Below, piece by piece: positions 1 to 64,000 of a stretch of DNA of 64,000 bases. The stretch is from a bacterium. GTDB taxonomy: Bacteria; Cyanobacteriota; Vampirovibrionia; Gastranaerophilales; JBAXKC01. The notes beneath the pieces are model-generated. The model worked only from the letters and a program-made list of their open reading frames with translations. It searched no databases and was not told the DNA's origin. A program made the translations under genes and the position numbers. The stretch is taken from the NCBI GenBank assembly GCA_037137535.1, contig JBAXKC010000001.1:128001-192000 (forward strand), read 5' to 3'. Each line of letters begins with the position of its first letter. Position 1 is the first letter of the stretch.

Positions 1-165
1 CCCTAAAATACCATTAAAGCCCATGTAACCTTTGGCAATTTCAAAATCTGTATTGCAGACTCCGGCAATTAACACTTTCACCAGAGCTTCTCCAACTTTC
101 AATTCAGGATTTTTATATTCATAGTTAAGTTTTACGTCTTGTCCGTCAAATTCAATTGCTCTCAT
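1..165 (-). CDS. Zinc-dependent alcohol dehydrogenase (MDR family), 5' part only; runs off the window start
   Basis: Manual translation MRAIEFDGQDVKLNYEYKNPELKVGEALVKVLIAGVCNTDFEIAKGYMGFNGILG; GxCxTD zinc-ligand motif; ATG overlaps the upstream gene's stop (TAATG). Confidence 0.85.
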   Translation of the reverse strand, partial: MRAIEFDGQDVKLNYEYKNPELKVGEALVKVLIAGVCNTDFEIAKGYMGFNGILG

Positions 166-869
166 TATTTTTCCACCTTTGCAACCTGCTGAGCCATACT
201 TTCAAAAATATAATTATAATTTTTAATCTCTGAATATCCTAATTCTTTTAATATTTTTACCATTTTATGCTGTGAAGGATAATCTGCGGCAGAATCAGAG
301 AGATAATTATAAGGAGAATACTGTTTGTTTTTTATAAAAAATCCCGCTATTAAAGGCATTATACGACTAAAATAACAGTTAAAAAAAGGCATTAATATGA
401 CATTAGGTTTTCCAACATCTAATATCGACAAAATACCATTATTTTTTAAAACCCTTTTAATCTCGATTAATCCTTTTTCAATACTTTCAAGGTTTCTAAG
501 TCCGAAACTTATAAATACAGCATCAAAACTGTTATCTTCAAACGGCAAATTTAGTGCATCCGCTTGAATAAACTCTATATTATTATTTTTAATTCTTTTT
601 TTTGCAATATTCAACATATTTTCAGAATAATCAACAGCTTTAATTCCTGAAAAAGGATATTTCTTGGCCAAAATCATAGAAATATCACCTGTTCCCGCAC
701 ACAAATCAAGAATATCAGCATTTTCTGAAAGTTTAACCTGTTCTACCGCTTTTATTTTAATAAATTTATGTTGTCCAAAACTAATAACATAATTTAAAAA
801 ATCATATTGCGAAGCAATAGAATTAAACATTTCCTTAACAAATACAGATTTAGGTTTATTCAAAAACAA
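165..869 (-). CDS. ubiE: Ubiquinone/menaquinone biosynthesis C-methyltransferase (UbiE/MenG family)
   Basis: VKEMFNSIASQYDFLN, ILDLCAGTGD SAM-binding motif, DALNLPFEDNSFD, ISFGLRN. Confidence 0.9.
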   Translation of the reverse strand: MFLNKPKSVFVKEMFNSIASQYDFLNYVISFGQHKFIKIKAVEQVKLSENADILDLCAGTGDISMILAKKYPFSGIKAVDYSENMLNIAKKRIKNNNIEFIQADALNLPFEDNSFDAVFISFGLRNLESIEKGLIEIKRVLKNNGILSILDVGKPNVILMPFFNCYFSRIMPLIAGFFIKNKQYSPYNYLSDSAADYPSQHKMVKILKELGYSEIKNYNYIFESMAQQVAKVEK

Positions 870-930
870 GACGGTTTTCTCACATTTCTGATATTATAAA
901 ATTAAGCATATAATAAAATTGTAATACAAA

Positions 931-1280
931 AGCAAGTAGCATAGATGATCGCGGATGCATTTGCATCTGAGGAAAGTCCGGGCACCATAGGGCAGACCGC
1001 CGGATAACTCCCGGTACAGGCGACTGTGAGGATAGTGCCACAGAAATGATAACCGCCGATGACGCTAAATTTTAGCGAACAGGTAAGGGTGCAACGGTGG
1101 TGTAAGAGACCACCGGGGATGTTGAGAAACATCTGCCAGGTAAACCCCGGTCGGTGCAAGGTTAAATTGAGAATAAAAGACGGCCCGTTATTTCTCAGGT
1201 AAACCGCTAGAAGTGTTTGGAAACAACCACTCCAGATAGATGATCATTGATACAGAACCCGGCTTATTGGCTACTTGCTT
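931..1280 (+). ncRNA. rnpB: RNase P RNA (bacterial type A); ends approximate
   Basis: GAGGAAAGTCCGGGC near 5' end, AGTGCCACAGAAA, GGGTGCAACGGTGGTGTAAGAG, GGTAAACCCC, ACAGAACCCGGCTTA near 3' end; complementary termini; GC-rich island. Confidence 0.98.
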
Positions 1281-1310
1281 TTGTATTAAGACAATTACGG
1301 AAATAATTGT

Positions 1311-1673
1311 ATGTTTAAAATGTCACAAAGTGAATTTTTTGAAGTCGGATCAATTTTTGCAGTCTTTTCCTTAGCTTTTTATACACTTATTCCATATATT
1401 TTAAATTTAAATTTAATTTTTATACCTTTTCATTTTTATAAACTTGTAAGCGGCCTATTTTTAATTGCTACAATGTTTTTTTATATTAACAGCCTAAGTT
1501 TTGCCGCAAAACAAATTAAATTTTTTGGAATTATCTTCTTTTTGTTTGGATTATTTCAAATCTGTTTTGCTACAGCTATATCGGGGCTAAGTTTAGTTGA
1601 AAAAATAATACCTCTATTAATCGGTCTTTTTCTTTTTTTTATCAACAAAATATTCAAAATTTGTACAAATTAA
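1311..1673 (+). CDS. Hypothetical small membrane protein
   Basis: 120 aa ORF with about four hydrophobic segments. Confidence 0.55.
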   Translation: MFKMSQSEFFEVGSIFAVFSLAFYTLIPYILNLNLIFIPFHFYKLVSGLFLIATMFFYINSLSFAAKQIKFFGIIFFLFGLFQICFATAISGLSLVEKIIPLLIGLFLFFINKIFKICTN

Positions 1674-1737
1674 CTAAAAGTATTATTTGAAATCATCAAA
1701 AAACCTACTATTAGTTAATCAAGTTCTATACCTCCAG

Positions 1738-2751
1738 TTATGTATTAAAAGCTGGATATATATTTCCATTATACTTACTGGGTTTATATGGTTGATTTAT
1801 TTTGAACTGTTTGTAGGCTTTATCATTTATTATTTCTTTCTCTCCATCAAAACACCACAGATAAATAAAGTTATTCTTTTTGAGTAAAGAATACCATTTC
1901 TTAACTGTAGGATAGTACTTTGAATTTTTATTTTTTACAAGAAATGTCTCATAGCTTTTTTTGAGTTCAGGGACTATTTCACCTTTCTCACTGTAACTAT
2001 ATTTCGGAAATATATAAGAATTAAAATAGTCACTGATTTTAGCTTTTAATTCATTGATTTCTGGGAAACTGGGATATTTATTAATAAAATTTTCCCATAA
2101 TATAATTTGTTTTCTTAGTTTATCATCAGCACCTGGCTCATCTTCTGAATAGCCATAACCTAATTGATTTTGCTCAATTAATCTCAATTTTAAAAATTCT
2201 TGCCACATTGGACTTAAATAGCTAGAAAAGTTCTTTTTTAAAAAATCCGCATCGTCATACAAACTAAAACTTGCTTCATAAAGCCAAACATTATACCCTT
2301 TGGCCTTATAGAATTTATATACATCACTATCTATATCTTGTTGCTTATCTGTATCATAATCCTTGGGCTTATACTTATTTGAATACTTGAAATATATATC
2401 TAAAGTATTTTCTCCATCAAGTATACGGCAGGTTTTAAAATAAAAATCCCTGTAGCATTTAAATGCCATATCTTTATATTTTTGCTCTTGAGTATTCGAG
2501 AAAAATTTTAAATATTTATCTTTAGCATTGATTACTGAATTTGGATTATCCACTGGCAGTTTAGCAATATATTGCTTGTATTTAACCAACTTTTCATAAC
2601 CATTTACTGAATTTATAACCTGAATATTATTTTTGTTTGATGTTAATACTTCTGAGAGAACATAATCAGCATGCTTATTACATAGAGAAGGATTTAAAGA
2701 TGCTGCTATAGCTAAAATAACTAATAATAAAGAGTTTCTTTTCAAAATCAA
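1738..2751 (-). CDS. Hypothetical exported protein
   Basis: 337 aa ORF with signal-peptide-like N-terminus; AAGGAAGG upstream; true start may be the second TTG. Confidence 0.7.
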   Translation of the reverse strand: MILKRNSLLLVILAIAASLNPSLCNKHADYVLSEVLTSNKNNIQVINSVNGYEKLVKYKQYIAKLPVDNPNSVINAKDKYLKFFSNTQEQKYKDMAFKCYRDFYFKTCRILDGENTLDIYFKYSNKYKPKDYDTDKQQDIDSDVYKFYKAKGYNVWLYEASFSLYDDADFLKKNFSSYLSPMWQEFLKLRLIEQNQLGYGYSEDEPGADDKLRKQIILWENFINKYPSFPEINELKAKISDYFNSYIFPKYSYSEKGEIVPELKKSYETFLVKNKNSKYYPTVKKWYSLLKKNNFIYLWCFDGEKEIINDKAYKQFKINQPYKPSKYNGNIYPAFNT

Positions 2752-2920
2752 CCTTCCTTACTTATGAATATTAAACATTTATAACAAAAATATTATAAAT
2801 GCATTTGCAACTCAATGATTTAAAATGGCTTAATGATAAGTCCTTTGCTATTTGAAGTTAATAATAATATAATTAAAAAAATAATAGTCATAACAGACTG
2901 ATGAAATAAGGATTTTACTT

Positions 2921-4231
2921 ATGCCTTCGACCGATAAACATTTAACAAGCCATAAATCATTAGTAATTAATACTTTATGGAGTTTCATAGCACAGGGACT
3001 ACCTATGCTTGTTGCTGTATTTACAATTCCTTTTATAATTAAAGGCTTTGGTACGGCACGTTTTAGTATTTTAACCTTAGTTTGGGCGATTATAGGTTAT
3101 TCCAGTCTTTTTGACTTTGGACTCGGAAGAGCTTTAACTCAACTGGTTTCAAAGAAAATAGGTCAGTCTGACACAGAAGATATGCCTATAGTGATTTGGA
3201 CAGCTTTAATCGTTATAAATATTTTAGGGGCAATCGGCTCGGCTATTGTCTTCTTTTTAAGCCCTTATATCGTTACTCATTTATTAAAAGTACCTCATGA
3301 CTATATTAAAGAAACTACTTATTCTATGTGGTATCTTGCCGCGTCTCTTCCTTTATTGATAAATATTGTCTGTTTAAAAGGGATATTAGAAGCTTATCAA
3401 AAATTTAAAACATTAAGTTTTCTTAGATTACCTGTAGTGATTTTTAACTATATAGGTCCTTTAGCAGTTTTACCTTTTACTCATGACCTGTCGGTAACAG
3501 TTGCAATGCTTGTTGTTGGAAGATTTATAACCTTTATTTTCCATGTAATTGCCTGCGGCTCTTTAATAAAAGGATTATTTAAAAAGATTGCTTTTGATAA
3601 AAGCTATATAAAACCATTAATGAGCTTTGGAAGCTGGATAACGGTTAGTAATATAATTAATCCAATAATGGTTTATATGGATAGATTTTTTATTGCTAAT
3701 ATTATATCTGCGGTTGTCGTTGCATATTATGTAACTCCTCATGAAGTTATTAACAAACTTTGGACGATCTCCGCATCAATTAACGGTGTTATTTTCCCCG
3801 CTTTAACTACAGAATATTACAGGGACATTAAAAAAGCCGAAGATATTTACCATAAAGCACTTAAATACTCTTCGATTATAATGCTCATACCTGTTTTAAT
3901 AATTTTCTTCTTTGCAAAAATCGGATTAACTTTATGGATTAATGCAGAATTTGCGGAAAAAAGTTACAGAATAGCACAAGTACTGGCTATCGGGACATTT
4001 ATCTATTCAATAAATCAAATATCTTATAGTCTGGTACAATCCACAGGTCGATCTGACATTACCGCTAAGTTACATATGATTGAAGTTCCTATTTACCTGT
4101 TCGCATTATGGACTTTCATTAAACACTTCGGACTTGTCGGAGCGGCTTATGCATGGGTTCTCAGAATTTTTATAGACTCCGTATTACTTTTTATAATTGC
4201 TCATCTGTTGATTAAGGATAAAAAACAATGA
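2921..4231 (+). CDS. Wzx-like polysaccharide flippase
   Basis: 436 aa with many TM segments; FDFGLGRAL, YMDRFFI and FGLVGAAYAW motifs. Confidence 0.9.
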   Translation: MPSTDKHLTSHKSLVINTLWSFIAQGLPMLVAVFTIPFIIKGFGTARFSILTLVWAIIGYSSLFDFGLGRALTQLVSKKIGQSDTEDMPIVIWTALIVINILGAIGSAIVFFLSPYIVTHLLKVPHDYIKETTYSMWYLAASLPLLINIVCLKGILEAYQKFKTLSFLRLPVVIFNYIGPLAVLPFTHDLSVTVAMLVVGRFITFIFHVIACGSLIKGLFKKIAFDKSYIKPLMSFGSWITVSNIINPIMVYMDRFFIANIISAVVVAYYVTPHEVINKLWTISASINGVIFPALTTEYYRDIKKAEDIYHKALKYSSIIMLIPVLIIFFFAKIGLTLWINAEFAEKSYRIAQVLAIGTFIYSINQISYSLVQSTGRSDITAKLHMIEVPIYLFALWTFIKHFGLVGAAYAWVLRIFIDSVLLFIIAHLLIKDKKQ

Positions 4232-4686
4232 AAAAAAAGTTCCGAATACTAATGGCTTCTCTTTTTATAGTGGCTATCGTAATAATAAGTCTTCTTTTTC
4301 TTTTAGCTGATAATTGGAATGTTTTATTTAATACTCAAAGTTTAAAAGAGATGGAAAAACAACATTTTGGTGGCATTCTTATTAATAACACGACCAAAAC
4401 TATTGAAATAACTGATAATAATGCGATAAGAAAAATAACTGCCGGCTCAAAATCAAGAGATCAAGGAATATTTGATGTAGACAGTGTTATTATAAATAAA
4501 CCAACAAAATTTGAAGGTGAAATTTATACGCATGGTGTAGTAAAATTTTGTGATTTTTCCAGTATTACAGTTATTACTAAAGGGAAGATTAATGAGTTAA
4601 AACCATCCTTTTCATATAACTTATGCCATCTTTTTGAAGAAGTAGGCTGGAAAAGCCGAGTAGGTGACGGATATGTTAAAATGTAA
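4228..4686 (+). CDS. Hypothetical protein with N-terminal membrane anchor
   Basis: ATGA overlap with the flippase gene; N-terminal hydrophobic helix. Confidence 0.65.
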   Translation: MKKKFRILMASLFIVAIVIISLLFLLADNWNVLFNTQSLKEMEKQHFGGILINNTTKTIEITDNNAIRKITAGSKSRDQGIFDVDSVIINKPTKFEGEIYTHGVVKFCDFSSITVITKGKINELKPSFSYNLCHLFEEVGWKSRVGDGYVKM

Positions 4687-4713
4687 TTTAGCCGGTTAAA
4701 AGAAAAAATCCAA

Positions 4714-5967
4714 ATGAAAATACTTTTTATTAATAATTTTTTTAGCGAATATGGCGGAACTGAAACTGTTATGTACGAACAAGCAGTTAAACTTAGAGAA
4801 AAAGGCCATGAAGTTTTATTTTTTGCGACTGACAAAAAACCTTTTCTTGAAAAAGAGTATGAATTTTCATCATATTTCCCTAAATTTACAAATTATCGAT
4901 CAAAAAAAGTGTTATTAAATATATTCAATATTATTAAACCTTTTTATAATTTTGAAGCACAAAGAAAACTAAATAAATTTTTAAAAGTAACAAAACCCGA
5001 TGTTATTCATTGTCATAATATTTATTACCATTTAACTCCTTCAATATTAAAAGTCTGTAAAAAAAACAATATTCCTGTTGTTATGACAATAAATGATACA
5101 AGACTTATATGCCCTGCGGGAACGCTACTTCAGGAAGGTAAAATATATTGTGATGAGGAGCTATGCAGCTCTTACAAAAATCCATTTTACTGTGTATTGT
5201 ACGAATGCAAAAATGGGAAGTTCTTACAGAGTTTAATAGTCGCCGTTGAAGCTTATTTTGTTAAAAAATTCAAATTTTATAATGCGGTTTCTGCTTTTGT
5301 CTGTCCCTCTATGGCCTTATTGGAACTGGCAAAAAGATCAGGATTTGAAAAGAAAAAACTTCGATTATTACATAATTTCATTCCCGATTCCTATATTTTA
5401 AATAAGCATATTTATACTCAACAAGATTATTTTCTTTATGCAGGACGAATATCTGAAGAAAAAGGGGTTAATGACTTAATCCTTGCATTTGAAAAACTGC
5501 CTGATATTCCATTAAGAATAGCTGGTTCAGGCCCTGAAGAAATAGAGTTAAGGCTATATTGCGAACAAAAACAATTAAAGAATATTCAATTTATTGGAAG
5601 TTTAAACAAAGAAGAATTAACAGAGCAATATCAGAACTGTATAGCACTACTTCAGCCTTCAGTCTGGTTTGAGACTTTTGGAATGAGCATACTAGAGGCA
5701 TTTGCCTGCGGAAAACCCGTTATTGCAAATGACAGAGGAGCAATTTCAGAATTAGTAGAAAGAAGAGTCACAGGTTTATTATTACATTCTCATAATACTG
5801 ACTTATTAGAACAATATATAAGATTATTATGGAATGATAAAGAATTTGCCCGACAAATGGGCAGAAACGCAAGAAAAAAAGCAGAAAATTACAGTAGCGA
5901 AAATCATATTAATAATCTTTTGGAAATTTATGAATCAGTAATAAAAGCGGAAACTTTTTTCAATTAA
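4714..5967 (+). CDS. Glycosyltransferase family 4
   Basis: MKILFINNF..GGTE, YAGRISEEKG, ETFGMSILEAFACGKPVI. Confidence 0.92.
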   Translation: MKILFINNFFSEYGGTETVMYEQAVKLREKGHEVLFFATDKKPFLEKEYEFSSYFPKFTNYRSKKVLLNIFNIIKPFYNFEAQRKLNKFLKVTKPDVIHCHNIYYHLTPSILKVCKKNNIPVVMTINDTRLICPAGTLLQEGKIYCDEELCSSYKNPFYCVLYECKNGKFLQSLIVAVEAYFVKKFKFYNAVSAFVCPSMALLELAKRSGFEKKKLRLLHNFIPDSYILNKHIYTQQDYFLYAGRISEEKGVNDLILAFEKLPDIPLRIAGSGPEEIELRLYCEQKQLKNIQFIGSLNKEELTEQYQNCIALLQPSVWFETFGMSILEAFACGKPVIANDRGAISELVERRVTGLLLHSHNTDLLEQYIRLLWNDKEFARQMGRNARKKAENYSSENHINNLLEIYESVIKAETFFN

Positions 5968-6094
5968 TGTAATCTATCACCCAGTTGTGATTAAAGCATT
6001 CTGAAGTTTTGCTCAAAATGTGGAAAGTCACTAAATTATTGATATATCTAACTACGTGAATATACTATAAATTTCAACTTGGAGATAAAAATTA

Positions 6095-7248
6095 ATGAAA
6101 AAAATAATAAGTTTATTGTTAATAACATTATTATTGAGCTTTTCGATCTCAGGATGCAGTCTTGCTAAACAATTATATAAATGCGAAGGAAAAATGAAAA
6201 TTGAAAGAGCAGATCATACCGCAACTCTTTTAAAAGATGGTCGAATACTTATAACTGGAGGAAAAAATCATAATGAAGCTGATCGCTACCCTGCTTCGGC
6301 TGAAATATTTGACCCAGTTACTCTAAAATCACACAAAACAGGCAAAAGGAATGTCTCTAGAATGTTCGCCTCAGCTGTCTTATTGAATGATGGCAGAGTT
6401 CTTATAACTGGAGGTATGAATTTTTTAAATCTGAAACAAAATTACACGGTGTTTTAAGTGCAGAAATATTTGATCCAAAAACTGAGACTTTTAGCCTAAC
6501 AAAGAACAAAATGAATGAAGTTAATTTTGACCATACATCCATTGTCTTAAGAGATGGAAGAGTGTTAGTTATAGCAGGTGCACAGTGCGATGTAATAGAA
6601 ATCTATGATCCTAAAACAGAAACTTTTAAGACGGTGAAATATAGGTATCGTCGACAAGATGCAGCTGCTTCTATTATGCAAGATGGAAAAGTATTAATAA
6701 GCGGTGGAAATGATGAAATATATAATAAAATTTTAAAACAACGAGAACGATTTACTGATACAGAAATATTTGATCCTAAAACTGATGAGCTGAAGCCTGC
6801 TGCCAAGATGAATTATTATAAATATGTTTCAAAATCTATTTTACTTAATGACGGTAGAGTTTTTATTGAAGGTTATTCTATGGCAGAAATCTATGATCCT
6901 GTAAAAGATAAATTTGATTATATAGATAACAAAATAGAAGAAATAACTGATAAATATATCGATATCTTTAAACTTAAAGATGGAAAAGTATTAATGATAG
7001 GTGATATCGGTGGATACGGACCACATACGGATTTTAATAAAACTTTCGGAATTTTTGATCCTGAAACTAATACAGTAATACTTTACAAAGATAAAATTAA
7101 AATGCCATTCAACGGAAATTATGCAGCTGTTTTATTAAATGACGGAGAAACTCTTGCTGTAATAGGTGGATACAATGAAGCCTGCCATGTCCTTAAAACT
7201 ATTAGTTTATATAACATTTACAAAATTATTAATAATATACAAGAATAA
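6095..7248 (+). pseudogene. Exported Kelch-repeat beta-propeller protein split by a -1 frameshift near 6412-6455
   Basis: Repeats HTATLLKDGRILITGG...AEIFDP in both ORFs; the -1 frame reads KSETKLHGVLSAEIFDPKTETF directly into ORF 6511..7248. Confidence 0.85.
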
Positions 7249-7285
7249 TTGATTTTTAAATACAAAATTTTCAGATTTTACAACT

Positions 7286-7318
7286 AAAAAGACAGGATTT
7301 CTAAAACCCTGTCTTTTT
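7286..7318. terminator. Bidirectional intrinsic terminator
   Basis: AAAAAGACAGG..CCTGTCTTTTT between convergent genes. Confidence 0.85.
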
Positions 7319-7333
7319 ATTATTTATGATTAA

Positions 7334-8428
7334 TTAACCTTGAGGTGCGTCAACTGGCTTTTTAAGTTCTTTAATGCTAAGACCGATTCTATGCTCTTGA
7401 GGAGTGAATCTTTTGATAAGAACTTCGATATCTTGACCAACGGTTAAGATTTCAAACGGGTTGATTTGCTCATCAGCCATTTCCGCTGCAGGAAGTAATG
7501 CTTCTACTCCAGGGAAAATGTCAATAAATGCACCAAAAGAAGTGATTTTATTAACAACACCTTTAATTACTTGACCTTCTTGGAATTGTCCTTCGATTTT
7601 CACCCATGGATTTTCTTCCATTCTCTTGAGTGAAAGACTGATTCTGTTAAGTTCGAAATCGATTTTAAGAACTTTAACATCAATTTTTTGACCAAGTGTA
7701 AGAATATCTGAAGGGTGTTTAACTCTTTGCCATGAAATTTCGGAGATAGGAAGAAGTCCATCAACTCCGTTAATATCAATAAATGCACCGAAGTCAGCAA
7801 TTCTAACAACTTCACCTGAAACAACTTCATCAACTGTAAGTTTTGAAATTACTTCAACAACAAGTTTTTCTCTCTCTTCAGCAAGAGCTTGTCTTTGACT
7901 TAAGATAAGTTTATTTCTTTTTGGATCAGCTTCAAGAACTTTAACAGTAATTTCTTGTCCGATTAAACCTTCATAAGGAGTTCCTGTTCTAAGTTGACTA
8001 GCAGGAACAAATCCTCTTAAACCAAGAATTTCAACAACTACGCCACCTTTAACAAGTGAAATAATTTTTGATGTGATAGTATCTTCGTTTTGTCTGTGCT
8101 CATCAAGTTGAGACCAGCTTCTAGCAAGAGAAACTCTTTTTAAGGAAAGAGTAATTTGTCCTTCTTCATCTTCATCTCTTAAAATGTAGAATTCTTTTGA
8201 TTCACCTAAAGTAATAATACTTTCAGGACTTTGGAAAGGAACATTTGAAAGTTCTTTTAAAGGTACAATAGCTTCTGTTTTACTTCCTATATCAACAAGA
8301 ACACCTGTTTTTTCAATTTTAACAACAGTTCCCATTACAACTTCAGCTACTTTGAAGTTATATCCATAAGATTCGTTTAAAAGGCGTTCAAAATCATTAA
8401 CTTCTAATTCTTGTACTGCTTGTGCCAC
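7334..8428 (-). CDS. rpsA: 30S ribosomal protein S1 (short, four S1 domains)
   Basis: Repeated S1 motifs (DIGSKTEA, LRGFVPASQL, DFGAFIDINGVDGLL, FGAFIDIFPGVEALL); follows ispH. Confidence 0.93.
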   Translation of the reverse strand: MAQAVQELEVNDFERLLNESYGYNFKVAEVVMGTVVKIEKTGVLVDIGSKTEAIVPLKELSNVPFQSPESIITLGESKEFYILRDEDEEGQITLSLKRVSLARSWSQLDEHRQNEDTITSKIISLVKGGVVVEILGLRGFVPASQLRTGTPYEGLIGQEITVKVLEADPKRNKLILSQRQALAEEREKLVVEVISKLTVDEVVSGEVVRIADFGAFIDINGVDGLLPISEISWQRVKHPSDILTLGQKIDVKVLKIDFELNRISLSLKRMEENPWVKIEGQFQEGQVIKGVVNKITSFGAFIDIFPGVEALLPAAEMADEQINPFEILTVGQDIEVLIKRFTPQEHRIGLSIKELKKPVDAPQG

Positions 8429-8431
8429 AGT

Positions 8432-9307
8432 TTAGTCTCCTACTTTTTTTACTACATCGTCTATTACATAATCTGGAGTTGAAGCTCCCGCCGTCACTCC
8501 TATTTTTTGAGCCTTTTCTATTAGACTCATGTGCAGATCCAACTCTTCATATGTCTCTATATGAATAGCATCTGTTATAGTGCTTATTATCTCCGCTAAA
8601 TGCGTTGTATTTGCACTATTTTTACTTCCCACAACAATCATTAAATCAACTTCTTTAGCAAGTTCTTTTGCTGCAAGTTGTCTTTTATGAGTTGCATGAC
8701 AAATTGTATTATAAAGTTTTAATTCCTTTGCATATTCAGCAATAATAGGTAATATTTCTTTAAAATTCTCAACTAATTGAGTAGTCTGAATTACAATTCC
8801 GATTTTTTTACTGTTTTTAATAAGAGAAATATATTTTAAAACTTCTTCTTTTGAAGAAATCACAATAGCTTCATTCTCCGCATTCAAATCAGCATAAGCC
8901 TTAATTCCTATGACTTCGGGATGATCGGCCTTGCCTATTATAATTACCTGATAACCTTCTTTTGATAAATCCTGTGCTTTATCTTGAACTCTTTTTACGT
9001 CAGGACAAGTTGCATCAATTATCTTACAGCCCTTTGCTTTAAGCTCTGTAATTGTTTGAGGAGTTGCACCATGTGTTCTTATAATACATGTTCCGTCAAT
9101 TTTATCAGGAATTTCATCTATAGTTTTTATACCTAAAGAATTTAATTGATCAATAACCTGATTATTGTGAATTAATTGTCCCAAAATATAAACTTGTTCA
9201 TCTGGATTTTCTTTTTTAATTTTTATAGATAAATCTACAGCTCTCTTTACGCCATAACAAAAACCGGCATTTTTAGCTAACCGTATGATTTTTTTAGTGC
9301 TATTCAG
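8432..9307 (-). CDS. ispH: 4-hydroxy-3-methylbut-2-enyl diphosphate reductase; start extended to a probable CTG
   Basis: In-frame upstream LAKNAGFCYGVKRAV; IHN, HG, DATCP, HPEV, TICHAT, SKNSANT and TAGASTP motifs. Confidence 0.95.
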   Translation of the reverse strand: MNSTKKIIRLAKNAGFCYGVKRAVDLSIKIKKENPDEQVYILGQLIHNNQVIDQLNSLGIKTIDEIPDKIDGTCIIRTHGATPQTITELKAKGCKIIDATCPDVKRVQDKAQDLSKEGYQVIIIGKADHPEVIGIKAYADLNAENEAIVISSKEEVLKYISLIKNSKKIGIVIQTTQLVENFKEILPIIAEYAKELKLYNTICHATHKRQLAAKELAKEVDLMIVVGSKNSANTTHLAEIISTITDAIHIETYEELDLHMSLIEKAQKIGVTAGASTPDYVIDDVVKKVGD

Positions 9308-9387
9308 AAAAAGGTACGCTCCTAACTTTCAGATTTGCGATTTTAAATCCTTATAAGCATTATCCATGTGTTTGTTGGCTTAAATAA

Positions 9388-9427
9388 TTTATTATCACTA
9401 TATAATTTTTAACATAGTGATAATAAA
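9388..9427. repeat. 14-bp inverted repeat (terminator or operator)
   Basis: TTTATTATCACTAT-N12-ATAGTGATAATAAA. Confidence 0.6.
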
Positions 9428-9491
9428 AATTCAAATGGTTTTTATAATTCAATATGTAGTTTGTGTTTTCAGAAAAAACTGACAATCTTAT

Positions 9492-10721
9492 TTAATCTTT
9501 ATCTCTATGTTTAAGTTTCACTATTTTACAAGCATTACAAGTTTTCATATTTTCAAGCATTGCTTTTTCCATTTTGTCATCAAATTTAACTTTTCCATTC
9601 TCATGAATAAGCCAAGGATAATCATCTTGATCTTTTTGCCAAAGAGGTTTAACTTTCCATCCTGAATTTTTTAAAATCAAATCATTTTGATATTCTATTA
9701 AATCTTTATTTGGAACATATTTCACACGAGGAGAATTGGGCGACAAATTTTCATTTTTAATTACAATTCTTTGACTGACTTCATTTAAGAAAGAATAAAC
9801 ATATTTACTTTTTCCCTCTTCTCCATGAATATCAAGAATAACTCCTGCTTTAGAAAGTGCGTCGGCAGACTCTTGATACTTACCTTCATCGTTTAATAAG
9901 ATAGCCAAATTATAATGAGCCTCATAATTTAACGGTGATAAATTTATAGCCTTACAATACTCTTCTGTTGCCTGCTGCTTTCTTCCAAGAAGTTGCAAAG
10001 CAATAGCATAATTATAATGGGACTCATACACATTAGGCTCTATTTTAATTGAATTTTTATAACTCTCTGCCGCTCTTTGCAAAAAGATTTGTGCAGATGT
10101 CCCGTTTAGCCCCATAAGTATTGCTTTATCCCTATAAGCCAATCCCATGTTATAATAAGCAATAGCCTTACTATGAAGCACATGATATTCATTATTATAA
10201 ATAAACGGAATTTTTATAATTGAGAGCTTTGAATCTACAACTTTTTGATATTGTTCAATACCTTCGTCTATGTCTTTTAATTTTCTATCTAAAACTATGC
10301 CTAGATTTATTCTTGCATTGAAAAAATCCGGAGCTGTTTTTAAGGCTTCTTCATAATAGTCTGCTGCTGTTTCATAAGATTCATAAGCTACATATATGTT
10401 TCCAAGATTATATCGAGCCTTAACATGCTCAGGATATAGATCAAGAGCTTTCTGATAGTTTTCTAACGCACTTTGTAAGCTGTTTTCATCATCAGTCGTG
10501 TCATCTACAACTTCATCCTGCATTGAGTTCGCATTTTCTTTATCAGTTTTTTCAAATTTTTTATAGTCCTGATCGCCCTCAAACACATAGAAATAAGCGA
10601 TAGTATGCCTTACAGTCTCAACAATTTTATCCGCAAACAAAATCCCCATCATTACTATGCAAATAACAATGCTTATAATTACACTTTTATTTAAAAACTT
10701 TTTTATATTTCTAAAAAACAG
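9492..10721 (-). CDS. TPR-repeat protein with N-terminal membrane anchor; start uncertain (CTG at 10721 or ATG at 10652)
   Basis: Multiple TPR motifs (ARYNLGNIY, AYYNMGLAY, AHYNLAILL); frame stays open upstream through hydrophobic VIISIVICIVMMGILF. Confidence 0.85.
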   Translation of the reverse strand: MFFRNIKKFLNKSVIISIVICIVMMGILFADKIVETVRHTIAYFYVFEGDQDYKKFEKTDKENANSMQDEVVDDTTDDENSLQSALENYQKALDLYPEHVKARYNLGNIYVAYESYETAADYYEEALKTAPDFFNARINLGIVLDRKLKDIDEGIEQYQKVVDSKLSIIKIPFIYNNEYHVLHSKAIAYYNMGLAYRDKAILMGLNGTSAQIFLQRAAESYKNSIKIEPNVYESHYNYAIALQLLGRKQQATEEYCKAINLSPLNYEAHYNLAILLNDEGKYQESADALSKAGVILDIHGEEGKSKYVYSFLNEVSQRIVIKNENLSPNSPRVKYVPNKDLIEYQNDLILKNSGWKVKPLWQKDQDDYPWLIHENGKVKFDDKMEKAMLENMKTCNACKIVKLKHRDKD

Positions 10722-10977
10722 AGTATTGTACCTTACTTTACTAATTTAAACTTTATTAACCAACTGAAATGACCTTTATTATTAATCTATAAACTCTTAT
10801 CAAAAGTCGACATAACCCACAATAAAATATAACTGTCCTATCTTATGTTAACTTAAAAAACATGATAATTATACCAGTAGATAGCCCTAGTAGGGAATTT
10901 ATATTTCAGACCAAGTTTGGTTTTATAATAATACACACGCATATATTCGACTCTTACCCAGACACGATCCAGCTATT

Positions 10978-11004
10978 AATACCGGTTAATCCGGTATTTT
11001 TTTT
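10978..11004 (+). terminator. Intrinsic terminator oriented for a plus-strand transcript
   Basis: AATACCGG-TTAAT-CCGGTATT followed by a T run. Confidence 0.7.
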
Positions 11005-11023
11005 ATTCAAGTATATTTCTTCA

Positions 11024-11062
11024 AAAAAATAAACTCCTGCACTGAGCGAGGAGTTTATTTTT
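11024..11062. terminator. Terminator downstream of hup
   Basis: AAAAATAAACTCCT..AGGAGTTTATTTTT. Confidence 0.85.
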
Positions 11063-11078
11063 AATAGTAATAATAAAA

Positions 11079-11354
11079 TTACTTAGAAACTGCTTCTTTG
11101 AATTTTTTACCTGCTGTGAACACAGGAACTGTTTTTTCAGGAATTTGAATTTCCGCACCAGTTTGTGGATTTCTTCCTGTTTTAGCTGCTCTCTTACGAG
11201 CTTCAAAAGTTCCAAAGCCAACTAATGTTACTTTTTTGCCTTTAGAAACGGTTTTTTCTACAGTTGCTAAAATGGTTGTTAGGATTTCAGAAGCTTCTTT
11301 TTGTGTTACTTTAGCTTTCTTCGCAATCTCTTTTACTAACTCTTCTTTGTTCAT
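11079..11354 (-). CDS. hup: DNA-binding protein HU
   Basis: MNKEELV..VTLVGFGTF..GRNPQTG; GGAGG RBS before ATG 11354. Confidence 0.97.
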   Translation of the reverse strand: MNKEELVKEIAKKAKVTQKEASEILTTILATVEKTVSKGKKVTLVGFGTFEARKRAAKTGRNPQTGAEIQIPEKTVPVFTAGKKFKEAVSK

Positions 11355-11600
11355 GGTTACCTCCAATGTTCGACATATTAAATTATACTTATTTTGCCAT
11401 TTAACGCAAGGGGGTAATCCATAATAGCGTTTTAAAATGATACTTTTAGAGTAAATTTATAATTTATAAAATGAATACAACTGACAAAATAAACATAGCA
11501 AAGTCCTTATATATCAATCAATCTAGTACATTATGTTTAATGCACCAGATTAAGCATTATTTTTTATAATTAATCTATTTATTAATTAAATGCTTCCCAC

Positions 11601-13040
11601 TTAACAATCTTTACAATTGATAGGTTCTAACATTCCAATACCCGATACATTAGGTATTTCATATTTATTTCTTTCAGCGTCACTAAGCTCTTTCGAGTCA
11701 ATATATTTATAATTTCCCCTAAAATATTGATTAGATTCAAAAATATTTTTACTAATTTTGCAATAATCAAAAGCTGATGATGATATATCAGTATCCTTAA
11801 AGTGAGCATCTAACAAATCTGAATAAGCAAAATCACAATTAGTTATCCTTGCTGAAGAGAAATTACAACCTAATTTTGCATTAATAAAACTACTATCCGT
11901 AATAGTTGAATGTTCAAAATTAACGTATTGATTATTTGTTCCATTAAAACAACAAGTTTTTAAAGATGAGGTACTAAAATCATTTTTCCATAATGAAGTA
12001 TTAGAAAAATCAATATTTTCCATTTTGGTATTTAAAAAGCTGCTGTTTATTAAACTAGCCTCTTTAATACTGCAATTATTAAGCATAGAATCATCAAAAT
12101 TTGCGGCAAAAGATGAAATTTTAGAAAAATCACAGTCATTTATCGTACATTTATTAAACGAGGTTTTATTTAGTTTTTCATTTGTAAAATTCTGATTATT
12201 AAAACTTTCATTTATAAAGGATTTCCCCTCAATTTTATTATTTTTAAAGTTTTTCTCTCTTGTGTAATACATTTTTTCAAAAGATTGATTTTCTTTATGT
12301 TGACGTTTATATTTACTTGCCTCTTTCTGCTTTTCATAATCCTCATAAGCATCTATAGGCGTTGATAAATCATAGTCAATAATTTCTGATTTTGGGACAC
12401 CATTATCATCTATATATTTTACAACGTTCCAACTATGAGCTTCGCCTTTAAATCCGCCTGTTATAGAAGCTCTTGGCCTATGCCTATCATCATTGTCAAA
12501 AACATTATCACAAATCAACTTAAAAAGAGCGCTCCTGTGCCTACATACACCGGCTCCATTCTCCACAATATCTCCCAGATCAAATTTTTGTTTTACCAGC
12601 ATCGAATGGTAATAGTATTGATTAGTTATAGCTAAGCTTTCTTTATCCTTAAATTTTGAGAAAACCTTACTTATATAATTTTGAATAATTCTAATTTTTT
12701 TCTCGTTCGAATTTACAAGGCTGGTTTGTTCTTTCAGCTCTGTGATAATTTCTTTAATTTTAGGGTGTTGTGAATTTATTTTAAACTCCCAAATTTGAGT
12801 GCCATCGAGCAATTTATCATTATAACCAATGAAACCTTTATTTTTATACTGTTCTGTTTGCATTTCAGGTGTAGTTTTATGACCTTTAAATGAAACCAAC
12901 TGAGTTAAAAAGTCTTTATTTATACTCTTAGAATGAATTAAAGAGGCATTATAAGAGATTAATGGAATTACAAGTCTATTATTATTAGCATTAGAAACAT
13001 TTTCTTTTTTATAATTATTCTGATTAAACGATATTTTCAT
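11601..13040 (-). CDS. EDR1/CTR1/ARMC3-like (transglutaminase-fold) peptidase domain fused to pentapeptide repeats
   Basis: GVCRHRSALFKLICD..HSWNVV..D putative Cys-His-Asp triad; C-terminal five-residue periodic F/L repeats. Confidence 0.75.
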   Translation of the reverse strand: MKISFNQNNYKKENVSNANNNRLVIPLISYNASLIHSKSINKDFLTQLVSFKGHKTTPEMQTEQYKNKGFIGYNDKLLDGTQIWEFKINSQHPKIKEIITELKEQTSLVNSNEKKIRIIQNYISKVFSKFKDKESLAITNQYYYHSMLVKQKFDLGDIVENGAGVCRHRSALFKLICDNVFDNDDRHRPRASITGGFKGEAHSWNVVKYIDDNGVPKSEIIDYDLSTPIDAYEDYEKQKEASKYKRQHKENQSFEKMYYTREKNFKNNKIEGKSFINESFNNQNFTNEKLNKTSFNKCTINDCDFSKISSFAANFDDSMLNNCSIKEASLINSSFLNTKMENIDFSNTSLWKNDFSTSSLKTCCFNGTNNQYVNFEHSTITDSSFINAKLGCNFSSARITNCDFAYSDLLDAHFKDTDISSSAFDYCKISKNIFESNQYFRGNYKYIDSKELSDAERNKYEIPNVSGIGMLEPINCKDC

Positions 13041-13309
13041 TGCATAGTCTCTATAACGTAATACCTTAATTAAATTAAAAAAAAACTATTTTATTAATGT
13101 GAATAAACTAATTAAAACCAAAAGAATTTTAACATCCTGTTACAAAGAGCGAATAATAATAAGAAAAAATCAAGGTTCTTCAAATTTATTATTTTATAAA
13201 AGATTTTTTATAAAAAACTAGTATGTTTAATATGTTTTTGTTATATTAGTGGCTTACTAAATTTATACTTATTATTTATAAAAACAAACTAAAAGAAAGA
13301 CTAAAGGAC

Positions 13310-13561
13310 ATGAACAATAATACACAAGTTGAAAATGCAAAGTTTCTTTTTTTAAGAGAAACTTCCAAAAAGACTCTTTACAGACTAGCCGATCTAATTG
13401 AAAAAGACCCTTATCCTCTTTTTAAAGCAACAAGAGCAGGACTTTTCAAAGGAATTAAAAGAGAAGCAATAAATTATCTTGAAGAGAAAAAACAAACAGT
13501 AAAACTCCATAAAACAAAACAAGATCTTCAAACAGTAATAGACCTTTTATATCAAGAATAA
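13310..13561 (+). CDS. Hypothetical protein
   Basis: 83 aa ORF followed by a terminator. Confidence 0.65.
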   Translation: MNNNTQVENAKFLFLRETSKKTLYRLADLIEKDPYPLFKATRAGLFKGIKREAINYLEEKKQTVKLHKTKQDLQTVIDLLYQE

Positions 13562-13576
13562 TTCAAAATAAACTAC

Positions 13577-13617
13577 AAAAAGCCCTCACCGATAAAAATT
13601 TATCCTGAGGGCTTTTT
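13577..13617. terminator. Bidirectional terminator
   Basis: AAAAAGCCCTCA..TGAGGGCTTTTT. Confidence 0.85.
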
Positions 13618-13632
13618 ATTTTTAAAAAATAT

Positions 13633-13929
13633 TTATGCAACTTCGTTCTGTAAGGTTTGTTTCTGTATTTTATGAATTACACTGTCAACTAATAATTCAT
13701 AATAAACTGTGTTTTTAATCTCTGCTGAAAATTCTCTAATAAGTGAATCTTCGACAATAGCTCTAAGTTCGCTCACCGGATCTGTTTCCTTTTTCATTCC
13801 CGGACAAATAAAATCGATATAATCAGACGTTATTTTATAGTCCTGTACCTCTGTAAATAAAAACCACTTTAGCTTGACACCTAAATCCTTAATCTTATTA
13901 GTGAATTTAAGATTTTTGTTTAATTTCAT
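13633..13929 (-). CDS. Hypothetical protein
   Basis: 98 aa ORF with GAGGGA RBS. Confidence 0.7.
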   Translation of the reverse strand: MKLNKNLKFTNKIKDLGVKLKWFLFTEVQDYKITSDYIDFICPGMKKETDPVSELRAIVEDSLIREFSAEIKNTVYYELLVDSVIHKIQKQTLQNEVA

Positions 13930-14077
13930 AAAAATACGTCCCTCAGGTCTTCTTTATTTTCGATTCCACTCACAGCTTAAAATGATAGACTACAAACTAA
14001 TTACTATTTCTTACTCATGTCTAATAAAACAGAACACAGTATAAAATTCACCTAATTCATAAAAATATTAAGAAAAA

Positions 14078-14467
14078 TTAACATAAATGAGGATCATCAA
14101 TTTCTATCCTCTCTATTAAAGGTAAATTCTTATAAAACACTACTGTGACAATGCTGTTTAAAGCTGTGTCTACCTTATAATACTCACTTATAAAAGAAAG
14201 CACATCAGCCTTTTGTCGTAATGTTGATTTGTATTTTGCCAACAATTCATCTGACAGCTGATCTATTGTCATAAGCTGCATTTCTTGAGAAATAATTCCA
14301 CGTCTTACAATATTACCGCCAACCCTTATTTCAACAGGATCTCCTTTTACGTAATATGCATTATCAAAATATAAAGAGCCCGGACGAATTGCTATAACCT
14401 CTTCATCATTTTTTTCTGCGATAACTTCGTCATAAAAATTTTCTGACCAATTAATTGCTTTTGGCAT
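14078..14467 (-). CDS. Hypothetical protein (possibly ASCH/PUA-like fold)
   Basis: 129 aa ORF with AGGGGG RBS; fold suggestion is weak inference. Confidence 0.7.
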   Translation of the reverse strand: MPKAINWSENFYDEVIAEKNDEEVIAIRPGSLYFDNAYYVKGDPVEIRVGGNIVRRGIISQEMQLMTIDQLSDELLAKYKSTLRQKADVLSFISEYYKVDTALNSIVTVVFYKNLPLIERIEIDDPHLC

Positions 14468-14603
14468 AGATTACCCCCTAATCACAAAGCCGAATAATAT
14501 AGTATAACTTAATTTCAAAATATTTCATACAAATAATTGTTGCGCAACAAACATATAATAATACATACTTGAATTTAATACGGCAGAAACAAGGATTAAA
14601 AAA

Positions 14604-14828
14604 TTGGGTAAATCTAAAAAAAGAATTCTCTGTAAAGGGAAGAATCAATGTTTTGAGATGGAAATGACCCGAGAACAAGCAGTTGAAAGGGTCTTTGATG
14701 AACTATGCCAAAATCCTGCAAGTATTGCAGCAAAGAAAATAATTACTCTTTTCGGATTAAAAGCGGAAGAATTATCCGAAAAAGGCGTAAACTATGAGAT
14801 TTTAAGGGCTTTAGACAACATAATTTAA
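14604..14828 (+). CDS. Hypothetical small protein
   Basis: TTG start with AAGGA RBS; hairpin follows at about 14837-14868. Confidence 0.7.
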   Translation: MGKSKKRILCKGKNQCFEMEMTREQAVERVFDELCQNPASIAAKKIITLFGLKAEELSEKGVNYEILRALDNII

Positions 14829-15049
14829 AAACAGAAAGAGAGTCATTATACTCGATAACAACTCTCTTGGTTCTGTTATTCTTAATTCCAGACAACAGTT
14901 TAATCTACCTGCCATCTTCTTGACTATTTTAATATACCACATTGTTAAAAAAATAAAACGTTAATTTTAATTTATTTTTTATCCTTCAACAGAACTATTA
15001 ATAAATTTAAAAATCTGCAAGATTCTTAATGGAAATCTTTTTAAAAATT

Positions 15050-16090
15050 TTAGGCATTTTTACGGATATGAGCTTTACTTGTACCTGCTTCATCAGAGAT
15101 ATAACGACCAATACCTGAAAGCCTGTTCGCAAGATTTTGCCTGTAAGTATCCGCAGCAACCGTTGGTATTGGTTTCCCCGGATATAACTGATAAAACTCT
15201 CTATATTCACCCTCAGAGACATTTGGCATTATAACATTTGCTCCGCTTTGCAATGCAATAAATCTACCATTTGGATTTAAAGCCTCCATTGCTGTTGTAG
15301 CAGGCAAATTAATATCAGGAAGAAGCAGACGAGTAATAGCCATAACTTTTAAAGCCATTATAAATTCTCCACCCTTTTCTTCACGTAATGGTGTATCAGG
15401 ATTCGGAATAAAAGGTCCTATTCCAATCATATCCGCTCCAATTTCCTTGAAGAAAAGGATATCTTCAGCTAGAGATTGAAGAGTTTGTCCTGGCAGTCCG
15501 ACCATACAGCCTGTTCCTACTTCATAATTATATTTTCTAAGATTTTTAAGGCATTCTACTCTATTATCAAAGTCCATTCCTGGATTTAATTTATGATACA
15601 ATTCCACATCAGTAGTTTCTATACGAACGAGAAATCTATCAGCACCTGCTTCTCTGAATTTTTTATATTCTTCTTCTGATCGTTCACCGATACTTAAAGT
15701 TATAGCGACACCTAAATCATGAATCCCTTTAATTATCTTCTCAAGTATTTCTACATTATAGTAAGCATCTTCGCCTGATTGAAGAACAATAGTCTTATAT
15801 CCTAAAAGACTCGCATTATGAGCAAGTCTTAGGATTTCCTCAACTTCAAGCCTATAACGATTAACTTTTTTATTATCTCTTCTTAAACCGCAATACAGAC
15901 AATTTTGCTTACAAATATTAGAAAATTCAATTAAACCTCTTAAATGAACTTCATCGCCAACATATTTATTTCTTGTTCTGTCTGCTGCCTCAAATAAATC
16001 TTTCTCAAACTCAGAACTTTCCAAAAGAGTTATAATTTCTTCTTTTGTCAATTTGTGAGTTTCTTCTGCCTTTGTTATTATATTTATCAT
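15050..16090 (-). CDS. hydE: [FeFe]-hydrogenase maturation radical SAM protein HydE
   Basis: RGLIEFSNICKQNCLYCGLR, TIVLQSGED, GIGPFIPNPDTP, GANVIMPN, YQLYPGK. Confidence 0.92.
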   Translation of the reverse strand: MINIITKAEETHKLTKEEIITLLESSEFEKDLFEAADRTRNKYVGDEVHLRGLIEFSNICKQNCLYCGLRRDNKKVNRYRLEVEEILRLAHNASLLGYKTIVLQSGEDAYYNVEILEKIIKGIHDLGVAITLSIGERSEEEYKKFREAGADRFLVRIETTDVELYHKLNPGMDFDNRVECLKNLRKYNYEVGTGCMVGLPGQTLQSLAEDILFFKEIGADMIGIGPFIPNPDTPLREEKGGEFIMALKVMAITRLLLPDINLPATTAMEALNPNGRFIALQSGANVIMPNVSEGEYREFYQLYPGKPIPTVAADTYRQNLANRLSGIGRYISDEAGTSKAHIRKNA

Positions 16091-16331
16091 AATATTATTT
16101 CCTAACTATCTTTGTTTTGTAAATCATTATATCAAATTTTTTATTAATAAACTAAACCGTTATTTAATTTAACATTTATTTGACTAAATATAAAAAAAAC
16201 AAATATAATAACAAAATAAATATTTCCACCTATTTAATAATTATTTTTATCAAATAATTACCTTTATATAGTTAGAAACATTATATTAATTTCTCATACA
16301 TTATTTTTTAAATTTACGGAGATATATATAA

Positions 16332-16820
16332 ATGTCAAATAAAATAACCTCCTTATCAGAAGTATTAACAGAGGCTTGTTTTGAAATGATGGGGATGTTC
16401 GGAATTTCTCCTGTTTTCGTAAAGGAAACTGAAAATCCCACTTTAAATACAAAAAGATACATCTACATCACAATTGAATTATCACTAGCATTATCAGGAA
16501 CTATTGTTATAGGACTTCAAAAAGACTTCGCATGGAAACTAATGTCCCACATGATGGGTGGTATGGAAGTAAACGAACTTGATATGATAGCACAAAGCAG
16601 TCTTTGTGAATTTACGAATATGCTTGCAGGGTCAGCATTAATAAAACTTAATTCGCCCGACCTCATTGACTTATCACCACCTGTTATTGAAATCAATGAC
16701 TCAGAAGCTGTAACTGTTATTGCGGAGGTCCCTTCCAAAAAGTTAAACTTTGAAATTGACGATGCCGAATTTCATATTGATGATTCAAAATTTGAAATCA
16801 GCTACATAATTAAAGATTAA
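16332..16820 (+). CDS. cheX: CheX-family chemotaxis phosphatase
   Basis: MMGGMEVNELDMIAQSSLCEFTNMLAG..DLSPP (ExxN and PP motifs). Confidence 0.85.
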   Translation: MSNKITSLSEVLTEACFEMMGMFGISPVFVKETENPTLNTKRYIYITIELSLALSGTIVIGLQKDFAWKLMSHMMGGMEVNELDMIAQSSLCEFTNMLAGSALIKLNSPDLIDLSPPVIEINDSEAVTVIAEVPSKKLNFEIDDAEFHIDDSKFEISYIIKD

Positions 16821-16823
16821 GCT

Positions 16824-16852
16824 AAAAAGACTTCCAGCGAGGAAGTCTTTTT
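16824..16852. terminator. Bidirectional terminator
   Basis: AAAAAGACTTCC-AGCGA-GGAAGTCTTTTT. Confidence 0.88.
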
Positions 16853-16874
16853 ACTATTATATAAATTCAAATAT

Positions 16875-17474
16875 TTACTTCTTGCCAAAAAGAGCCTCTT
16901 CAATAATCGCACATAAAATATGCCCGATTAAAATATGAACTTCCTGAATTCTCGGCGTTATAGAAGAAGGGACACAAAGGCAATAATCAGAGATTAGCTT
17001 CGAGTTTCCGCCTTCTTTTCCTGTAAGACAAACAGACATTATACCCATTTTTTTAGCCTGCTCAAAAGCAGTTATGATATTCGGCGAATTACCCGAAGTT
17101 GTTATACCGATAAAAATATCGCCATTAACTCCATTTGCCTGTACTTGACGGGCAAATACGCTATCATAGCCGTAATCATTACCTATGGCAGTTAAAATAG
17201 ACGTATCAGTCGTTAAAGCTATAGCCGCAAGGCCCGGCCTGTCAAAATAAAACCTGCTGACAAGCTCTCCTGCAATATGTTGCGCATCTGCGGCACTTCC
17301 GCCATTTCCCGCAACAAGAATTTTATTTCCTCGCTGATAAGCCTTAATCGCTTCACTTGCAACATCTTCTATCTGTTTTATAAAGTTTTCGTTTTCCAGT
17401 ACGTTTTTTATAAGCTCATTGTGTTCTTCTATTTGATTTCGTACTGAAATAACCGTATTTTGTATATCCTGCAT
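16875..17474 (-). CDS. gmhA: Phosphoheptose (sedoheptulose-7-phosphate) isomerase
   Basis: GNGGSAADAQHIAGEL, TAIGNDYG, TSGNS, RIQEVH. Confidence 0.95.
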   Translation of the reverse strand: MQDIQNTVISVRNQIEEHNELIKNVLENENFIKQIEDVASEAIKAYQRGNKILVAGNGGSAADAQHIAGELVSRFYFDRPGLAAIALTTDTSILTAIGNDYGYDSVFARQVQANGVNGDIFIGITTSGNSPNIITAFEQAKKMGIMSVCLTGKEGGNSKLISDYCLCVPSSITPRIQEVHILIGHILCAIIEEALFGKK

Positions 17475-17488
17475 TAGACGCTCCAAGT

Positions 17489-18409
17489 TTAATTATTAGA
17501 ATGATGAAGACTGTTTACTTCTTTTATTCTATCTTTTACACGTTTTGAAATAACATCAATATGAACCGTATCCGTTATTCCCTGCATAGACGCTTCTTCT
17601 TTGGATCTTGAGGAAATTTCGTCTATATCATTAATATCAAGCCACATTAAGCTTAAACCATAATTTATATCTAATCCTCTTTTCGCAACTGTTTTTAATA
17701 ATTTAGTCGCAACATCAAGGAAATATAGCTGCTCTGTGTTTGTATTCGTATAATCGGGAAGATTTACTATAATATATTGCAAGGAATCAAAAAATTCAAA
17801 AGTCTTTGAACGTCCTAAAATATCAACGGAAATTAATCTTGTATTAAAATCATAATCTTTATCATGAATTAATTTACTTAATTTTTCATCAATAAACTTA
17901 CTTTTATTTGGAAAAAGATTCATAAACCTTTGCAAAAGCATATCAGCAATAACTGCTGTACTTTGGGAACTGCATGAAGCAGTAAACAATTTTAAAAGAG
18001 TATTTAACACGTCTTCATCAACTGTTTCTTCATTGGATTTAATAAAATTAACCATCGCATCAGCAGTTAAAAGCAATGCTTCTTTTTTCTCGAAAGAATC
18101 GTCCAGAATAAGCTCTTCGTTTAATAAATATTCTGTATATTTGGCAAGGACTTCTCCTTTTCCTTTTTGCAAAAATAATCCCGAAATAATTGTTTTAAAC
18201 ATTTCAGAATAATTTTCATCAAAAAGAGCCTCTTCAAGATTTTTATACAAAAGCTCATTGTCTGATTTAACAACAGCAGTAAGAACGGTCTGTCTTAAAA
18301 ACTGATCTCCTCCTGACTGTCCATGAGTTTCTATATCATTAGCAACTTCAAGAAGTTTTTCAAATTTTATTTTAGCATCTTGCTCTATATTTTTTTCAAT
18401 CTCAGCCAT
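17489..18409 (-). CDS. Hypothetical helical (HEAT-like) protein
   Basis: 306 aa acidic ORF; AAGGTG RBS. Confidence 0.7.
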   Translation of the reverse strand: MAEIEKNIEQDAKIKFEKLLEVANDIETHGQSGGDQFLRQTVLTAVVKSDNELLYKNLEEALFDENYSEMFKTIISGLFLQKGKGEVLAKYTEYLLNEELILDDSFEKKEALLLTADAMVNFIKSNEETVDEDVLNTLLKLFTASCSSQSTAVIADMLLQRFMNLFPNKSKFIDEKLSKLIHDKDYDFNTRLISVDILGRSKTFEFFDSLQYIIVNLPDYTNTNTEQLYFLDVATKLLKTVAKRGLDINYGLSLMWLDINDIDEISSRSKEEASMQGITDTVHIDVISKRVKDRIKEVNSLHHSNN

Positions 18410-18490
18410 GTTTCACCTTATCTTTAATAAAGTTAATAGGGCATTACTGCCCTATCAAATCATAATTCAATTTCAACTTAAAAGCAAAAA

Positions 18491-20836
18491 TTATGCTTCC
18501 ATGTATTTTTCCATATTGTCGTACATTGTCCATATACCGCAAGGACAAACGCCTGCACAAATACCGCAGCCAATGCACTTTTTAGGGTTGCTGACATATT
18601 CAAAAGTTCCATTTTCTTTTTCAACTCTTGAAATAGCCATTTCAGGACAAACGTCCATACAGAAATTACAATCTCTGCATAAACCGCAGCTCATACAACG
18701 ACCTGTTTCCTCTTGTGTATCCATTTCAGACACTTTTTGAGGATTCATAGGATGATAATACTCATCTTTTACTTTGTCTTGAGGAATCATAGGTGCTCTT
18801 TTAAAGAGATCTAAAGGCTGAGCCACAAGCATATTATGAATATTAAGGGCCACTTTTCTGCCATCGCCTATTGCATGGGTAAATAAGCCAAGTTTTACCG
18901 CATCACCCGTTACAAATACTTTTGGATTAGCTTCAGTCTGCATAAATTCATTAAGCTTTGTTTTTCCTCTTTCATCAAGATATTCATTTGATAAGAAAGA
19001 GAAGTCAGTTCTATCGCCAACAGAAATAATAACCGTATCAGCTTCTAAAATTCTGCCGTCTTTTAAGTGAACGCCTTTATCGGTAACTTTCTCAGTAAAG
19101 CAAGGCCACAAGATTTCAGCACCAAGTTTTGTAACATGTTCAATTTCTTTTTCAAAAGCAGCAGGTTTTTGAATATCAATAGCCGTAACTTTTTCAGCAC
19201 CAAGATTATAAGCACCGATTACAACGTCCATAGCCGCATTACCAGCACCAATCACAACAACTTTTTTACCGATACTTACTTTTTCGCCTTTATTAATGGA
19301 CTTTAAGAAATCAAGACCTTTAACAAGTCTTTCATGTCCTTCAAAAGGAATAACAACAGGAACATGCGCCCCAACGGTAACAACAACTGCATTATATTCT
19401 TTTTCAAGCCTTGAGAACAGAGCTTTATCTACTGTTATATTAGTATTAATGCCTATTCCAAGTTCTTTTATTCTATTAAGTTCAGCTTCAAGGACTTCTT
19501 GATTTAATCTATCTTCAGGAATAACCTGTTTAAGTTTTCCGCCTATTATACTGTCTTGCTCATAAATATCTACTTTATAGCCGAATTTTCTCAAGTGATA
19601 AGCGGCTGTTAAACCTGCAACACCCGAACCTATAACAGCAACGGAACTATCAAGTTCTTGAGATGGAGCCTTCACTTTTATATCTCTGCTTAACATTCCA
19701 AGATTAGCTATTTTTACAGGAGTATCAATATATTTTCTGTTACATTCATCCAGACATAAGTTAGGACAAACCTGTCCGCAAACTGAAGCAGGGAAAGGAC
19801 TGTAATCAAGAACCAGTTTTAAAGCCTCTTCAACTTTACCAGCTCTTAAAAGTCCTATTCTACGTTGTGTAGGAATATAAACAGGGCAATTATATTCACA
19901 TGGAGAAGCAAATACATGGTTTTTCCATTCAGGATAACGTATTCTTAATTCGTCTTTTTCAACAAAATTTGCCACATAATAATCTTCTGAAATAAGATCG
20001 CCAAAAATTCCACCCTCAACCCATTTATTAAGTCTGAAATCCTTAATAGGAATTAAAGATTTGATTTTTCTTTCTTCATAGGTTTTAGCAACAATTTTGT
20101 TCCATTGTGAAAAATCTAAAAGGTAATTAATTTCATTAGTTTTTTCAATTTTTTCAAGAAAATCAGGCATTCCTTTTAAAAGAAAAGTTTTATCCCTGTC
20201 ATCTAAAGGCAAAAGCCAAACATCATCAGAAAGGTCTTTTACATTTCCTCTGACATAAACAGTTCCGCCAACCATACCGACACAACTTCTGTATCCTAAT
20301 ACGGAAGGAAGTGCTTCACAGCCTGCACCACAGACAACAGCAACGCCGCCGCCCATAAATTCAAAACTGAAAGAGCCTGTATTTTTATATATCCAAAATT
20401 CCGGAGGCGGGAACTTAGGGTCATGCTTCATTAAAGCCCCTGATCTTGTTCCTACTCTTCCGCTAATGAAAATTTTACCCGTAGCCGCACAATGAGCAGT
20501 AGTATCACCACCATCGCCTTTTACGATAATCTCAGCACCTGCATTTAACCAGCCTACATCGGCAGGAGCAGAGCCTTCAACAATAATCTGAGTTCCATGT
20601 AATCCCATAGAACCGATTCTTTGCCCGGGGTTTTTAACTCTGAATTTTAAAGGCTTACCGTCTTTTGACCAGACAGAACCGCCGATATTATGTTGTCCCG
20701 AAGCTAAAATATCAAATTCAGTACAACCTTCATCAATTTTTTTATATATTTGCTGAAGAAGTTTTTGACTGGAGATTCTTTCTTCAGCTATTATTCCTAA
20801 TAAATTCTCAGTGGAATTTTGCTTTGTATCAGGCAT
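18491..20836 (-). CDS. Glutamate synthase subunit: GXGXG (GltB3) domain fused to GltD-like FAD/NAD(P)H oxidoreductase and C-terminal 4Fe-4S domain
   Basis: GQHNIGG, FEFMGGG, CGQVCPNLC, VIGSGVAG, GAGNAAMD, CIGCGICAGVCP. Confidence 0.88.
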   Translation of the reverse strand: MPDTKQNSTENLLGIIAEERISSQKLLQQIYKKIDEGCTEFDILASGQHNIGGSVWSKDGKPLKFRVKNPGQRIGSMGLHGTQIIVEGSAPADVGWLNAGAEIIVKGDGGDTTAHCAATGKIFISGRVGTRSGALMKHDPKFPPPEFWIYKNTGSFSFEFMGGGVAVVCGAGCEALPSVLGYRSCVGMVGGTVYVRGNVKDLSDDVWLLPLDDRDKTFLLKGMPDFLEKIEKTNEINYLLDFSQWNKIVAKTYEERKIKSLIPIKDFRLNKWVEGGIFGDLISEDYYVANFVEKDELRIRYPEWKNHVFASPCEYNCPVYIPTQRRIGLLRAGKVEEALKLVLDYSPFPASVCGQVCPNLCLDECNRKYIDTPVKIANLGMLSRDIKVKAPSQELDSSVAVIGSGVAGLTAAYHLRKFGYKVDIYEQDSIIGGKLKQVIPEDRLNQEVLEAELNRIKELGIGINTNITVDKALFSRLEKEYNAVVVTVGAHVPVVIPFEGHERLVKGLDFLKSINKGEKVSIGKKVVVIGAGNAAMDVVIGAYNLGAEKVTAIDIQKPAAFEKEIEHVTKLGAEILWPCFTEKVTDKGVHLKDGRILEADTVIISVGDRTDFSFLSNEYLDERGKTKLNEFMQTEANPKVFVTGDAVKLGLFTHAIGDGRKVALNIHNMLVAQPLDLFKRAPMIPQDKVKDEYYHPMNPQKVSEMDTQEETGRCMSCGLCRDCNFCMDVCPEMAISRVEKENGTFEYVSNPKKCIGCGICAGVCPCGIWTMYDNMEKYMEA

Positions 20837-20879
20837 AACGCCCCTCCTGACAATATTTTATTTTTCTCAAACCTATCTT

Positions 20880-22520
20880 TTAACAAGCATGCTGAATTTG
20901 TAATCTTTGAGCCACATGTTGATCAACACTTACTAAAGCATCTGACCTACCGACAGGAAGCGAACTGTTTCCTATTGGAGCCATCATTTTCTTCAACTCA
21001 TGATCTAATGAAATAAAGTAATTAACTATGCTTTCAGCTACTTTATCAATATCCAGACGCTTTACAAGCACAGGATTCTGAGTACAAATACCAACAGGGC
21101 ATAAGCCTGTATTACAAGCATTACACTTGCCATGATCATTTCCAACGCAACCCGCAAGCTGAAGCATAAGTTTTCCTGTAAATACCCCATTAGCTCCAAG
21201 AGCTATCATTTTTAAGGCATCAGCAGAAAGATTCATGTTCATACCAAGTCCGCCAGCTGCCCAAAGAGGGATTTGTCCCTGTTTACCTTGATGCACAGCA
21301 GCAAGATAACAATCTCTAAGCTTAGAAACGATAGGATGACCTGTATGATCCAATGATACTTCGTGAGCCGCACCCGTTCCACCTGCAATACCATCGAGGA
21401 AAAATCCGCCAACAATATTATAAGGATCTCTTAACAGGTTGTTATATACAGAAACGCTCGTTACGCTTGCTGCAACTTTAATTGCAACAGGAACTTTAAA
21501 TTTGAATGCAGAGTTTAAAGAAAGGAACATTTTCTGAACACTTTCTTCAATAGAATAAAGTCCTTGATGATTTGGAGGACTTAATAAATCAGCTTTTGGA
21601 ACGCCTCTGATTTCCTGAATATGACGTGCAACTTTTTTAGATTGTAAAAGTCCGCCATCTCCCGGTTTAGCTCCTTGACCTATTTTAATAAGTACGCCAG
21701 CAGGATCAGTAACCATATCAGGCATTGTGTTAATAATTCTGTTCCAACCGAAATGACCCGATGCGATTTGCAATATCATATATTTTAAATATTCAGATTT
21801 AAGAAGTCTTACAGGAAGACCACCTTCGCCCGAACACATTCTTACAGGAAGTCCGACTTGCTCGTTAAGGTAAGCAACAGCAATTGCCATAGCTTCCCAC
21901 ATACGCCATGATAAAGCACCAATAGACATATCCCCGATAATTACAGGGTAAATCCAACTCACAGGAGGAATTTCACCCGATAATGCCAATTTCCCATCTT
22001 TTACTTCAAGAGGAATATGCTCAGGAGGCAATACTCTTCCAAAAGGTGCAAGCATATCAAAAGTATGACGCTGTGCATCAAGCGATGGGTCAGTCATTTG
22101 GGAAATACGACCGATTTTAAGTTTGTCTAAAGTTCTGCCTTCTGTATGAACATTGGTTCTTCCGCCTCTTTTGTAAGAGTCGGCTAAAGATGTTCTATAT
22201 TTAATTGCAAGTCTGTTATCAGAATTTCTTACAGGCTTAATTGCTGTATTTGGACAAACTTTTTCGCATATACCGCAACCTCTACAAGCCTTATTCTCAT
22301 CAATAACCTGTTTAATTACTGGTATTGTTTGGAAAAACACTCTTGGTCTCGGCGAAGATTCTTCGCTGACAACTTTTCTTCTTTTTTCAACACCTGCTTC
22401 TATAGCACCAAAAGGACAAGAAGCTGTACAGCTACCACAAAGAGTACACCTGTCGTGTTTATATTCTAATTGCCATGGTAAATCATCTATTGCTAATTCA
22501 TTTACTTTTACTGCTGCCAT
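20880..22520 (-). CDS. Glutamate synthase FMN-binding subunit (GltB2) with N-terminal 2x[4Fe-4S]
   Basis: CTLCGSCTASCP, MSIGALS, SGEGG, QIASGHFG, IKIGQGAKPGDGG, CNTGLCPVGICTQ. Confidence 0.92.
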   Translation of the reverse strand: MAAVKVNELAIDDLPWQLEYKHDRCTLCGSCTASCPFGAIEAGVEKRRKVVSEESSPRPRVFFQTIPVIKQVIDENKACRGCGICEKVCPNTAIKPVRNSDNRLAIKYRTSLADSYKRGGRTNVHTEGRTLDKLKIGRISQMTDPSLDAQRHTFDMLAPFGRVLPPEHIPLEVKDGKLALSGEIPPVSWIYPVIIGDMSIGALSWRMWEAMAIAVAYLNEQVGLPVRMCSGEGGLPVRLLKSEYLKYMILQIASGHFGWNRIINTMPDMVTDPAGVLIKIGQGAKPGDGGLLQSKKVARHIQEIRGVPKADLLSPPNHQGLYSIEESVQKMFLSLNSAFKFKVPVAIKVAASVTSVSVYNNLLRDPYNIVGGFFLDGIAGGTGAAHEVSLDHTGHPIVSKLRDCYLAAVHQGKQGQIPLWAAGGLGMNMNLSADALKMIALGANGVFTGKLMLQLAGCVGNDHGKCNACNTGLCPVGICTQNPVLVKRLDIDKVAESIVNYFISLDHELKKMMAPIGNSSLPVGRSDALVSVDQHVAQRLQIQHAC

Positions 22521-23614
22521 CTCTCTACCCCCAAGCTGTTGTTAATAATAACCATTTCTCTTTCATGAGGGTAAATATCCTCTTCCCATTTTCTATCGGG
22601 AAGAACTTCGTTAATACCTGTTACTTCAGAAGTTATAACGATTGTATCTTTAGTTCCGCCAACAACAACCGGTCTTAATTTTTTAGAATCACAACAGGTA
22701 AACATAGTACCATCAGGAAGAACGCCGATAATGGTATTCGGACCGTTTATCTCAAGATGAGCTAAAGATGCTTTTATTTTAAGAAGAATTTGCTTATCCT
22801 CTCTTTGCTCAATCTGTTCAAATGGCAAAGGAGTAATTGTGTGCTTATAGTAAGCAAGTGGCCATTTTAAAATTTTATTAATATAGTGAAGGGTGTATAA
22901 AAAACATTGAGAATCAGACTCAAAACCTACATAACCTTTATACAGCTTCTGCTGAAAAAGCTTATTCTTTTCATAGAAAGTATTTTCGCCGTTTGCAAGT
23001 GATGTATAGCCTTGTAAAAAGAAAGGATGAGCCGCATATCTTACGATGTCGTAATTTGTATTTTGCCTGCATTGAGCAGTAATAATTTTTGCAGTAAATT
23101 CTTTGTTTTCTTCCCAAAGTCCAAAATATTCACCAATATCGGTAGGATCGCCAATTTCTTTAAGAGTAACGACATCAGGCCAAAAGGAGTAAACATAGCC
23201 GTCATCTGTTTCTTCAAGAGCCTCTCTTATTTTTAATTTTGCATCAACTAGAAGTTCTTCTTTTTCATGCTCTGGAGAATATTTAAAACTTTTTGGATAT
23301 TGAAATACTTCAAACACATAGTTTGGCATTGGTTCAATATTTAAACCGGGCTTATAATCAATTTCTGGTGCCCACTGCATAACCCTTACAAAGCCTAATG
23401 AGTGAAGAATATCTTCCGCTTTTTTCATACCTTCATTGGTGCAGGCCATAGATAAAATCGGCAAACCTTTGTAATTTTCAAAAACACCGCCAAGATCTTG
23501 CATAACCATAGCAAAACCTGAATTATCATGTCCTTTTTGTTGAGAACGCATTAATTTAAGCGCCATAGAAGGGTGGATATAATTTTTAGATTTTATAGCT
23601 CCTATACGACACAC
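22508..23614 (-). CDS. Glutamate synthase glutamine amidotransferase subunit (GltB1, Ntn class II)
   Basis: N-terminal Cys (MCRIG), RQNTN..AHPF, NGE, LRP, SE; co-operonic with the other two subunits. Confidence 0.88.
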   Translation of the reverse strand: MCRIGAIKSKNYIHPSMALKLMRSQQKGHDNSGFAMVMQDLGGVFENYKGLPILSMACTNEGMKKAEDILHSLGFVRVMQWAPEIDYKPGLNIEPMPNYVFEVFQYPKSFKYSPEHEKEELLVDAKLKIREALEETDDGYVYSFWPDVVTLKEIGDPTDIGEYFGLWEENKEFTAKIITAQCRQNTNYDIVRYAAHPFFLQGYTSLANGENTFYEKNKLFQQKLYKGYVGFESDSQCFLYTLHYINKILKWPLAYYKHTITPLPFEQIEQREDKQILLKIKASLAHLEINGPNTIIGVLPDGTMFTCCDSKKLRPVVVGGTKDTIVITSEVTGINEVLPDRKWEEDIYPHEREMVIINNSLGVERWQQ

Positions 23615-23850
23615 GCTTTTTTTCTCCTGATCTCTTTTTAAATCATTAATTATTTCAAAATTATAATTTTTTGAAACTTATCCAACATTTTAGCGTAAAT
23701 CTTAAAAAAGTTCGAGAAAAAATTTTATACCTACTAAATATCAGGGATTTTTTAAATTTAATTTTATAAAATTAACACCAATAGCAAATAATTATATTAA
23801 AGCTTTTTGCATTAAAAAATAAATTAAATTATTTTACACATTTAGTTAGC

Positions 23851-24888
23851 CTACGGATGCAACGCTGCCTTTATTACACGACCATCATCATGCATTTTAA
23901 TCCCTTCGATTCCCTCTGAAAGAGGCATTTGAGCCGTTATCAGTTTCTTTACATTAATTGAACCATCGCTTATTAAGTTAAGGGCTTCTTTAATATGTGC
24001 AGGAGTATGGTGAAATATACTAATAATCTTTATTTCATCATAATGAACTCTTCTTGTATCTAACTCAATAGTAGTTCCAGACTTACAACCGCCAAAAAGG
24101 TTGACAGTTCCTCCTCGTCTCGTTATTTTAAGCGCTTTTTCCCATAAGGCAGGCAAGCCTACTGCTTCTATTGCAATATCAAGTCCTTTTCCACCGGGAG
24201 TAAGACTTTTTATCTCTTCAACAGGATCAACTAAAGTTGTTAAATCAATAACTTCATCAGCTCCTGCAAAGTCTTTTGCAAGTTTAAGCTTGAGCGGATT
24301 TCTTCCCATTGCTATAACTCTTGCACCTTTTAGCTTTGCAACTTTTACAAACATAAGTCCAATAGGCCCTAGCCCTATTACGCCAACGGTCTGACCAGCT
24401 TTTATCTCCGTTCGTTCTGCGCCATGCAGCACATTAGCAAGAGGCTCAACAAAAGCCGCCTCATCAAAACTCACATGCTCGGGGATTTCAAGCATATTAT
24501 ACTTAACTATCTGAGCAGGCACTTTTATATATTCAGCAAAAGCACCATTAAGCAGATTTAAGTTTTCGCAAAGATTATATTCACCAAGTCCGCAATAAAA
24601 ACATTGCATACAAGGAGCTGAATTAGCCGCTACAACCTTTTGTCCACGTTTAAAACTTGTTACGTTTTCACCAACTTGCTCTACAATGCCCGCAAATTCG
24701 TGTCCAAACCCAGAAGGAACTGTCTTAATAAGAACAGGATGACCTCTTCTAAAAGTTTTAACATCAGTTCCGCAGGTAAGAGCAGTTTTAACTCTTACTA
24801 AAACCTCATCAGCCTCTATTTCAGGAACATCTACCTCTTCATATCTTATATCACCCGGAGCATGAAACATTATTGCGTTCATTTTCAT
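23851..24888 (-). CDS. Zinc-dependent alcohol/polyol dehydrogenase
   Basis: CGTD, GHE, CMQCFYC..C, GLGPIG. Confidence 0.92.
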   Translation of the reverse strand: MKMNAIMFHAPGDIRYEEVDVPEIEADEVLVRVKTALTCGTDVKTFRRGHPVLIKTVPSGFGHEFAGIVEQVGENVTSFKRGQKVVAANSAPCMQCFYCGLGEYNLCENLNLLNGAFAEYIKVPAQIVKYNMLEIPEHVSFDEAAFVEPLANVLHGAERTEIKAGQTVGVIGLGPIGLMFVKVAKLKGARVIAMGRNPLKLKLAKDFAGADEVIDLTTLVDPVEEIKSLTPGGKGLDIAIEAVGLPALWEKALKITRRGGTVNLFGGCKSGTTIELDTRRVHYDEIKIISIFHHTPAHIKEALNLISDGSINVKKLITAQMPLSEGIEGIKMHDDGRVIKAALHP

Positions 24889-25892
24889 AATTTTATATAT
24901 GCCTTTAATATTCTATTATTTAATGTATCTTCTATCGCTTCATTAATTTGACCTAAAGGGTAGTTACTTATTAAAGTATCAACTTTTACTTTGCCCATTT
25001 CAATCAACTTGAGCGATTCCTTTAAATCTTGTGTTGATGGGGAATAACTGCCCATAACGGTTAATTCCCTATAATATATCTCATTATTGGCAAATCCATC
25101 CGCATAAGAGCTTACGCTTGAGAAAACACAAATTGTTCCGCCATCTCTTATTGATTTTAACGCAGGAGATAAACTTTTATTGCTTCCCGAGGCTAAAAAT
25201 ACAATATCTACACCCAAATTATCATTATTTTCTTTAATTTTATCCGCAAAGTCTTCTTCATATTTAAAAGATTGATCGAAACCTAATGTTTCTGACAAAT
25301 TAACTCTTTCATCGAACAGATCACAACCAAAAACAGTAGCACCATAAACTTTAGCCGCCTGCCCTATTAATAAACCGATAGAACCCAATCCCATAACAAG
25401 AACGGTTTTATTTGGCGAAACTCCTGCTCTTTTAACAGCTCTCAAACAACATGCCAAAGGCTCTGTAAAGGAAGCCTCCTCATAAGAAATAGTTCCTGAA
25501 AGTTTAAAAGCACTATGTAAAAGATGATCTTCAGATAAAAATATATATTCAGAGAAACCACCAGGGAGAATATTGGTTTCTTTAAATTTTCTACACATGG
25601 AATAATTACCACTTTGACAATAAACACAGGCAAAACAAGGAACATGATGACCTGAAACAATTTTATCACCTAGTTTAAAAGCTGTTTTTTCGGTATTTAT
25701 TTCAATAATTTCACCGACTATTTCATGCCCTAATACTGCTCCGTCCGCAACTAAATTCTGTTTCAACTTAACAATATCAGAACCACAAAGACCGCAACCG
25801 TATATTTTTACTATTGCACCGCTTTTTTTAAGAATAGGTGGTGATATATCTTTTAATTCAAGAGTTTTATTTTTTAATACTGCAGCCTTCAA
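24885..25892 (-). CDS. Zinc-dependent alcohol/polyol dehydrogenase
   Basis: CGSD, GHE, CFACVYC..C, GLGSIG; overlaps the next gene by 4 nt. Confidence 0.92.
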   Translation of the reverse strand: MKAAVLKNKTLELKDISPPILKKSGAIVKIYGCGLCGSDIVKLKQNLVADGAVLGHEIVGEIIEINTEKTAFKLGDKIVSGHHVPCFACVYCQSGNYSMCRKFKETNILPGGFSEYIFLSEDHLLHSAFKLSGTISYEEASFTEPLACCLRAVKRAGVSPNKTVLVMGLGSIGLLIGQAAKVYGATVFGCDLFDERVNLSETLGFDQSFKYEEDFADKIKENNDNLGVDIVFLASGSNKSLSPALKSIRDGGTICVFSSVSSYADGFANNEIYYRELTVMGSYSPSTQDLKESLKLIEMGKVKVDTLISNYPLGQINEAIEDTLNNRILKAYIKL

Positions 25893-25988
25893 GTTTTTAA
25901 TCCTACCTTTTAAAACTACAAGTATATTAAACTCCTTAAATATTTACTGTCAAAAGTTTATTTTAAGTATTAGGAAGTTTTAAACTAT

Positions 25989-27083
25989 CTATTTTGAGCC
26001 CGAGGCCTGATTTGCTGTTTTATCACAAGTGGAAGGCACTCTGGTACAACTGTTAAGAGCTTTACCTGGTTGACCAAAAGCAAACTTGAATAGTAAAAAT
26101 TTCTTGCTTAACATCTCACTTACTCCGTCCGATAGACATTTTATACTATTAACTGCTTCCTGTGAAGCCAATACTGTTTCATTAAGATTACTGAATAAAT
26201 TCGGTCCTGACTGAGAATTACTAACTTTATTCGTATAATTATTAACTACTCCTAATGTATTATTTGTAATTTTCAAGGTATCTTTACTATCTTTTGAAAC
26301 CTGCTTAAAGTTTTCAGAAGCTTCCGCCGCATTTTTAATAGCCGTTTTTATATTTTCATCTCCTGTAATTTTACGCAAATCAGAAGAAAACGCAGAACCA
26401 TTAGACAAGATTTGCCTTATATCACCTTTAAATGTTCGATCCGACAGTAATCCATCTACGTTTGCAAGCGTTGATTTTACAAGAATAGAAGTTCCCGCAG
26501 CATTTTTTGAGAACGTTCTAATATCATTTTTATTATCTTTTGCTATTTGATTCATATTTTTAGACATTTCCACTTGAAGATTCATCAGCTCTTGACTTTG
26601 AGCTATAAAATTTTTAAGTTTATCACTTTGCATAAAATCTTTTATTGAATCTTGAAGATCCGTCAACGTATAAACATCTTGACCTTTTATCCATGCTCCG
26701 TCTTTTAATTTAACCTTAGAAGGTTTATCAGGTAGATTTAGCACAATAAATTTTTGCCCCGCAATACCTTCTGAAACAACAGAAGCAGTTGTATTATTAG
26801 GTAAAATAAAGTCTTTCTGATAAATATTCAATCTGACAATAGTGTATTTATAATCTTTACTTAATTCTATTTTTGAAATTTTGCCTACTTCTAACCCCTG
26901 ATAATAGACTTTAAATCCCTCACTAAGGATGCCTGGCTTTTTGAATAAAACATTCCACTTCATTTGAGGCATAAGTGCAAAATAACGAAGCCATAATACA
27001 CCGAATATAAATAATCCTACGGTAGAAACTATAAAAATCCCTGCTTTAAATTCAGATACGGTTTTGACTTTCTGATTATTCAT
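25989..27083 (-). CDS. MlaD/MCE-family protein with helical tail
   Basis: N-terminal TM, VYYQGLEVGKI, EGIAGQKFI. Confidence 0.88.
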   Translation of the reverse strand: MNNQKVKTVSEFKAGIFIVSTVGLFIFGVLWLRYFALMPQMKWNVLFKKPGILSEGFKVYYQGLEVGKISKIELSKDYKYTIVRLNIYQKDFILPNNTTASVVSEGIAGQKFIVLNLPDKPSKVKLKDGAWIKGQDVYTLTDLQDSIKDFMQSDKLKNFIAQSQELMNLQVEMSKNMNQIAKDNKNDIRTFSKNAAGTSILVKSTLANVDGLLSDRTFKGDIRQILSNGSAFSSDLRKITGDENIKTAIKNAAEASENFKQVSKDSKDTLKITNNTLGVVNNYTNKVSNSQSGPNLFSNLNETVLASQEAVNSIKCLSDGVSEMLSKKFLLFKFAFGQPGKALNSCTRVPSTCDKTANQASGSK

Positions 27084-27828
27084 TATTTATTTGTCCTTTA
27101 TCTTTCTTTAATCTAAGTCTTTCCTTAAAAAGCATTGGATATTTGCTGTTATCTGATAAAAACGAACCCAACGTGCCTTGCCATACAAATTTTGCATTAT
27201 CCAAAATAAAAATTCTGTCCGAAACATTTTGAATTGTACCCATATCATGTGATACAACAACCGAGGTTATTCCCATTTGATCTCGCAAACGAACAATGTC
27301 ATCTTCAAGTTTTGATGCTGTTTGAGGGTCCAAACCTGAACTTGGCTCATCATAAAGAATCACCTCAGGCAAAAGAGCTATAGCTCTGGCAATACTTGCC
27401 CGTTTTTGCATACCGCCCGATAATTCATCAGGTGTTAGGTCTTCAGTATTTTGCAAGCCAACTGTATTTAAAGCGTCTAAAACTCGTTTTTCTATTTCCT
27501 CTTCAGCCAAATTAGTTGTTTCGCTTAAAGCTAAAGCCACATTTTCATATATGGTCATTGAATTAAACAAAGCAGGATATTGAAATGCCATACAAACCCT
27601 ATCGGAGTAAACATTAATTTCTCCTTTATCAGGCTTGATTAAACCTGTTATAAGTTTTAAAATAGTGCTTTTACCCGTTCCTGACGGTCCTGCAATTGTA
27701 ACTATATCTTTTTCGTAAATATTAAAACTTACATCATCAAGAATTTTTTTCAAACCAAAGGAAAGACTCACATTCTTAAAACTTATGAGAACTTTTCTAT
27801 TTTCAGAGGCTTTATCATTTAAGTTCAT
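27076..27828 (-). CDS. MlaF-type ABC ATPase
   Basis: GPSGTGKST, FQYPALF, LSGGMQKR, YDEPSSGLDP. Confidence 0.92.
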   Translation of the reverse strand: MNLNDKASENRKVLISFKNVSLSFGLKKILDDVSFNIYEKDIVTIAGPSGTGKSTILKLITGLIKPDKGEINVYSDRVCMAFQYPALFNSMTIYENVALALSETTNLAEEEIEKRVLDALNTVGLQNTEDLTPDELSGGMQKRASIARAIALLPEVILYDEPSSGLDPQTASKLEDDIVRLRDQMGITSVVVSHDMGTIQNVSDRIFILDNAKFVWQGTLGSFLSDNSKYPMLFKERLRLKKDKGQINNE

Positions 27829-27830
27829 AT

Positions 27831-28586
27831 TTATGCCCCAAAGAAAATCGAAGTTAAAATATAGTTAAAGGTAAAAATTAATATTATGCTCCATACAACA
27901 GTAGTAGTAGTTGCTTTACCAACTGCTTCTGCACCTCCAATTACGGAAAAACCCCTTGTAGTTGCAATTACAGAAATTATAATTCCAAAAACGGTCGCTT
28001 TCAGAACCATAACCCAAACGTCCTGATTTTCTATGAACTGTCTTACCGAATCAAGATAAATTTTATTATTTAATCCGATAGAAATTCCCGTCAAAACCAT
28101 TCCCGAAACTATAGAAACGAAAGCCGAAATTATAGTTAAAAGTGGAGTTATAATGCTTGATGCAATTAACCTTGGAACAAATAAATAATAAGTAGGATTT
28201 ATTCCAAGAACTCTTAGAGCATCAATCTGCTCAGATGACTTCATACTGCCTATTTCTGCTGAAATAGAAGCTCCAACACGTCCTGCAACAACAATTGATG
28301 TAATAACAGGGGCTAACTCCCGAATTATAGCAATAGCAACAAGTCCACCTACAAGATGCCCCGCACCGAAATTATAATAAAGCTGCTTTGCTAATTGCGT
28401 AGAAATAGCAAGACCAATAAACATAGCAGTTATTGCAACTATAAAAATAGAATCTATTCCTGCTTTATTTATCTGCTCACAAGTTTCAACAATATGAAAC
28501 TTGCCTTTTAGTATAAATTTAAACGCCTCTAGTAACGTTTGTCCTGAACGCCCAATATCCTCAACAAATTCTCTGGTAGCTCCCAT
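27831..28586 (-). CDS. MlaE-type ABC permease
   Basis: RELAPV..AGRVGASISAEIGSMKSSEQIDAL, VGKATTTTVV. Confidence 0.93.
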   Translation of the reverse strand: MGATREFVEDIGRSGQTLLEAFKFILKGKFHIVETCEQINKAGIDSIFIVAITAMFIGLAISTQLAKQLYYNFGAGHLVGGLVAIAIIRELAPVITSIVVAGRVGASISAEIGSMKSSEQIDALRVLGINPTYYLFVPRLIASSIITPLLTIISAFVSIVSGMVLTGISIGLNNKIYLDSVRQFIENQDVWVMVLKATVFGIIISVIATTRGFSVIGGAEAVGKATTTTVVWSIILIFTFNYILTSIFFGA

Positions 28587-28784
28587 GTCTCATCAACTCC
28601 CAATAGTCCAACTCACAAAAAGTATAGAATAGCGTTAGTTTTGAGAATATTCCACAGCTTAACTAGCCTATGATAAATACTTAGGCTAACCTTATACCTA
28701 TCTGACAAAATAATTTATAAAACGTCATGCTGAATTTATGTCTACATCTACTAAAATTAGTTAAATACTCAATGATTTCGATGT

Positions 28785-28863
28785 CTAAAGCCATCGACTT
28801 ATTTTCTTGCCCTTTGAGTTCTTTTTACACAAAATAATTCTTGAGAGAAGAAGCAAACCGCTC
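28785..28863. repeat. Dispersed structured non-coding element, copy 1
   Basis: 28836-28863 matches 46355-46382 at 25/28 nt; shared CTAAAG and ATCGACT-N-ATTTT blocks. Confidence 0.6.
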
Positions 28864-28921
28864 ATTTGCAGTGGTTTTAAAATTGAATTATCAAAAATTA
28901 AATTGGATCAGTATAAACACA

Positions 28922-28954
28922 AAAACACAGGAGATAAATTATCTCCTGTGTTTT
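28922..28954. terminator. Terminator after sucD
   Basis: AAAACACAGGAGATA-AAT-TATCTCCTGTGTTTT. Confidence 0.9.
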
Positions 28955-28973
28955 ATATTATTTAGAATTAAAA

Positions 28974-29858
28974 CTAAATTAATCCTTTTTCTAGCAAAAC
29001 CTTTTTAATAATATCACCAAGGTCAGCAGGATTTCTGCAAACAGTAACACCTGCCGCTTCAAGAGCTTCTATTTTACCTGTAGCTGTTCCCTTTCCACCG
29101 GCAATAATAGCCCCTGCATGTCCCATTCTTTTACCTTCTGGAGCTGTTAAACCTGCTATAAAACTCACAACAGGTTTTGTTATATTCTTTTTAATATACT
29201 CCGCAGCTTCTTCTTCAGCAGAACCACCGATTTCACCGACTAAGCATATAATTTTTGTTTCTGAATCTTTTTCAAATTCTTCTAAACAATCAATAAAACT
29301 AGTGCCTATAATTGGATCTCCACCAATTCCAACGCAAGTAGACTGACCAATACCTAACTGTGTAAGCTGATAAACCGCTTCATAAGTTAAAGTTCCACTC
29401 TTAGAAACAATTCCGACAGGTCCTTTTTGATGAATATGTCCGGGCATAATACCTATTTTACATTCTTCAGGAGAAATCAACCCCGGGCAATTAGGTCCTA
29501 TAAGTCTACAACCTTGCTCTAAAACATATTTTTTTACTTTAATCATGTCTAAAACAGGTATTCCTTCAGTAATACATATAATTAAAGGAATTTTATTAGC
29601 CGCAGCTTCCATAATTGCATCAGCTGCAAACGGAGGCGGTACAAAAATCATTGTGGCATCAACTCTATGATTTTTTAAAACGTCTTCAACTGTGTTATAA
29701 ACAGGAACTCCAAAGATACTCTCTCCGCCTTTACCCGGTGTAACACCTGCAACAAGCTTTGTTCCATACTCCTGACACTTTTCAGCGTGAAAAGAACCTT
29801 CTTTTCCTGTTATACCTTGAACTATTAAGCTTGTATCTTTATTTATAAATATTGTCAT
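28974..29858 (-). CDS. sucD: Succinyl-CoA synthetase alpha subunit
   Basis: [31 protein letters not shown]. Confidence 0.97.
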
Positions 29859-29864
29859 TGATTA

Positions 29865-31028
29865 TTAACCCCCTAAATTAGCAGATATAATACTTACAGC
29901 GTCTTTTAAAGTTTCAGCAACCTCAAATTTAAGTCCTGAATCTTTTAAAATCTCTCTGCCTTTTTCAACATTAGTACCTTCAAGCCTAACGATGACAGGG
30001 ATGTCTACCTTCAGAGATGATACCGCATTTTTAATACCCTCTGCAAGGATGTCACATCTTAAAATTCCGCCGAAAATATTAATAAATACCATTTTCACGT
30101 TTTTATCACTTATAAGAAGTTTAAAAGCGTTTTCGATTTTCTGTGCACTTGCTCCGCCGCCAACATCAAGGAAGTTAGCAGGCTCACTACCCGCAAGTTT
30201 AACCGTATCCATCGTTGCCATAGCTAAACCTGCACCGTTGACCATACAGCCAACTTCTCCGTCAAGTTTAACATAGCTTAAATTATATTTAGAAGCTTCA
30301 ACTTCAAGAGGGTCTTCTTCTCTGAAATCTCTCATTGCAACTATTTCAGGAAATCTGAAAAGAGCATTTTCATCAAAATTCACTTTTCCGTCAAGAGCAA
30401 GCATTTTTTCTTCTTTTGTAATTGTAAGAGGGTTGATTTCAACTAAAGTACAATCTTTTTCAAGGAATAAATTATAAACACCCGTTACTATTTTTGAGAA
30501 ATCTTTTTGAACTGATTTAGGCACGTTCAGTTTAAAAATAAGGTTTCTGATGTTATATCCGCTTAATCCGTATCTTGGGTCAATATCTTCTTTTATAATC
30601 GCATCAGGCATAGATTCTGCGATTTCTTCAATATCCATACCGCCTTCATTACTTGCGATAATGGTTATACATTCGCTTGCTCTATCCATAACAACACTTA
30701 AATAAAGCTCTTTATCAATAGCTACAGCTTGTTCTACTAAAACCATATGAACAGTTTTTTCTTCGCCACCGGTTTGAACACTTGAAATCTTCATCCCGAT
30801 AATTTTTGAAGCATATTCTTTTACTTCATCCATATTTTTAGCGACTTTAATACCGCCAGCCTTGCCTCTTGCCCCTGAATGAACCTGAGCTTTAATAACA
30901 CAAGGTGTTCCAATAACTGAATCAGCTACTTCTACTGTTTCTTCAACATTATGAGCCAATTTACTTTCAGGAGTCGGAATGCCGTACTCTCTAAATAATT
31001 GTTTTGCCTGATACTCGTGAATTTTCAT
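29865..31028 (-). CDS. sucC: Succinyl-CoA synthetase beta subunit
   Basis: MKIHEYQAK, KAQVHSGARGKAGG, NGAGLAM, NFLDVGGG, NIFGGILRCD. Confidence 0.97.
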   Translation of the reverse strand: MKIHEYQAKQLFREYGIPTPESKLAHNVEETVEVADSVIGTPCVIKAQVHSGARGKAGGIKVAKNMDEVKEYASKIIGMKISSVQTGGEEKTVHMVLVEQAVAIDKELYLSVVMDRASECITIIASNEGGMDIEEIAESMPDAIIKEDIDPRYGLSGYNIRNLIFKLNVPKSVQKDFSKIVTGVYNLFLEKDCTLVEINPLTITKEEKMLALDGKVNFDENALFRFPEIVAMRDFREEDPLEVEASKYNLSYVKLDGEVGCMVNGAGLAMATMDTVKLAGSEPANFLDVGGGASAQKIENAFKLLISDKNVKMVFINIFGGILRCDILAEGIKNAVSSLKVDIPVIVRLEGTNVEKGREILKDSGLKFEVAETLKDAVSIISANLGG

Positions 31029-31953
31029 CAAACTTTCCTCTTTTACACAAAACGTGAATAAGTGCTTTTATATAGCCATAATTATAGTACAAGCGAATTT
31101 TTTGGTAATGTTTTTCTGTAGAATTTTTCGAGAAAAATCTCTGAAAAATACTTTCAATTAATCGATTAAAATGCAAAATAATTTTAGAAGGAATATCTTT
31201 TAATGAATAAAAGCCTAAAAGATAGTATATATAAGCATCTGACTGACCTTGCGATAAATATCTCTTTTTATAATAATCAAAATTCAACCTTGAAGCAGGC
31301 ATTTTATGATATAAAAACATATTCGGACAATAAGCCAGAGTATAACCCTTGTTCCTAAGCTTATTAGCCAAAAGCACATCTTCATTTTCTGTCAGTTTAG
31401 AATCAATCGACTTTATAATATTGGAAAAGCCGCCAACAGTGTCAAGACAAGATTTTTTTATTGCCATATTACAGCCGTAAGGAACATGTTTAGGATGATT
31501 ATCATATATTATAGGCTCATCCCCATAATCAGAATAGGCAAGAATACCCAACAAACTACCTTCTATCCAATCAGGCTTTTCTGCAAGGAATTTAACATGA
31601 GTTTTACCTCCCACCATATCAGGATTGAGAGGAGAATTATCAAAGAAGTTTAAAATATTTTCAAGATATTGTTCAGGTAAAATGACATCATCGTCAACAA
31701 AAACAAGTATTTTACCTCTAGCTCTGGTATAAGCCTCGTTTCTGGCAACTGAAAGACCCTTTAAATAAAGTTTATAATAATTATAATCAGGATAATTTAT
31801 AACAATTTGTTCTGTTTTATTATCCTCACTCTGATCCGTAATTAAAACTTCATATCTTGAACGTTCTAACGACTGAACTTTAATATTTTCAAACACTTCG
31901 CCTATCATATCGCTACGGTTCATAGTATTTATAATTAATGAGAGTTCAAACAT
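30991..31953 (-). CDS. Glycosyltransferase family 2
   Basis: SLIINTMNR, GLSVARN, FVDDD, GCNMA, ED motif. Confidence 0.9.
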   Translation of the reverse strand: MFELSLIINTMNRSDMIGEVFENIKVQSLERSRYEVLITDQSEDNKTEQIVINYPDYNYYKLYLKGLSVARNEAYTRARGKILVFVDDDVILPEQYLENILNFFDNSPLNPDMVGGKTHVKFLAEKPDWIEGSLLGILAYSDYGDEPIIYDNHPKHVPYGCNMAIKKSCLDTVGGFSNIIKSIDSKLTENEDVLLANKLRNKGYTLAYCPNMFLYHKMPASRLNFDYYKKRYLSQGQSDAYIYYLLGFYSLKDIPSKIILHFNRLIESIFQRFFSKNSTEKHYQKIRLYYNYGYIKALIHVLCKRGKFDENSRVSGKTII

Positions 31954-32059
31954 ATATTCTTAAAAATACCCCTACTGCTTATTTTTAAATTACTATTTAT
32001 ATAGGAAAATTATATAATAATACCTGCAAGTATTCATAATTTATAGGGCTTTGAGCTAA

Positions 32060-33013
32060 ATGGAAAAAATTCTTGAAATAAATAATCTGAACGTAGGCTT
32101 TAATATCGAAGAACAGTTCTTTGAAGCATTGCATGGCGTAACTTTTCACCTTGAAAAAGGTAGGTCATTAGGACTTGTTGGCGAATCAGGCTGTGGTAAA
32201 TCCATTACAGCAAGCTCAATTATGCAATTATTACCCTCTAATGCTCTTGTTAAATCAGGAGAAATACTATATAAAAACGAAAATATCTTGAATTATTCAA
32301 ATAAACAGATGCAACAACTTAGAGGAAGCAAAATTGTATTAATTCCTCAAGACCCTATGACTTCCTTAAATCCGCTTTACACAATAGGAGAGCAGGTTGT
32401 TGAAGCTATAGAATATCATACAGATTTAACTAAAAAAGAAGCTAAACAATTGGCAATAGACACTTTAAAAGCAGTAAAACTACCCGAAGCCGAAAAAAGA
32501 TATAATGACTATCCTCACCAATTTTCAGGAGGAATGAGACAAAGAGTAATAATTGCTATGGCTTTGAGCTGTAAACCCGAGCTTATTATTGCAGATGAAC
32601 CGACAACAGCCCTTGACGTTACTGTACAGGCTCAAATCCTTGATCTTATAAAAGAAATTCAAAAAAATTACGGTACTTCACTTATTTTAATTACACACGA
32701 CTTAGGAGTAGTAGCAGAAACCTGTAACGAAGTCGCTGTTATGTATGCAGGAAGAATTGTTGAATATGCTGATACCATTTCTCTTTTTGAAAATCCAAAG
32801 CATCCTTATACTCAAGGATTAATAGAATCATTACCCGATACAAAAGAAAAAAAGCTTTTGACAATTGAAGGACAACCTCCAAGTATTTATGAAACAATAA
32901 GCGGATGCCCATTTTACCCCAGATGTTCTAAAAAAATGGAAATCTGTACAACCGCATTTCCAAAAACCACTCAAATATCAGAAAGTCATACAGTAAATTG
33001 TTATCTTTACTAA
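32060..33013 (+). CDS. Oligopeptide/dipeptide ABC transporter ATPase (OppD/DppD-like); no partner genes adjacent
   Basis: GESGCGKS, QDPMTSLNP, YPHQFSGGMRQR, HPYT, GCPFYPRC. Confidence 0.93.
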   Translation: MEKILEINNLNVGFNIEEQFFEALHGVTFHLEKGRSLGLVGESGCGKSITASSIMQLLPSNALVKSGEILYKNENILNYSNKQMQQLRGSKIVLIPQDPMTSLNPLYTIGEQVVEAIEYHTDLTKKEAKQLAIDTLKAVKLPEAEKRYNDYPHQFSGGMRQRVIIAMALSCKPELIIADEPTTALDVTVQAQILDLIKEIQKNYGTSLILITHDLGVVAETCNEVAVMYAGRIVEYADTISLFENPKHPYTQGLIESLPDTKEKKLLTIEGQPPSIYETISGCPFYPRCSKKMEICTTAFPKTTQISESHTVNCYLY

Positions 33014-33085
33014 AACTATACATTTTGCTTAATGACTGGTAATATTATTATAAGTATATACGGTTATTAAAGCAGGAGTGGCACC

Positions 33086-34009
33086 TTGGACGAAATTCAA
33101 CCTTATTTGCATTATCTTGAAATTGGCGAACTATATTTAAAAGTTGGCGAATATAACAAAGCAAAAGATAGCTTTGAAAAGCTGACCGAATGTAAAGAAC
33201 TTGAAGCTATGGCACATATTAAACTAGCGTCAGTTCAAGTAATATTAAATCACTATAAAACAGCAAAAGAACATTTTTTACGTGCAATAGAAATTGAAAA
33301 AGAAAACTATGTTGTATTATACAACTATGCAAACTTTCTTATTGACGTTCAAGAATATCCTGAAGCTATTGAAAATTATCAGAAAGCTCTTGAGCTTGAA
33401 CCGAGCTTGGCTCTTGCAAATTACAATATGGGACTTGCCTATACAAGACTTGAAAAATTTGAAGAAGCTATAGACTGTTATAATCTTTCATTAAAAATGA
33501 ATCCTGATGATTTTGACTGTCACTTTGATCTTGGTATTCTTTATTTTGAAACAAAACAACTAAAAAAATCTGTTGTTCATTTTCAAAAAGCTCTTGAATT
33601 AAATCCAGGTTCAAGCAAGTGTTATGAATATATGGCTCAATGTTTTATAGCTACAAATCAAGAGACAATCGCTATGACTCTTTACAAAAAAGCACTTGCC
33701 TTAAGTCCCGAAGATGCTGTTCTTTATTATAAAATAGGCGATTTGTTCTTATCTCAGGACAAAGCAGACGAGGCAATAAAATACTTTGATGAAGCATTAA
33801 GCCTAAATGCTGTTGATGCTCTTCTCATCTACAAAAGAGCCTGCAGCTATGCCAGCCTTGGAAATAATGACGAAGCATTAAAGGAACTTTCTATAGCAGT
33901 TGAATTTAATGAAGTTATTAAAGATCTTGCAATTATGGAAAAGAGTTTCGAGCTCTTAAAAGAAAACCCTAAATTTAAAGAAATTGTTAAAACAACAGAA
34001 AAACAATAG
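33086..34009 (+). CDS. TPR-repeat protein
   Basis: Tandem 34-aa TPR motifs; AGGAG RBS before TTG. Confidence 0.9.
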   Translation: MDEIQPYLHYLEIGELYLKVGEYNKAKDSFEKLTECKELEAMAHIKLASVQVILNHYKTAKEHFLRAIEIEKENYVVLYNYANFLIDVQEYPEAIENYQKALELEPSLALANYNMGLAYTRLEKFEEAIDCYNLSLKMNPDDFDCHFDLGILYFETKQLKKSVVHFQKALELNPGSSKCYEYMAQCFIATNQETIAMTLYKKALALSPEDAVLYYKIGDLFLSQDKADEAIKYFDEALSLNAVDALLIYKRACSYASLGNNDEALKELSIAVEFNEVIKDLAIMEKSFELLKENPKFKEIVKTTEKQ

Positions 34010-34019
34010 TTCTGTTGTA

Positions 34020-34067
34020 TTGACTAGAATAATTATTATGATTATAGTTGTTATTGCAACTATAATC
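34020..34067 (+). promoter_or_regulatory. Sigma70-like promoter overlapped by a palindromic (MarR-type) operator
   Basis: TTGACT-17nt-TATAGT; GATTATAGTTG-N6-CAACTATAATC perfect 11-bp inverted repeat. Confidence 0.75.
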
Positions 34068-34094
34068 TTTTTTTATATTAATAAAGCATCTAAA

Positions 34095-34550
34095 ATGACA
34101 AAAAATAACAAATGTGAACTAAATTTTGAAGAATCCATAGCGTATGTAATTAATAGAACCGCTATTAAACTAAAAACATACCTATTTAAGCAATTCAAAG
34201 ACAGCGGATTTGATATAACTCCCGAGCAACTTGCAGTTTTAATCGGATTATCACAAAAAAACGGGCAATATCAAAAAGAACTTGGCGATAAAATCTTAAA
34301 AGACAAACCTAATATGACAAGGCTTCTTGATATATTAGAAAAAAGAGGTCTTATTACAAGGAAATCAGATAAAACCGACCGCAGAAAATTTAAAATTTTC
34401 ATAACTAAAGAAGGTGAAACAACTTTAGAATTACTCCTTCCAATTACAGTTGAAGCCAGAAACAAAGCTATCAAAGACATTAAAGATGAAGAAATTGAAC
34501 AAGTCATAAAAATATTAAATAAAATAACCTTAAACATTGAAAACGTATAG
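34095..34550 (+). CDS. MarR-family transcriptional regulator
   Basis: ITPEQ..QKELG..DKPNMTRLLDILEKRGLI..DRRK..ITKEG; ATG 34095 preferred. Confidence 0.93.
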   Translation: MTKNNKCELNFEESIAYVINRTAIKLKTYLFKQFKDSGFDITPEQLAVLIGLSQKNGQYQKELGDKILKDKPNMTRLLDILEKRGLITRKSDKTDRRKFKIFITKEGETTLELLLPITVEARNKAIKDIKDEEIEQVIKILNKITLNIENV

Positions 34551-34565
34551 TGAAGAGAACGAATA

Positions 34566-36062
34566 ATGCCTTTTAAAAAAAATCTTTTATTAAGCATAAT
34601 TATAATGAGCTTTGGATTAAATTCTGTTTTTGCGCAGGAGATTAAAAAAACTGAGACTCCAAAAACATCATCAAAAGTCATTACACCATGTAAAACCACT
34701 CAAATAAAAGAGAAAAAGCCAAACTACGCAAAATTATATTCAGAAATAACGCTTAATTTACAAGAAAACAAAATGACTTTAAGTTTGCTTGATAGTCTTA
34801 ATATTGCATTAAAAGAAAATTTTGACATTCAATCAATAACAGCTGAAAAAGATCGCCAAAAGTGGCTTTATCGTCAGCAGTTATCTACTTTTTTACCTGA
34901 CATAACGGCTGATTATACTTACACAAAATTTAATGGAAATATTTTAGTTGAATACGCTTTTTTGCTTAATGAAAAAGGCAACAGCGTAGATATGGGAATA
35001 AATGGAAATTGGGACGTATTTACAGGGTTTAGAAGGCTCTATAATACAAAAGAATTCAAAAACCTTTATAAGTCTGCTATTAAACAAAAAGATAGAACAG
35101 TAAATCAAGTATTATTAGACACTACTACCCAATATTATCGATTATTACAAGCTAAATTCAATATAAAAATATATCAGACAGCTCTTGCAAGTGCTCAGGC
35201 ACAATTAAAAATAAATCAAGAACAGCTTGCAGCAGGAGTAGGGACAAAATTTGACGTTTTAAGAGCCGAAGCGGAAGTAGCTTCCTTTGAACAGCTTTTA
35301 CTTGAAACGCAAAATAATTATAGACTTGCTCAAGCCCAGCTTTCTCAAACAATTGGAATTAATGTATTTACATTAGTTGAACCATTAGATGAAGAAATAC
35401 AACAGAAAGATTTATTTAAAGACACCTTAAACCTTAATAAACTTGTTGAAATAGCCCTTTACAACCAACCTGATATATTTATAGCTCAATATGACCTTAA
35501 TGCGACAAAATCCCGAAGAAACTCCGCTTATTCAGCTTATTTACCAACTATAAGCCTTAGAGAAAGAGGAGCCGAAGTCGGAGAAGATCATTCACACTTA
35601 GGACACAACAGAACAAGACAAATTGTTGCAACATGGACAGGTGGAACAGGTCTTGGACTATATTCCTTCAGTGAAATAAAAGCATTAAATGAAGAAGTTA
35701 AAAAATCTCAAATAAATAAAATTATCGTAGCAAGAGATGTTCAACAAAAGGTTTTAGCTGCATACAATCGAGTTATAACAACAAAAGAAGTAGTTGTGGC
35801 CGCACAAAAAGAAGTTCAATCAGCTGATGAAAGTTTAAGGCTGTCACTTGTCAGGCTAAAAGCAGGAGTTGGCATATACGTTGATGTATTAAATGCTCAA
35901 GACACACAAAATAGAGCTATGGTAAAATACTTAAATGCACTAAGCGACTATAATATTTTTCAGGCACAATTGCTTTACGAAACAGGGCTTATCTCTGAAA
36001 GCAATCTGATTGACGGTGTTACTCCAGCAAAATTACCAACTAAAGAACCGAAGAAAAAATGA
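34566..36062 (+). CDS. TolC-family outer membrane efflux protein
   Basis: Signal peptide; AGVGTKFDVLRA and AGVGIYVDVLNAQ repeats. Confidence 0.9.
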   Translation: MPFKKNLLLSIIIMSFGLNSVFAQEIKKTETPKTSSKVITPCKTTQIKEKKPNYAKLYSEITLNLQENKMTLSLLDSLNIALKENFDIQSITAEKDRQKWLYRQQLSTFLPDITADYTYTKFNGNILVEYAFLLNEKGNSVDMGINGNWDVFTGFRRLYNTKEFKNLYKSAIKQKDRTVNQVLLDTTTQYYRLLQAKFNIKIYQTALASAQAQLKINQEQLAAGVGTKFDVLRAEAEVASFEQLLLETQNNYRLAQAQLSQTIGINVFTLVEPLDEEIQQKDLFKDTLNLNKLVEIALYNQPDIFIAQYDLNATKSRRNSAYSAYLPTISLRERGAEVGEDHSHLGHNRTRQIVATWTGGTGLGLYSFSEIKALNEEVKKSQINKIIVARDVQQKVLAAYNRVITTKEVVVAAQKEVQSADESLRLSLVRLKAGVGIYVDVLNAQDTQNRAMVKYLNALSDYNIFQAQLLYETGLISESNLIDGVTPAKLPTKEPKKK

Positions 36063-36898
36063 AACAAAAACCTAAAAAAATAAGAATAGATGCTTTACTT
36101 GTAGAACGTGGTCTTTTTGAAACAAAAACTCAAGCTCAAAAAGCAATCTCTGACGGTAAAGTTAAGATAAACGGAATGATCTGTGAAAAAGCAGGAGCGC
36201 AATTTCTTGAAAATGTTCATTTAGAAATTGAAGCGGAAAAACTCCCTTATGTAAGTCGTGGAGGACTTAAACTCGAAAGAGCAATAAACGAATTCGGCCT
36301 AGACTTAAAAGATAAAATTTGTATTGATGCAGGAGCATCAACAGGCGGTTTTACTGACTGTATGCTTCAAAATGGAGCAAAAATAGTCTATGCCGTTGAT
36401 GTTGGCTACGGACAAATTGCATGGAGTCTAAGAACAAATCCACAAGTAGTCGTTATTGAAAAAACAAACATCCGAAATGCTGAATTTGAGCAGATATATA
36501 AAAAAACAAGTCCAACAGATACTGAAAATATGGCAAATTTTTGCTCTATGGATCTTTCCTTTATTTCCATAACCAAAGTATTAGAAAATATTAAAAAATT
36601 GATGAGACCTGAAAATATACAAATTCTTGCCTTAATTAAACCTCAATTTGAAGCAGGGAAAGAAGAAGTTCCTAAAACAGGTGTAATTAAAGATAAATCC
36701 GTACATGTTAAAGTAATTAAAAATATAATTGAGTTTGCTTGCAATTTAGAATTATATCCAGTAAATTTAACTTATTCACCTATTAAAGGCCCTGCCGGAA
36801 ATATCGAATATCTTATTTATTTAAAAGATACAAAAACTGATAATTTTCATGCTGATAGTGTAGAAAAGGTTGTAAATAGCGCAAATGACCTCTTATAA
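36059..36898 (+). CDS. tlyA: TlyA-family rRNA 2'-O-methyltransferase
   Basis: S4 domain, YVSRGGLKL, DAGASTGGFTD, DVGYGQ, LIKPQFE. Confidence 0.95.
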   Translation: MKQKPKKIRIDALLVERGLFETKTQAQKAISDGKVKINGMICEKAGAQFLENVHLEIEAEKLPYVSRGGLKLERAINEFGLDLKDKICIDAGASTGGFTDCMLQNGAKIVYAVDVGYGQIAWSLRTNPQVVVIEKTNIRNAEFEQIYKKTSPTDTENMANFCSMDLSFISITKVLENIKKLMRPENIQILALIKPQFEAGKEEVPKTGVIKDKSVHVKVIKNIIEFACNLELYPVNLTYSPIKGPAGNIEYLIYLKDTKTDNFHADSVEKVVNSANDLL

Positions 36899-37772
36899 AG
36901 TTCACCCTTCAAGCGGAAAAACTTTTGATATAAATAACATAGGTATTATCTATAATATCGAACATAAAGGTGTTGAAAAAGTTGTTGAAAAGCTTGAAAA
37001 TGCACTTGAAAAATATTGCTTTAACTTTGTAAAAAAACATATTTCGCCCACTCAACAAAAAGAAATAGAAGCCTTTAAATTAAAAGTAGACCTTGTAATA
37101 GTTGTAGGCGGCGACGGAACTTTTCTTGCCGCTGCGAGATATTTTTCAAAATATAACATTCCCCTTCTTGGAATAAATACAGGGCGATTAGGCTTTCTTG
37201 CACAAATTCAAACACATGAAATAGAAGATGGAATAGAAAAAATACTTAAGGGTAAGTTTACCGTTGAAGAAAGACTTATGCTACAAGCTAAAAGCGAACA
37301 AGGACAAAGCTATTCTGCTTTAAATGACATTGTAATAAGGGGAAGCTCTATTACAAGGACAGCTAAACTTTTCATGTATATCAATGAGAAACATGTTTGT
37401 GATTATGTGGCAGATGGATTAATAATCTCAACCCCAACAGGCTCAACAGCTTATACTCTTTCAGCTGGAGGTCCTGTGCTTCATCCAAATCTGAATGCAT
37501 TTGTAATAGTTCCAATATGTCCGCATGCCCTTACTGCAAGACCTCTTGTCGTTCCTGCAAGCGAAAAAGTAAGAATAGAGCTTAAAAGCACAAATGAAGA
37601 TTTTTTATTAACTGCGGACGGACAAAAAAATATAACAATAAAAGGCAGCGAAAATATATTCATTGAAAAATATAATCATAATGCAAAACTTATCTCCATA
37701 GAAAACAATAACTTTTATTATATTTTAAGAAATAAACTTCATTGGGGAGTATCACCTGCGGGAAATTTCTAA
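36885..37772 (+). CDS. nadK: NAD(+) kinase
   Basis: GGDGT, GRLGFL, ADGLIISTPTGSTAYTLSAGGP. Confidence 0.95.
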   Translation: MTSYKVHPSSGKTFDINNIGIIYNIEHKGVEKVVEKLENALEKYCFNFVKKHISPTQQKEIEAFKLKVDLVIVVGGDGTFLAAARYFSKYNIPLLGINTGRLGFLAQIQTHEIEDGIEKILKGKFTVEERLMLQAKSEQGQSYSALNDIVIRGSSITRTAKLFMYINEKHVCDYVADGLIISTPTGSTAYTLSAGGPVLHPNLNAFVIVPICPHALTARPLVVPASEKVRIELKSTNEDFLLTADGQKNITIKGSENIFIEKYNHNAKLISIENNNFYYILRNKLHWGVSPAGNF

Positions 37773-37838
37773 TAAGATTGCAAAAAGCTAAAAATAAGTT
37801 ATATTGTTAAATAGAGGTAAAACTCAGGAGAAAATAAT

Positions 37839-38171
37839 ATGACTAATAATTTGAATATATGCGTTTTATGCGGACAAAATTTAAAAAATGTAACCGATGA
37901 GGACAAACTAGAATTTAAAGACACAACAGTTTTATATTCATGTCCAACCTGTAAATTAATTTATGATGATTCAATTCATGCCTATTATAAAAATGGAAAT
38001 TCTATTGAAGCAAAGAACTTACAAGCAATAAGAACCTTTTTCAAAGAAGAAATGGATGACAATATTAAAGTCTTAACAATAGATAATATGGATAAAATTA
38101 TAAGCGAGGTAAAATACAGAATGGGTGAATTTAATATTTTCAACAACACTCCAAAAGAGATATATGAATAA
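37839..38171 (+). CDS. Hypothetical protein with a CxxC..CxxC zinc ribbon
   Basis: CVLC and CPTC; AGGAG RBS. Confidence 0.7.
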   Translation: MTNNLNICVLCGQNLKNVTDEDKLEFKDTTVLYSCPTCKLIYDDSIHAYYKNGNSIEAKNLQAIRTFFKEEMDDNIKVLTIDNMDKIISEVKYRMGEFNIFNNTPKEIYE

Positions 38172-38256
38172 TTAAATTGTGTATAATTTTAGACTATGGG
38201 ATAATCTCTTATAAAAATCCGTATATAAATTTCAAGAAGGTCTAAAATCAATACTT

Positions 38257-39210
38257 ATGAGTAATTTTCTAGTTATAAATCTATCATATTTTGGTGATGT
38301 TCTATTAACAAACGCTCTATGTCAGAATATAAAACTGGAATATCCTGAATCTAAAGTTATTTTTGCAGTAGATAAACCATTTTATGAAGCTGCAAAATAT
38401 ATGAAAGATGTTGACGATGTTCTGGCTTTTGATAAAAGAGGAGAACATAAAGGATTATTAGGCCTTTTAAAGTTTGTGACTAATTGTAAATATAAATTCA
38501 AAATAGACACCGCTTTCATAATGTACGGAAATGACAGGGGAATTTTGTTGTCCTTTTTTCTTGGTGTAAAAAAAAGAATCAGCGCTACTCCAAAGATAAC
38601 AAGACGATTATTGACGCATCAGGATCTTGATTTTGAAAACTATCACCAGACCCAAGATACAAACGCAAGTTTTCTTAAAACTCTTACAAATAAATCAATT
38701 ACTCCATTACCAATAAAATATCTTCCAGCAAAAGAAGCAATATCTTTTGCTGAAAATTTATTTTCAGAATTTGGAATAACCACAGATGACGAAGTTATAG
38801 GAATTTGTGCAACAAGCAAACGAATAGAAAAAGATATTCCTGTTAAAGATTGCGTTGACTTAATTAATCATTTAACAAAAAACAATAAAAAAGTACTTTT
38901 CACCGGAGCTGGAAAGCGTTCCGTCGACTATATAACTCAGATTCAAGAATTAGGTTGCAATAATTTTATTGATTTAGTAAATAAAACAACAATTTCTCAA
39001 TTAGCAAGCGTAATTAAAAAGTGTGATAAGTTTATTAGCGTAGATACAGGAACAATGCACCTCACATGTGCTATTGAAACGCCATTATTAGCCTTATTTT
39101 ATGACCCTTCTTGCATAGAAAGATGGGCGCCAAAAGAATTTTACAATCATAAGTTGCTAAAAGAGAATATAACTGTTGAAAATATTTTAGAAACTTTAGC
39201 TGAAATATAG
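38257..39210 (+). CDS. Glycosyltransferase family 9 (heptosyltransferase-like)
   Basis: FGDVLL, DLVNKTTI, DTGTMHL. Confidence 0.9.
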   Translation: MSNFLVINLSYFGDVLLTNALCQNIKLEYPESKVIFAVDKPFYEAAKYMKDVDDVLAFDKRGEHKGLLGLLKFVTNCKYKFKIDTAFIMYGNDRGILLSFFLGVKKRISATPKITRRLLTHQDLDFENYHQTQDTNASFLKTLTNKSITPLPIKYLPAKEAISFAENLFSEFGITTDDEVIGICATSKRIEKDIPVKDCVDLINHLTKNNKKVLFTGAGKRSVDYITQIQELGCNNFIDLVNKTTISQLASVIKKCDKFISVDTGTMHLTCAIETPLLALFYDPSCIERWAPKEFYNHKLLKENITVENILETLAEI

Positions 39211-39212
39211 TT

Positions 39213-39860
39213 TTAAAGCTCATCATCAGGGAGCAAAATCTTGCCTTCTGCTACAGCTTCATTAAAAATCTCTTTCATTTTAGCTGAAATATGTCGACCT
39301 GCAAGACAATGCATATAAAATGGGGGAGGATTCTCATTTAATAATTTACAGAATTCCTCTTTAATTTTTTTTCTTTCTTCAGGATTTTCCAAGCGATCCC
39401 AACCTTCTGTAGACCAAAGAGGTAAACATTTAAAAGTTATTTGATTTAAAGGATTCTTTTTATTATAGTTATTAATTAAATCTACTTCAGAACTTATATA
39501 TTCTTCATTCTCAGGAGCCACAAAACTAATTATTGTATTAACTCCTTTATTCACAATATAACGAAATTCATTAGAGTTCTCAAGGCAACTGCCTTTATAC
39601 AAAAAATCAGAATGCACTTTTTCAAAGGCCTCTGGCTCTTGAATTCCGCTCGCTGTAAAACTTGTATTAATATTTTTAGAATTTATTAAAAAAAAAGCTG
39701 AACTATTATTTGAAGGAAACAAAGTCTTATCTTTATAACTACTTTTTAAACCCTGATTTTCATCTATATTATTTACAGTCGCATTCATTTTATTATTAGT
39801 TTTATTATTTTTTGTCATTACTGAAAAATTATAATTTTTAATATTTAACATGATTAACAT
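39213..39860 (-). CDS. Tyrosine/dual-specificity phosphatase-like protein with degenerate P-loop
   Basis: FLYKGS..GVNTIISF..PFYMHCLAGRHIS; lacks the CX5R arginine. Confidence 0.7.
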   Translation of the reverse strand: MLIMLNIKNYNFSVMTKNNKTNNKMNATVNNIDENQGLKSSYKDKTLFPSNNSSAFFLINSKNINTSFTASGIQEPEAFEKVHSDFLYKGSCLENSNEFRYIVNKGVNTIISFVAPENEEYISSEVDLINNYNKKNPLNQITFKCLPLWSTEGWDRLENPEERKKIKEEFCKLLNENPPPFYMHCLAGRHISAKMKEIFNEAVAEGKILLPDDEL

Positions 39861-39903
39861 CCTCCCAGTTGATTAAAACATATAAATCAAAGAAATTGCT
39901 TTT

Positions 39904-40534
39904 TTATAATTCTTCATCAGGGAGCAAAATCTTGCCTTCTGCCAAAGCTTCATTAAAAATATTTTTCATTTCATTAGAAATATCTATACCTGCAAGACAA
40001 TGCATATAAAACGATGAGGGATTTGTATTTATTATTTTGCAAAACTCTGCTTTTATTTTTCTCTCTGATTCGAATCTTTTAATCCGTTCCATGTTTCGGG
40101 AGCCCATAGAGGTAAGCACTTAAAAGTAATCTGATCCAGCGGATTATTTTTATTATAATTCTCGATTAAATCTATTTCTTTGTTAATATATTTGATTTTT
40201 TTAGGATCGACAAAACTAATAATTGTCTTAACTTTTTTATTCACTATATAACGAAATTTATCAGTATTAACAATACATTCCCCTTTATATAAAAAGCTGG
40301 GAGCTATTTCTTCAAAATTTTCAGGTTTTTGAATACCTGCGGCTGTAAAATTTGTCTTTATATTAATATTTTTAGCATTTATTAATAACCACTCGAAAAT
40401 AATGACTTGTCTTCATCAATACTTTGGAATTTTGAATTTTTATCAAACTCTATAGTCTTTACCTCTGCTTTTATAGGATTCTTTTTAGTATTTGTTAAAA
40501 CCGGCAAATTATTGTGATTTTTAATATTTAGCAT
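39904..40534 (-). pseudogene. Frameshifted tandem paralog of 39213..39860
   Basis: AGGAG RBS and MLNIKN start; stop at 40382-40384; resumes in another frame (LINAKNINIKTNFTAAGIQKPE); second shift near 40055; ends EGKILLPDEEL. Confidence 0.88.
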
Positions 40535-40587
40535 AACTCTCTCCTTCTTTGGTCATATTAAAGTGGCTAAATATTAAATTTGATACG

Positions 40588-40629
40588 AAAAACCTCTACA
40601 ATTAGAAAAATTCTTCTTGTAGAGGTTTT
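40588..40629. terminator. Terminator after ppdK
   Basis: AAAACCTCTACAA..TTGTAGAGGTTTT. Confidence 0.85.
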
Positions 40630-40655
40630 ACTTATATTTATAAAATTAAACGAAA

Positions 40656-43340
40656 TTAGTGTAAAATAACTTTCCCTTTACCTTTTTCCTCAAGAACTGC
40701 ATGAGCCGCGGCTAAAATAGCAATAGGAACTCTAAAAGGAGAACAGCTTACATAGTTCAAACCTATACTATGGCAAAATCTTATGCTCATAGGTTCTCCG
40801 CCATGTTCGCCACAGATTCCAAGTTTTATATATGGTTTTTTAGAACGTCCTTTTTCTATGGCAATTTTCATTAGTTCGCCGACTCCTTCTTTGTCTAACG
40901 TTTCAAAAGGATTTTCGAGCAATATTTTCTTATCCACATAAGCACCGAGAAATTTAGCTTCAGCATCATCTCTGCTAAATCCAAAAGTCATTTGTGTAAG
41001 GTCATTTGTCCCAAAGCTGAAAAATTCAGCATATTCGGCAATTTGATCAGCAGTTATAGCCGCTCTTGGTATTTCAATCATAGTACCGAATTGGTAATCT
41101 AACTGAATATTTTTTTCATACATAACTTGTTTAGCCACCAGTTCTAATTGAGTTCTTGCAGCTTTTAGCTCGTTAGCATGCCCGACAAGCGGTATCATAA
41201 CTTCAGGATGAACATCTATTCCCTCAAGTTTAAGGTCACAAGCTGCTTCAAAGATAGCTCTCACCTGCATTTCATTTATTTCAGGATAAATAAGCCCTAA
41301 TCTACAGCCTCTAAGACCCATCATAGGATTAGATTCCTTAAGCTCCGAAATTTTATGAAGAAGCTGTTCTTTTTCATTAAGCAGTTCGGGATTATCCCCT
41401 TTAACTCTTAATGTAATAACTTCTGTCAAAATCTCTTCATAATTCGGTAAAAATTCATGCAAAGGTGGATCTAAAAGACGAATGGTAACGGGTTTATCCC
41501 TCATTGCCTTAAATATTCCTTTAAAATCGGTATATTGCATAGGAAGTAGTTTTTCAAGAGCTTCTTTTCTAGATTCAGGAGTTCCTGCAATAATCATTTG
41601 CTGAACAACAGGAAGTCTATCTTGAGCCATGAACATATGCTCTGTTCTGCAAAGGCCAACACCTTGAGCCCCATACAATAATGCTCTTGCTGCATCTTCA
41701 GGGGTGTCGGCATTAGCTCTAACTTCCAAACGCTTAACATCACCTGCCCAACGCAGAAGTCTAAGAAAATCATCGCCTAACTCAGGCTCAACTGTATTAA
41801 TAACACCTTCATAAACTTCGCCTAAAGCTCCATCAATAGAAACTATATCACCTTTATTAAAAGTTTTGCCTCCGGCAATAAGAGTTTCATTTGTCAAATC
41901 AACTTTTACTGATTCGCAGCCTGCCACACATGGTTTGCCCATTCCTCTAGCTACAACAGCAGCATGACTTGTCATTCCACCTCTTGTAGTAAGAACGCCC
42001 TGAGCTGTTATCATTCCATGTATGTCATCCGGACAAGTTTCTATCCTTGTAAGAATAATTTTTTCACCTTGTTTTGCACGTTCTTCTGCTTCATCGGGAT
42101 TAAAAACAATCACTCCAGTTGCAGCACCAGGTGAAGCGTTAAGACCTGTTGCAAGAAGTCGTCCTTCTTTTTTTGCAGCTTCTTTCGCCTTTAAATCAAA
42201 GCTTGGCAATAATAATTGAATAAGCTGTTCAGGATCAATAAGCTGTAATGCCCTTTCTTTAGTAATAATACCTTCTTTCTGAAGGTCAATGGCTATTCTT
42301 AACGCAGCTCTAGCCGTTCTTTTTCCTGCACGAGTCTGCAATACATATAACTTGCCACGTTCAATTGTAAACTCCATATCTTGAATATCTTGATAATGTC
42401 TTTCAAGCTTTTTAGCAATAGACACATATTGTTTGTACTGCTCGGGCATTTCTTTCGCAAGTTCTGTGATAGGTTTAGGCGTTCTAATCCCTGCAACAAC
42501 GTCTTCACCTTGAGCATTTACCAAATATTCACCATAGAATACATTTTCACCTGTTGAAGGATTTCTGGTAAAGGAAACGCCTGTTGCGGAATCATTTCCC
42601 ATATTTCCAAAAACCATAGCCTGAACATTAACAGCTGTTCCCAATCTATGATCAATTTTATAATGATTTCGATATGAGATAGCTCGTGGAATATTCCATG
42701 ATTTAAACACCGCTTCAATAGCAAGCTGTAGTTGCAATAAAGGATCTTGCGGAAAATCTTTTCCCGTTTCTTTCTGAATAATTTCTTTAAAAGCAAGAAC
42801 AACTTCTTTTAAAGCCTCTCTAACTAGCTCGGTATCTAAATTAACGCTATATTTTTGCTTTATTTCATCAAGTTTACAGTCAAATTTATCTTTATTAATA
42901 TGCAATACTACACAGCCAAACATTTGCAGAAAACGTCTATAACTGTCGTATGCAAATCTTTCATTATTTGTTTGAGCAATCAAGCCTTGAATCGTATTAT
43001 CATTTAAGCCTAAATTTAAAATTGTTTCCATCATGCCGGGCATACTTAATTTTGCCCCTGAACGAACAGAAATAAGCAGTGGATTTTTATAATCTCCAAA
43101 TACTTTTCCTGTTTCCTCTTCCACCTTTTGAAGAGCGGATTTTACATCGTCCATAATACCATAAGGCATTCTATTTGAATGGTTGATATAATCCATACAC
43201 GTTTGAGTTGTAATGGTAAAACCAGGAGGAACAGGCAGCCCTGCCCTTGTCATTTCAGCCAGATTTGCCCCCTTACCTCCAAGCAAATCTTTCATTTCCG
43301 CATTGCCTTCTCTGAATAAATAAACTCTTTGAAGTGCCAT
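40656..43340 (-). CDS. ppdK: Pyruvate, phosphate dikinase
   Basis: LLGGKGANLAEM, SVRSGA, GGMTSHAAVVARG, GLCRTEHMF, GICGEHGG. Confidence 0.98.
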   Translation of the reverse strand: MALQRVYLFREGNAEMKDLLGGKGANLAEMTRAGLPVPPGFTITTQTCMDYINHSNRMPYGIMDDVKSALQKVEEETGKVFGDYKNPLLISVRSGAKLSMPGMMETILNLGLNDNTIQGLIAQTNNERFAYDSYRRFLQMFGCVVLHINKDKFDCKLDEIKQKYSVNLDTELVREALKEVVLAFKEIIQKETGKDFPQDPLLQLQLAIEAVFKSWNIPRAISYRNHYKIDHRLGTAVNVQAMVFGNMGNDSATGVSFTRNPSTGENVFYGEYLVNAQGEDVVAGIRTPKPITELAKEMPEQYKQYVSIAKKLERHYQDIQDMEFTIERGKLYVLQTRAGKRTARAALRIAIDLQKEGIITKERALQLIDPEQLIQLLLPSFDLKAKEAAKKEGRLLATGLNASPGAATGVIVFNPDEAEERAKQGEKIILTRIETCPDDIHGMITAQGVLTTRGGMTSHAAVVARGMGKPCVAGCESVKVDLTNETLIAGGKTFNKGDIVSIDGALGEVYEGVINTVEPELGDDFLRLLRWAGDVKRLEVRANADTPEDAARALLYGAQGVGLCRTEHMFMAQDRLPVVQQMIIAGTPESRKEALEKLLPMQYTDFKGIFKAMRDKPVTIRLLDPPLHEFLPNYEEILTEVITLRVKGDNPELLNEKEQLLHKISELKESNPMMGLRGCRLGLIYPEINEMQVRAIFEAACDLKLEGIDVHPEVMIPLVGHANELKAARTQLELVAKQVMYEKNIQLDYQFGTMIEIPRAAITADQIAEYAEFFSFGTNDLTQMTFGFSRDDAEAKFLGAYVDKKILLENPFETLDKEGVGELMKIAIEKGRSKKPYIKLGICGEHGGEPMSIRFCHSIGLNYVSCSPFRVPIAILAAAHAVLEEKGKGKVILH

Positions 43341-43445
43341 AATCTAAAACTCCCTAAAATAAAATATTTCAATAATTTATACCACTATCGCAGTATAAAT
43401 TTATTCATCTTAGGACTAAAACATATAGACTAATATCCCCTATGC

Positions 43446-44084
43446 CTATTGAGCGAGTCTTTTTTTCAAATCTTTTAATTTCTGCATTTCAGAAGAAGAC
43501 AGCTCATTTGCATTACCTAAAACCTTTGTCCATAAGACGGTTTCAGCAAACATTTCAAGTGTTTCTACTACATAATAAGCATCTAATAAGTTTTTATTAC
43601 CTATAACAACTCCATGATTGGCCATTAAGACAACATCATTTTCTAAGAATTTTTCAGAAACAAAATCCGCTAACTCTTGTGATGATGGCATAGCATAACT
43701 TGCCACAGGAATAGAGCCAAGTGAAAGAACTCCTTCAGCAAGTACAGGCATATTCAAAGCCCTCCCTGCAATAGCAAAAGCCGTTGACTTAGGACAATGG
43801 GCATGAATTATACAACTTAGATCAGGTCGTTTTCTGTAAATTTCTAAATGCATATTTCTTTCAGAAGAAGGGGGCTTTCCACCTTCAAATTCGCCTGTTT
43901 CTATATTGATAATTGGAATTAAAGACGGTGTAACATCCCCAAGATTATATCCAGATGGAGTTATAAGCATATAATCATCTATTTGCACAGAAATATTACC
44001 TGATTTACCTGGGACAAATCCCTTATCATAAAGCCTTTTACCTATTTCACATATTTGCTGCTTTATAACTTCAAAATCTTTCAT
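43446..44084 (-). CDS. Class II aldolase/adducin family protein (FucA-like)
   Basis: SGNIS, ITPSG, PSSE..H, HAH, MANHG. Confidence 0.92.
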   Translation of the reverse strand: MKDFEVIKQQICEIGKRLYDKGFVPGKSGNISVQIDDYMLITPSGYNLGDVTPSLIPIINIETGEFEGGKPPSSERNMHLEIYRKRPDLSCIIHAHCPKSTAFAIAGRALNMPVLAEGVLSLGSIPVASYAMPSSQELADFVSEKFLENDVVLMANHGVVIGNKNLLDAYYVVETLEMFAETVLWTKVLGNANELSSSEMQKLKDLKKRLAQ

Positions 44085-44166
44085 ATTTCCCCTGCTATAT
44101 TTTTTAAAACAATAACAATATTTTATACAAAAACATTCTTAGAGATAAGGGTAATTTAAACTATTT

Positions 44167-45045
44167 TCATTTAATCTTTAAAAACGGACTAATTTTTCCG
44201 TCTAAAATTCCTATGTTTATAACTTTTTTGTCTTTAGAAGCCGTAACAATTACATTATTATAAATATAAAAATCATATTTCTGTTTTTTCTCTACAGAAA
44301 ATTGCTGACCTTTCAAAGCTATAATGTTATCAGAGCGAACACTTGTGAAAGGAGTAATCCCTGCCCAACTTAACAGCCCTCCACTAAATTTAAGATAAAG
44401 CTGTTTTACAGATGGAGTCAAAATCAAGTTTCCACTTATTCTATACTCAGAATTATTCAATTGAGAAGAATAAGGCTCAATAGCAGGATATAAAAGCCTA
44501 AAATCACTTTCAACAGTTTTTCCTACCTCAATATTTTCGGGATTAATCCTAACATTATCAGATTTTAAAAAAGTTGCTTTGTTTTTTAACGACTGGTAAG
44601 GCAAACCAAATAAATTCAGATTAACAAAATATTCCTCTCCTTTAGGAGCTGAAAAACTGAAATTCCCGTACTCATAATAATCAAAATCTCTGCTATATTG
44701 AGTATTTATACCGTTAGGATTACCATAAAGCCTAATCATATCTGCTTTTGATATATTATTAAGAAAGTCAAATTCAATCCAGTCCATTTTATTATTTACA
44801 AAACCGACTCTTATTTTTTGAAACTCACTTTCACCACTTGTATTAAAAACAATATTTTGTCCTGATGGAGGAGGTGCTTTGAATTTTGTTAATAATTCAA
44901 ACTCCTTTACAGTAGTTTTTCCAAAATTAATTTTTTCTAATCTATATTTTTCTAATTCATAAAGTTGCGGAACATTATCAGGAAATTTACATCCCAAAAT
45001 TAAAACTAGGAGGAAGAAAAAAGGCAAAAACCTATATTTTTTCAT
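44167..45045 (-). CDS. Hypothetical lipoprotein
   Basis: Lipobox-like LILGC after a hydrophobic stretch. Confidence 0.7.
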   Translation of the reverse strand: MKKYRFLPFFFLLVLILGCKFPDNVPQLYELEKYRLEKINFGKTTVKEFELLTKFKAPPPSGQNIVFNTSGESEFQKIRVGFVNNKMDWIEFDFLNNISKADMIRLYGNPNGINTQYSRDFDYYEYGNFSFSAPKGEEYFVNLNLFGLPYQSLKNKATFLKSDNVRINPENIEVGKTVESDFRLLYPAIEPYSSQLNNSEYRISGNLILTPSVKQLYLKFSGGLLSWAGITPFTSVRSDNIIALKGQQFSVEKKQKYDFYIYNNVIVTASKDKKVINIGILDGKISPFLKIK

Positions 45046-46070
45046 TGTTTATTTTTCCTCGATACTAAATCCGCAAACGCTTCGATTCTTGTTTTTATCA
45101 TTTCATCATTATCATGAACATCTGTTATTATCTGTAAAAATGGAATATCAAAATAATTCAATACATTTAAAACCTGTAATTTAACAGCATCATTAGGATT
45201 ACAACCAAAGGGAGAAATGAAAACAACTCCATCATATCGCATTCTTACATACTTTTCTAACTTTTTTAACTCATAATCAGTATAAACACCATAATTATTA
45301 TGAAAATACTCTTTCAAACTAAATGAATTTTTGCTTTTTCTTTTTATATATTTATTTTTTAACCACTTATCAACATATATGCCACAATACCCAAGTTTTT
45401 TATCTATATCTCTTATAGCAAAACTTTCCATTAACGAATAAGTATCGCCCATTATACCTATTAAAGCAGACGAATTCTCTTTTAATAACAATTTTTCTTT
45501 TTGAAATTCTTTTGAGAGATTTACACGTTCAAATGAAATTATTTTATTTTTTAATTCTGAATATTTCTGTTCTAATTCATACTTATTTTTTGCAGTTGCT
45601 CTTAACATACAAAACAATCGGTCTAAATCTTCCAACTGTTTAAGAACCTTAAAGCCTTTTATCATAGACTTAATTATACTTAGAGAATTAATCGAAGTTA
45701 TGACTTTTAATAAATTATACCAATCACGCAAAAAATTAATTTTATTTTTTATATCAATTGAAAAAGTAGTAGGATACCAATCAAAATCTTTAAATACATC
45801 AAGAAAAACATCTTTTGAAGGAGTTAATGAACATAAATCACAGCCTGAATAAAAAACAGCATAATCCGGTTTAATAGGTGCGACTGATAAAAAATCACCT
45901 AAAATCAACTTCAACGGAAAACATAATTCAGATTTTAAATTATTTTCCCCAAGTTTTGAATTTATAACATTTAGAGGCTGAACAATCTCCGCATCAAACC
46001 CCAAAAGTTTAAATGAAGCAGAAATAGCATAAGACACAGACCCTAAATTGGCTAAAGCGATTTTTTTCAT
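45042..46070 (-). CDS. 2-hydroxyacyl-CoA dehydratase-related protein
   Basis: LCFPLKLILGD, YDGVVFISPFGC, TRIEAFADL. Confidence 0.75.
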   Translation of the reverse strand: MKKIALANLGSVSYAISASFKLLGFDAEIVQPLNVINSKLGENNLKSELCFPLKLILGDFLSVAPIKPDYAVFYSGCDLCSLTPSKDVFLDVFKDFDWYPTTFSIDIKNKINFLRDWYNLLKVITSINSLSIIKSMIKGFKVLKQLEDLDRLFCMLRATAKNKYELEQKYSELKNKIISFERVNLSKEFQKEKLLLKENSSALIGIMGDTYSLMESFAIRDIDKKLGYCGIYVDKWLKNKYIKRKSKNSFSLKEYFHNNYGVYTDYELKKLEKYVRMRYDGVVFISPFGCNPNDAVKLQVLNVLNYFDIPFLQIITDVHDNDEMIKTRIEAFADLVSRKNKQ

Positions 46071-46302
46071 AGTAATTCCAAATATTCAGATACTTAATCA
46101 ATAACAAAAATAAAGCCCACGAACAAGTCGAAGGCTATAAAAGCGAGTAGCAAGTAGATTTAGAAGAGTTGAGGATTTACCCTTTAATCATATTTGTTTT
46201 TGGCTTAAATTTTATTCGCTTTTAGCAGTATTTTTAATGCAGTAATAAAAGGTAATTTTATTTAATTATATTTAGTAAAAATTACCTTTTATATCAATCA
46301 AA

Positions 46303-46382
46303 CTAAAGACTTTATCGACTGATTTTTACTTTTCCAAAAAATTAAAAATCAGCAAATTCTTTAGAAAAGAAGCAAATCGCTC
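46303..46382. repeat. Dispersed structured non-coding element, copy 2
   Basis: Matches 28785-28863; internal stem CTGATTTTTA/TAAAAATCAG. Confidence 0.6.
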
Positions 46383-46389
46383 TTGTGGC

Positions 46390-46479
46390 TTATTCTATTC
46401 CTTCAGGTTTAGTCCAATTACTTTCTAGTTTTTTTACATTTAGTTTAAAGCTAGTGCTAGATACAGCTGTCTCACTCAT
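46390..46479 (-). CDS. Candidate 29-aa small protein MSETAVSSTSFKLNVKKLESNWTKPEGIE
   Basis: AGGAG RBS 9 nt before ATG; co-oriented with neighbours. Confidence 0.45.
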   Translation of the reverse strand: MSETAVSSTSFKLNVKKLESNWTKPEGIE

Positions 46480-46538
46480 TTATTTTTTCTCCTATTTATA
46501 AACAACCTTGATTTTTCATAATTAATATAATTTTTTAA

Positions 46539-47135
46539 TTACTGATTAATGTGGTTTTCAATTATTAATTTAATTTTTTCTAAATCTTTTATTCCAGAAA
46601 AGATCTTTTTATTAGAGCCATCTTTAAAAGTCAAATAAATCAGATGTGCACTACCATAAACTTTTTTTGGCAATTCAATAGTTTTAATATCTGTATATGG
46701 TGTTACTAATATGTTTTTTTGTGTTTTAAAGAATTTAAAAGGAAAGCAAAATATTATTTTTTTATTGGTTAGAACTGTTTTAAGACAGCCTAAAAACAAG
46801 AAAAAAATTAAAGAAAGGAAGCTTACAACAACGAAAAAATACAAATTTTGTCGGTTTACAATATCAACTTCATTGATTCCTTTATAAATAAAAAAAGGTA
46901 GATTATATACACCAACATAACCACCAAACGATAATGGAGCCAAAAAGTTAAATAACCAACTAAACTTAGGTTCAAATATTATTACTTCATCTTGTTCTAA
47001 AGAATTATTAATTATTTGCAAAGCTTTTTTTCTACAAAAATGACTGTATAGATGATAAAGGAGGCAAAAAGTTATCGCAGAATAGAACCCTAATATATTT
47101 GGAATATTAATCACAGTTGATAATGTTTTAGGCAT
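46539..47135 (-). CDS. Hypothetical membrane protein (possible bacterial PH-like C-terminus)
   Basis: Hydrophobic segments; VLTNKKII..PYTDIKTIE pattern; AAGGA RBS. Confidence 0.7.
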   Translation of the reverse strand: MPKTLSTVINIPNILGFYSAITFCLLYHLYSHFCRKKALQIINNSLEQDEVIIFEPKFSWLFNFLAPLSFGGYVGVYNLPFFIYKGINEVDIVNRQNLYFFVVVSFLSLIFFLFLGCLKTVLTNKKIIFCFPFKFFKTQKNILVTPYTDIKTIELPKKVYGSAHLIYLTFKDGSNKKIFSGIKDLEKIKLIIENHINQ

Positions 47136-47511
47136 TTATTTATTTCCTTTATTCATATAAAACTTACCTTTCAAATTAAAACATCACCATAATAATAATA
47201 TTGACTTAATTGTAGCTAATATTTATAAAATAATGACTTTTATAATAAAAACCGATGATAGCTTTAAAAGAGTAATGATTCTGCGCATTTTGTCATAGCT
47301 TGTTTGAAATTACAAATGCGATTTAATGGAGAAATTAAGTATTATAGATACTTGTAGCTTTTATTAAAGGTGTAGGATTTCAGTTTAAGTTAATTTCTAT
47401 ATTTTGACCAAGACTTCATGATACAGCGACCAGAATTGAGTGATAGTTTACAACTCTGCTAATGTGCTTTAAAACTTCAATTATCAAAATATAAGTTGAA
47501 TTAATCTATAA

Positions 47512-47554
47512 AAAAACTCCGCCAACCTTAAAATAAGGAATTGGCGAAGTTTTT
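47512..47554. terminator. Terminator after the phosphomutase gene
   Basis: AAAAACTCCGCCAA..TTGGCGAAGTTTTT. Confidence 0.75.
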
Positions 47555-47568
47555 CAAGTTTTTTAAAA

Positions 47569-48996
47569 CTATAAAGAATTTACGTCTTGTTTAATACTGT
47601 TTACAAGTTTTTCAAGTTTTTCTTGTGAATCAGTTTCAAAGTAGATTCTTAAAAGTGGTTCTGTTCCGCTTGCACGAACTAAAATCCAGCTTTCGCCATC
47701 TTCCATAATAAACTTAACACCATCAAGTCTGTTAATGCTTTTTACTTTAATTCCGCCAACTTCTGAAGGTGGATTTTCTTTAAACATCTTCATAGCAGCT
47801 TCTTTTGTTTCTTCTGTTAAGTGAAGATCAATTCTATGGTTAATATAATGAGTTCCGATTTCGTTTTTTAAATCTTCAACAAGCTGTGAAAGCGGTTTAC
47901 CTTCATAAGCAACGGCTTCAAGGATTGAAAGATTAGCAAGAATACCGTCTTTTTCGGGAATATGTCCCCAAATGCTTAATCCGCCTGACTCTTCTCCGCC
48001 AACAATTACGTCTTCATTTCTCATTATTTGACCGACATATTTAAAGCCCACAGCTGTTTCATGAACTTTAATATCTCCATTCATTTTAGCAATTTTATCA
48101 ATCATTTGGCTTGTAGCAACTGTTTTTACAACAGAACCTTTTCTGCCTTTATTTTTGATAAGGTGCTTAAAGAGAATTGCAATAACTTCGTTAGGTGTAA
48201 CATATTTCCCTTTATCGTCAACAACACCAAATCTGTCAGCATCACCATCAGTTGAAAAACCAATAGAATCTTTATTTGCTTTAATTAATTCAATTAATTC
48301 ACCCAAAAACTCTTCTTTAGGCTCAGGCATACCGCCACCATAAAGAGGATCAACCCAGTTTTTAATTGTTGTTACATCAAAACCGTGTTCTTTTAAAATC
48401 CCGTCAAAATAGCCTCTTCCTGTTGAGAATAAAGGATCATAGAATACTTTAATGCCTGAAGATTTAATTTTATCAAAGTCAATAAGAGTATTTATCCATT
48501 TAAAATATTCAGGTTTTGGATCAAACTTTTCAGTTGTTCCTTTTTTCTCTGTAACAGCAATAACGCTCTCGTCATCTGCCTGAAGTTTTGCTACGTTTTC
48601 AACAATAACATCAGTAATATCAGGAGTTGCAGGACCTGCATAATCAGGAATATATTTAATTCCGCAATATTCAGGAGGATTATGACTAGCTGTAAACATT
48701 AAAGCACCTGCTGAATTTAAGTTTTTAGCAGCAAATGCAACAACAGGAGTAGGTGCATCCATTGATGTAAGTAAAACGTTAAATCCATGATTATTTAATA
48801 CGTCAGCAGCTCTTTGAGCAAATTTATCCGCTAAGAATCTTGTATCATAGCCAATAATAACAGGCTTAGATGAATCATACGCAGTTTTTATATAAGCAGC
48901 GATAGCTTTTGTAACGAGTTCCACATTGTCAAATGTAAACTGATCAGCAATAATTGCTCTCCAACCATCTGTTCCAAATTTGATCGGTTTTACCAT
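47569..48996 (-). CDS. Phosphoglucomutase/phosphomannomutase
   Basis: FGTDGWR, TASHNP, DGDADR, GEESGG, RASGTEP. Confidence 0.96.
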   Translation of the reverse strand: MVKPIKFGTDGWRAIIADQFTFDNVELVTKAIAAYIKTAYDSSKPVIIGYDTRFLADKFAQRAADVLNNHGFNVLLTSMDAPTPVVAFAAKNLNSAGALMFTASHNPPEYCGIKYIPDYAGPATPDITDVIVENVAKLQADDESVIAVTEKKGTTEKFDPKPEYFKWINTLIDFDKIKSSGIKVFYDPLFSTGRGYFDGILKEHGFDVTTIKNWVDPLYGGGMPEPKEEFLGELIELIKANKDSIGFSTDGDADRFGVVDDKGKYVTPNEVIAILFKHLIKNKGRKGSVVKTVATSQMIDKIAKMNGDIKVHETAVGFKYVGQIMRNEDVIVGGEESGGLSIWGHIPEKDGILANLSILEAVAYEGKPLSQLVEDLKNEIGTHYINHRIDLHLTEETKEAAMKMFKENPPSEVGGIKVKSINRLDGVKFIMEDGESWILVRASGTEPLLRIYFETDSQEKLEKLVNSIKQDVNSL

Positions 48997-49055
48997 TTTT
49001 GTCCCTCACTTATAAATTTTATTTTATATAACATAGAAAATAATACTAAATAAAT

Positions 49056-49089
49056 ATCCCGTTACAACCTATAAAAGGTTTAACGGGAT
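49056..49089. terminator. Hairpin/terminator after the 529-aa gene
   Basis: ATCCCGTTA..TAACGGGAT. Confidence 0.65.
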
Positions 49090-49098
49090 GTCTATAAT

Positions 49099-50688
49099 TT
49101 ATAAGAAAGCTTGAAGTTTTTTCTTTGGCTCGGCTTGTGAAGTAGTGGAATTACAATCTGCATAAGCCTTTAAGCCTGGAGATACACTTGTACCTGTTCT
49201 GTGTTCCCTGAAAATATATTGCAATTTAGGTAATAAATAACCTAGGGAAATACTACATAATGCCATATTTAAAATCGTCATTCCGCCTTTTAATACTTTT
49301 GTCTTAGTAATAAGTGAATCGAGTGCTTTTTCTTCATTAATAGCCTTTCCAGCCTTATTTATAAAGTTACCGACATGATCATATAGATTTTTTAATTCAC
49401 TAACTTCAATAAACTTAGACGGATTTAAAATATGTTTTCCATCTTGCTCTATTACTTCAATAATTCCCATTTTCTGAGCGGTTTTTAGTAATTCATCAGT
49501 AAATTCACCTGTTTTATTATTTAAATTGCCTGTAATAAATTTAATAACTTTTTCTTCATTAAATTTATTGTCTTTATTCGCATTTGCAAATATTTCCACA
49601 GGCTTAAAGTTTTTAAATAAAGCCTTATTATTATCAAGAGCTTTAAAGTCAAGATTAATAGGTAGGTTTATTTTATCTGCAATCGTTGCTAATCCGTCTT
49701 TAATTATTTTTGAAGCAAAGAAGAAAAAGAAAATAATTCCGCCTTCTCTTAAAGCTATTTCAGCTCTTTCATCATTATTTCTTGCATTTAAAACTCTACT
49801 TCCTGAAATTGCAAAATCAACAGCAATCATATTTCCGACAGGATCAATCTGAGCAGAAGCTGCCTGATTTGCTAACTTGTCTATGATTCCGCCAAAAGCA
49901 ACCTGTTTTTTAGAATGTTTTTCCAGTATTGCCGTAAAGGTAGTATTTTTTGCAGGAACTGAAAGTGCCATGCCTTGCTGTAAAGATTGACCTGCAAGAT
50001 TTGGATAATTTGATTTTGTAGAGGGCTCTTTACTTCTTTTTTCTTCAATAAGTTTTTTAGTTAATCCTTGATTAAACTTAGGAAGAGCATAAGCAAGAAA
50101 AGCAAAAGGAACTAAAGTTGAAACAACTAACTTTGCAATATTATAACTCTTATACTTTGATTTATTAAGAACACCAAGTCCTGCTTTAAGAATTTCTTCT
50201 TCTGAAGCATTTTTATTTTTAAGAATGGTTTTTCCTAATTCTATAAATTTATTTTTATTGTCGCCTAAGCCCGCCACAAGTTTTCCATAAGCGTTTTCAT
50301 CTTTAAGATAAGCACTTATTAAATCCTGGTTGATTCCGTGTGAAAAGCATTGAACGCCTTCACTATTTATTTTTTTAAGTGATATATGCGGATTTATATC
50401 CTTGAAAGCCGGTATTAATGATGAAACTTTATCAAAAGCCCATCTACAAGCAGGGATACCGCCAAGCCAGACTACTGAAGTCCCGACTTCTTCTATAAAT
50501 CTTTCTCTTGCCTCATGAACTCCACTTTCTTTGGAGTGTTTGCTTCCCTCATTGTATGCCATAGTAGTTCTGCCGCATACATCAACCATATCTTTGGCTC
50601 CAACCAGCCATAGAGAAGAAGGATTGTCCAGATTGGACATAATAGGCGTAATGACTCTGCCTACTGTTGGAAGTGTTAAATTAATCAT
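49099..50688 (-). CDS. Hypothetical membrane protein with two-fold internal repeat
   Basis: 529 aa; GGAGG RBS; hydrophobic segments in two similar halves. Confidence 0.8.
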   Translation of the reverse strand: MINLTLPTVGRVITPIMSNLDNPSSLWLVGAKDMVDVCGRTTMAYNEGSKHSKESGVHEARERFIEEVGTSVVWLGGIPACRWAFDKVSSLIPAFKDINPHISLKKINSEGVQCFSHGINQDLISAYLKDENAYGKLVAGLGDNKNKFIELGKTILKNKNASEEEILKAGLGVLNKSKYKSYNIAKLVVSTLVPFAFLAYALPKFNQGLTKKLIEEKRSKEPSTKSNYPNLAGQSLQQGMALSVPAKNTTFTAILEKHSKKQVAFGGIIDKLANQAASAQIDPVGNMIAVDFAISGSRVLNARNNDERAEIALREGGIIFFFFFASKIIKDGLATIADKINLPINLDFKALDNNKALFKNFKPVEIFANANKDNKFNEEKVIKFITGNLNNKTGEFTDELLKTAQKMGIIEVIEQDGKHILNPSKFIEVSELKNLYDHVGNFINKAGKAINEEKALDSLITKTKVLKGGMTILNMALCSISLGYLLPKLQYIFREHRTGTSVSPGLKAYADCNSTTSQAEPKKKLQAFL

Positions 50689-50709
50689 TGATTAGTTCTC
50701 CCTCCAACC

Positions 50710-50796
50710 CTATAATCCCCATAGGAGTGACATCCAATCGACTCTTTTGAGCCAATTGGTACTCCTATTAATTCTAAATAAACTTTCGGTATGCAT
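50710..50796 (-). CDS. Trp-rich micro-ORF A, MHTESLFRINRSTNWLKRVDWMSLLWGL (candidate leader peptide)
   Basis: GGAG RBS 6 nt before ATG; paralogous to 51130..51213. Confidence 0.75.
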   Translation of the reverse strand: MHTESLFRINRSTNWLKRVDWMSLLWGL

Positions 50797-50891
50797 CGTG
50801 ATCTCCATATATATTAAAAAACATTTTCTTCTTGATTTTTGCTTAATTATTGTTCAAATGTTAATAAATAGAACAAAAATTTAACTTTGAT

Positions 50892-51119
50892 TCATGTAAC
50901 ATCAATAAAAACATGAATACATCGCTTTTTTATCCTAAAAAAATCAATAAAATCAGCAATAATGCACGAAATTATATTTATTTGACTCATATAATGATTA
51001 ATTTTTAATAAATCTTGCTGTTTATCTTTCAAAGAGGTTAAGTTATCTCTCTTTTTTTCAGATAAAAGAGGTTTATTAAATATTAAACTGTCATAGTGTC
51101 TTAACAAATTCATCACCAT
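50892..51119 (-). CDS. Hypothetical 75-aa protein
   Basis: AGGAG RBS immediately after the micro-ORF B stop; start may be the nearby in-frame ATG at 51113. Confidence 0.6.
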   Translation of the reverse strand: MVMNLLRHYDSLIFNKPLLSEKKRDNLTSLKDKQQDLLKINHYMSQINIISCIIADFIDFFRIKKRCIHVFIDVT

Positions 51120-51129
51120 TACTCCTAAA

Positions 51130-51213
51130 TCATAATCCCCAAAGCATATTCATCCAGCTGACTCGTCTGAGCCAGTTTGATGAATTTAATATAATGCTTC
51201 GTAAATTGTACAT
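51130..51213 (-). CDS. Trp-rich micro-ORF B, MYNLRSIILNSSNWLRRVSWMNMLWGL (candidate leader peptide)
   Basis: AGGA upstream of ATG; paralogous to 50710..50796. Confidence 0.72.
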   Translation of the reverse strand: MYNLRSIILNSSNWLRRVSWMNMLWGL

Positions 51214-51374
51214 AGGTTTTTATTTCCTGAATTTCTTTTATATGTTCATGTAAAACCATTACAAACAAATTATTGATTGGAAAGATTACACTTATTTACA
51301 AAAGTTAAAATTTAATATTACATTTTAAAAATTATACATGAAAAAATAGAAGTTTCAATAATCTTAATAAAGGC

Positions 51375-52190
51375 TTAATCTATACTGAAAGCAAAATCTT
51401 TACCAAGAACCTTTTCTCTGAGGCTTAGAAGGTCTTTACCATACGCCTTTGTCAGCTCGTCGCCCAGCGTCTGCTCTACATCAAGTAAAAACATATCATG
51501 AATAATAACTTCTTTCATAACAAGGACTATTCCTGGGTTTTTTGTCCATACAGCCTGTGGAGCACCTTTTATGCTTGAAATAACACCTGTTATTCCTTCT
51601 TTATCATCGACAGTTATAACAACCCAACGACCGCCTAAAGAATTTTCAATAGTTCGACCTAATCCATGCTGATAAACCAAGCCAAAATCAAGAGTTACAT
51701 CGTTATATCCGACAACTTTAATATCAACGCCACGGTCATAAGCTTCTTTTAACGGTTTTTCAAGATAAGGCAAATCTTCATGCCATAACTCCAGAAAAAT
51801 TTCACTTTGAGCATGTTCTATCATCTCAATTGCTTTTTTATAAATATTTTTTTCGCCATTCAAATTTAAAATAGGCTGAACAACATTTTCAGATAAATTA
51901 GACAAGTTATCTCTTAAAAAACTAACTGAAGAATTAAAAGCTCTTTCACATCTTGTTAAAAGCTCGTCATGAGGGATAGGAACATAAGTTGCAGGCTTCG
52001 CACCTGTTGCAACAACGACTTGTCGAGTCTCAAGACTTTTTAAAGTATCATAAGCTCTTGCCTGCGGAACTCCAGATTCTTTACTTACTTCATAACCTGT
52101 TGCAGGATTATGTTTTAACAATGCAACATAAACTTTAGCTTCATAAGAATTAAAGCCTAATTCTTTTAAATGTGATAAAATATCATCCAT
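51375..52190 (-). CDS. TrmB-family transcriptional regulator
   Basis: LGFNSYEAKVYVALL..GYEVSKESGVPQARAYDTL. Confidence 0.92.
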   Translation of the reverse strand: MDDILSHLKELGFNSYEAKVYVALLKHNPATGYEVSKESGVPQARAYDTLKSLETRQVVVATGAKPATYVPIPHDELLTRCERAFNSSVSFLRDNLSNLSENVVQPILNLNGEKNIYKKAIEMIEHAQSEIFLELWHEDLPYLEKPLKEAYDRGVDIKVVGYNDVTLDFGLVYQHGLGRTIENSLGGRWVVITVDDKEGITGVISSIKGAPQAVWTKNPGIVLVMKEVIIHDMFLLDVEQTLGDELTKAYGKDLLSLREKVLGKDFAFSID

Positions 52191-52353
52191 GAGTTCTAAT
52201 AATCTCTTCTCTTTTATTTATTAGTAAAACTAAAATTTTTATTACTATTTACTGCTATAAATAAGAATAACATAAACTTAATTATAACATTTTTGTCAAG
52301 TAATCAATAAAATTTAAAGAAATTCTTAAAATTACATTAACGTAGAAGATAAA

Positions 52354-53226
52354 ATGAATAAAATAAACTCCATTAAACACAAAATATTTGAATATTTAGA
52401 AATGATAAAATTTGAACATACTGTTTTTGCCTTACCCTTTGCCCTTGCAGGTATGCTTCTAGCTAAAAGTACAGGATTTCCTGACATAATAGCTGTTATC
52501 ATGGTCATAACAGCTATGGTAAGCGGAAGGACTGCGGCAATGAGCCTTAATCGACTAATTGACGCAGATATTGACAAACTTAATCCACGCACGCAGGATA
52601 GAGCAATTCCTGCAGGAAAAATCAAAAAAATATCCGCTTTAGTTCTTGCCCTAATAAGTTTCATTATTTTAACACTGGCAACAATGCAATTACCTTCTAT
52701 ATGCCTTAAATTACTACCTATGGCGATAGGGATATTGATTCTATATTCTTATACCAAAAGATTTACAGAATTATCGCATTTTGTCCTTGGTGCAGCCCTT
52801 GGAGCAGCAGCAACAGGAGGATGGATTGCCGTAAGCGGAGCATTAACTATACCTTCCGTTCTATGGGGAATAGCAGTAATGTTTTGGGTGGCAGGTTTTG
52901 ATATAATTTACGCTATTCAAGATATTGACTTTGACAGAGAACACAAGCTATTCAGCATTCCTGCCAAATTAGGAGCAAAAAATTCGCTGAGATTATCAAA
53001 ATTTTTACATGTTCTAACTGTATTAATTTTAGCCATAATTTCTTTTATCTATCCTCAAGGCTTCTTTTATTACTTTGCAATTGCCTTTATTGCTGTTATG
53101 TTTATATATGAACACTCTCTAATCAATGAGAATGATTTAAAAAAAATCAATATTGCTTTTTTTAATGTAAACGGTTACGTTAGTATTGCAGTATTTATAT
53201 TTGTACTTCTGAATAAACTATTTTAG
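52354..53226 (+). CDS. UbiA-family prenyltransferase (MqnP-like)
   Basis: IKFEHTVFALPFA, NRLIDADIDKLNPRT, YSYTKR, GFDIIYAIQD, AFFNVNG. Confidence 0.92.
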   Translation: MNKINSIKHKIFEYLEMIKFEHTVFALPFALAGMLLAKSTGFPDIIAVIMVITAMVSGRTAAMSLNRLIDADIDKLNPRTQDRAIPAGKIKKISALVLALISFIILTLATMQLPSICLKLLPMAIGILILYSYTKRFTELSHFVLGAALGAAATGGWIAVSGALTIPSVLWGIAVMFWVAGFDIIYAIQDIDFDREHKLFSIPAKLGAKNSLRLSKFLHVLTVLILAIISFIYPQGFFYYFAIAFIAVMFIYEHSLINENDLKKINIAFFNVNGYVSIAVFIFVLLNKLF

Positions 53227-53231
53227 GAACT

Positions 53232-54038
53232 ATGCAAAAAGTATTTAAAACATTAGAAGAAACCATAACCTATAAGATTTTTAAACTATTAGTTCTTTAT
53301 TTTGCAGAATTAATAGAAGTTGTAGGCGATTTAGGTATAAATTTATATCAGGCCGTCAAGTTTCTTTTTACCGGCGAAATCAACCTGAAAAACACTATTG
53401 ACCAATGCTCAAGATTTGGATTTGATTCCTTATATATAACACTTTCTATGGTTGGCGTGTCAGGAATGATTATAGCTCTTGAAATAGCGTATGAAATGTC
53501 GAAACAAGGAGCGGGAAACTTTGTAGGTTCGCTTGTAACTCTTTCAATGATAAAAGAGATAGGCCCTATAATGGCAAGTTTTGCTATTATATCAATGGTT
53601 GGCTCTTCAATGGCAGCGGAAATAGGTACAATGAAAGTAACTGAACAGGTTGATGCGTTAAAAATCCTTCGTGTAAATCCTATCGGTTATCTTATAGTAC
53701 CTAGAATAATAGCAGGATTTGTAATGATGCCTTTCATTGTCATAATCTCAACCTGTGTAGGAATCTTAGGAGGAATGATAGCAAGCAATTTAACAGCAGG
53801 GATAAGCTGTTTAAACTATCTGCAATCAGTATGGTCAGGTCTTTATGAAAAGGACATTATCGTATGCCTAATAAAAAGCTGTATTTTAGGCGGAATGATA
53901 TCTTTAATTTGCTCTTCTATCGGATATAAAACCGAAGGAGGAGCGATGGAAGTAGGAACAGCCACAACTAAAGCCGTTGTGTGGTCTTTTGTGACAATAG
54001 TTATAATTGATTATATAATATCATTAATGTTTTTCTAA
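53232..54038 (+). CDS. MlaE-type ABC permease (second copy)
   Basis: AEIGTMKVTEQVDAL, VGTATTKAVV. Confidence 0.93.
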   Translation: MQKVFKTLEETITYKIFKLLVLYFAELIEVVGDLGINLYQAVKFLFTGEINLKNTIDQCSRFGFDSLYITLSMVGVSGMIIALEIAYEMSKQGAGNFVGSLVTLSMIKEIGPIMASFAIISMVGSSMAAEIGTMKVTEQVDALKILRVNPIGYLIVPRIIAGFVMMPFIVIISTCVGILGGMIASNLTAGISCLNYLQSVWSGLYEKDIIVCLIKSCILGGMISLICSSIGYKTEGGAMEVGTATTKAVVWSFVTIVIIDYIISLMFF

Positions 54039-54051
54039 CCGGTGGTGTAAA

Positions 54052-54786
54052 ATGAGCGACAAAACCCTAATTGAACTTAAAAATGTAACAAAAATCTTTG
54101 ACAGAAGAGCAATATTAAAGAAAATAAGCTTTTCTGTAAAATCAGGAGAAACAGTTGCAATAGTAGGATTTAGCGGATCAGGAAAAAGTACTGTTTTAAA
54201 ATTAATAAGCGGACTGATTAACGCTAATTCAGGTGAAATCAAAGTAAGAGACGAAAACATAGCCATGGTCTTCCAATACTCGGCTCTTTTTGATTCATTA
54301 AATATTTATGAAAATGTAGCATTTGCCTTAAGAGAACGAAAAGAATTTAAGAAAAAATATAAAGAACATGAACTTCAAACAATAGTAAAAGAAAACCTTG
54401 GTAAAGTCGGATTACATAACATAGAAAACAAGTTTCCAAGTGAAATATCCGGCGGTATGCAAAAACGAGTCAGCTTTGCGAGAGCAATAATGACAAATCC
54501 TAAGATAATACTGTATGATGAGCCTACAGCAGGACTAGATCCAGTTTCCTCAACAGTTATTGAAGATTATATAGCTCACCTTAAAAATGAAACAAATGCA
54601 GCTTCAATCGTTGTTACTCACCAGATGTCAACAATTCAAAGAACCGCAGACCGAGTAATAATGTTATATAGAGGAAGAATCGTCTGGGAGGGAACTCCTC
54701 AAGAAATGTTAAAATCAACAGATCCTTTTGCTTATCAGTTTGTTCACGCAAAAAAAGACGGTCCAATGGTATCTGTTGCAGTTTAA
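54052..54786 (+). CDS. MlaF-type ABC ATPase (second copy)
   Basis: GFSGSGKST, FQYSALFDS, ISGGMQKR, YDEPTAGLDP. Confidence 0.93.
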   Translation: MSDKTLIELKNVTKIFDRRAILKKISFSVKSGETVAIVGFSGSGKSTVLKLISGLINANSGEIKVRDENIAMVFQYSALFDSLNIYENVAFALRERKEFKKKYKEHELQTIVKENLGKVGLHNIENKFPSEISGGMQKRVSFARAIMTNPKIILYDEPTAGLDPVSSTVIEDYIAHLKNETNAASIVVTHQMSTIQRTADRVIMLYRGRIVWEGTPQEMLKSTDPFAYQFVHAKKDGPMVSVAV

Positions 54787-54895
54787 CAAATTCCTACAAA
54801 GAAACTAGAGTATTTAACGGTTTAGTTGTATTATACTTACATCAAACAGGTATTTATTTTAAACTTCTTGTTATTAATAAAGGAAATTTATTCAT

Positions 54896-56266
54896 ATGAA
54901 ATTATCGCCTGCACTAAAGGTTGGTTTATTAACTCTTATAGCACTTATTATATTGATATTTAGTCTTATGTGGCTTAAAGGAAGAGCTCTTTCCAGCGGA
55001 GAGAGAATAGAAGTAATGTTCAAAGACGTAGACGGAATGCGTCCCGGTTCTGCTGTTCAAATGATGGGCATCAGAGTAGGACAAGTAGAAGATGTTATTC
55101 CTGTGGTGGATAAAGACTACAGCCATGTTAAATTAAAATTTGTGATAACTGATCCTAATGTTTCAATCCCTATTGCCTCAACCATTTCTATTCAGCAATC
55201 AGGAATTATTGGTGAAAAATTCCTTGAAATAACACCCCCTAAAATTCAAACAGTATTTTTACCTGTAAATAAAAAAACTAAAAACGAAGTCAAAGAGGGC
55301 GGAACAGTTAAATTCCTCTTTAAAGATAAATTTATCTCAATCGGTGAAATTAAAAAAGTTGAACGTGTGGATAAACTGACTTTACCAAAATTTTTACAAG
55401 ATGATATCAATTCAAATTTTGCGTATAAAATTGGTTATATAGTAACAAAACCGGGTGTAATAGTTCCTGATGGAAGTACTGCAAAACTTTCATTTGATAA
55501 AATAACAGAAAACCCTGAAGTAAAACTTACTCCTCCTGAGAAAATAATTGTTCAAGTACCTGACGCCACAACAAAATATACCATTGTTGAGCCGATGAGA
55601 TTTAAAGAATTTCTCGATATTCAATTAGAGTCGGTTTTAGCTCTAAAAGAAACAAATGACAGAATAAACGTTCTTTTATCAGAAGACTCTATTGATGATT
55701 TAAAAACAACCTTGAAAAATACTAAGAATCTTACTGCCAGTGCAAATGAAACATTAAAGCAGGCTAATCTTCTTATAACAAGCACCAGAAGTGACTTCAC
55801 AACGCTTATGACAATGGCAAATAAGCTTGGTAATAACGTTGATGTTCTTTCAAGAAATGTTAATGATATAGTCGGAAACGATCAATTCAAAAACAACCTT
55901 ATTTCAACGACAGAATCAATTAGAAAATCCACTCAAGAACTAAATGATTTAATCGAAAAATCAGAACTTAAAGACACTTTAAAATATATGAACTCAACTG
56001 TTAAAGATGCTTCAGAAGTATCGTCATACTTTAATAGCTATTTTAAAGATGTAAATGTAACTAAAAAAATGGATAAAACTATTGATAATTTGAATACTTC
56101 ACTTGAAAATATGTCTAAAACACTTGAAAAAGTGAATAATTTAAGTTCTGATGAAGATAAAAATCTCAGAGAAATTATTAGAAATTCATCTGACACAACT
56201 AAAAATCTTAAACACTTCTCTGAAAAATTAAATAAAAAATTCTTATTATTCAGACTAATGTTCTAA
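54896..56266 (+). CDS. MlaD/MCE-family protein (second copy)
   Basis: FKDVDGMRPGSAVQMMGIRVGQV, SGIIGEKFLEI; helical tail. Confidence 0.9.
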   Translation: MKLSPALKVGLLTLIALIILIFSLMWLKGRALSSGERIEVMFKDVDGMRPGSAVQMMGIRVGQVEDVIPVVDKDYSHVKLKFVITDPNVSIPIASTISIQQSGIIGEKFLEITPPKIQTVFLPVNKKTKNEVKEGGTVKFLFKDKFISIGEIKKVERVDKLTLPKFLQDDINSNFAYKIGYIVTKPGVIVPDGSTAKLSFDKITENPEVKLTPPEKIIVQVPDATTKYTIVEPMRFKEFLDIQLESVLALKETNDRINVLLSEDSIDDLKTTLKNTKNLTASANETLKQANLLITSTRSDFTTLMTMANKLGNNVDVLSRNVNDIVGNDQFKNNLISTTESIRKSTQELNDLIEKSELKDTLKYMNSTVKDASEVSSYFNSYFKDVNVTKKMDKTIDNLNTSLENMSKTLEKVNNLSSDEDKNLREIIRNSSDTTKNLKHFSEKLNKKFLLFRLMF

Positions 56267-56268
56267 TT

Positions 56269-57354
56269 ATGAAAAAATTTATAGCTAATCTTCATTATAA
56301 AACTGATTACAGCTTATTAGAAAAACTTGTTCTCCTTAATCTTAAGGCTTGTTCGGGATTTTATCGTGCAATAACATCGATTAGATTATGTTTATACAAA
56401 TATAATTTAATAAAATCCACTAAAGTAAAGGCTTATGTTATTTCAATTGGTAATATAACAACAGGAGGAACCGGTAAAACACCTCTTACTGCGGAAATAG
56501 CAAATTATATAAGCAATACACTTAATAAAAAAGTTGCAATTATAAGCAGAGGTTATGCGGGAAGCCTTTCTTCAAAAAATACAAATGTTATTAGCGATGG
56601 AACAAATATACTTTATACAGCAGAAGAAGCAGGAGAAGAGCCTTTTTGGCTGGCACAAAACTGCCCTAACTCAATAGTGATAACAGGAAAAAGCAGAATA
56701 ACCTCAGCAGAAAAAGCTATTAGCGACTATAATTGCGAAGTTATTCTACTTGATGACGGTTTTCAACATCTAAAAATCAAACGGGACTTAAATCTAGCCG
56801 TAATAGACAGCAAGAATAAATTTGGAAATGACTTACTCTTACCTGCCGGTCCTTTAAGAGAGGCTTTAAACGAGCTAAAAAGAGCTGATAAGTTTGTAAT
56901 TACGGATAAATATCAATCAGAAGAAAAAAACATCGAGTTTAAAAATCATCTTGAAGAAAAGTATAAAAAAATAACTTATATAAGTCCGTTTAAACCATAT
57001 AAACTCTATAATATCAAAACAAATCAAGAGTTAAGCAGTGAAATCACAACAGTTTTAGCTTTTTGCGGAATAGGTCAGCCTGATTCGTTTTTTAATTTCA
57101 TTGAAGAAATGAATATACAAATAAACGATAAAATTATTTTTAAAGATCACTATAAATACACCGAAAGCGACATTAAACTTTTAGAAAAAAAACTTAACGA
57201 ATTAAAAAATCTTGCTATTGTAACAACCGAAAAAGATGCCGTTAAAATAGCGGATTTAACAGAGAATTTACCAATTTATGCACTACAGATCAAACCAGAA
57301 ATAGACTTAGATAATTTATTGAAAGACCTAAGAGATGACAGAAAAGAAACTTAA
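56269..57354 (+). CDS. lpxK: Tetraacyldisaccharide 4'-kinase
   Basis: IGNITTGGTGKTP, SRGY, LDDGFQH, LLPAGPLRE, TTEKDAVK. Confidence 0.96.
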   Translation: MKKFIANLHYKTDYSLLEKLVLLNLKACSGFYRAITSIRLCLYKYNLIKSTKVKAYVISIGNITTGGTGKTPLTAEIANYISNTLNKKVAIISRGYAGSLSSKNTNVISDGTNILYTAEEAGEEPFWLAQNCPNSIVITGKSRITSAEKAISDYNCEVILLDDGFQHLKIKRDLNLAVIDSKNKFGNDLLLPAGPLREALNELKRADKFVITDKYQSEEKNIEFKNHLEEKYKKITYISPFKPYKLYNIKTNQELSSEITTVLAFCGIGQPDSFFNFIEEMNIQINDKIIFKDHYKYTESDIKLLEKKLNELKNLAIVTTEKDAVKIADLTENLPIYALQIKPEIDLDNLLKDLRDDRKET

Positions 57355-58405
57355 AATACTTGTTGTAAGATATCGTTTTATTGGTGATACTGTACTTACT
57401 GTACCGTTTTTAAGAAACCTAAGAGCCGCTTACCCTGATGCCATAATTGATATGATTGTTGGACCTGTTTCAGGTGAAGTTATAGCGGAGTGTCCTTATG
57501 TTGATAATTTTATAATCTTTGATACCACAAGAAAACATAAATATGAAAATACAGATACCGAAAGAAAAACCTTTTTCAGCTATGTAAAAATGATAAAAAA
57601 ACAAAACTATGATAAGGCTTATGTTTTAAAAAGATCACTATCAAGTGCATTATTAGTATTTTTAGCAGGAATAAAAGAGAGAATAGGCTTCGATACAGAG
57701 CATAGAGGTATTTTACTCACTAAAAAAGTAAAATATGATGAAAAAGTTCACGAAGTCGAAAGTTTCCTTGATGTATTAAAAGCAGATAATGTAGCGGTAA
57801 AAGACAGCTACCTTGAAAATCATGTATCAGAAAAAGCAAAAGATAAAATTGAAGATATTTTATACAGCTTAAAACTTGAAGATAATCCTAAAGTTTTAAT
57901 TCACGCAACAAGCGGAAATGCCAATAAACATTGGAGAAGTAAAGATTTTGCCGAAGTAATCGAATATTTATCAAATGTTAGACGCTGTCAGATATTTTAT
58001 ACAGGAACAAAAGCAGACTATGACATTTACAGCGAAATTCACAGCCATATAAATGCGACACTTAAAGTGAAACCTATAAATTTATGCGGAGAACTTTCAA
58101 TTCAGGATAGCATGGCCTTAATAAATAAAATGAACTTTGTTGTAGGAGTTGATTCAGGCACATTACACATTGCAGCCTCTTTAAATATACCTGTAATAGG
58201 TATTTATGGGCCTATGAGTCCTACAAAATGGAAAGCCTACGGAGATATTCATACGTCATTATATTCTGACAGAGAATGCGTTCCCTGCGGATTAAGAAAA
58301 AAATGCCCCATAAATAACCAATGTCTAAAAGACATAACTTCAGATATGGTTATACAAGAATGCAAAAAAGCCTTAGAAAACAAAACAAGAAACGGCTATG
58401 AATAA
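57335..58405 (+). CDS. Lipopolysaccharide heptosyltransferase (GT9, WaaF-like)
   Basis: IGDTVL, KERIGF, NLCGELS, DSGTLHIAA, IYGP. Confidence 0.9.
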   Translation: MTEKKLKILVVRYRFIGDTVLTVPFLRNLRAAYPDAIIDMIVGPVSGEVIAECPYVDNFIIFDTTRKHKYENTDTERKTFFSYVKMIKKQNYDKAYVLKRSLSSALLVFLAGIKERIGFDTEHRGILLTKKVKYDEKVHEVESFLDVLKADNVAVKDSYLENHVSEKAKDKIEDILYSLKLEDNPKVLIHATSGNANKHWRSKDFAEVIEYLSNVRRCQIFYTGTKADYDIYSEIHSHINATLKVKPINLCGELSIQDSMALINKMNFVVGVDSGTLHIAASLNIPVIGIYGPMSPTKWKAYGDIHTSLYSDRECVPCGLRKKCPINNQCLKDITSDMVIQECKKALENKTRNGYE

Positions 58406-59570
58406 AGAGTTTTATTCTATTCTTCAATCTGAACTGTTGTCAATTGAAGAAAAAAAACTGCTGAGAACGATTAAAGAGCATAGCCAGAATGAAGGCGCAT
58501 GGGTCAATCTTAACGGCAAAAAAGTATTGCAGTTCTGCTCAAATGATTATTTAGGATTATCAAAAGATAAGCGATTATTAGATTCTATTATTGAAGCGGT
58601 CAACACTTACGGACATGGATCAACAGGCTCTAGGCTTATTACAGGAACACATACGCCACATGTAAAGCTTGAAGAAAAACTTGCAGAACTAAAAAAAACT
58701 GAGTCTTCTCTTGTATTTTCATGTGGATATTCGGCAAATATAGGCATACTTTCAGCCATATTAACAGAACAAGATGCTGTTTATTCCGATGAATTAAACC
58801 ATGCCAGTATAATTGACGGTATAAAACTTTCAAAAGCTCAAAAATATATCTATAAACATTGTGATATGGAGCATTTAGACGAAATATTAAGCCAAAACAC
58901 AAATAAACATAGACTAAATATAATTATTACAGATTCTATCTTTAGTATGGACGGAGATAGAGCGCCATTAAAAGAAATAGTAAACTTAAAAAAGAAATAT
59001 AATACTGTTTTATACGTTGATGAAGCCCATTCTTTCGGAATATACGGAAAAAGCGGTGAGGGACTTCTAGGCGAGCTTGATTTATCCGATCAGGCAGAAA
59101 TACAAATGGGAACTTTAAGCAAAGCCATCGGCTCAGAGGGTGGCTATGTGGCAGGGAATAATACTTTAATAAACTACCTCATCAATAAATCGAGATCCTT
59201 TATTTTTTCGACAGCTCCTTCTATTGCAACTGCGGCCGCCTCTTTAAAAGCAATAGAAATAATCGAAGAAAATCCTAAACTTAGAGAAAACTTTATTTCA
59301 AACATTAAATATTTTTCTGAAGGCTTAAAAGATATAGAAACTCAAAAAAACTTCCGATTATTACCGCAAGACTCTGCTATATTTGCCATTGAGTTCGGAA
59401 ATATTGAAAAAACTCTAAAAATATCTCATAATTTATTAGACAATTATAATATTCAAGCAGTAGCAATAAGACCTCCCACAGTTAAACAACCTGTAATAAG
59501 GTTTACGTTAAGTGCTTTACATTCAAAAAATGATATAGATTATCTGCTAAATTGTCTTTTAGAACAATAA
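58398..59570 (+). CDS. bioF: 8-amino-7-oxononanoate synthase
   Basis: SNDYLGL, GSRLITG, DELNHASIIDG, DEAH, GTLSKA, FIFSTA, AIRPPTV. Confidence 0.88.
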   Translation: MNKEFYSILQSELLSIEEKKLLRTIKEHSQNEGAWVNLNGKKVLQFCSNDYLGLSKDKRLLDSIIEAVNTYGHGSTGSRLITGTHTPHVKLEEKLAELKKTESSLVFSCGYSANIGILSAILTEQDAVYSDELNHASIIDGIKLSKAQKYIYKHCDMEHLDEILSQNTNKHRLNIIITDSIFSMDGDRAPLKEIVNLKKKYNTVLYVDEAHSFGIYGKSGEGLLGELDLSDQAEIQMGTLSKAIGSEGGYVAGNNTLINYLINKSRSFIFSTAPSIATAAASLKAIEIIEENPKLRENFISNIKYFSEGLKDIETQKNFRLLPQDSAIFAIEFGNIEKTLKISHNLLDNYNIQAVAIRPPTVKQPVIRFTLSALHSKNDIDYLLNCLLEQ

Positions 59571-59724
59571 ATTCTTCTAATCCAAATGAACTATGACAAG
59601 GTTATAAAAAAAACATAGAATGGATTGTAACTATAACTTTATAAAATCAATTTTTGTTAAAGTCCAAAGGCATTTTTGCCGAAATACAATAAATAGAAGT
59701 AGTTAGATTAGAAAAGGGAGCGCT

Positions 59725-60510
59725 ATGAAAATATTAATTTCCAACGATGATGGAATTCAGGCTTATGGAATAAGAGCGTTAGCGCAAAGGCTTGCTTTTG
59801 AACATGAGGTTTATGTTATAGCCCCTGATCGAGAAAGAAGCGCAGCAGGTCATGCACTTACTCTTCACAGACCACTAAGAGTTGAAGAAGTAAGCATGGG
59901 TTTTGATGTAGCAAGAGCTTGGGAAATTTCAGGAACTCCTGGTGATTGCGTCAAAATAGGAATAAGTGCTATTCTTGATATTATGCCTGATTTTGTTATT
60001 TCAGGTATAAATCACGGTCCTAATCTGGGTGCAGATATAATTTATTCGGGAACAGTAAGTGCCGCAATGGAAGGAGCTGTTTTAGGCTTTCCAAGTATAG
60101 CGATATCACATTGCAACACTAAACGTTTTGAGGCTCACGATTTTACTTATGCAGCAGACTTTATCGCTAAGTTTTTAAGTAATATTAAAAAAATAAACTT
60201 CCCTACAAAAACAATCTTAAATGTAAATATTCCTGCTATAAGTCCCGAAGAAGTTACAGGGCTTGAAATTACAAGACTTGGAACAAGAATGTACACCGAT
60301 GCTTACGAAAAACGTCTTGACCCGAGAGGAAAGGTTTATTACTGGTTAGCCGGCGAAATCATTGACACAGCAGAAGAAGAAGGTACAGACATTATGGCTA
60401 TAAGAAATAATAAAATTTCTATAACCCCTGTAACCTTTGAAATGACTAATAAAAATATCATGCCTGAGCTTGAACAGGCCTTTTGCGGCGGTGCTTGTCA
60501 ACTGTTCTAA
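59725..60510 (+). CDS. surE: 5'/3'-nucleotidase SurE
   Basis: ILISNDDG, GTPGDCV, SGINHGPN, YSGTVSAA. Confidence 0.97.
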   Translation: MKILISNDDGIQAYGIRALAQRLAFEHEVYVIAPDRERSAAGHALTLHRPLRVEEVSMGFDVARAWEISGTPGDCVKIGISAILDIMPDFVISGINHGPNLGADIIYSGTVSAAMEGAVLGFPSIAISHCNTKRFEAHDFTYAADFIAKFLSNIKKINFPTKTILNVNIPAISPEEVTGLEITRLGTRMYTDAYEKRLDPRGKVYYWLAGEIIDTAEEEGTDIMAIRNNKISITPVTFEMTNKNIMPELEQAFCGGACQLF

Positions 60511-60528
60511 CTAATGACAAATAAACAA

Positions 60529-60564
60529 AAATCCCCTGACAAATTAAAGATGGTCAGGGGATTT
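60529..60564. terminator. Terminator after surE
   Basis: AAATCCCCTGAC..GTCAGGGGATTT. Confidence 0.8.
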
Positions 60565-60672
60565 GTTTAAATTGATATTTTTATATTCTTTGCATAAAAT
60601 AAACAAACTACATATATTTCCACACAGTTAAAAATATACTCAATTAAAAACTAATTGTATAAAAGAGAAAAG

Positions 60673-61458
60673 ATGAAAAATAAAATTAAAAATATTCTTG
60701 AAAATATTGAAAAAGAAGAAAATATTAAAATTATTTTTGCCATTGAAAATGGCAGTAGAGCATGGAAAATGGAAAGCAAAGACAGCGATTATGATGTAAG
60801 ATTTGTCTTTGTTCGACCACTTCAAGAGTATATTCAAATTAATAAGCCTTGTGATGTTATAAATGATTTTTACAATAGCGATGGAATAAAAGATAGTCAA
60901 AAAGATGCTCTAATAGACATTAGCGGATTTGACATTTTTAAATATATGAAACTGCTTGCAAACTCTAATCCTACAACAATAGAATGGCTTATGTCCGATA
61001 TTATTTATTACGGAGAGAGAAAAGAATCACTTAAAGAATATGTTTTAAAGAACTTTAGCCCACTTACACTTTTTCATCATTATAAATCCTTGTGCAATAA
61101 TAATTACTCTGATTTTATTAAGAACACTTCAAAAGTTACATATAAAAAATATCTATATGCTTTTAGAGGATTAATAAATGCGTTATGGGTTTATCACAAT
61201 AAATCTGTTCCTTCTATTAACTTCATTGAAACAGTTGAACAAAGTGAATATTTATTAGGAAAAAATGTTTATTTAAAACTAAGAGAAATTATAGAGCTAA
61301 AATCACAAGGCAAAGAAAAAGATATAATTTCAAATATTGATTTTATTGATGAATATATTGAAAATTTTCTAAATACAAATTATGATAATTTAAATAAAAA
61401 TAATCTTGATATAGAAGAATTAAATAAAGAACTTAGAAAAATAGTGCTAAATTCTTAA
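60673..61458 (+). CDS. Pol-beta superfamily nucleotidyltransferase (YcgL/RlaP-like)
   Basis: ENGSRAW..DSDYDVRF, SNPTTIEWL, KKYLY. Confidence 0.88.
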   Translation: MKNKIKNILENIEKEENIKIIFAIENGSRAWKMESKDSDYDVRFVFVRPLQEYIQINKPCDVINDFYNSDGIKDSQKDALIDISGFDIFKYMKLLANSNPTTIEWLMSDIIYYGERKESLKEYVLKNFSPLTLFHHYKSLCNNNYSDFIKNTSKVTYKKYLYAFRGLINALWVYHNKSVPSINFIETVEQSEYLLGKNVYLKLREIIELKSQGKEKDIISNIDFIDEYIENFLNTNYDNLNKNNLDIEELNKELRKIVLNS

Positions 61459-61482
61459 TTTACAACAGAAACGAGCGCTTAA

Positions 61483-61953
61483 ATGATAATAACAATAATA
61501 GCCATCGGAAAAATAAAAGAAACTTTTCATAAAGAGGCTATAGATGAATTTCTTAAAAGACTGAAACCTTACCATCAAATAAAAATAAAAGAGCTTAACG
61601 CTGAACTTTTAAAGAATCCTAATGATGTTCAAAAATATATTGCAAATGAAGGCGAAAAAATCCTTGAAAATATTCCACAAAACGCATTTGTAATAACACT
61701 TGATTCAACAGGTAAATCTCTAACATCAGAAGATTTTGCCCAAAAATTTAATTTAATTACGCAAGAAGGATTTAATCATCTTGTTTTCATAATTGGTGGA
61801 GCTTATGGGCTGGCAGATGAAGTAAAACAAAGAGCCGACTTCCTTTTAAGTTTCTCAAAGATGACTTTTACCCATCAGATGATAAGAATATTTTTACTGG
61901 AACAAATATACAGAGCTATAAAAATATTAAACGGAGAACCATATCACAAATAA
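61483..61953 (+). CDS. rlmH: 23S rRNA m3-psi1915 methyltransferase
   Basis: IGKIKE, FIIGGAYG, SFSKMTFTHQMIR..EQIYRA..PYHK. Confidence 0.96.
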   Translation: MIITIIAIGKIKETFHKEAIDEFLKRLKPYHQIKIKELNAELLKNPNDVQKYIANEGEKILENIPQNAFVITLDSTGKSLTSEDFAQKFNLITQEGFNHLVFIIGGAYGLADEVKQRADFLLSFSKMTFTHQMIRIFLLEQIYRAIKILNGEPYHK

Positions 61954-61983
61954 AAATGGCTGTTAATTTAATACAGCCATTTT
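61953..61983. terminator. Bidirectional terminator
   Basis: AAAATGGCTGT..ACAGCCATTTT. Confidence 0.85.
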
Positions 61984-62006
61984 TAATTTTTTGATTAAAA
62001 CTATTA

Positions 62007-62249
62007 TTATCCTACAAGACCAGAATCATCGCTTTCGCTTGATTTTACCATAATAGCATGTTGAACCGGTTTTTCTTTTTTAGAATTACCAAAGCCCACT
62101 TCGTATTCATAACCGAAATCGCCCTGTGTTTTTCTTTGTTGAGCTTCGTCAACAAGTCTTTTTGCAAGTTCAGCTATTTCATATACAAGTGCATATTTGT
62201 TTTCTGACTTTTCATTAAGGTCTGATGCTATACGACAAATTTGATCCAT
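62007..62249 (-). CDS. rpoZ: RNA polymerase omega subunit (cyanobacterial/Ycf61-like)
   Basis: NKYALVYEIAELAKRL..KPVQHAI pattern; AGGAG RBS. Confidence 0.7.
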   Translation of the reverse strand: MDQICRIASDLNEKSENKYALVYEIAELAKRLVDEAQQRKTQGDFGYEYEVGFGNSKKEKPVQHAIMVKSSESDDSGLVG

Positions 62250-62530
62250 TTATTACTCTCCTGAAATTGATTGTTTGCTATGAAGTATTCAAATTATAAC
62301 TTAAAAACATTATGTTATCAAATATAAGTAAACCGCAATAGTAATTTATTATTCGATAGAACTATCTTGTTTATTAATTGACATAAAAACTTAATTTCCT
62401 CAAAATAACAAGACTAAGGTATAATTGACTTATTCTATATTAATTGCTTGATTTTATCTTAATTTTAATGAATTAAGTTTATAAATAAGTTATAGTAAAA
62501 TTAATACAGGTGGAGGAGTTGGGGGCACAA

Positions 62531-63661
62531 ATGAAAAAAATTATTTCATCGATTTTAATCCTTTCAATAATACTTTTAAATACTACAACAGCTTATGCAT
62601 TATCAACAGAAGAAGTTGCAAAAGCCTCTGACTCTAAAATAAAAACCATTGAAGGAAAAATTGAAGAAAATAACGAAATAGATAAAAAGAAAAATATTTT
62701 CACAGGCCAAACACAAGAAATAAAACAGGGAACTGCCATTAAAATGACGGTAACCTCAGTTTTAAGTTCAACCGTCAATCAAGAAGGAGATGAATTTTTT
62801 GCTGAAGTAACAAACGATCTTGATGCACCGGGAGGTGTTGCTATACCTCAAGGAACTATTGCTCATGGAAAAATTACCAAAGTAAGAAATGCTAAACGAT
62901 TAGGAAGAGATGCCTATATTTCATTAAATTTTGATTACCTTGTAACTCCGGACGGTCGTGAAATTCCTGTAAATGCAGAAATGAGTACTAAGCATCATGC
63001 TGTTACTTCCGTCGCTAAAGTAGCACTTGAAGATACGGCTTATACAATGGCTGGAGGAGTTATAGGCGGAATATTCGCATTAAAACTCTTTGGAATAGGC
63101 GGAGCAATTGCGAGTAACGGTTATACTGTAGCAGGTGGAGCAGGACTAGGTGCAGCAGTCGGTGTAACAGTTTCACTTGTAAGAAAAGGCTCTGATAAAC
63201 TTATTTCCCCAGGGGACGAAATAAAAGTAAAAATGGATTCCGGCATAAAAGTTCCGATTCTTACCGAAGAATCATTAAGACAAGATGAAACAAAGCTGGA
63301 TGGATTAAAAGTCGCTATCACTAATTGCCAATTAGAAAAAGACCCTTTTGGAGAGCCAAACACAATTACATTAAGTCTAAATATTGATAATAAAACCGAA
63401 AATACTTTTAGCAGTTTTGATATAGCATTAGTAAATGACTATAAGTCAGTCTTTTATGCTTCTCCTTTTTCAAATACTGATATGTGGTTTACTAAAATAG
63501 CTCCAAATACAAAATTAAACGGGAAACTTTCTTTTTCTGTTGATAATCCTAAAAGAAAGCATTGGTTAGTCTTTTACGATAGTATGACAAGAAAACCTCT
63601 TGCAAAAATCTCAATAGATAATGCACAAAAAGATCTTAGAAAGAAAAAAGCAAGTAAATAA
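62531..63661 (+). CDS. Exported protein with TrbI/VirB10-like beta domain, glycine zipper and Ig-like C-terminal domain
   Basis: Signal peptide; LSSTVNQEGDEF.A..AIPQGTIAHGKI; Gly-rich hydrophobic hairpin. Confidence 0.7.
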   Translation: MKKIISSILILSIILLNTTTAYALSTEEVAKASDSKIKTIEGKIEENNEIDKKKNIFTGQTQEIKQGTAIKMTVTSVLSSTVNQEGDEFFAEVTNDLDAPGGVAIPQGTIAHGKITKVRNAKRLGRDAYISLNFDYLVTPDGREIPVNAEMSTKHHAVTSVAKVALEDTAYTMAGGVIGGIFALKLFGIGGAIASNGYTVAGGAGLGAAVGVTVSLVRKGSDKLISPGDEIKVKMDSGIKVPILTEESLRQDETKLDGLKVAITNCQLEKDPFGEPNTITLSLNIDNKTENTFSSFDIALVNDYKSVFYASPFSNTDMWFTKIAPNTKLNGKLSFSVDNPKRKHWLVFYDSMTRKPLAKISIDNAQKDLRKKKASK

Positions 63662-64000
63662 TGAGCCAAATTTCTATAACTAAAAAAATAATCAATAAAA
63701 ACAATAAACAAATAGAAGTTTTTGTTGTTCCTGCAATGTCTTTTAATCAAGCAGACGGAACAATAAAAACTTTTCCGCATCCACATGGGAATAACTCGCT
63801 AACATTTGAATCTCTTGAAAAAGCAATAAACAGCATTGCTATTTCCGGCTATGACTATATAACAGCAGAAAGCTCAACTAATATAACCGCAAATACAGAT
63901 ACAAAGCCAAACTTCAAACTTGCAATCATTGAGCTGATAAAATTATTAAATGATAAAAGCCCCGAAGTAATAGCCTCTGCTGCTTATGCTCTCGGAGAAA
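63661..64000 (+). CDS. HEAT-repeat protein, 5' part only; runs off the window end
   Basis: TAATG overlap; open frame MSQISITKKII..LIKLLNDKSPEVIASAAYALGE. Confidence 0.8.
   Translation, partial: MSQISITKKIINKNNKQIEVFVVPAMSFNQADGTIKTFPHPHGNNSLTFESLEKAINSIAISGYDYITAESSTNITANTDTKPNFKLAIIELIKLLNDKSPEVIASAAYALGE

Follow-up and report, generated by a model that had tools for sequence, protein, structure and literature searches.

Two short reading frames on the minus strand of the window (the whole stretch of 64,000 nucleotides analysed here) raise the question of what they are: leaders that control the genes behind them, genes of small proteins with a function of their own, or frames that occur by accident within a structured RNA. 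The first-pass annotation had taken them for a duplicated regulatory module. Both micro-ORFs are present as it described them, A ended by TGA and B by TAG, and in both of them the three Trp codons lie at the same distances from the stop (Table 1). By comparison with related genomes, they are members of a previously undescribed leader family, here called WGL leaders.

The two micro-ORFs and the genes behind them

Table 1. Features of the locus (positions in the window)
Feature	Position	Strand	Details
Leader micro-ORF A	51130..51213	-	27 codons + TGA; MYNLRSIILNSSNWLRRVSWMNMLWGL; C-terminus WMNMLWGL, canonical
Leader micro-ORF B	50710..50796	-	28 codons + TAG; MHTESLFRINRSTNWLKRVDWMSLLWGL; directly 5' of the 529-aa family gene
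RNA hairpin inside ORF A	51141..51201	-	pairs AAGCAU/AUGCUU, AUUCAUC/GAUGAAU, CUGGCUC/GAGUCAG
RNA hairpin inside ORF B	50721..50768	-	pairs AUAGGAGU/ACUCCUAU and CCAAUUGGCUC/GAGUCGAUUGG; centroid structure
Possible weak hairpin	50669..50705	-	MFE prediction: Shine-Dalgarno GGAGG of the 529-aa gene pairs with CUUCC of codons 6-7
Downstream gene, 529-aa all-helical protein	49099..50688	-	two long hydrophobic helices
75-aa orphan ORF	50892..51119	-	starts 10 nt after ORF A
Promoter-like site TTGAAA-16-TATAAT	51331..51358	-	11/12 consensus match only; some 118 nt upstream of ORF A

A profile of the peptide matches both frames in the window's genome (E = 4.5e-7 for A and 1.2e-7 for B), and these are the only two copies in its 2.95 Mb, according to the profile (2 matches) as well as to a DNA pattern (2 matches, control 0). 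The gaps to the next start codons agree with the first description (10 nt from A to a 75-aa ORF, 21 nt from B to a 529-aa ORF). Its ribosome-binding signals stand for B, which has GGAG 6 nt before the ATG, whereas the signal of A (AGGAA, approximately 11 nt upstream) is weaker than implied. B is also the only one among 58 leaders in which Ser replaces Asn at position -6.

The 529-aa protein behind B has 39 unnamed homologues, and the corresponding Atlas clusters are labelled 'hypothetical, Candidatus Melainabacteria', from which we take the lineage name Melainabacteria. In the Atlas, the family consists of helical proteins of 420-530 aa and is found in Melainabacteria only. Neither Pfam nor NCBIfam contains a family for the 529-aa protein. 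Its AF2 model has a pLDDT of 82; a Foldseek search of this fold against the PDB returned nothing at E <= 0.001, and the wide search with VIA-align gave only generic long-helix matches (best Z 6.2).

The situation behind A is different from the proposed control of two genes, since the 75-aa ORF is an orphan without homologue. Among 5.8 billion proteins, its sole match is a 59-aa entry with 100% identity, which carries no source, as do the window's own proteins. It is probably not a conserved gene. We also considered a degraded copy of the family gene and rejected it, since BLASTP against the 529-aa protein and the family profile in three frames both found nothing.

The promoter-like site upstream of A would start the leader transcript; in the searched region, 11 such sites were observed and 15.5 expected. 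Five sequencing runs hold this stretch, one of them an RNA run whose low-depth contigs cover 6 of 30 bins. One RNA contig (50481-50712) reaches the stop of ORF B; strand, starts and level are not readable from it, and carry-over of DNA is possible.

A leader family with selection anchored at the stop codon

We collected 58 leaders, 4 further ones and 5 of a variant class. The consensus reads basic N-terminus/RR...AN.P.V..MN..WGL-stop. All 58 leaders start with ATG, stay open over 23-33 codons and have the stop in the same position, and there is no indel within the last 16 codons of any of them. Neither frame-breaking indels nor the loss of the start, both of which the first-pass annotation had named as evidence against its own reading, occur in these homologues, and the suspected stop-anchored conservation of coding micro-ORFs is borne out by their synonymous variation.

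This variation is best seen in a codon table of 26 leaders, which come from one genus of the main family and otherwise from outside it. All 26 end on W-G-L-stop and 25/26 have Asn at -6, with Gly encoded by GGA (7), GGC (7), GGT (8) or GGG (4), Leu by TTA (9), TTG (11), CTA (2) or CTT (4), and TAA (15), TAG (10) or TGA (1) as the stop; across all 58 leaders, the stop is TAG or TAA in 51. The 32 leaders of the main family end on W-G-L-stop without exception, and their last eight residues, LMNLIWGL, are invariant or nearly so. For the last 20 codons of these 32, pS is 0.63 and pN 0.13, and the peptide is conserved along its whole length, beyond the C-terminus. The pattern of substitutions indicates that selection is acting on the peptide, in a position fixed relative to the stop.

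The proposed sensing of tryptophan found no support in the comparison: only the last Trp is conserved, and three Trp residues occur in the two window copies alone (one Trp in 46/58 leaders, two in 10/58, three in 2/58; never in tandem). In 47/58 leaders, a U comes directly after the stop, and a second in-frame stop follows in 8/58. Such stop contexts favour efficient release.

We found no earlier description of the peptide. Pfam gave nothing significant for 23 leader peptides (best E 0.058 with DUF2474, under the curated cut-off), NCBIfam had no match for 4 of them, and an Atlas search with a 32-aa peptide returned no usable match. The literature contained no match for LMNLIWGL, MNLIWGL or NMLWGL, although supplementary tables of small-protein catalogues may still list these peptides, and among the papers listed for Melainabacteria leader peptides or Gastranaerophilales small proteins there were only unrelated work and general small-protein catalogues.

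The peptide profile (alignment A4) matched once per genome in 30/32 main-family genomes and twice in the window's genome; among the other families of the order, 13/33 genomes had a match, and there were 0 matches in 118 genomes of the class's other orders. When 401 genomes of the order were searched with a strict DNA pattern, 4 of them contained matches, at 5 sites in all (reversed control 0), and each site was immediately followed by a homologue of the 529-aa gene; among 41 relatives, such a pattern matched the window's genome only. Such strict patterns underestimated the range because they were too narrow; the true range became apparent with the peptide profile. Taken as the test that the first-pass annotation had proposed, the search of this genome and its relatives shows the motif far beyond chance, with homologues of the 529-aa gene downstream.

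The linkage to this protein family is close. A family member follows the leader in 32/32 main-family loci examined, and every leader examined forms the 5' end of its unit, past the terminator of the previous gene and with a Shine-Dalgarno sequence of its own. The distance from leader stop to next start ranges from -1 to 80 nt (median 37; 58 leaders). In metagenomes, no locus was retrieved with the 529-aa protein as a single query and 38 with an alignment as query; 11 of the 38, the close ones, have the leader, and regex searches of the other 27 detected no WGL, NIF or His micro-ORF. In one genome of the order (G029), the gene behind the leader encodes an unrelated 404-aa protein (hhalign probability 0.2%), and the family profile found no family member in this 91%-complete genome. 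The leader is portable, as seen from this unrelated gene and from window copy A in front of an orphan ORF, which counts in favour of a regulatory leader.

Within the family, leaders have been exchanged. In a quick, midpoint-rooted tree of the proteins, a clade of 17 (support 100) is nested among WGL-led clades and has a His-run micro-ORF at a distance of 89-144 nt upstream; in the four copies read for this feature, a terminator-like hairpin comes after it. Another clade of 4 proteins (support 98) has a variant leader that ends on ILNIF-stop and is without W-G-L; the leaders of this variant class are again anchored at the stop. Main-family genomes with a His-led paralogue retain the WGL mini-gene elsewhere, and therefore the peptide could act in trans on both.

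RNA pairing and rare arginine codons

The first-pass annotation had described a hairpin in each micro-ORF with arms that differ and still pair, and both exist and are more stable than chance. The one in ORF A (-31.3 kcal/mol, z = -4.96) was equalled in stability by 0/200 dinucleotide shuffles, and its 3' arm codes for RVSWMNML and finishes 9 nt before the stop; the one in ORF B (-29.0 kcal/mol, z = -2.64) was equalled by 2/200. However, the UGGCUC-N4-GAGUC hairpin is not a feature of the family. It is absent from the relatives, where other segments pair: there, the 5' part of the ORF is joined to the Trp-Gly codons and to post-stop bases, with a 3' arm that covers the first 8-17 nt or so after the stop. 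The window copies have no such post-stop arm.

In the relatives, the pairing is specific to each leader. The 5' and 3' arms of the same leader pair with a mean of -17.1 kcal/mol, compared with -13.5 kcal/mol for arms of mixed leaders, and 0/2000 permutations, which ignore kinship, were as low. For the 32 main-family leaders, 77% of the cells of the named structure are paired vs 28-48% with a slid partner, both sides have changed in 7/16 pairs, and the covariation score is 0.213 vs 0.132 for shuffled data (0/500; no correction for kinship). An Rfam search over both window ORFs at E <= 10 gave no match, with only chance-level snoRNA/miRNA rows elsewhere, and none of 4 related loci had a match that reached gathering scores.

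No terminator-like site lies between the window ORFs and the next starts, so that classical attenuation, one of the mechanisms suggested at first, loses its terminator after both A and B; hairpins in the main-family spacers also have no U-tract. The predicted folding shows no masking of the downstream ribosome-binding site. The mean probability that Shine-Dalgarno and start are unpaired is predicted as 0.65 without a ribosome and 0.66 when a footprint is imposed at the stop, and in this thermodynamic prediction the footprint raised accessibility in 8, lowered it in 5 and left it unchanged in 40 of 53 testable leaders. In the window, the predicted weak hairpin has the start codon of the 529-aa gene in its inner loop, and the predicted P(unpaired) for Shine-Dalgarno and AUG of this gene is 0.39; in the comparison with the footprint, the value predicted for copy B goes from 0.41 to 0.53.

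A second layer is the choice of Arg codons. The N-terminal Arg codons of the leaders are CGA in 92/112 cases, whereas CGA makes up 3.1% of the 2907 Arg codons counted in long ORFs from these loci and 5.9% of those in the window's genome, and in the C-terminal 16 codons CGA accounts for 1/40. The RR pair is CGA-CGA in 39/47 leaders that have it, located immediately 5' of the hairpin's 5' arm. The tRNA-Arg set of the window's genome comprises ACG, CCG and TCT and no UCG, and therefore CGA is read only through inosine-A wobble, which follows established wobble rules. Copy A has two single CGA codons and copy B has none, so that the pair is absent from both.

Hairpin and rare codons, and likewise the attenuator-like His-run leaders of the sister clades, point to cis-regulation. 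Overall, the window is an atypical representative: the leader is duplicated, A is followed by the orphan ORF only, the hairpins are wholly intra-ORF, and CGA-CGA is missing.

Possible action of the leader and its significance

A leader or arrest-peptide role, as first suggested, is the best reading. We consider it somewhat probable, with moderate confidence, that the WGL leader encodes a nascent peptide with a regulatory role linked to termination, and that it heads the transcript of a branch of a Melainabacteria-specific membrane-protein family. The nascent peptide would act on its own ribosome at termination; with 23-33 residues, it would not yet have left the exit tunnel at the time the stop codon is reached, and the effect would come from the invariant ...N-x-x-W-G-L just before this codon. 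Release would be delayed or arrested, either constitutively or under modulation by a small molecule, and a ribosome held at the stop would keep the conserved mRNA hairpin open. In most relatives, the rare tandem CGA codons 5' of the hairpin would slow the ribosome and time the event. The output on the downstream gene might be re-initiation or coupling, or the stalled ribosome might shield the mRNA; this output would be neither Rho antitermination nor simple unmasking of the Shine-Dalgarno sequence. The comparison shows the stop-anchored coding selection, the RNA pairing, the bias towards rare codons, the linkage in position to the downstream gene, the phyletic range and the exchange of leaders among sister clades; delayed termination, the existence of a ligand and the type of output are what we infer here.

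In the window's 100%-complete genome, the best candidate for a Rho gene scored 66 bits (65.9) vs a cut-off of 509. Since no Rho gene was detected, an output of the TnaC or SpeFL type would be unavailable. In its most specific form, which we put forward tentatively and hold to be less likely than not, the proposal is a new class of termination arrest without detected Rho: N-x-x-W-G-L would block termination at any stop, the RR/AN.P part would possibly bind a metabolite, CGA codons and hairpin would set the timing, the output would be re-initiation or mRNA protection, and the gene family would have exchanged this module for a His-run attenuator and an ILNIF-stop variant.

Several observations count against the termination-linked reading, namely that no masking of the Shine-Dalgarno sequence is predicted, that the stop context looks efficient and that the whole peptide is conserved. 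The variant class without W-G-L and the window copies without CGA-CGA and post-stop arm are to be counted here as well.

A serious rival, which we regard as less likely and which is close to the small membrane-interacting peptides that the first-pass annotation gave as an alternative, is that the 23-33 aa form a stand-alone small protein that acts in trans on the membrane or on a helical neighbour, encoded by the first coupled gene of a two-gene operon, with hairpin and rare codons tuning the yield. The strong purifying selection along the whole main-family peptide would be expected for such a protein, as would the mini-gene's own Shine-Dalgarno sequence, the efficient-looking stop context with tandem stops in 8/58 and the predicted free access to the downstream Shine-Dalgarno sequence; it also agrees with the finding that genomes have one copy each, which is almost always next to a member of this protein family, and the persistence of the peptide in G029, where the family was not found, fits an independent function. 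However, small trans-acting membrane proteins of the AcrZ, KdpF and CydX kind have a membrane-spanning hydrophobic segment, whereas the C-terminal hydrophobic run of the WGL peptides has only about 8-12 residues, too short for a membrane helix, and their N-terminal half is basic and polar. A C-terminus fixed to the residue throughout the order, with a variant that is stop-anchored as well, is unusual for proteins, and the strong selection for the rarest Arg codon and a covarying mRNA helix across the stop speak against a protein of this kind. The same is true of the sister clade with a His-run leader and terminator-like hairpin at the same place, and of Pfam (23 members) and NCBIfam (4), which gave no significant match.

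The peptide might even be irrelevant, if a pause at hungry Trp UGG or tandem Arg CGA codons refolded the RNA and the leader were a codon-level sensor of amino acids. CGA-CGA does abut the 5' arm of the hairpin in 39/47 RR leaders, there are paralogues with His-run leaders and terminator-like hairpins, and the window copies contain 3 Trp codons in 27-28. Nevertheless, we hold this for improbable: the peptide is conserved, with N, W, G and L invariant despite free synonymous change, the one conserved Trp is never part of a tandem, no terminator hairpin with U-tract follows the ORF, accessibility of the start site is predicted to be unchanged, and the CGA pair is missing from the window copies. 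An RNA-only motif, either a riboswitch or an sRNA with an incidental reading frame, would explain the stable window hairpins and the covariation in the relatives, but third positions vary where amino acids are fixed, all 58 leaders retain start, frame and stop, the UGGCUC hairpin of the window has no counterpart in relatives and no Rfam family matches. This reading is already contradicted by the evidence and is hardly credible.

Termination-linked regulation by the nascent peptide, the reading we prefer, can be compared with known systems. In hisL and trpL, the classical attenuation leaders, a leader ORF with a codon run stands at the 5' end of the unit, followed by terminator and antiterminator. 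WGL leaders share the position, and the His-run leaders of the sister paralogues have a terminator-like hairpin; in contrast to hisL and trpL, WGL leaders have a conserved peptide, no terminator and no codon run except CGA-CGA. In leaders of the ermCL or SecM type, a hairpin sequesters the downstream Shine-Dalgarno sequence or start and is opened by a ribosome stalled in the leader; for the WGL leaders, the thermodynamic prediction gives the mean accessibility of 0.65 without and 0.66 with the footprint quoted above, with a rise in copy B.

A close parallel is SpeFL, which senses ornithine and leads speF in gamma-proteobacteria, with Rho-dependent output (bioRxiv 10.1101/604074). SpeFL is likewise a conserved leader ORF of small size, about 30 codons, with a basic N-terminal and a conserved C-terminal part; it has a conserved Arg-Arg in rare codons, which in SpeFL slow the ribosome, and it arrests at the stop codon, with all three stops used across species (bioRxiv 10.1101/604074). 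In the WGL leaders, all three stops occur as well, and the stop is the proposed site of arrest. No sequence similarity between SpeFL and WGL leaders was seen, and the latter have a spacer of only -1 to 80 nt and no detected Rho gene. Since the gene downstream of the WGL leader is of unknown function, no ligand suggests itself, unlike in SpeFL. In TnaC, a Trp residue is essential. This leader of some 24 codons blocks the action of the release factor at its stop and has, like WGL, conserved residues at fixed distances from it; it depends on UGA and RF2, senses free l-Trp and acts by Rho antitermination upstream of Trp-catabolic genes (PMC8450073). WGL leaders, in contrast, use all stops and are linked to no Trp-related gene, in a genome without detected Rho. 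The constitutive option has its model in PepNL, a mini-ORF whose peptide blocks termination at its own stop and needs no inducer (PMC11890864). The arrest of PepNL takes place at UGA, and read-through by Trp-tRNA relieves it (PMC11890864). WGL leaders mostly end on TAG or TAA (51/58).

The WGL candidate is defined by comparative signal alone, in which peptide, stop anchoring, RNA helix and rare codons form four independent layers of constraint. To our knowledge, regulatory nascent peptides comprise a handful of well-studied cases, nearly all from cultivated Proteobacteria and Firmicutes. The order concerned here is uncultured and includes Melainabacteria that are common in the human gut. With 24-28 codons, the WGL leader is an easily synthesised object for studying how a W-G-L C-terminus could hinder peptide release, and it offers a first regulatory handle on a large membrane-protein family of the Melainabacteria. 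If the peptide acts in trans, it would be a new conserved small protein that annotation has overlooked in hundreds of genomes. If the arrest reading is true, nature would have equipped a single gene family with a set of ribosome-based sensors that can replace one another.

Distribution of the WGL leaders

The first-pass annotation had described two minus-strand micro-ORFs in the window, A and B, with a common C-terminus (NWL[RK]RV.WM..LWGL). Their coordinates, lengths and stop codons confirm this (see table), and the observation can be widened to an order-wide family of leaders ending in W-G-L-stop (WGL leaders). A conserved upstream micro-ORF is present at all 30 best homologue loci from a search in a 201-genome sample of the order, namely 15 WGL leaders, three ORFs ending in I-L-N-I-F-stop (ILNIF) and 12 His-run ORFs. 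The 11 closest of 38 metagenome loci (34-48% identity) likewise all carry one (nine WGL, two ILNIF), and a regex search detected none at the remaining 27, which are distant or partial.

A profile of 25 positions (A4), built from 23 peptides, matched five of five further genomes of the main taxonomic family of the order. Across 151 genomes sampled from the whole class, it gave two matches in the window's own genome (G000), where A and B are the only copies, one match each in 30 of 32 main-family genomes, and none in 118 genomes of other orders. Among the other families of the order, 13 of 33 genomes matched (f2 1/1, f8 5/5, f9 5/5, f6 1/3, f5 1/12), with no match in f4 (0/3, where the ILNIF form is present), f7 (0/1) and f10 (0/3). 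Two f9 genomes of one genus, G031 and G027, each contain two complete leader-plus-gene modules (L126, L127), which shows that leader and gene are duplicated together; copy A may be the remnant of such a second module. The 58 leaders collected have 23-33 codons (median 27) and end in TAG (28), TAA (23) or TGA (7). No curated family matches among 23 peptides compared with Pfam, four with NCBIfam, and the window and four related loci with Rfam, and no description of the leaders was found in the literature, supplementary small-protein catalogues lying outside the sequence search.

Coordinates of the leaders and of a neighbouring gene
Feature	Locus	Position	Strand	Details
Micro-ORF A	window	51213..51130	-	27 codons, stop TGA; 10 nt to next start
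Micro-ORF B	window	50796..50710	-	28 codons, stop TAG; 21 nt to next start
TrmB-family transcriptional regulator	window	51375-52190	-	Pfam PF01978, E = 2e-21
WGL leader of G029 (MKKESASILTNQNFINWMNLVWGL)	L125	1501-1575	-	8 nt before ORF 277-1491 (-)
His-run	L016	1292-1357	-	His-run ORFs: ~100-230 nt 5' of family gene starts
His-run	L025	1292-1363	+	
His-run	L144-L148			
ILNIF	L010	2994-3065	-	ILNIF leaders: 29-32 nt before genes of one clade
ILNIF	L014	1043-1114	+	
ILNIF	L023	2982-3053	-	
ILNIF	L045, L048	1307-1378	+	

The genes behind A and B

The gene behind B encodes a 529-aa protein without a Pfam or NCBIfam family. Its 39 database relatives are all unnamed, and the nearest Atlas clusters are labelled 'hypothetical protein, Candidatus Melainabacteria'. 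In the AlphaFold model (pLDDT 82) the protein consists of helices throughout, two of them long and hydrophobic, and no solved fold matches it convincingly. The protein family is multi-copy, with at least one match, and often 3-7, in 183 of the 201 genomes sampled; a few other orders have distant, longer relatives (in 11 of 50 genomes sampled), and there profile A4 finds no WGL leader. The 75-aa ORF behind A resembles neither the 529-aa protein nor its family profile. Its sole database match is an identical (100%) 59-aa entry without a listed source, as is also the case for the window's own proteins. One sister-sample DNA contig (depth 2) has an extra A after 50936, inside this ORF, which fits an unconstrained ORF and may also be an assembly error.

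Of the ribosome-binding sites proposed for both micro-ORFs, that of B holds (a good GGAG), and that of A is no more than a weak AGGAA lying far from the start. A single RNA-library contig (50481-50712) provides minimal evidence for expression of the locus. The TrmB-family gene is the immediate upstream neighbour of the leader transcript, an arrangement not conserved among the relatives examined.

Peptide, codons and RNA

W-G-L-stop is invariant in 26 diverse leaders, yet Gly is encoded by all four of its codons, Leu by four drawn from both boxes and Asn by both of its codons, and each of the three stops occurs. In the last 20 codons of 32 main-family leaders, pS is 0.63 and pN 0.13, and the eight residues at the end, LMNLIWGL, hardly vary. 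No homologue with a broken frame or without a start was seen, as ATG, frame and stop are kept in all 58 leaders. Judged by the codons, the evidence for a coding ORF is decisive, and this part of the first-pass annotation stands. The richness in tryptophan is a peculiarity of the window: 46 of the 58 peptides have one Trp, ten contain two, and three occur in A and B alone, which leaves the suggested tryptophan sensor unsupported.

In the N-terminal portion of these peptides, CGA accounts for 92 of 112 Arg codons; its share of Arg codons is 3.1% among the long ORFs at these loci and 5.9% genome-wide in G000, and in the C-terminal 16 codons of the leaders it is 1 of 40. The conserved RR is encoded by CGA-CGA in 39 of the 47 leaders that have it, directly 5' of the 5' arm of the outer helix. 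A contains two single CGA codons and B none. The tRNA-Arg species of G000 are ACG, CCG and TCT only (37 tRNAs in total, ARAGORN), and with these, under the accepted wobble rules, decoding of CGA depends on inosine-A wobble.

Long hairpins lie within A (z = -4.96, 0/200 shuffles equally stable) and B (z = -2.64, 2/200), and, as remarked in the first-pass annotation, their arms differ in sequence and still pair; Rfam has no match at either. The UGGCUC-N4-GAGUC hairpin itself is not conserved among relatives; what is conserved is the general theme of base-pairing in the 3' half of the ORF. The partner of the ORF's 5' third in relatives comprises the Trp-Gly codons together with ~8-17 nt beyond the stop; main-family leaders pair GCCCCA (Ala-Pro) with UGGGGY and ACUCAAUAAU with AUUAUUGAGU. 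Arms of one leader pair better than arms mixed between leaders (-17.1 vs -13.5 kcal/mol, 0/2000 permutations as low). In the 32-leader alignment this structure is 77% paired versus 28-48% when slid, its covariation exceeds 500/500 shuffles, and 7 of 16 pairs show both-sided changes. Since both tests ignore relatedness and the structure was derived from the very sequences tested, support for a conserved RNA layer is moderate. Many main-family spacers, though not all, also have another hairpin with clear covariation, placed immediately before the Shine-Dalgarno sequence of the downstream gene.

Action in cis or in trans

The reading best supported, and in our view somewhat probable, is that of a regulatory nascent peptide acting on its own ribosome at termination; we infer the stalling and its output. 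This retains the arrest or leader system proposed in the first-pass annotation, without the sensing of tryptophan. Action in cis is favoured by the absolute anchoring to the stop, shared by the ILNIF variant, by the stop-spanning helix and by selection for the slow CGA pair. A small protein acting in trans would account for conservation of the whole peptide in the main family, for the U that follows the stop in 47 of 58 leaders, for the tandem stops of eight, and for the one WGL mini-gene still present in genomes with His-led paralogues; folding predictions also show the downstream start neither masked nor unmasked (mean P(unpaired) 0.65 free vs 0.66 with a ribosome footprint at the stop, 40 of 53 unchanged). 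We regard this reading as plausible, though less probable. Action in cis is further favoured by an apparent swapping of leader types between clades and by WGL leaders that precede unrelated genes in two cases, copy A and G029. In G029 (91% complete; no member of the 529-aa family by profile search), the gene encodes a 404-aa protein without a Pfam match, from a different, f5-specific family. This family occurs in 12 of 12 f5 genomes searched, the leader at the G029 copy only; 13 other loci with homologues have none.

The closest functional analogue is SpeFL (bioRxiv 10.1101/604074). As in the WGL leaders, its stop may be any of the three, depending on the species, rare Arg codons follow one another and slow the ribosome, and the 3' end of the leader lies within a hairpin; it differs in its dependence on Rho and in its known ligand context. 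TnaC (PMC8450073) and PepNL (PMC11890864) also arrest at the stop, as the WGL leaders would, but are tied to UGA and RF2. No Rho passes the family cut-off in the 100%-complete G000 (66 bits against 509), which excludes an output like that of TnaC or SpeFL.

The His-run ORFs (for example MENMILKLHHHHHCNPGRAVN and MLQNQSLKLHHIHHHSN...) precede another main-family paralogue (N-terminus M.IT.IISAIGN.SSVYPL..RDCG). Their spacer has 89-144 nt in ten copies measured (134-144 in nine), with a segment that pairs with the GAAUUGGAGAA Shine-Dalgarno and, in the four copies inspected (L016, L018, L024, L025), a GC-rich hairpin with a U-run at its end. No Rfam family matches these loci at gathering scores. 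The ILNIF variant, with I-L-N-I-F-stop in place of M-N-x-x-W-G-L-stop, keeps its amino acids with synonymous changes and precedes a monophyletic clade of the protein family. Because the His-led (17 rows, support 100) and ILNIF-led genes (4 rows, support 98) form single clades among WGL-led clades in a quick tree, a replacement of the module in place is the simplest reading; in the His-led clade its successor, an ORF with a terminator-like hairpin, resembles a classical histidine attenuator, set before a gene of unknown function.
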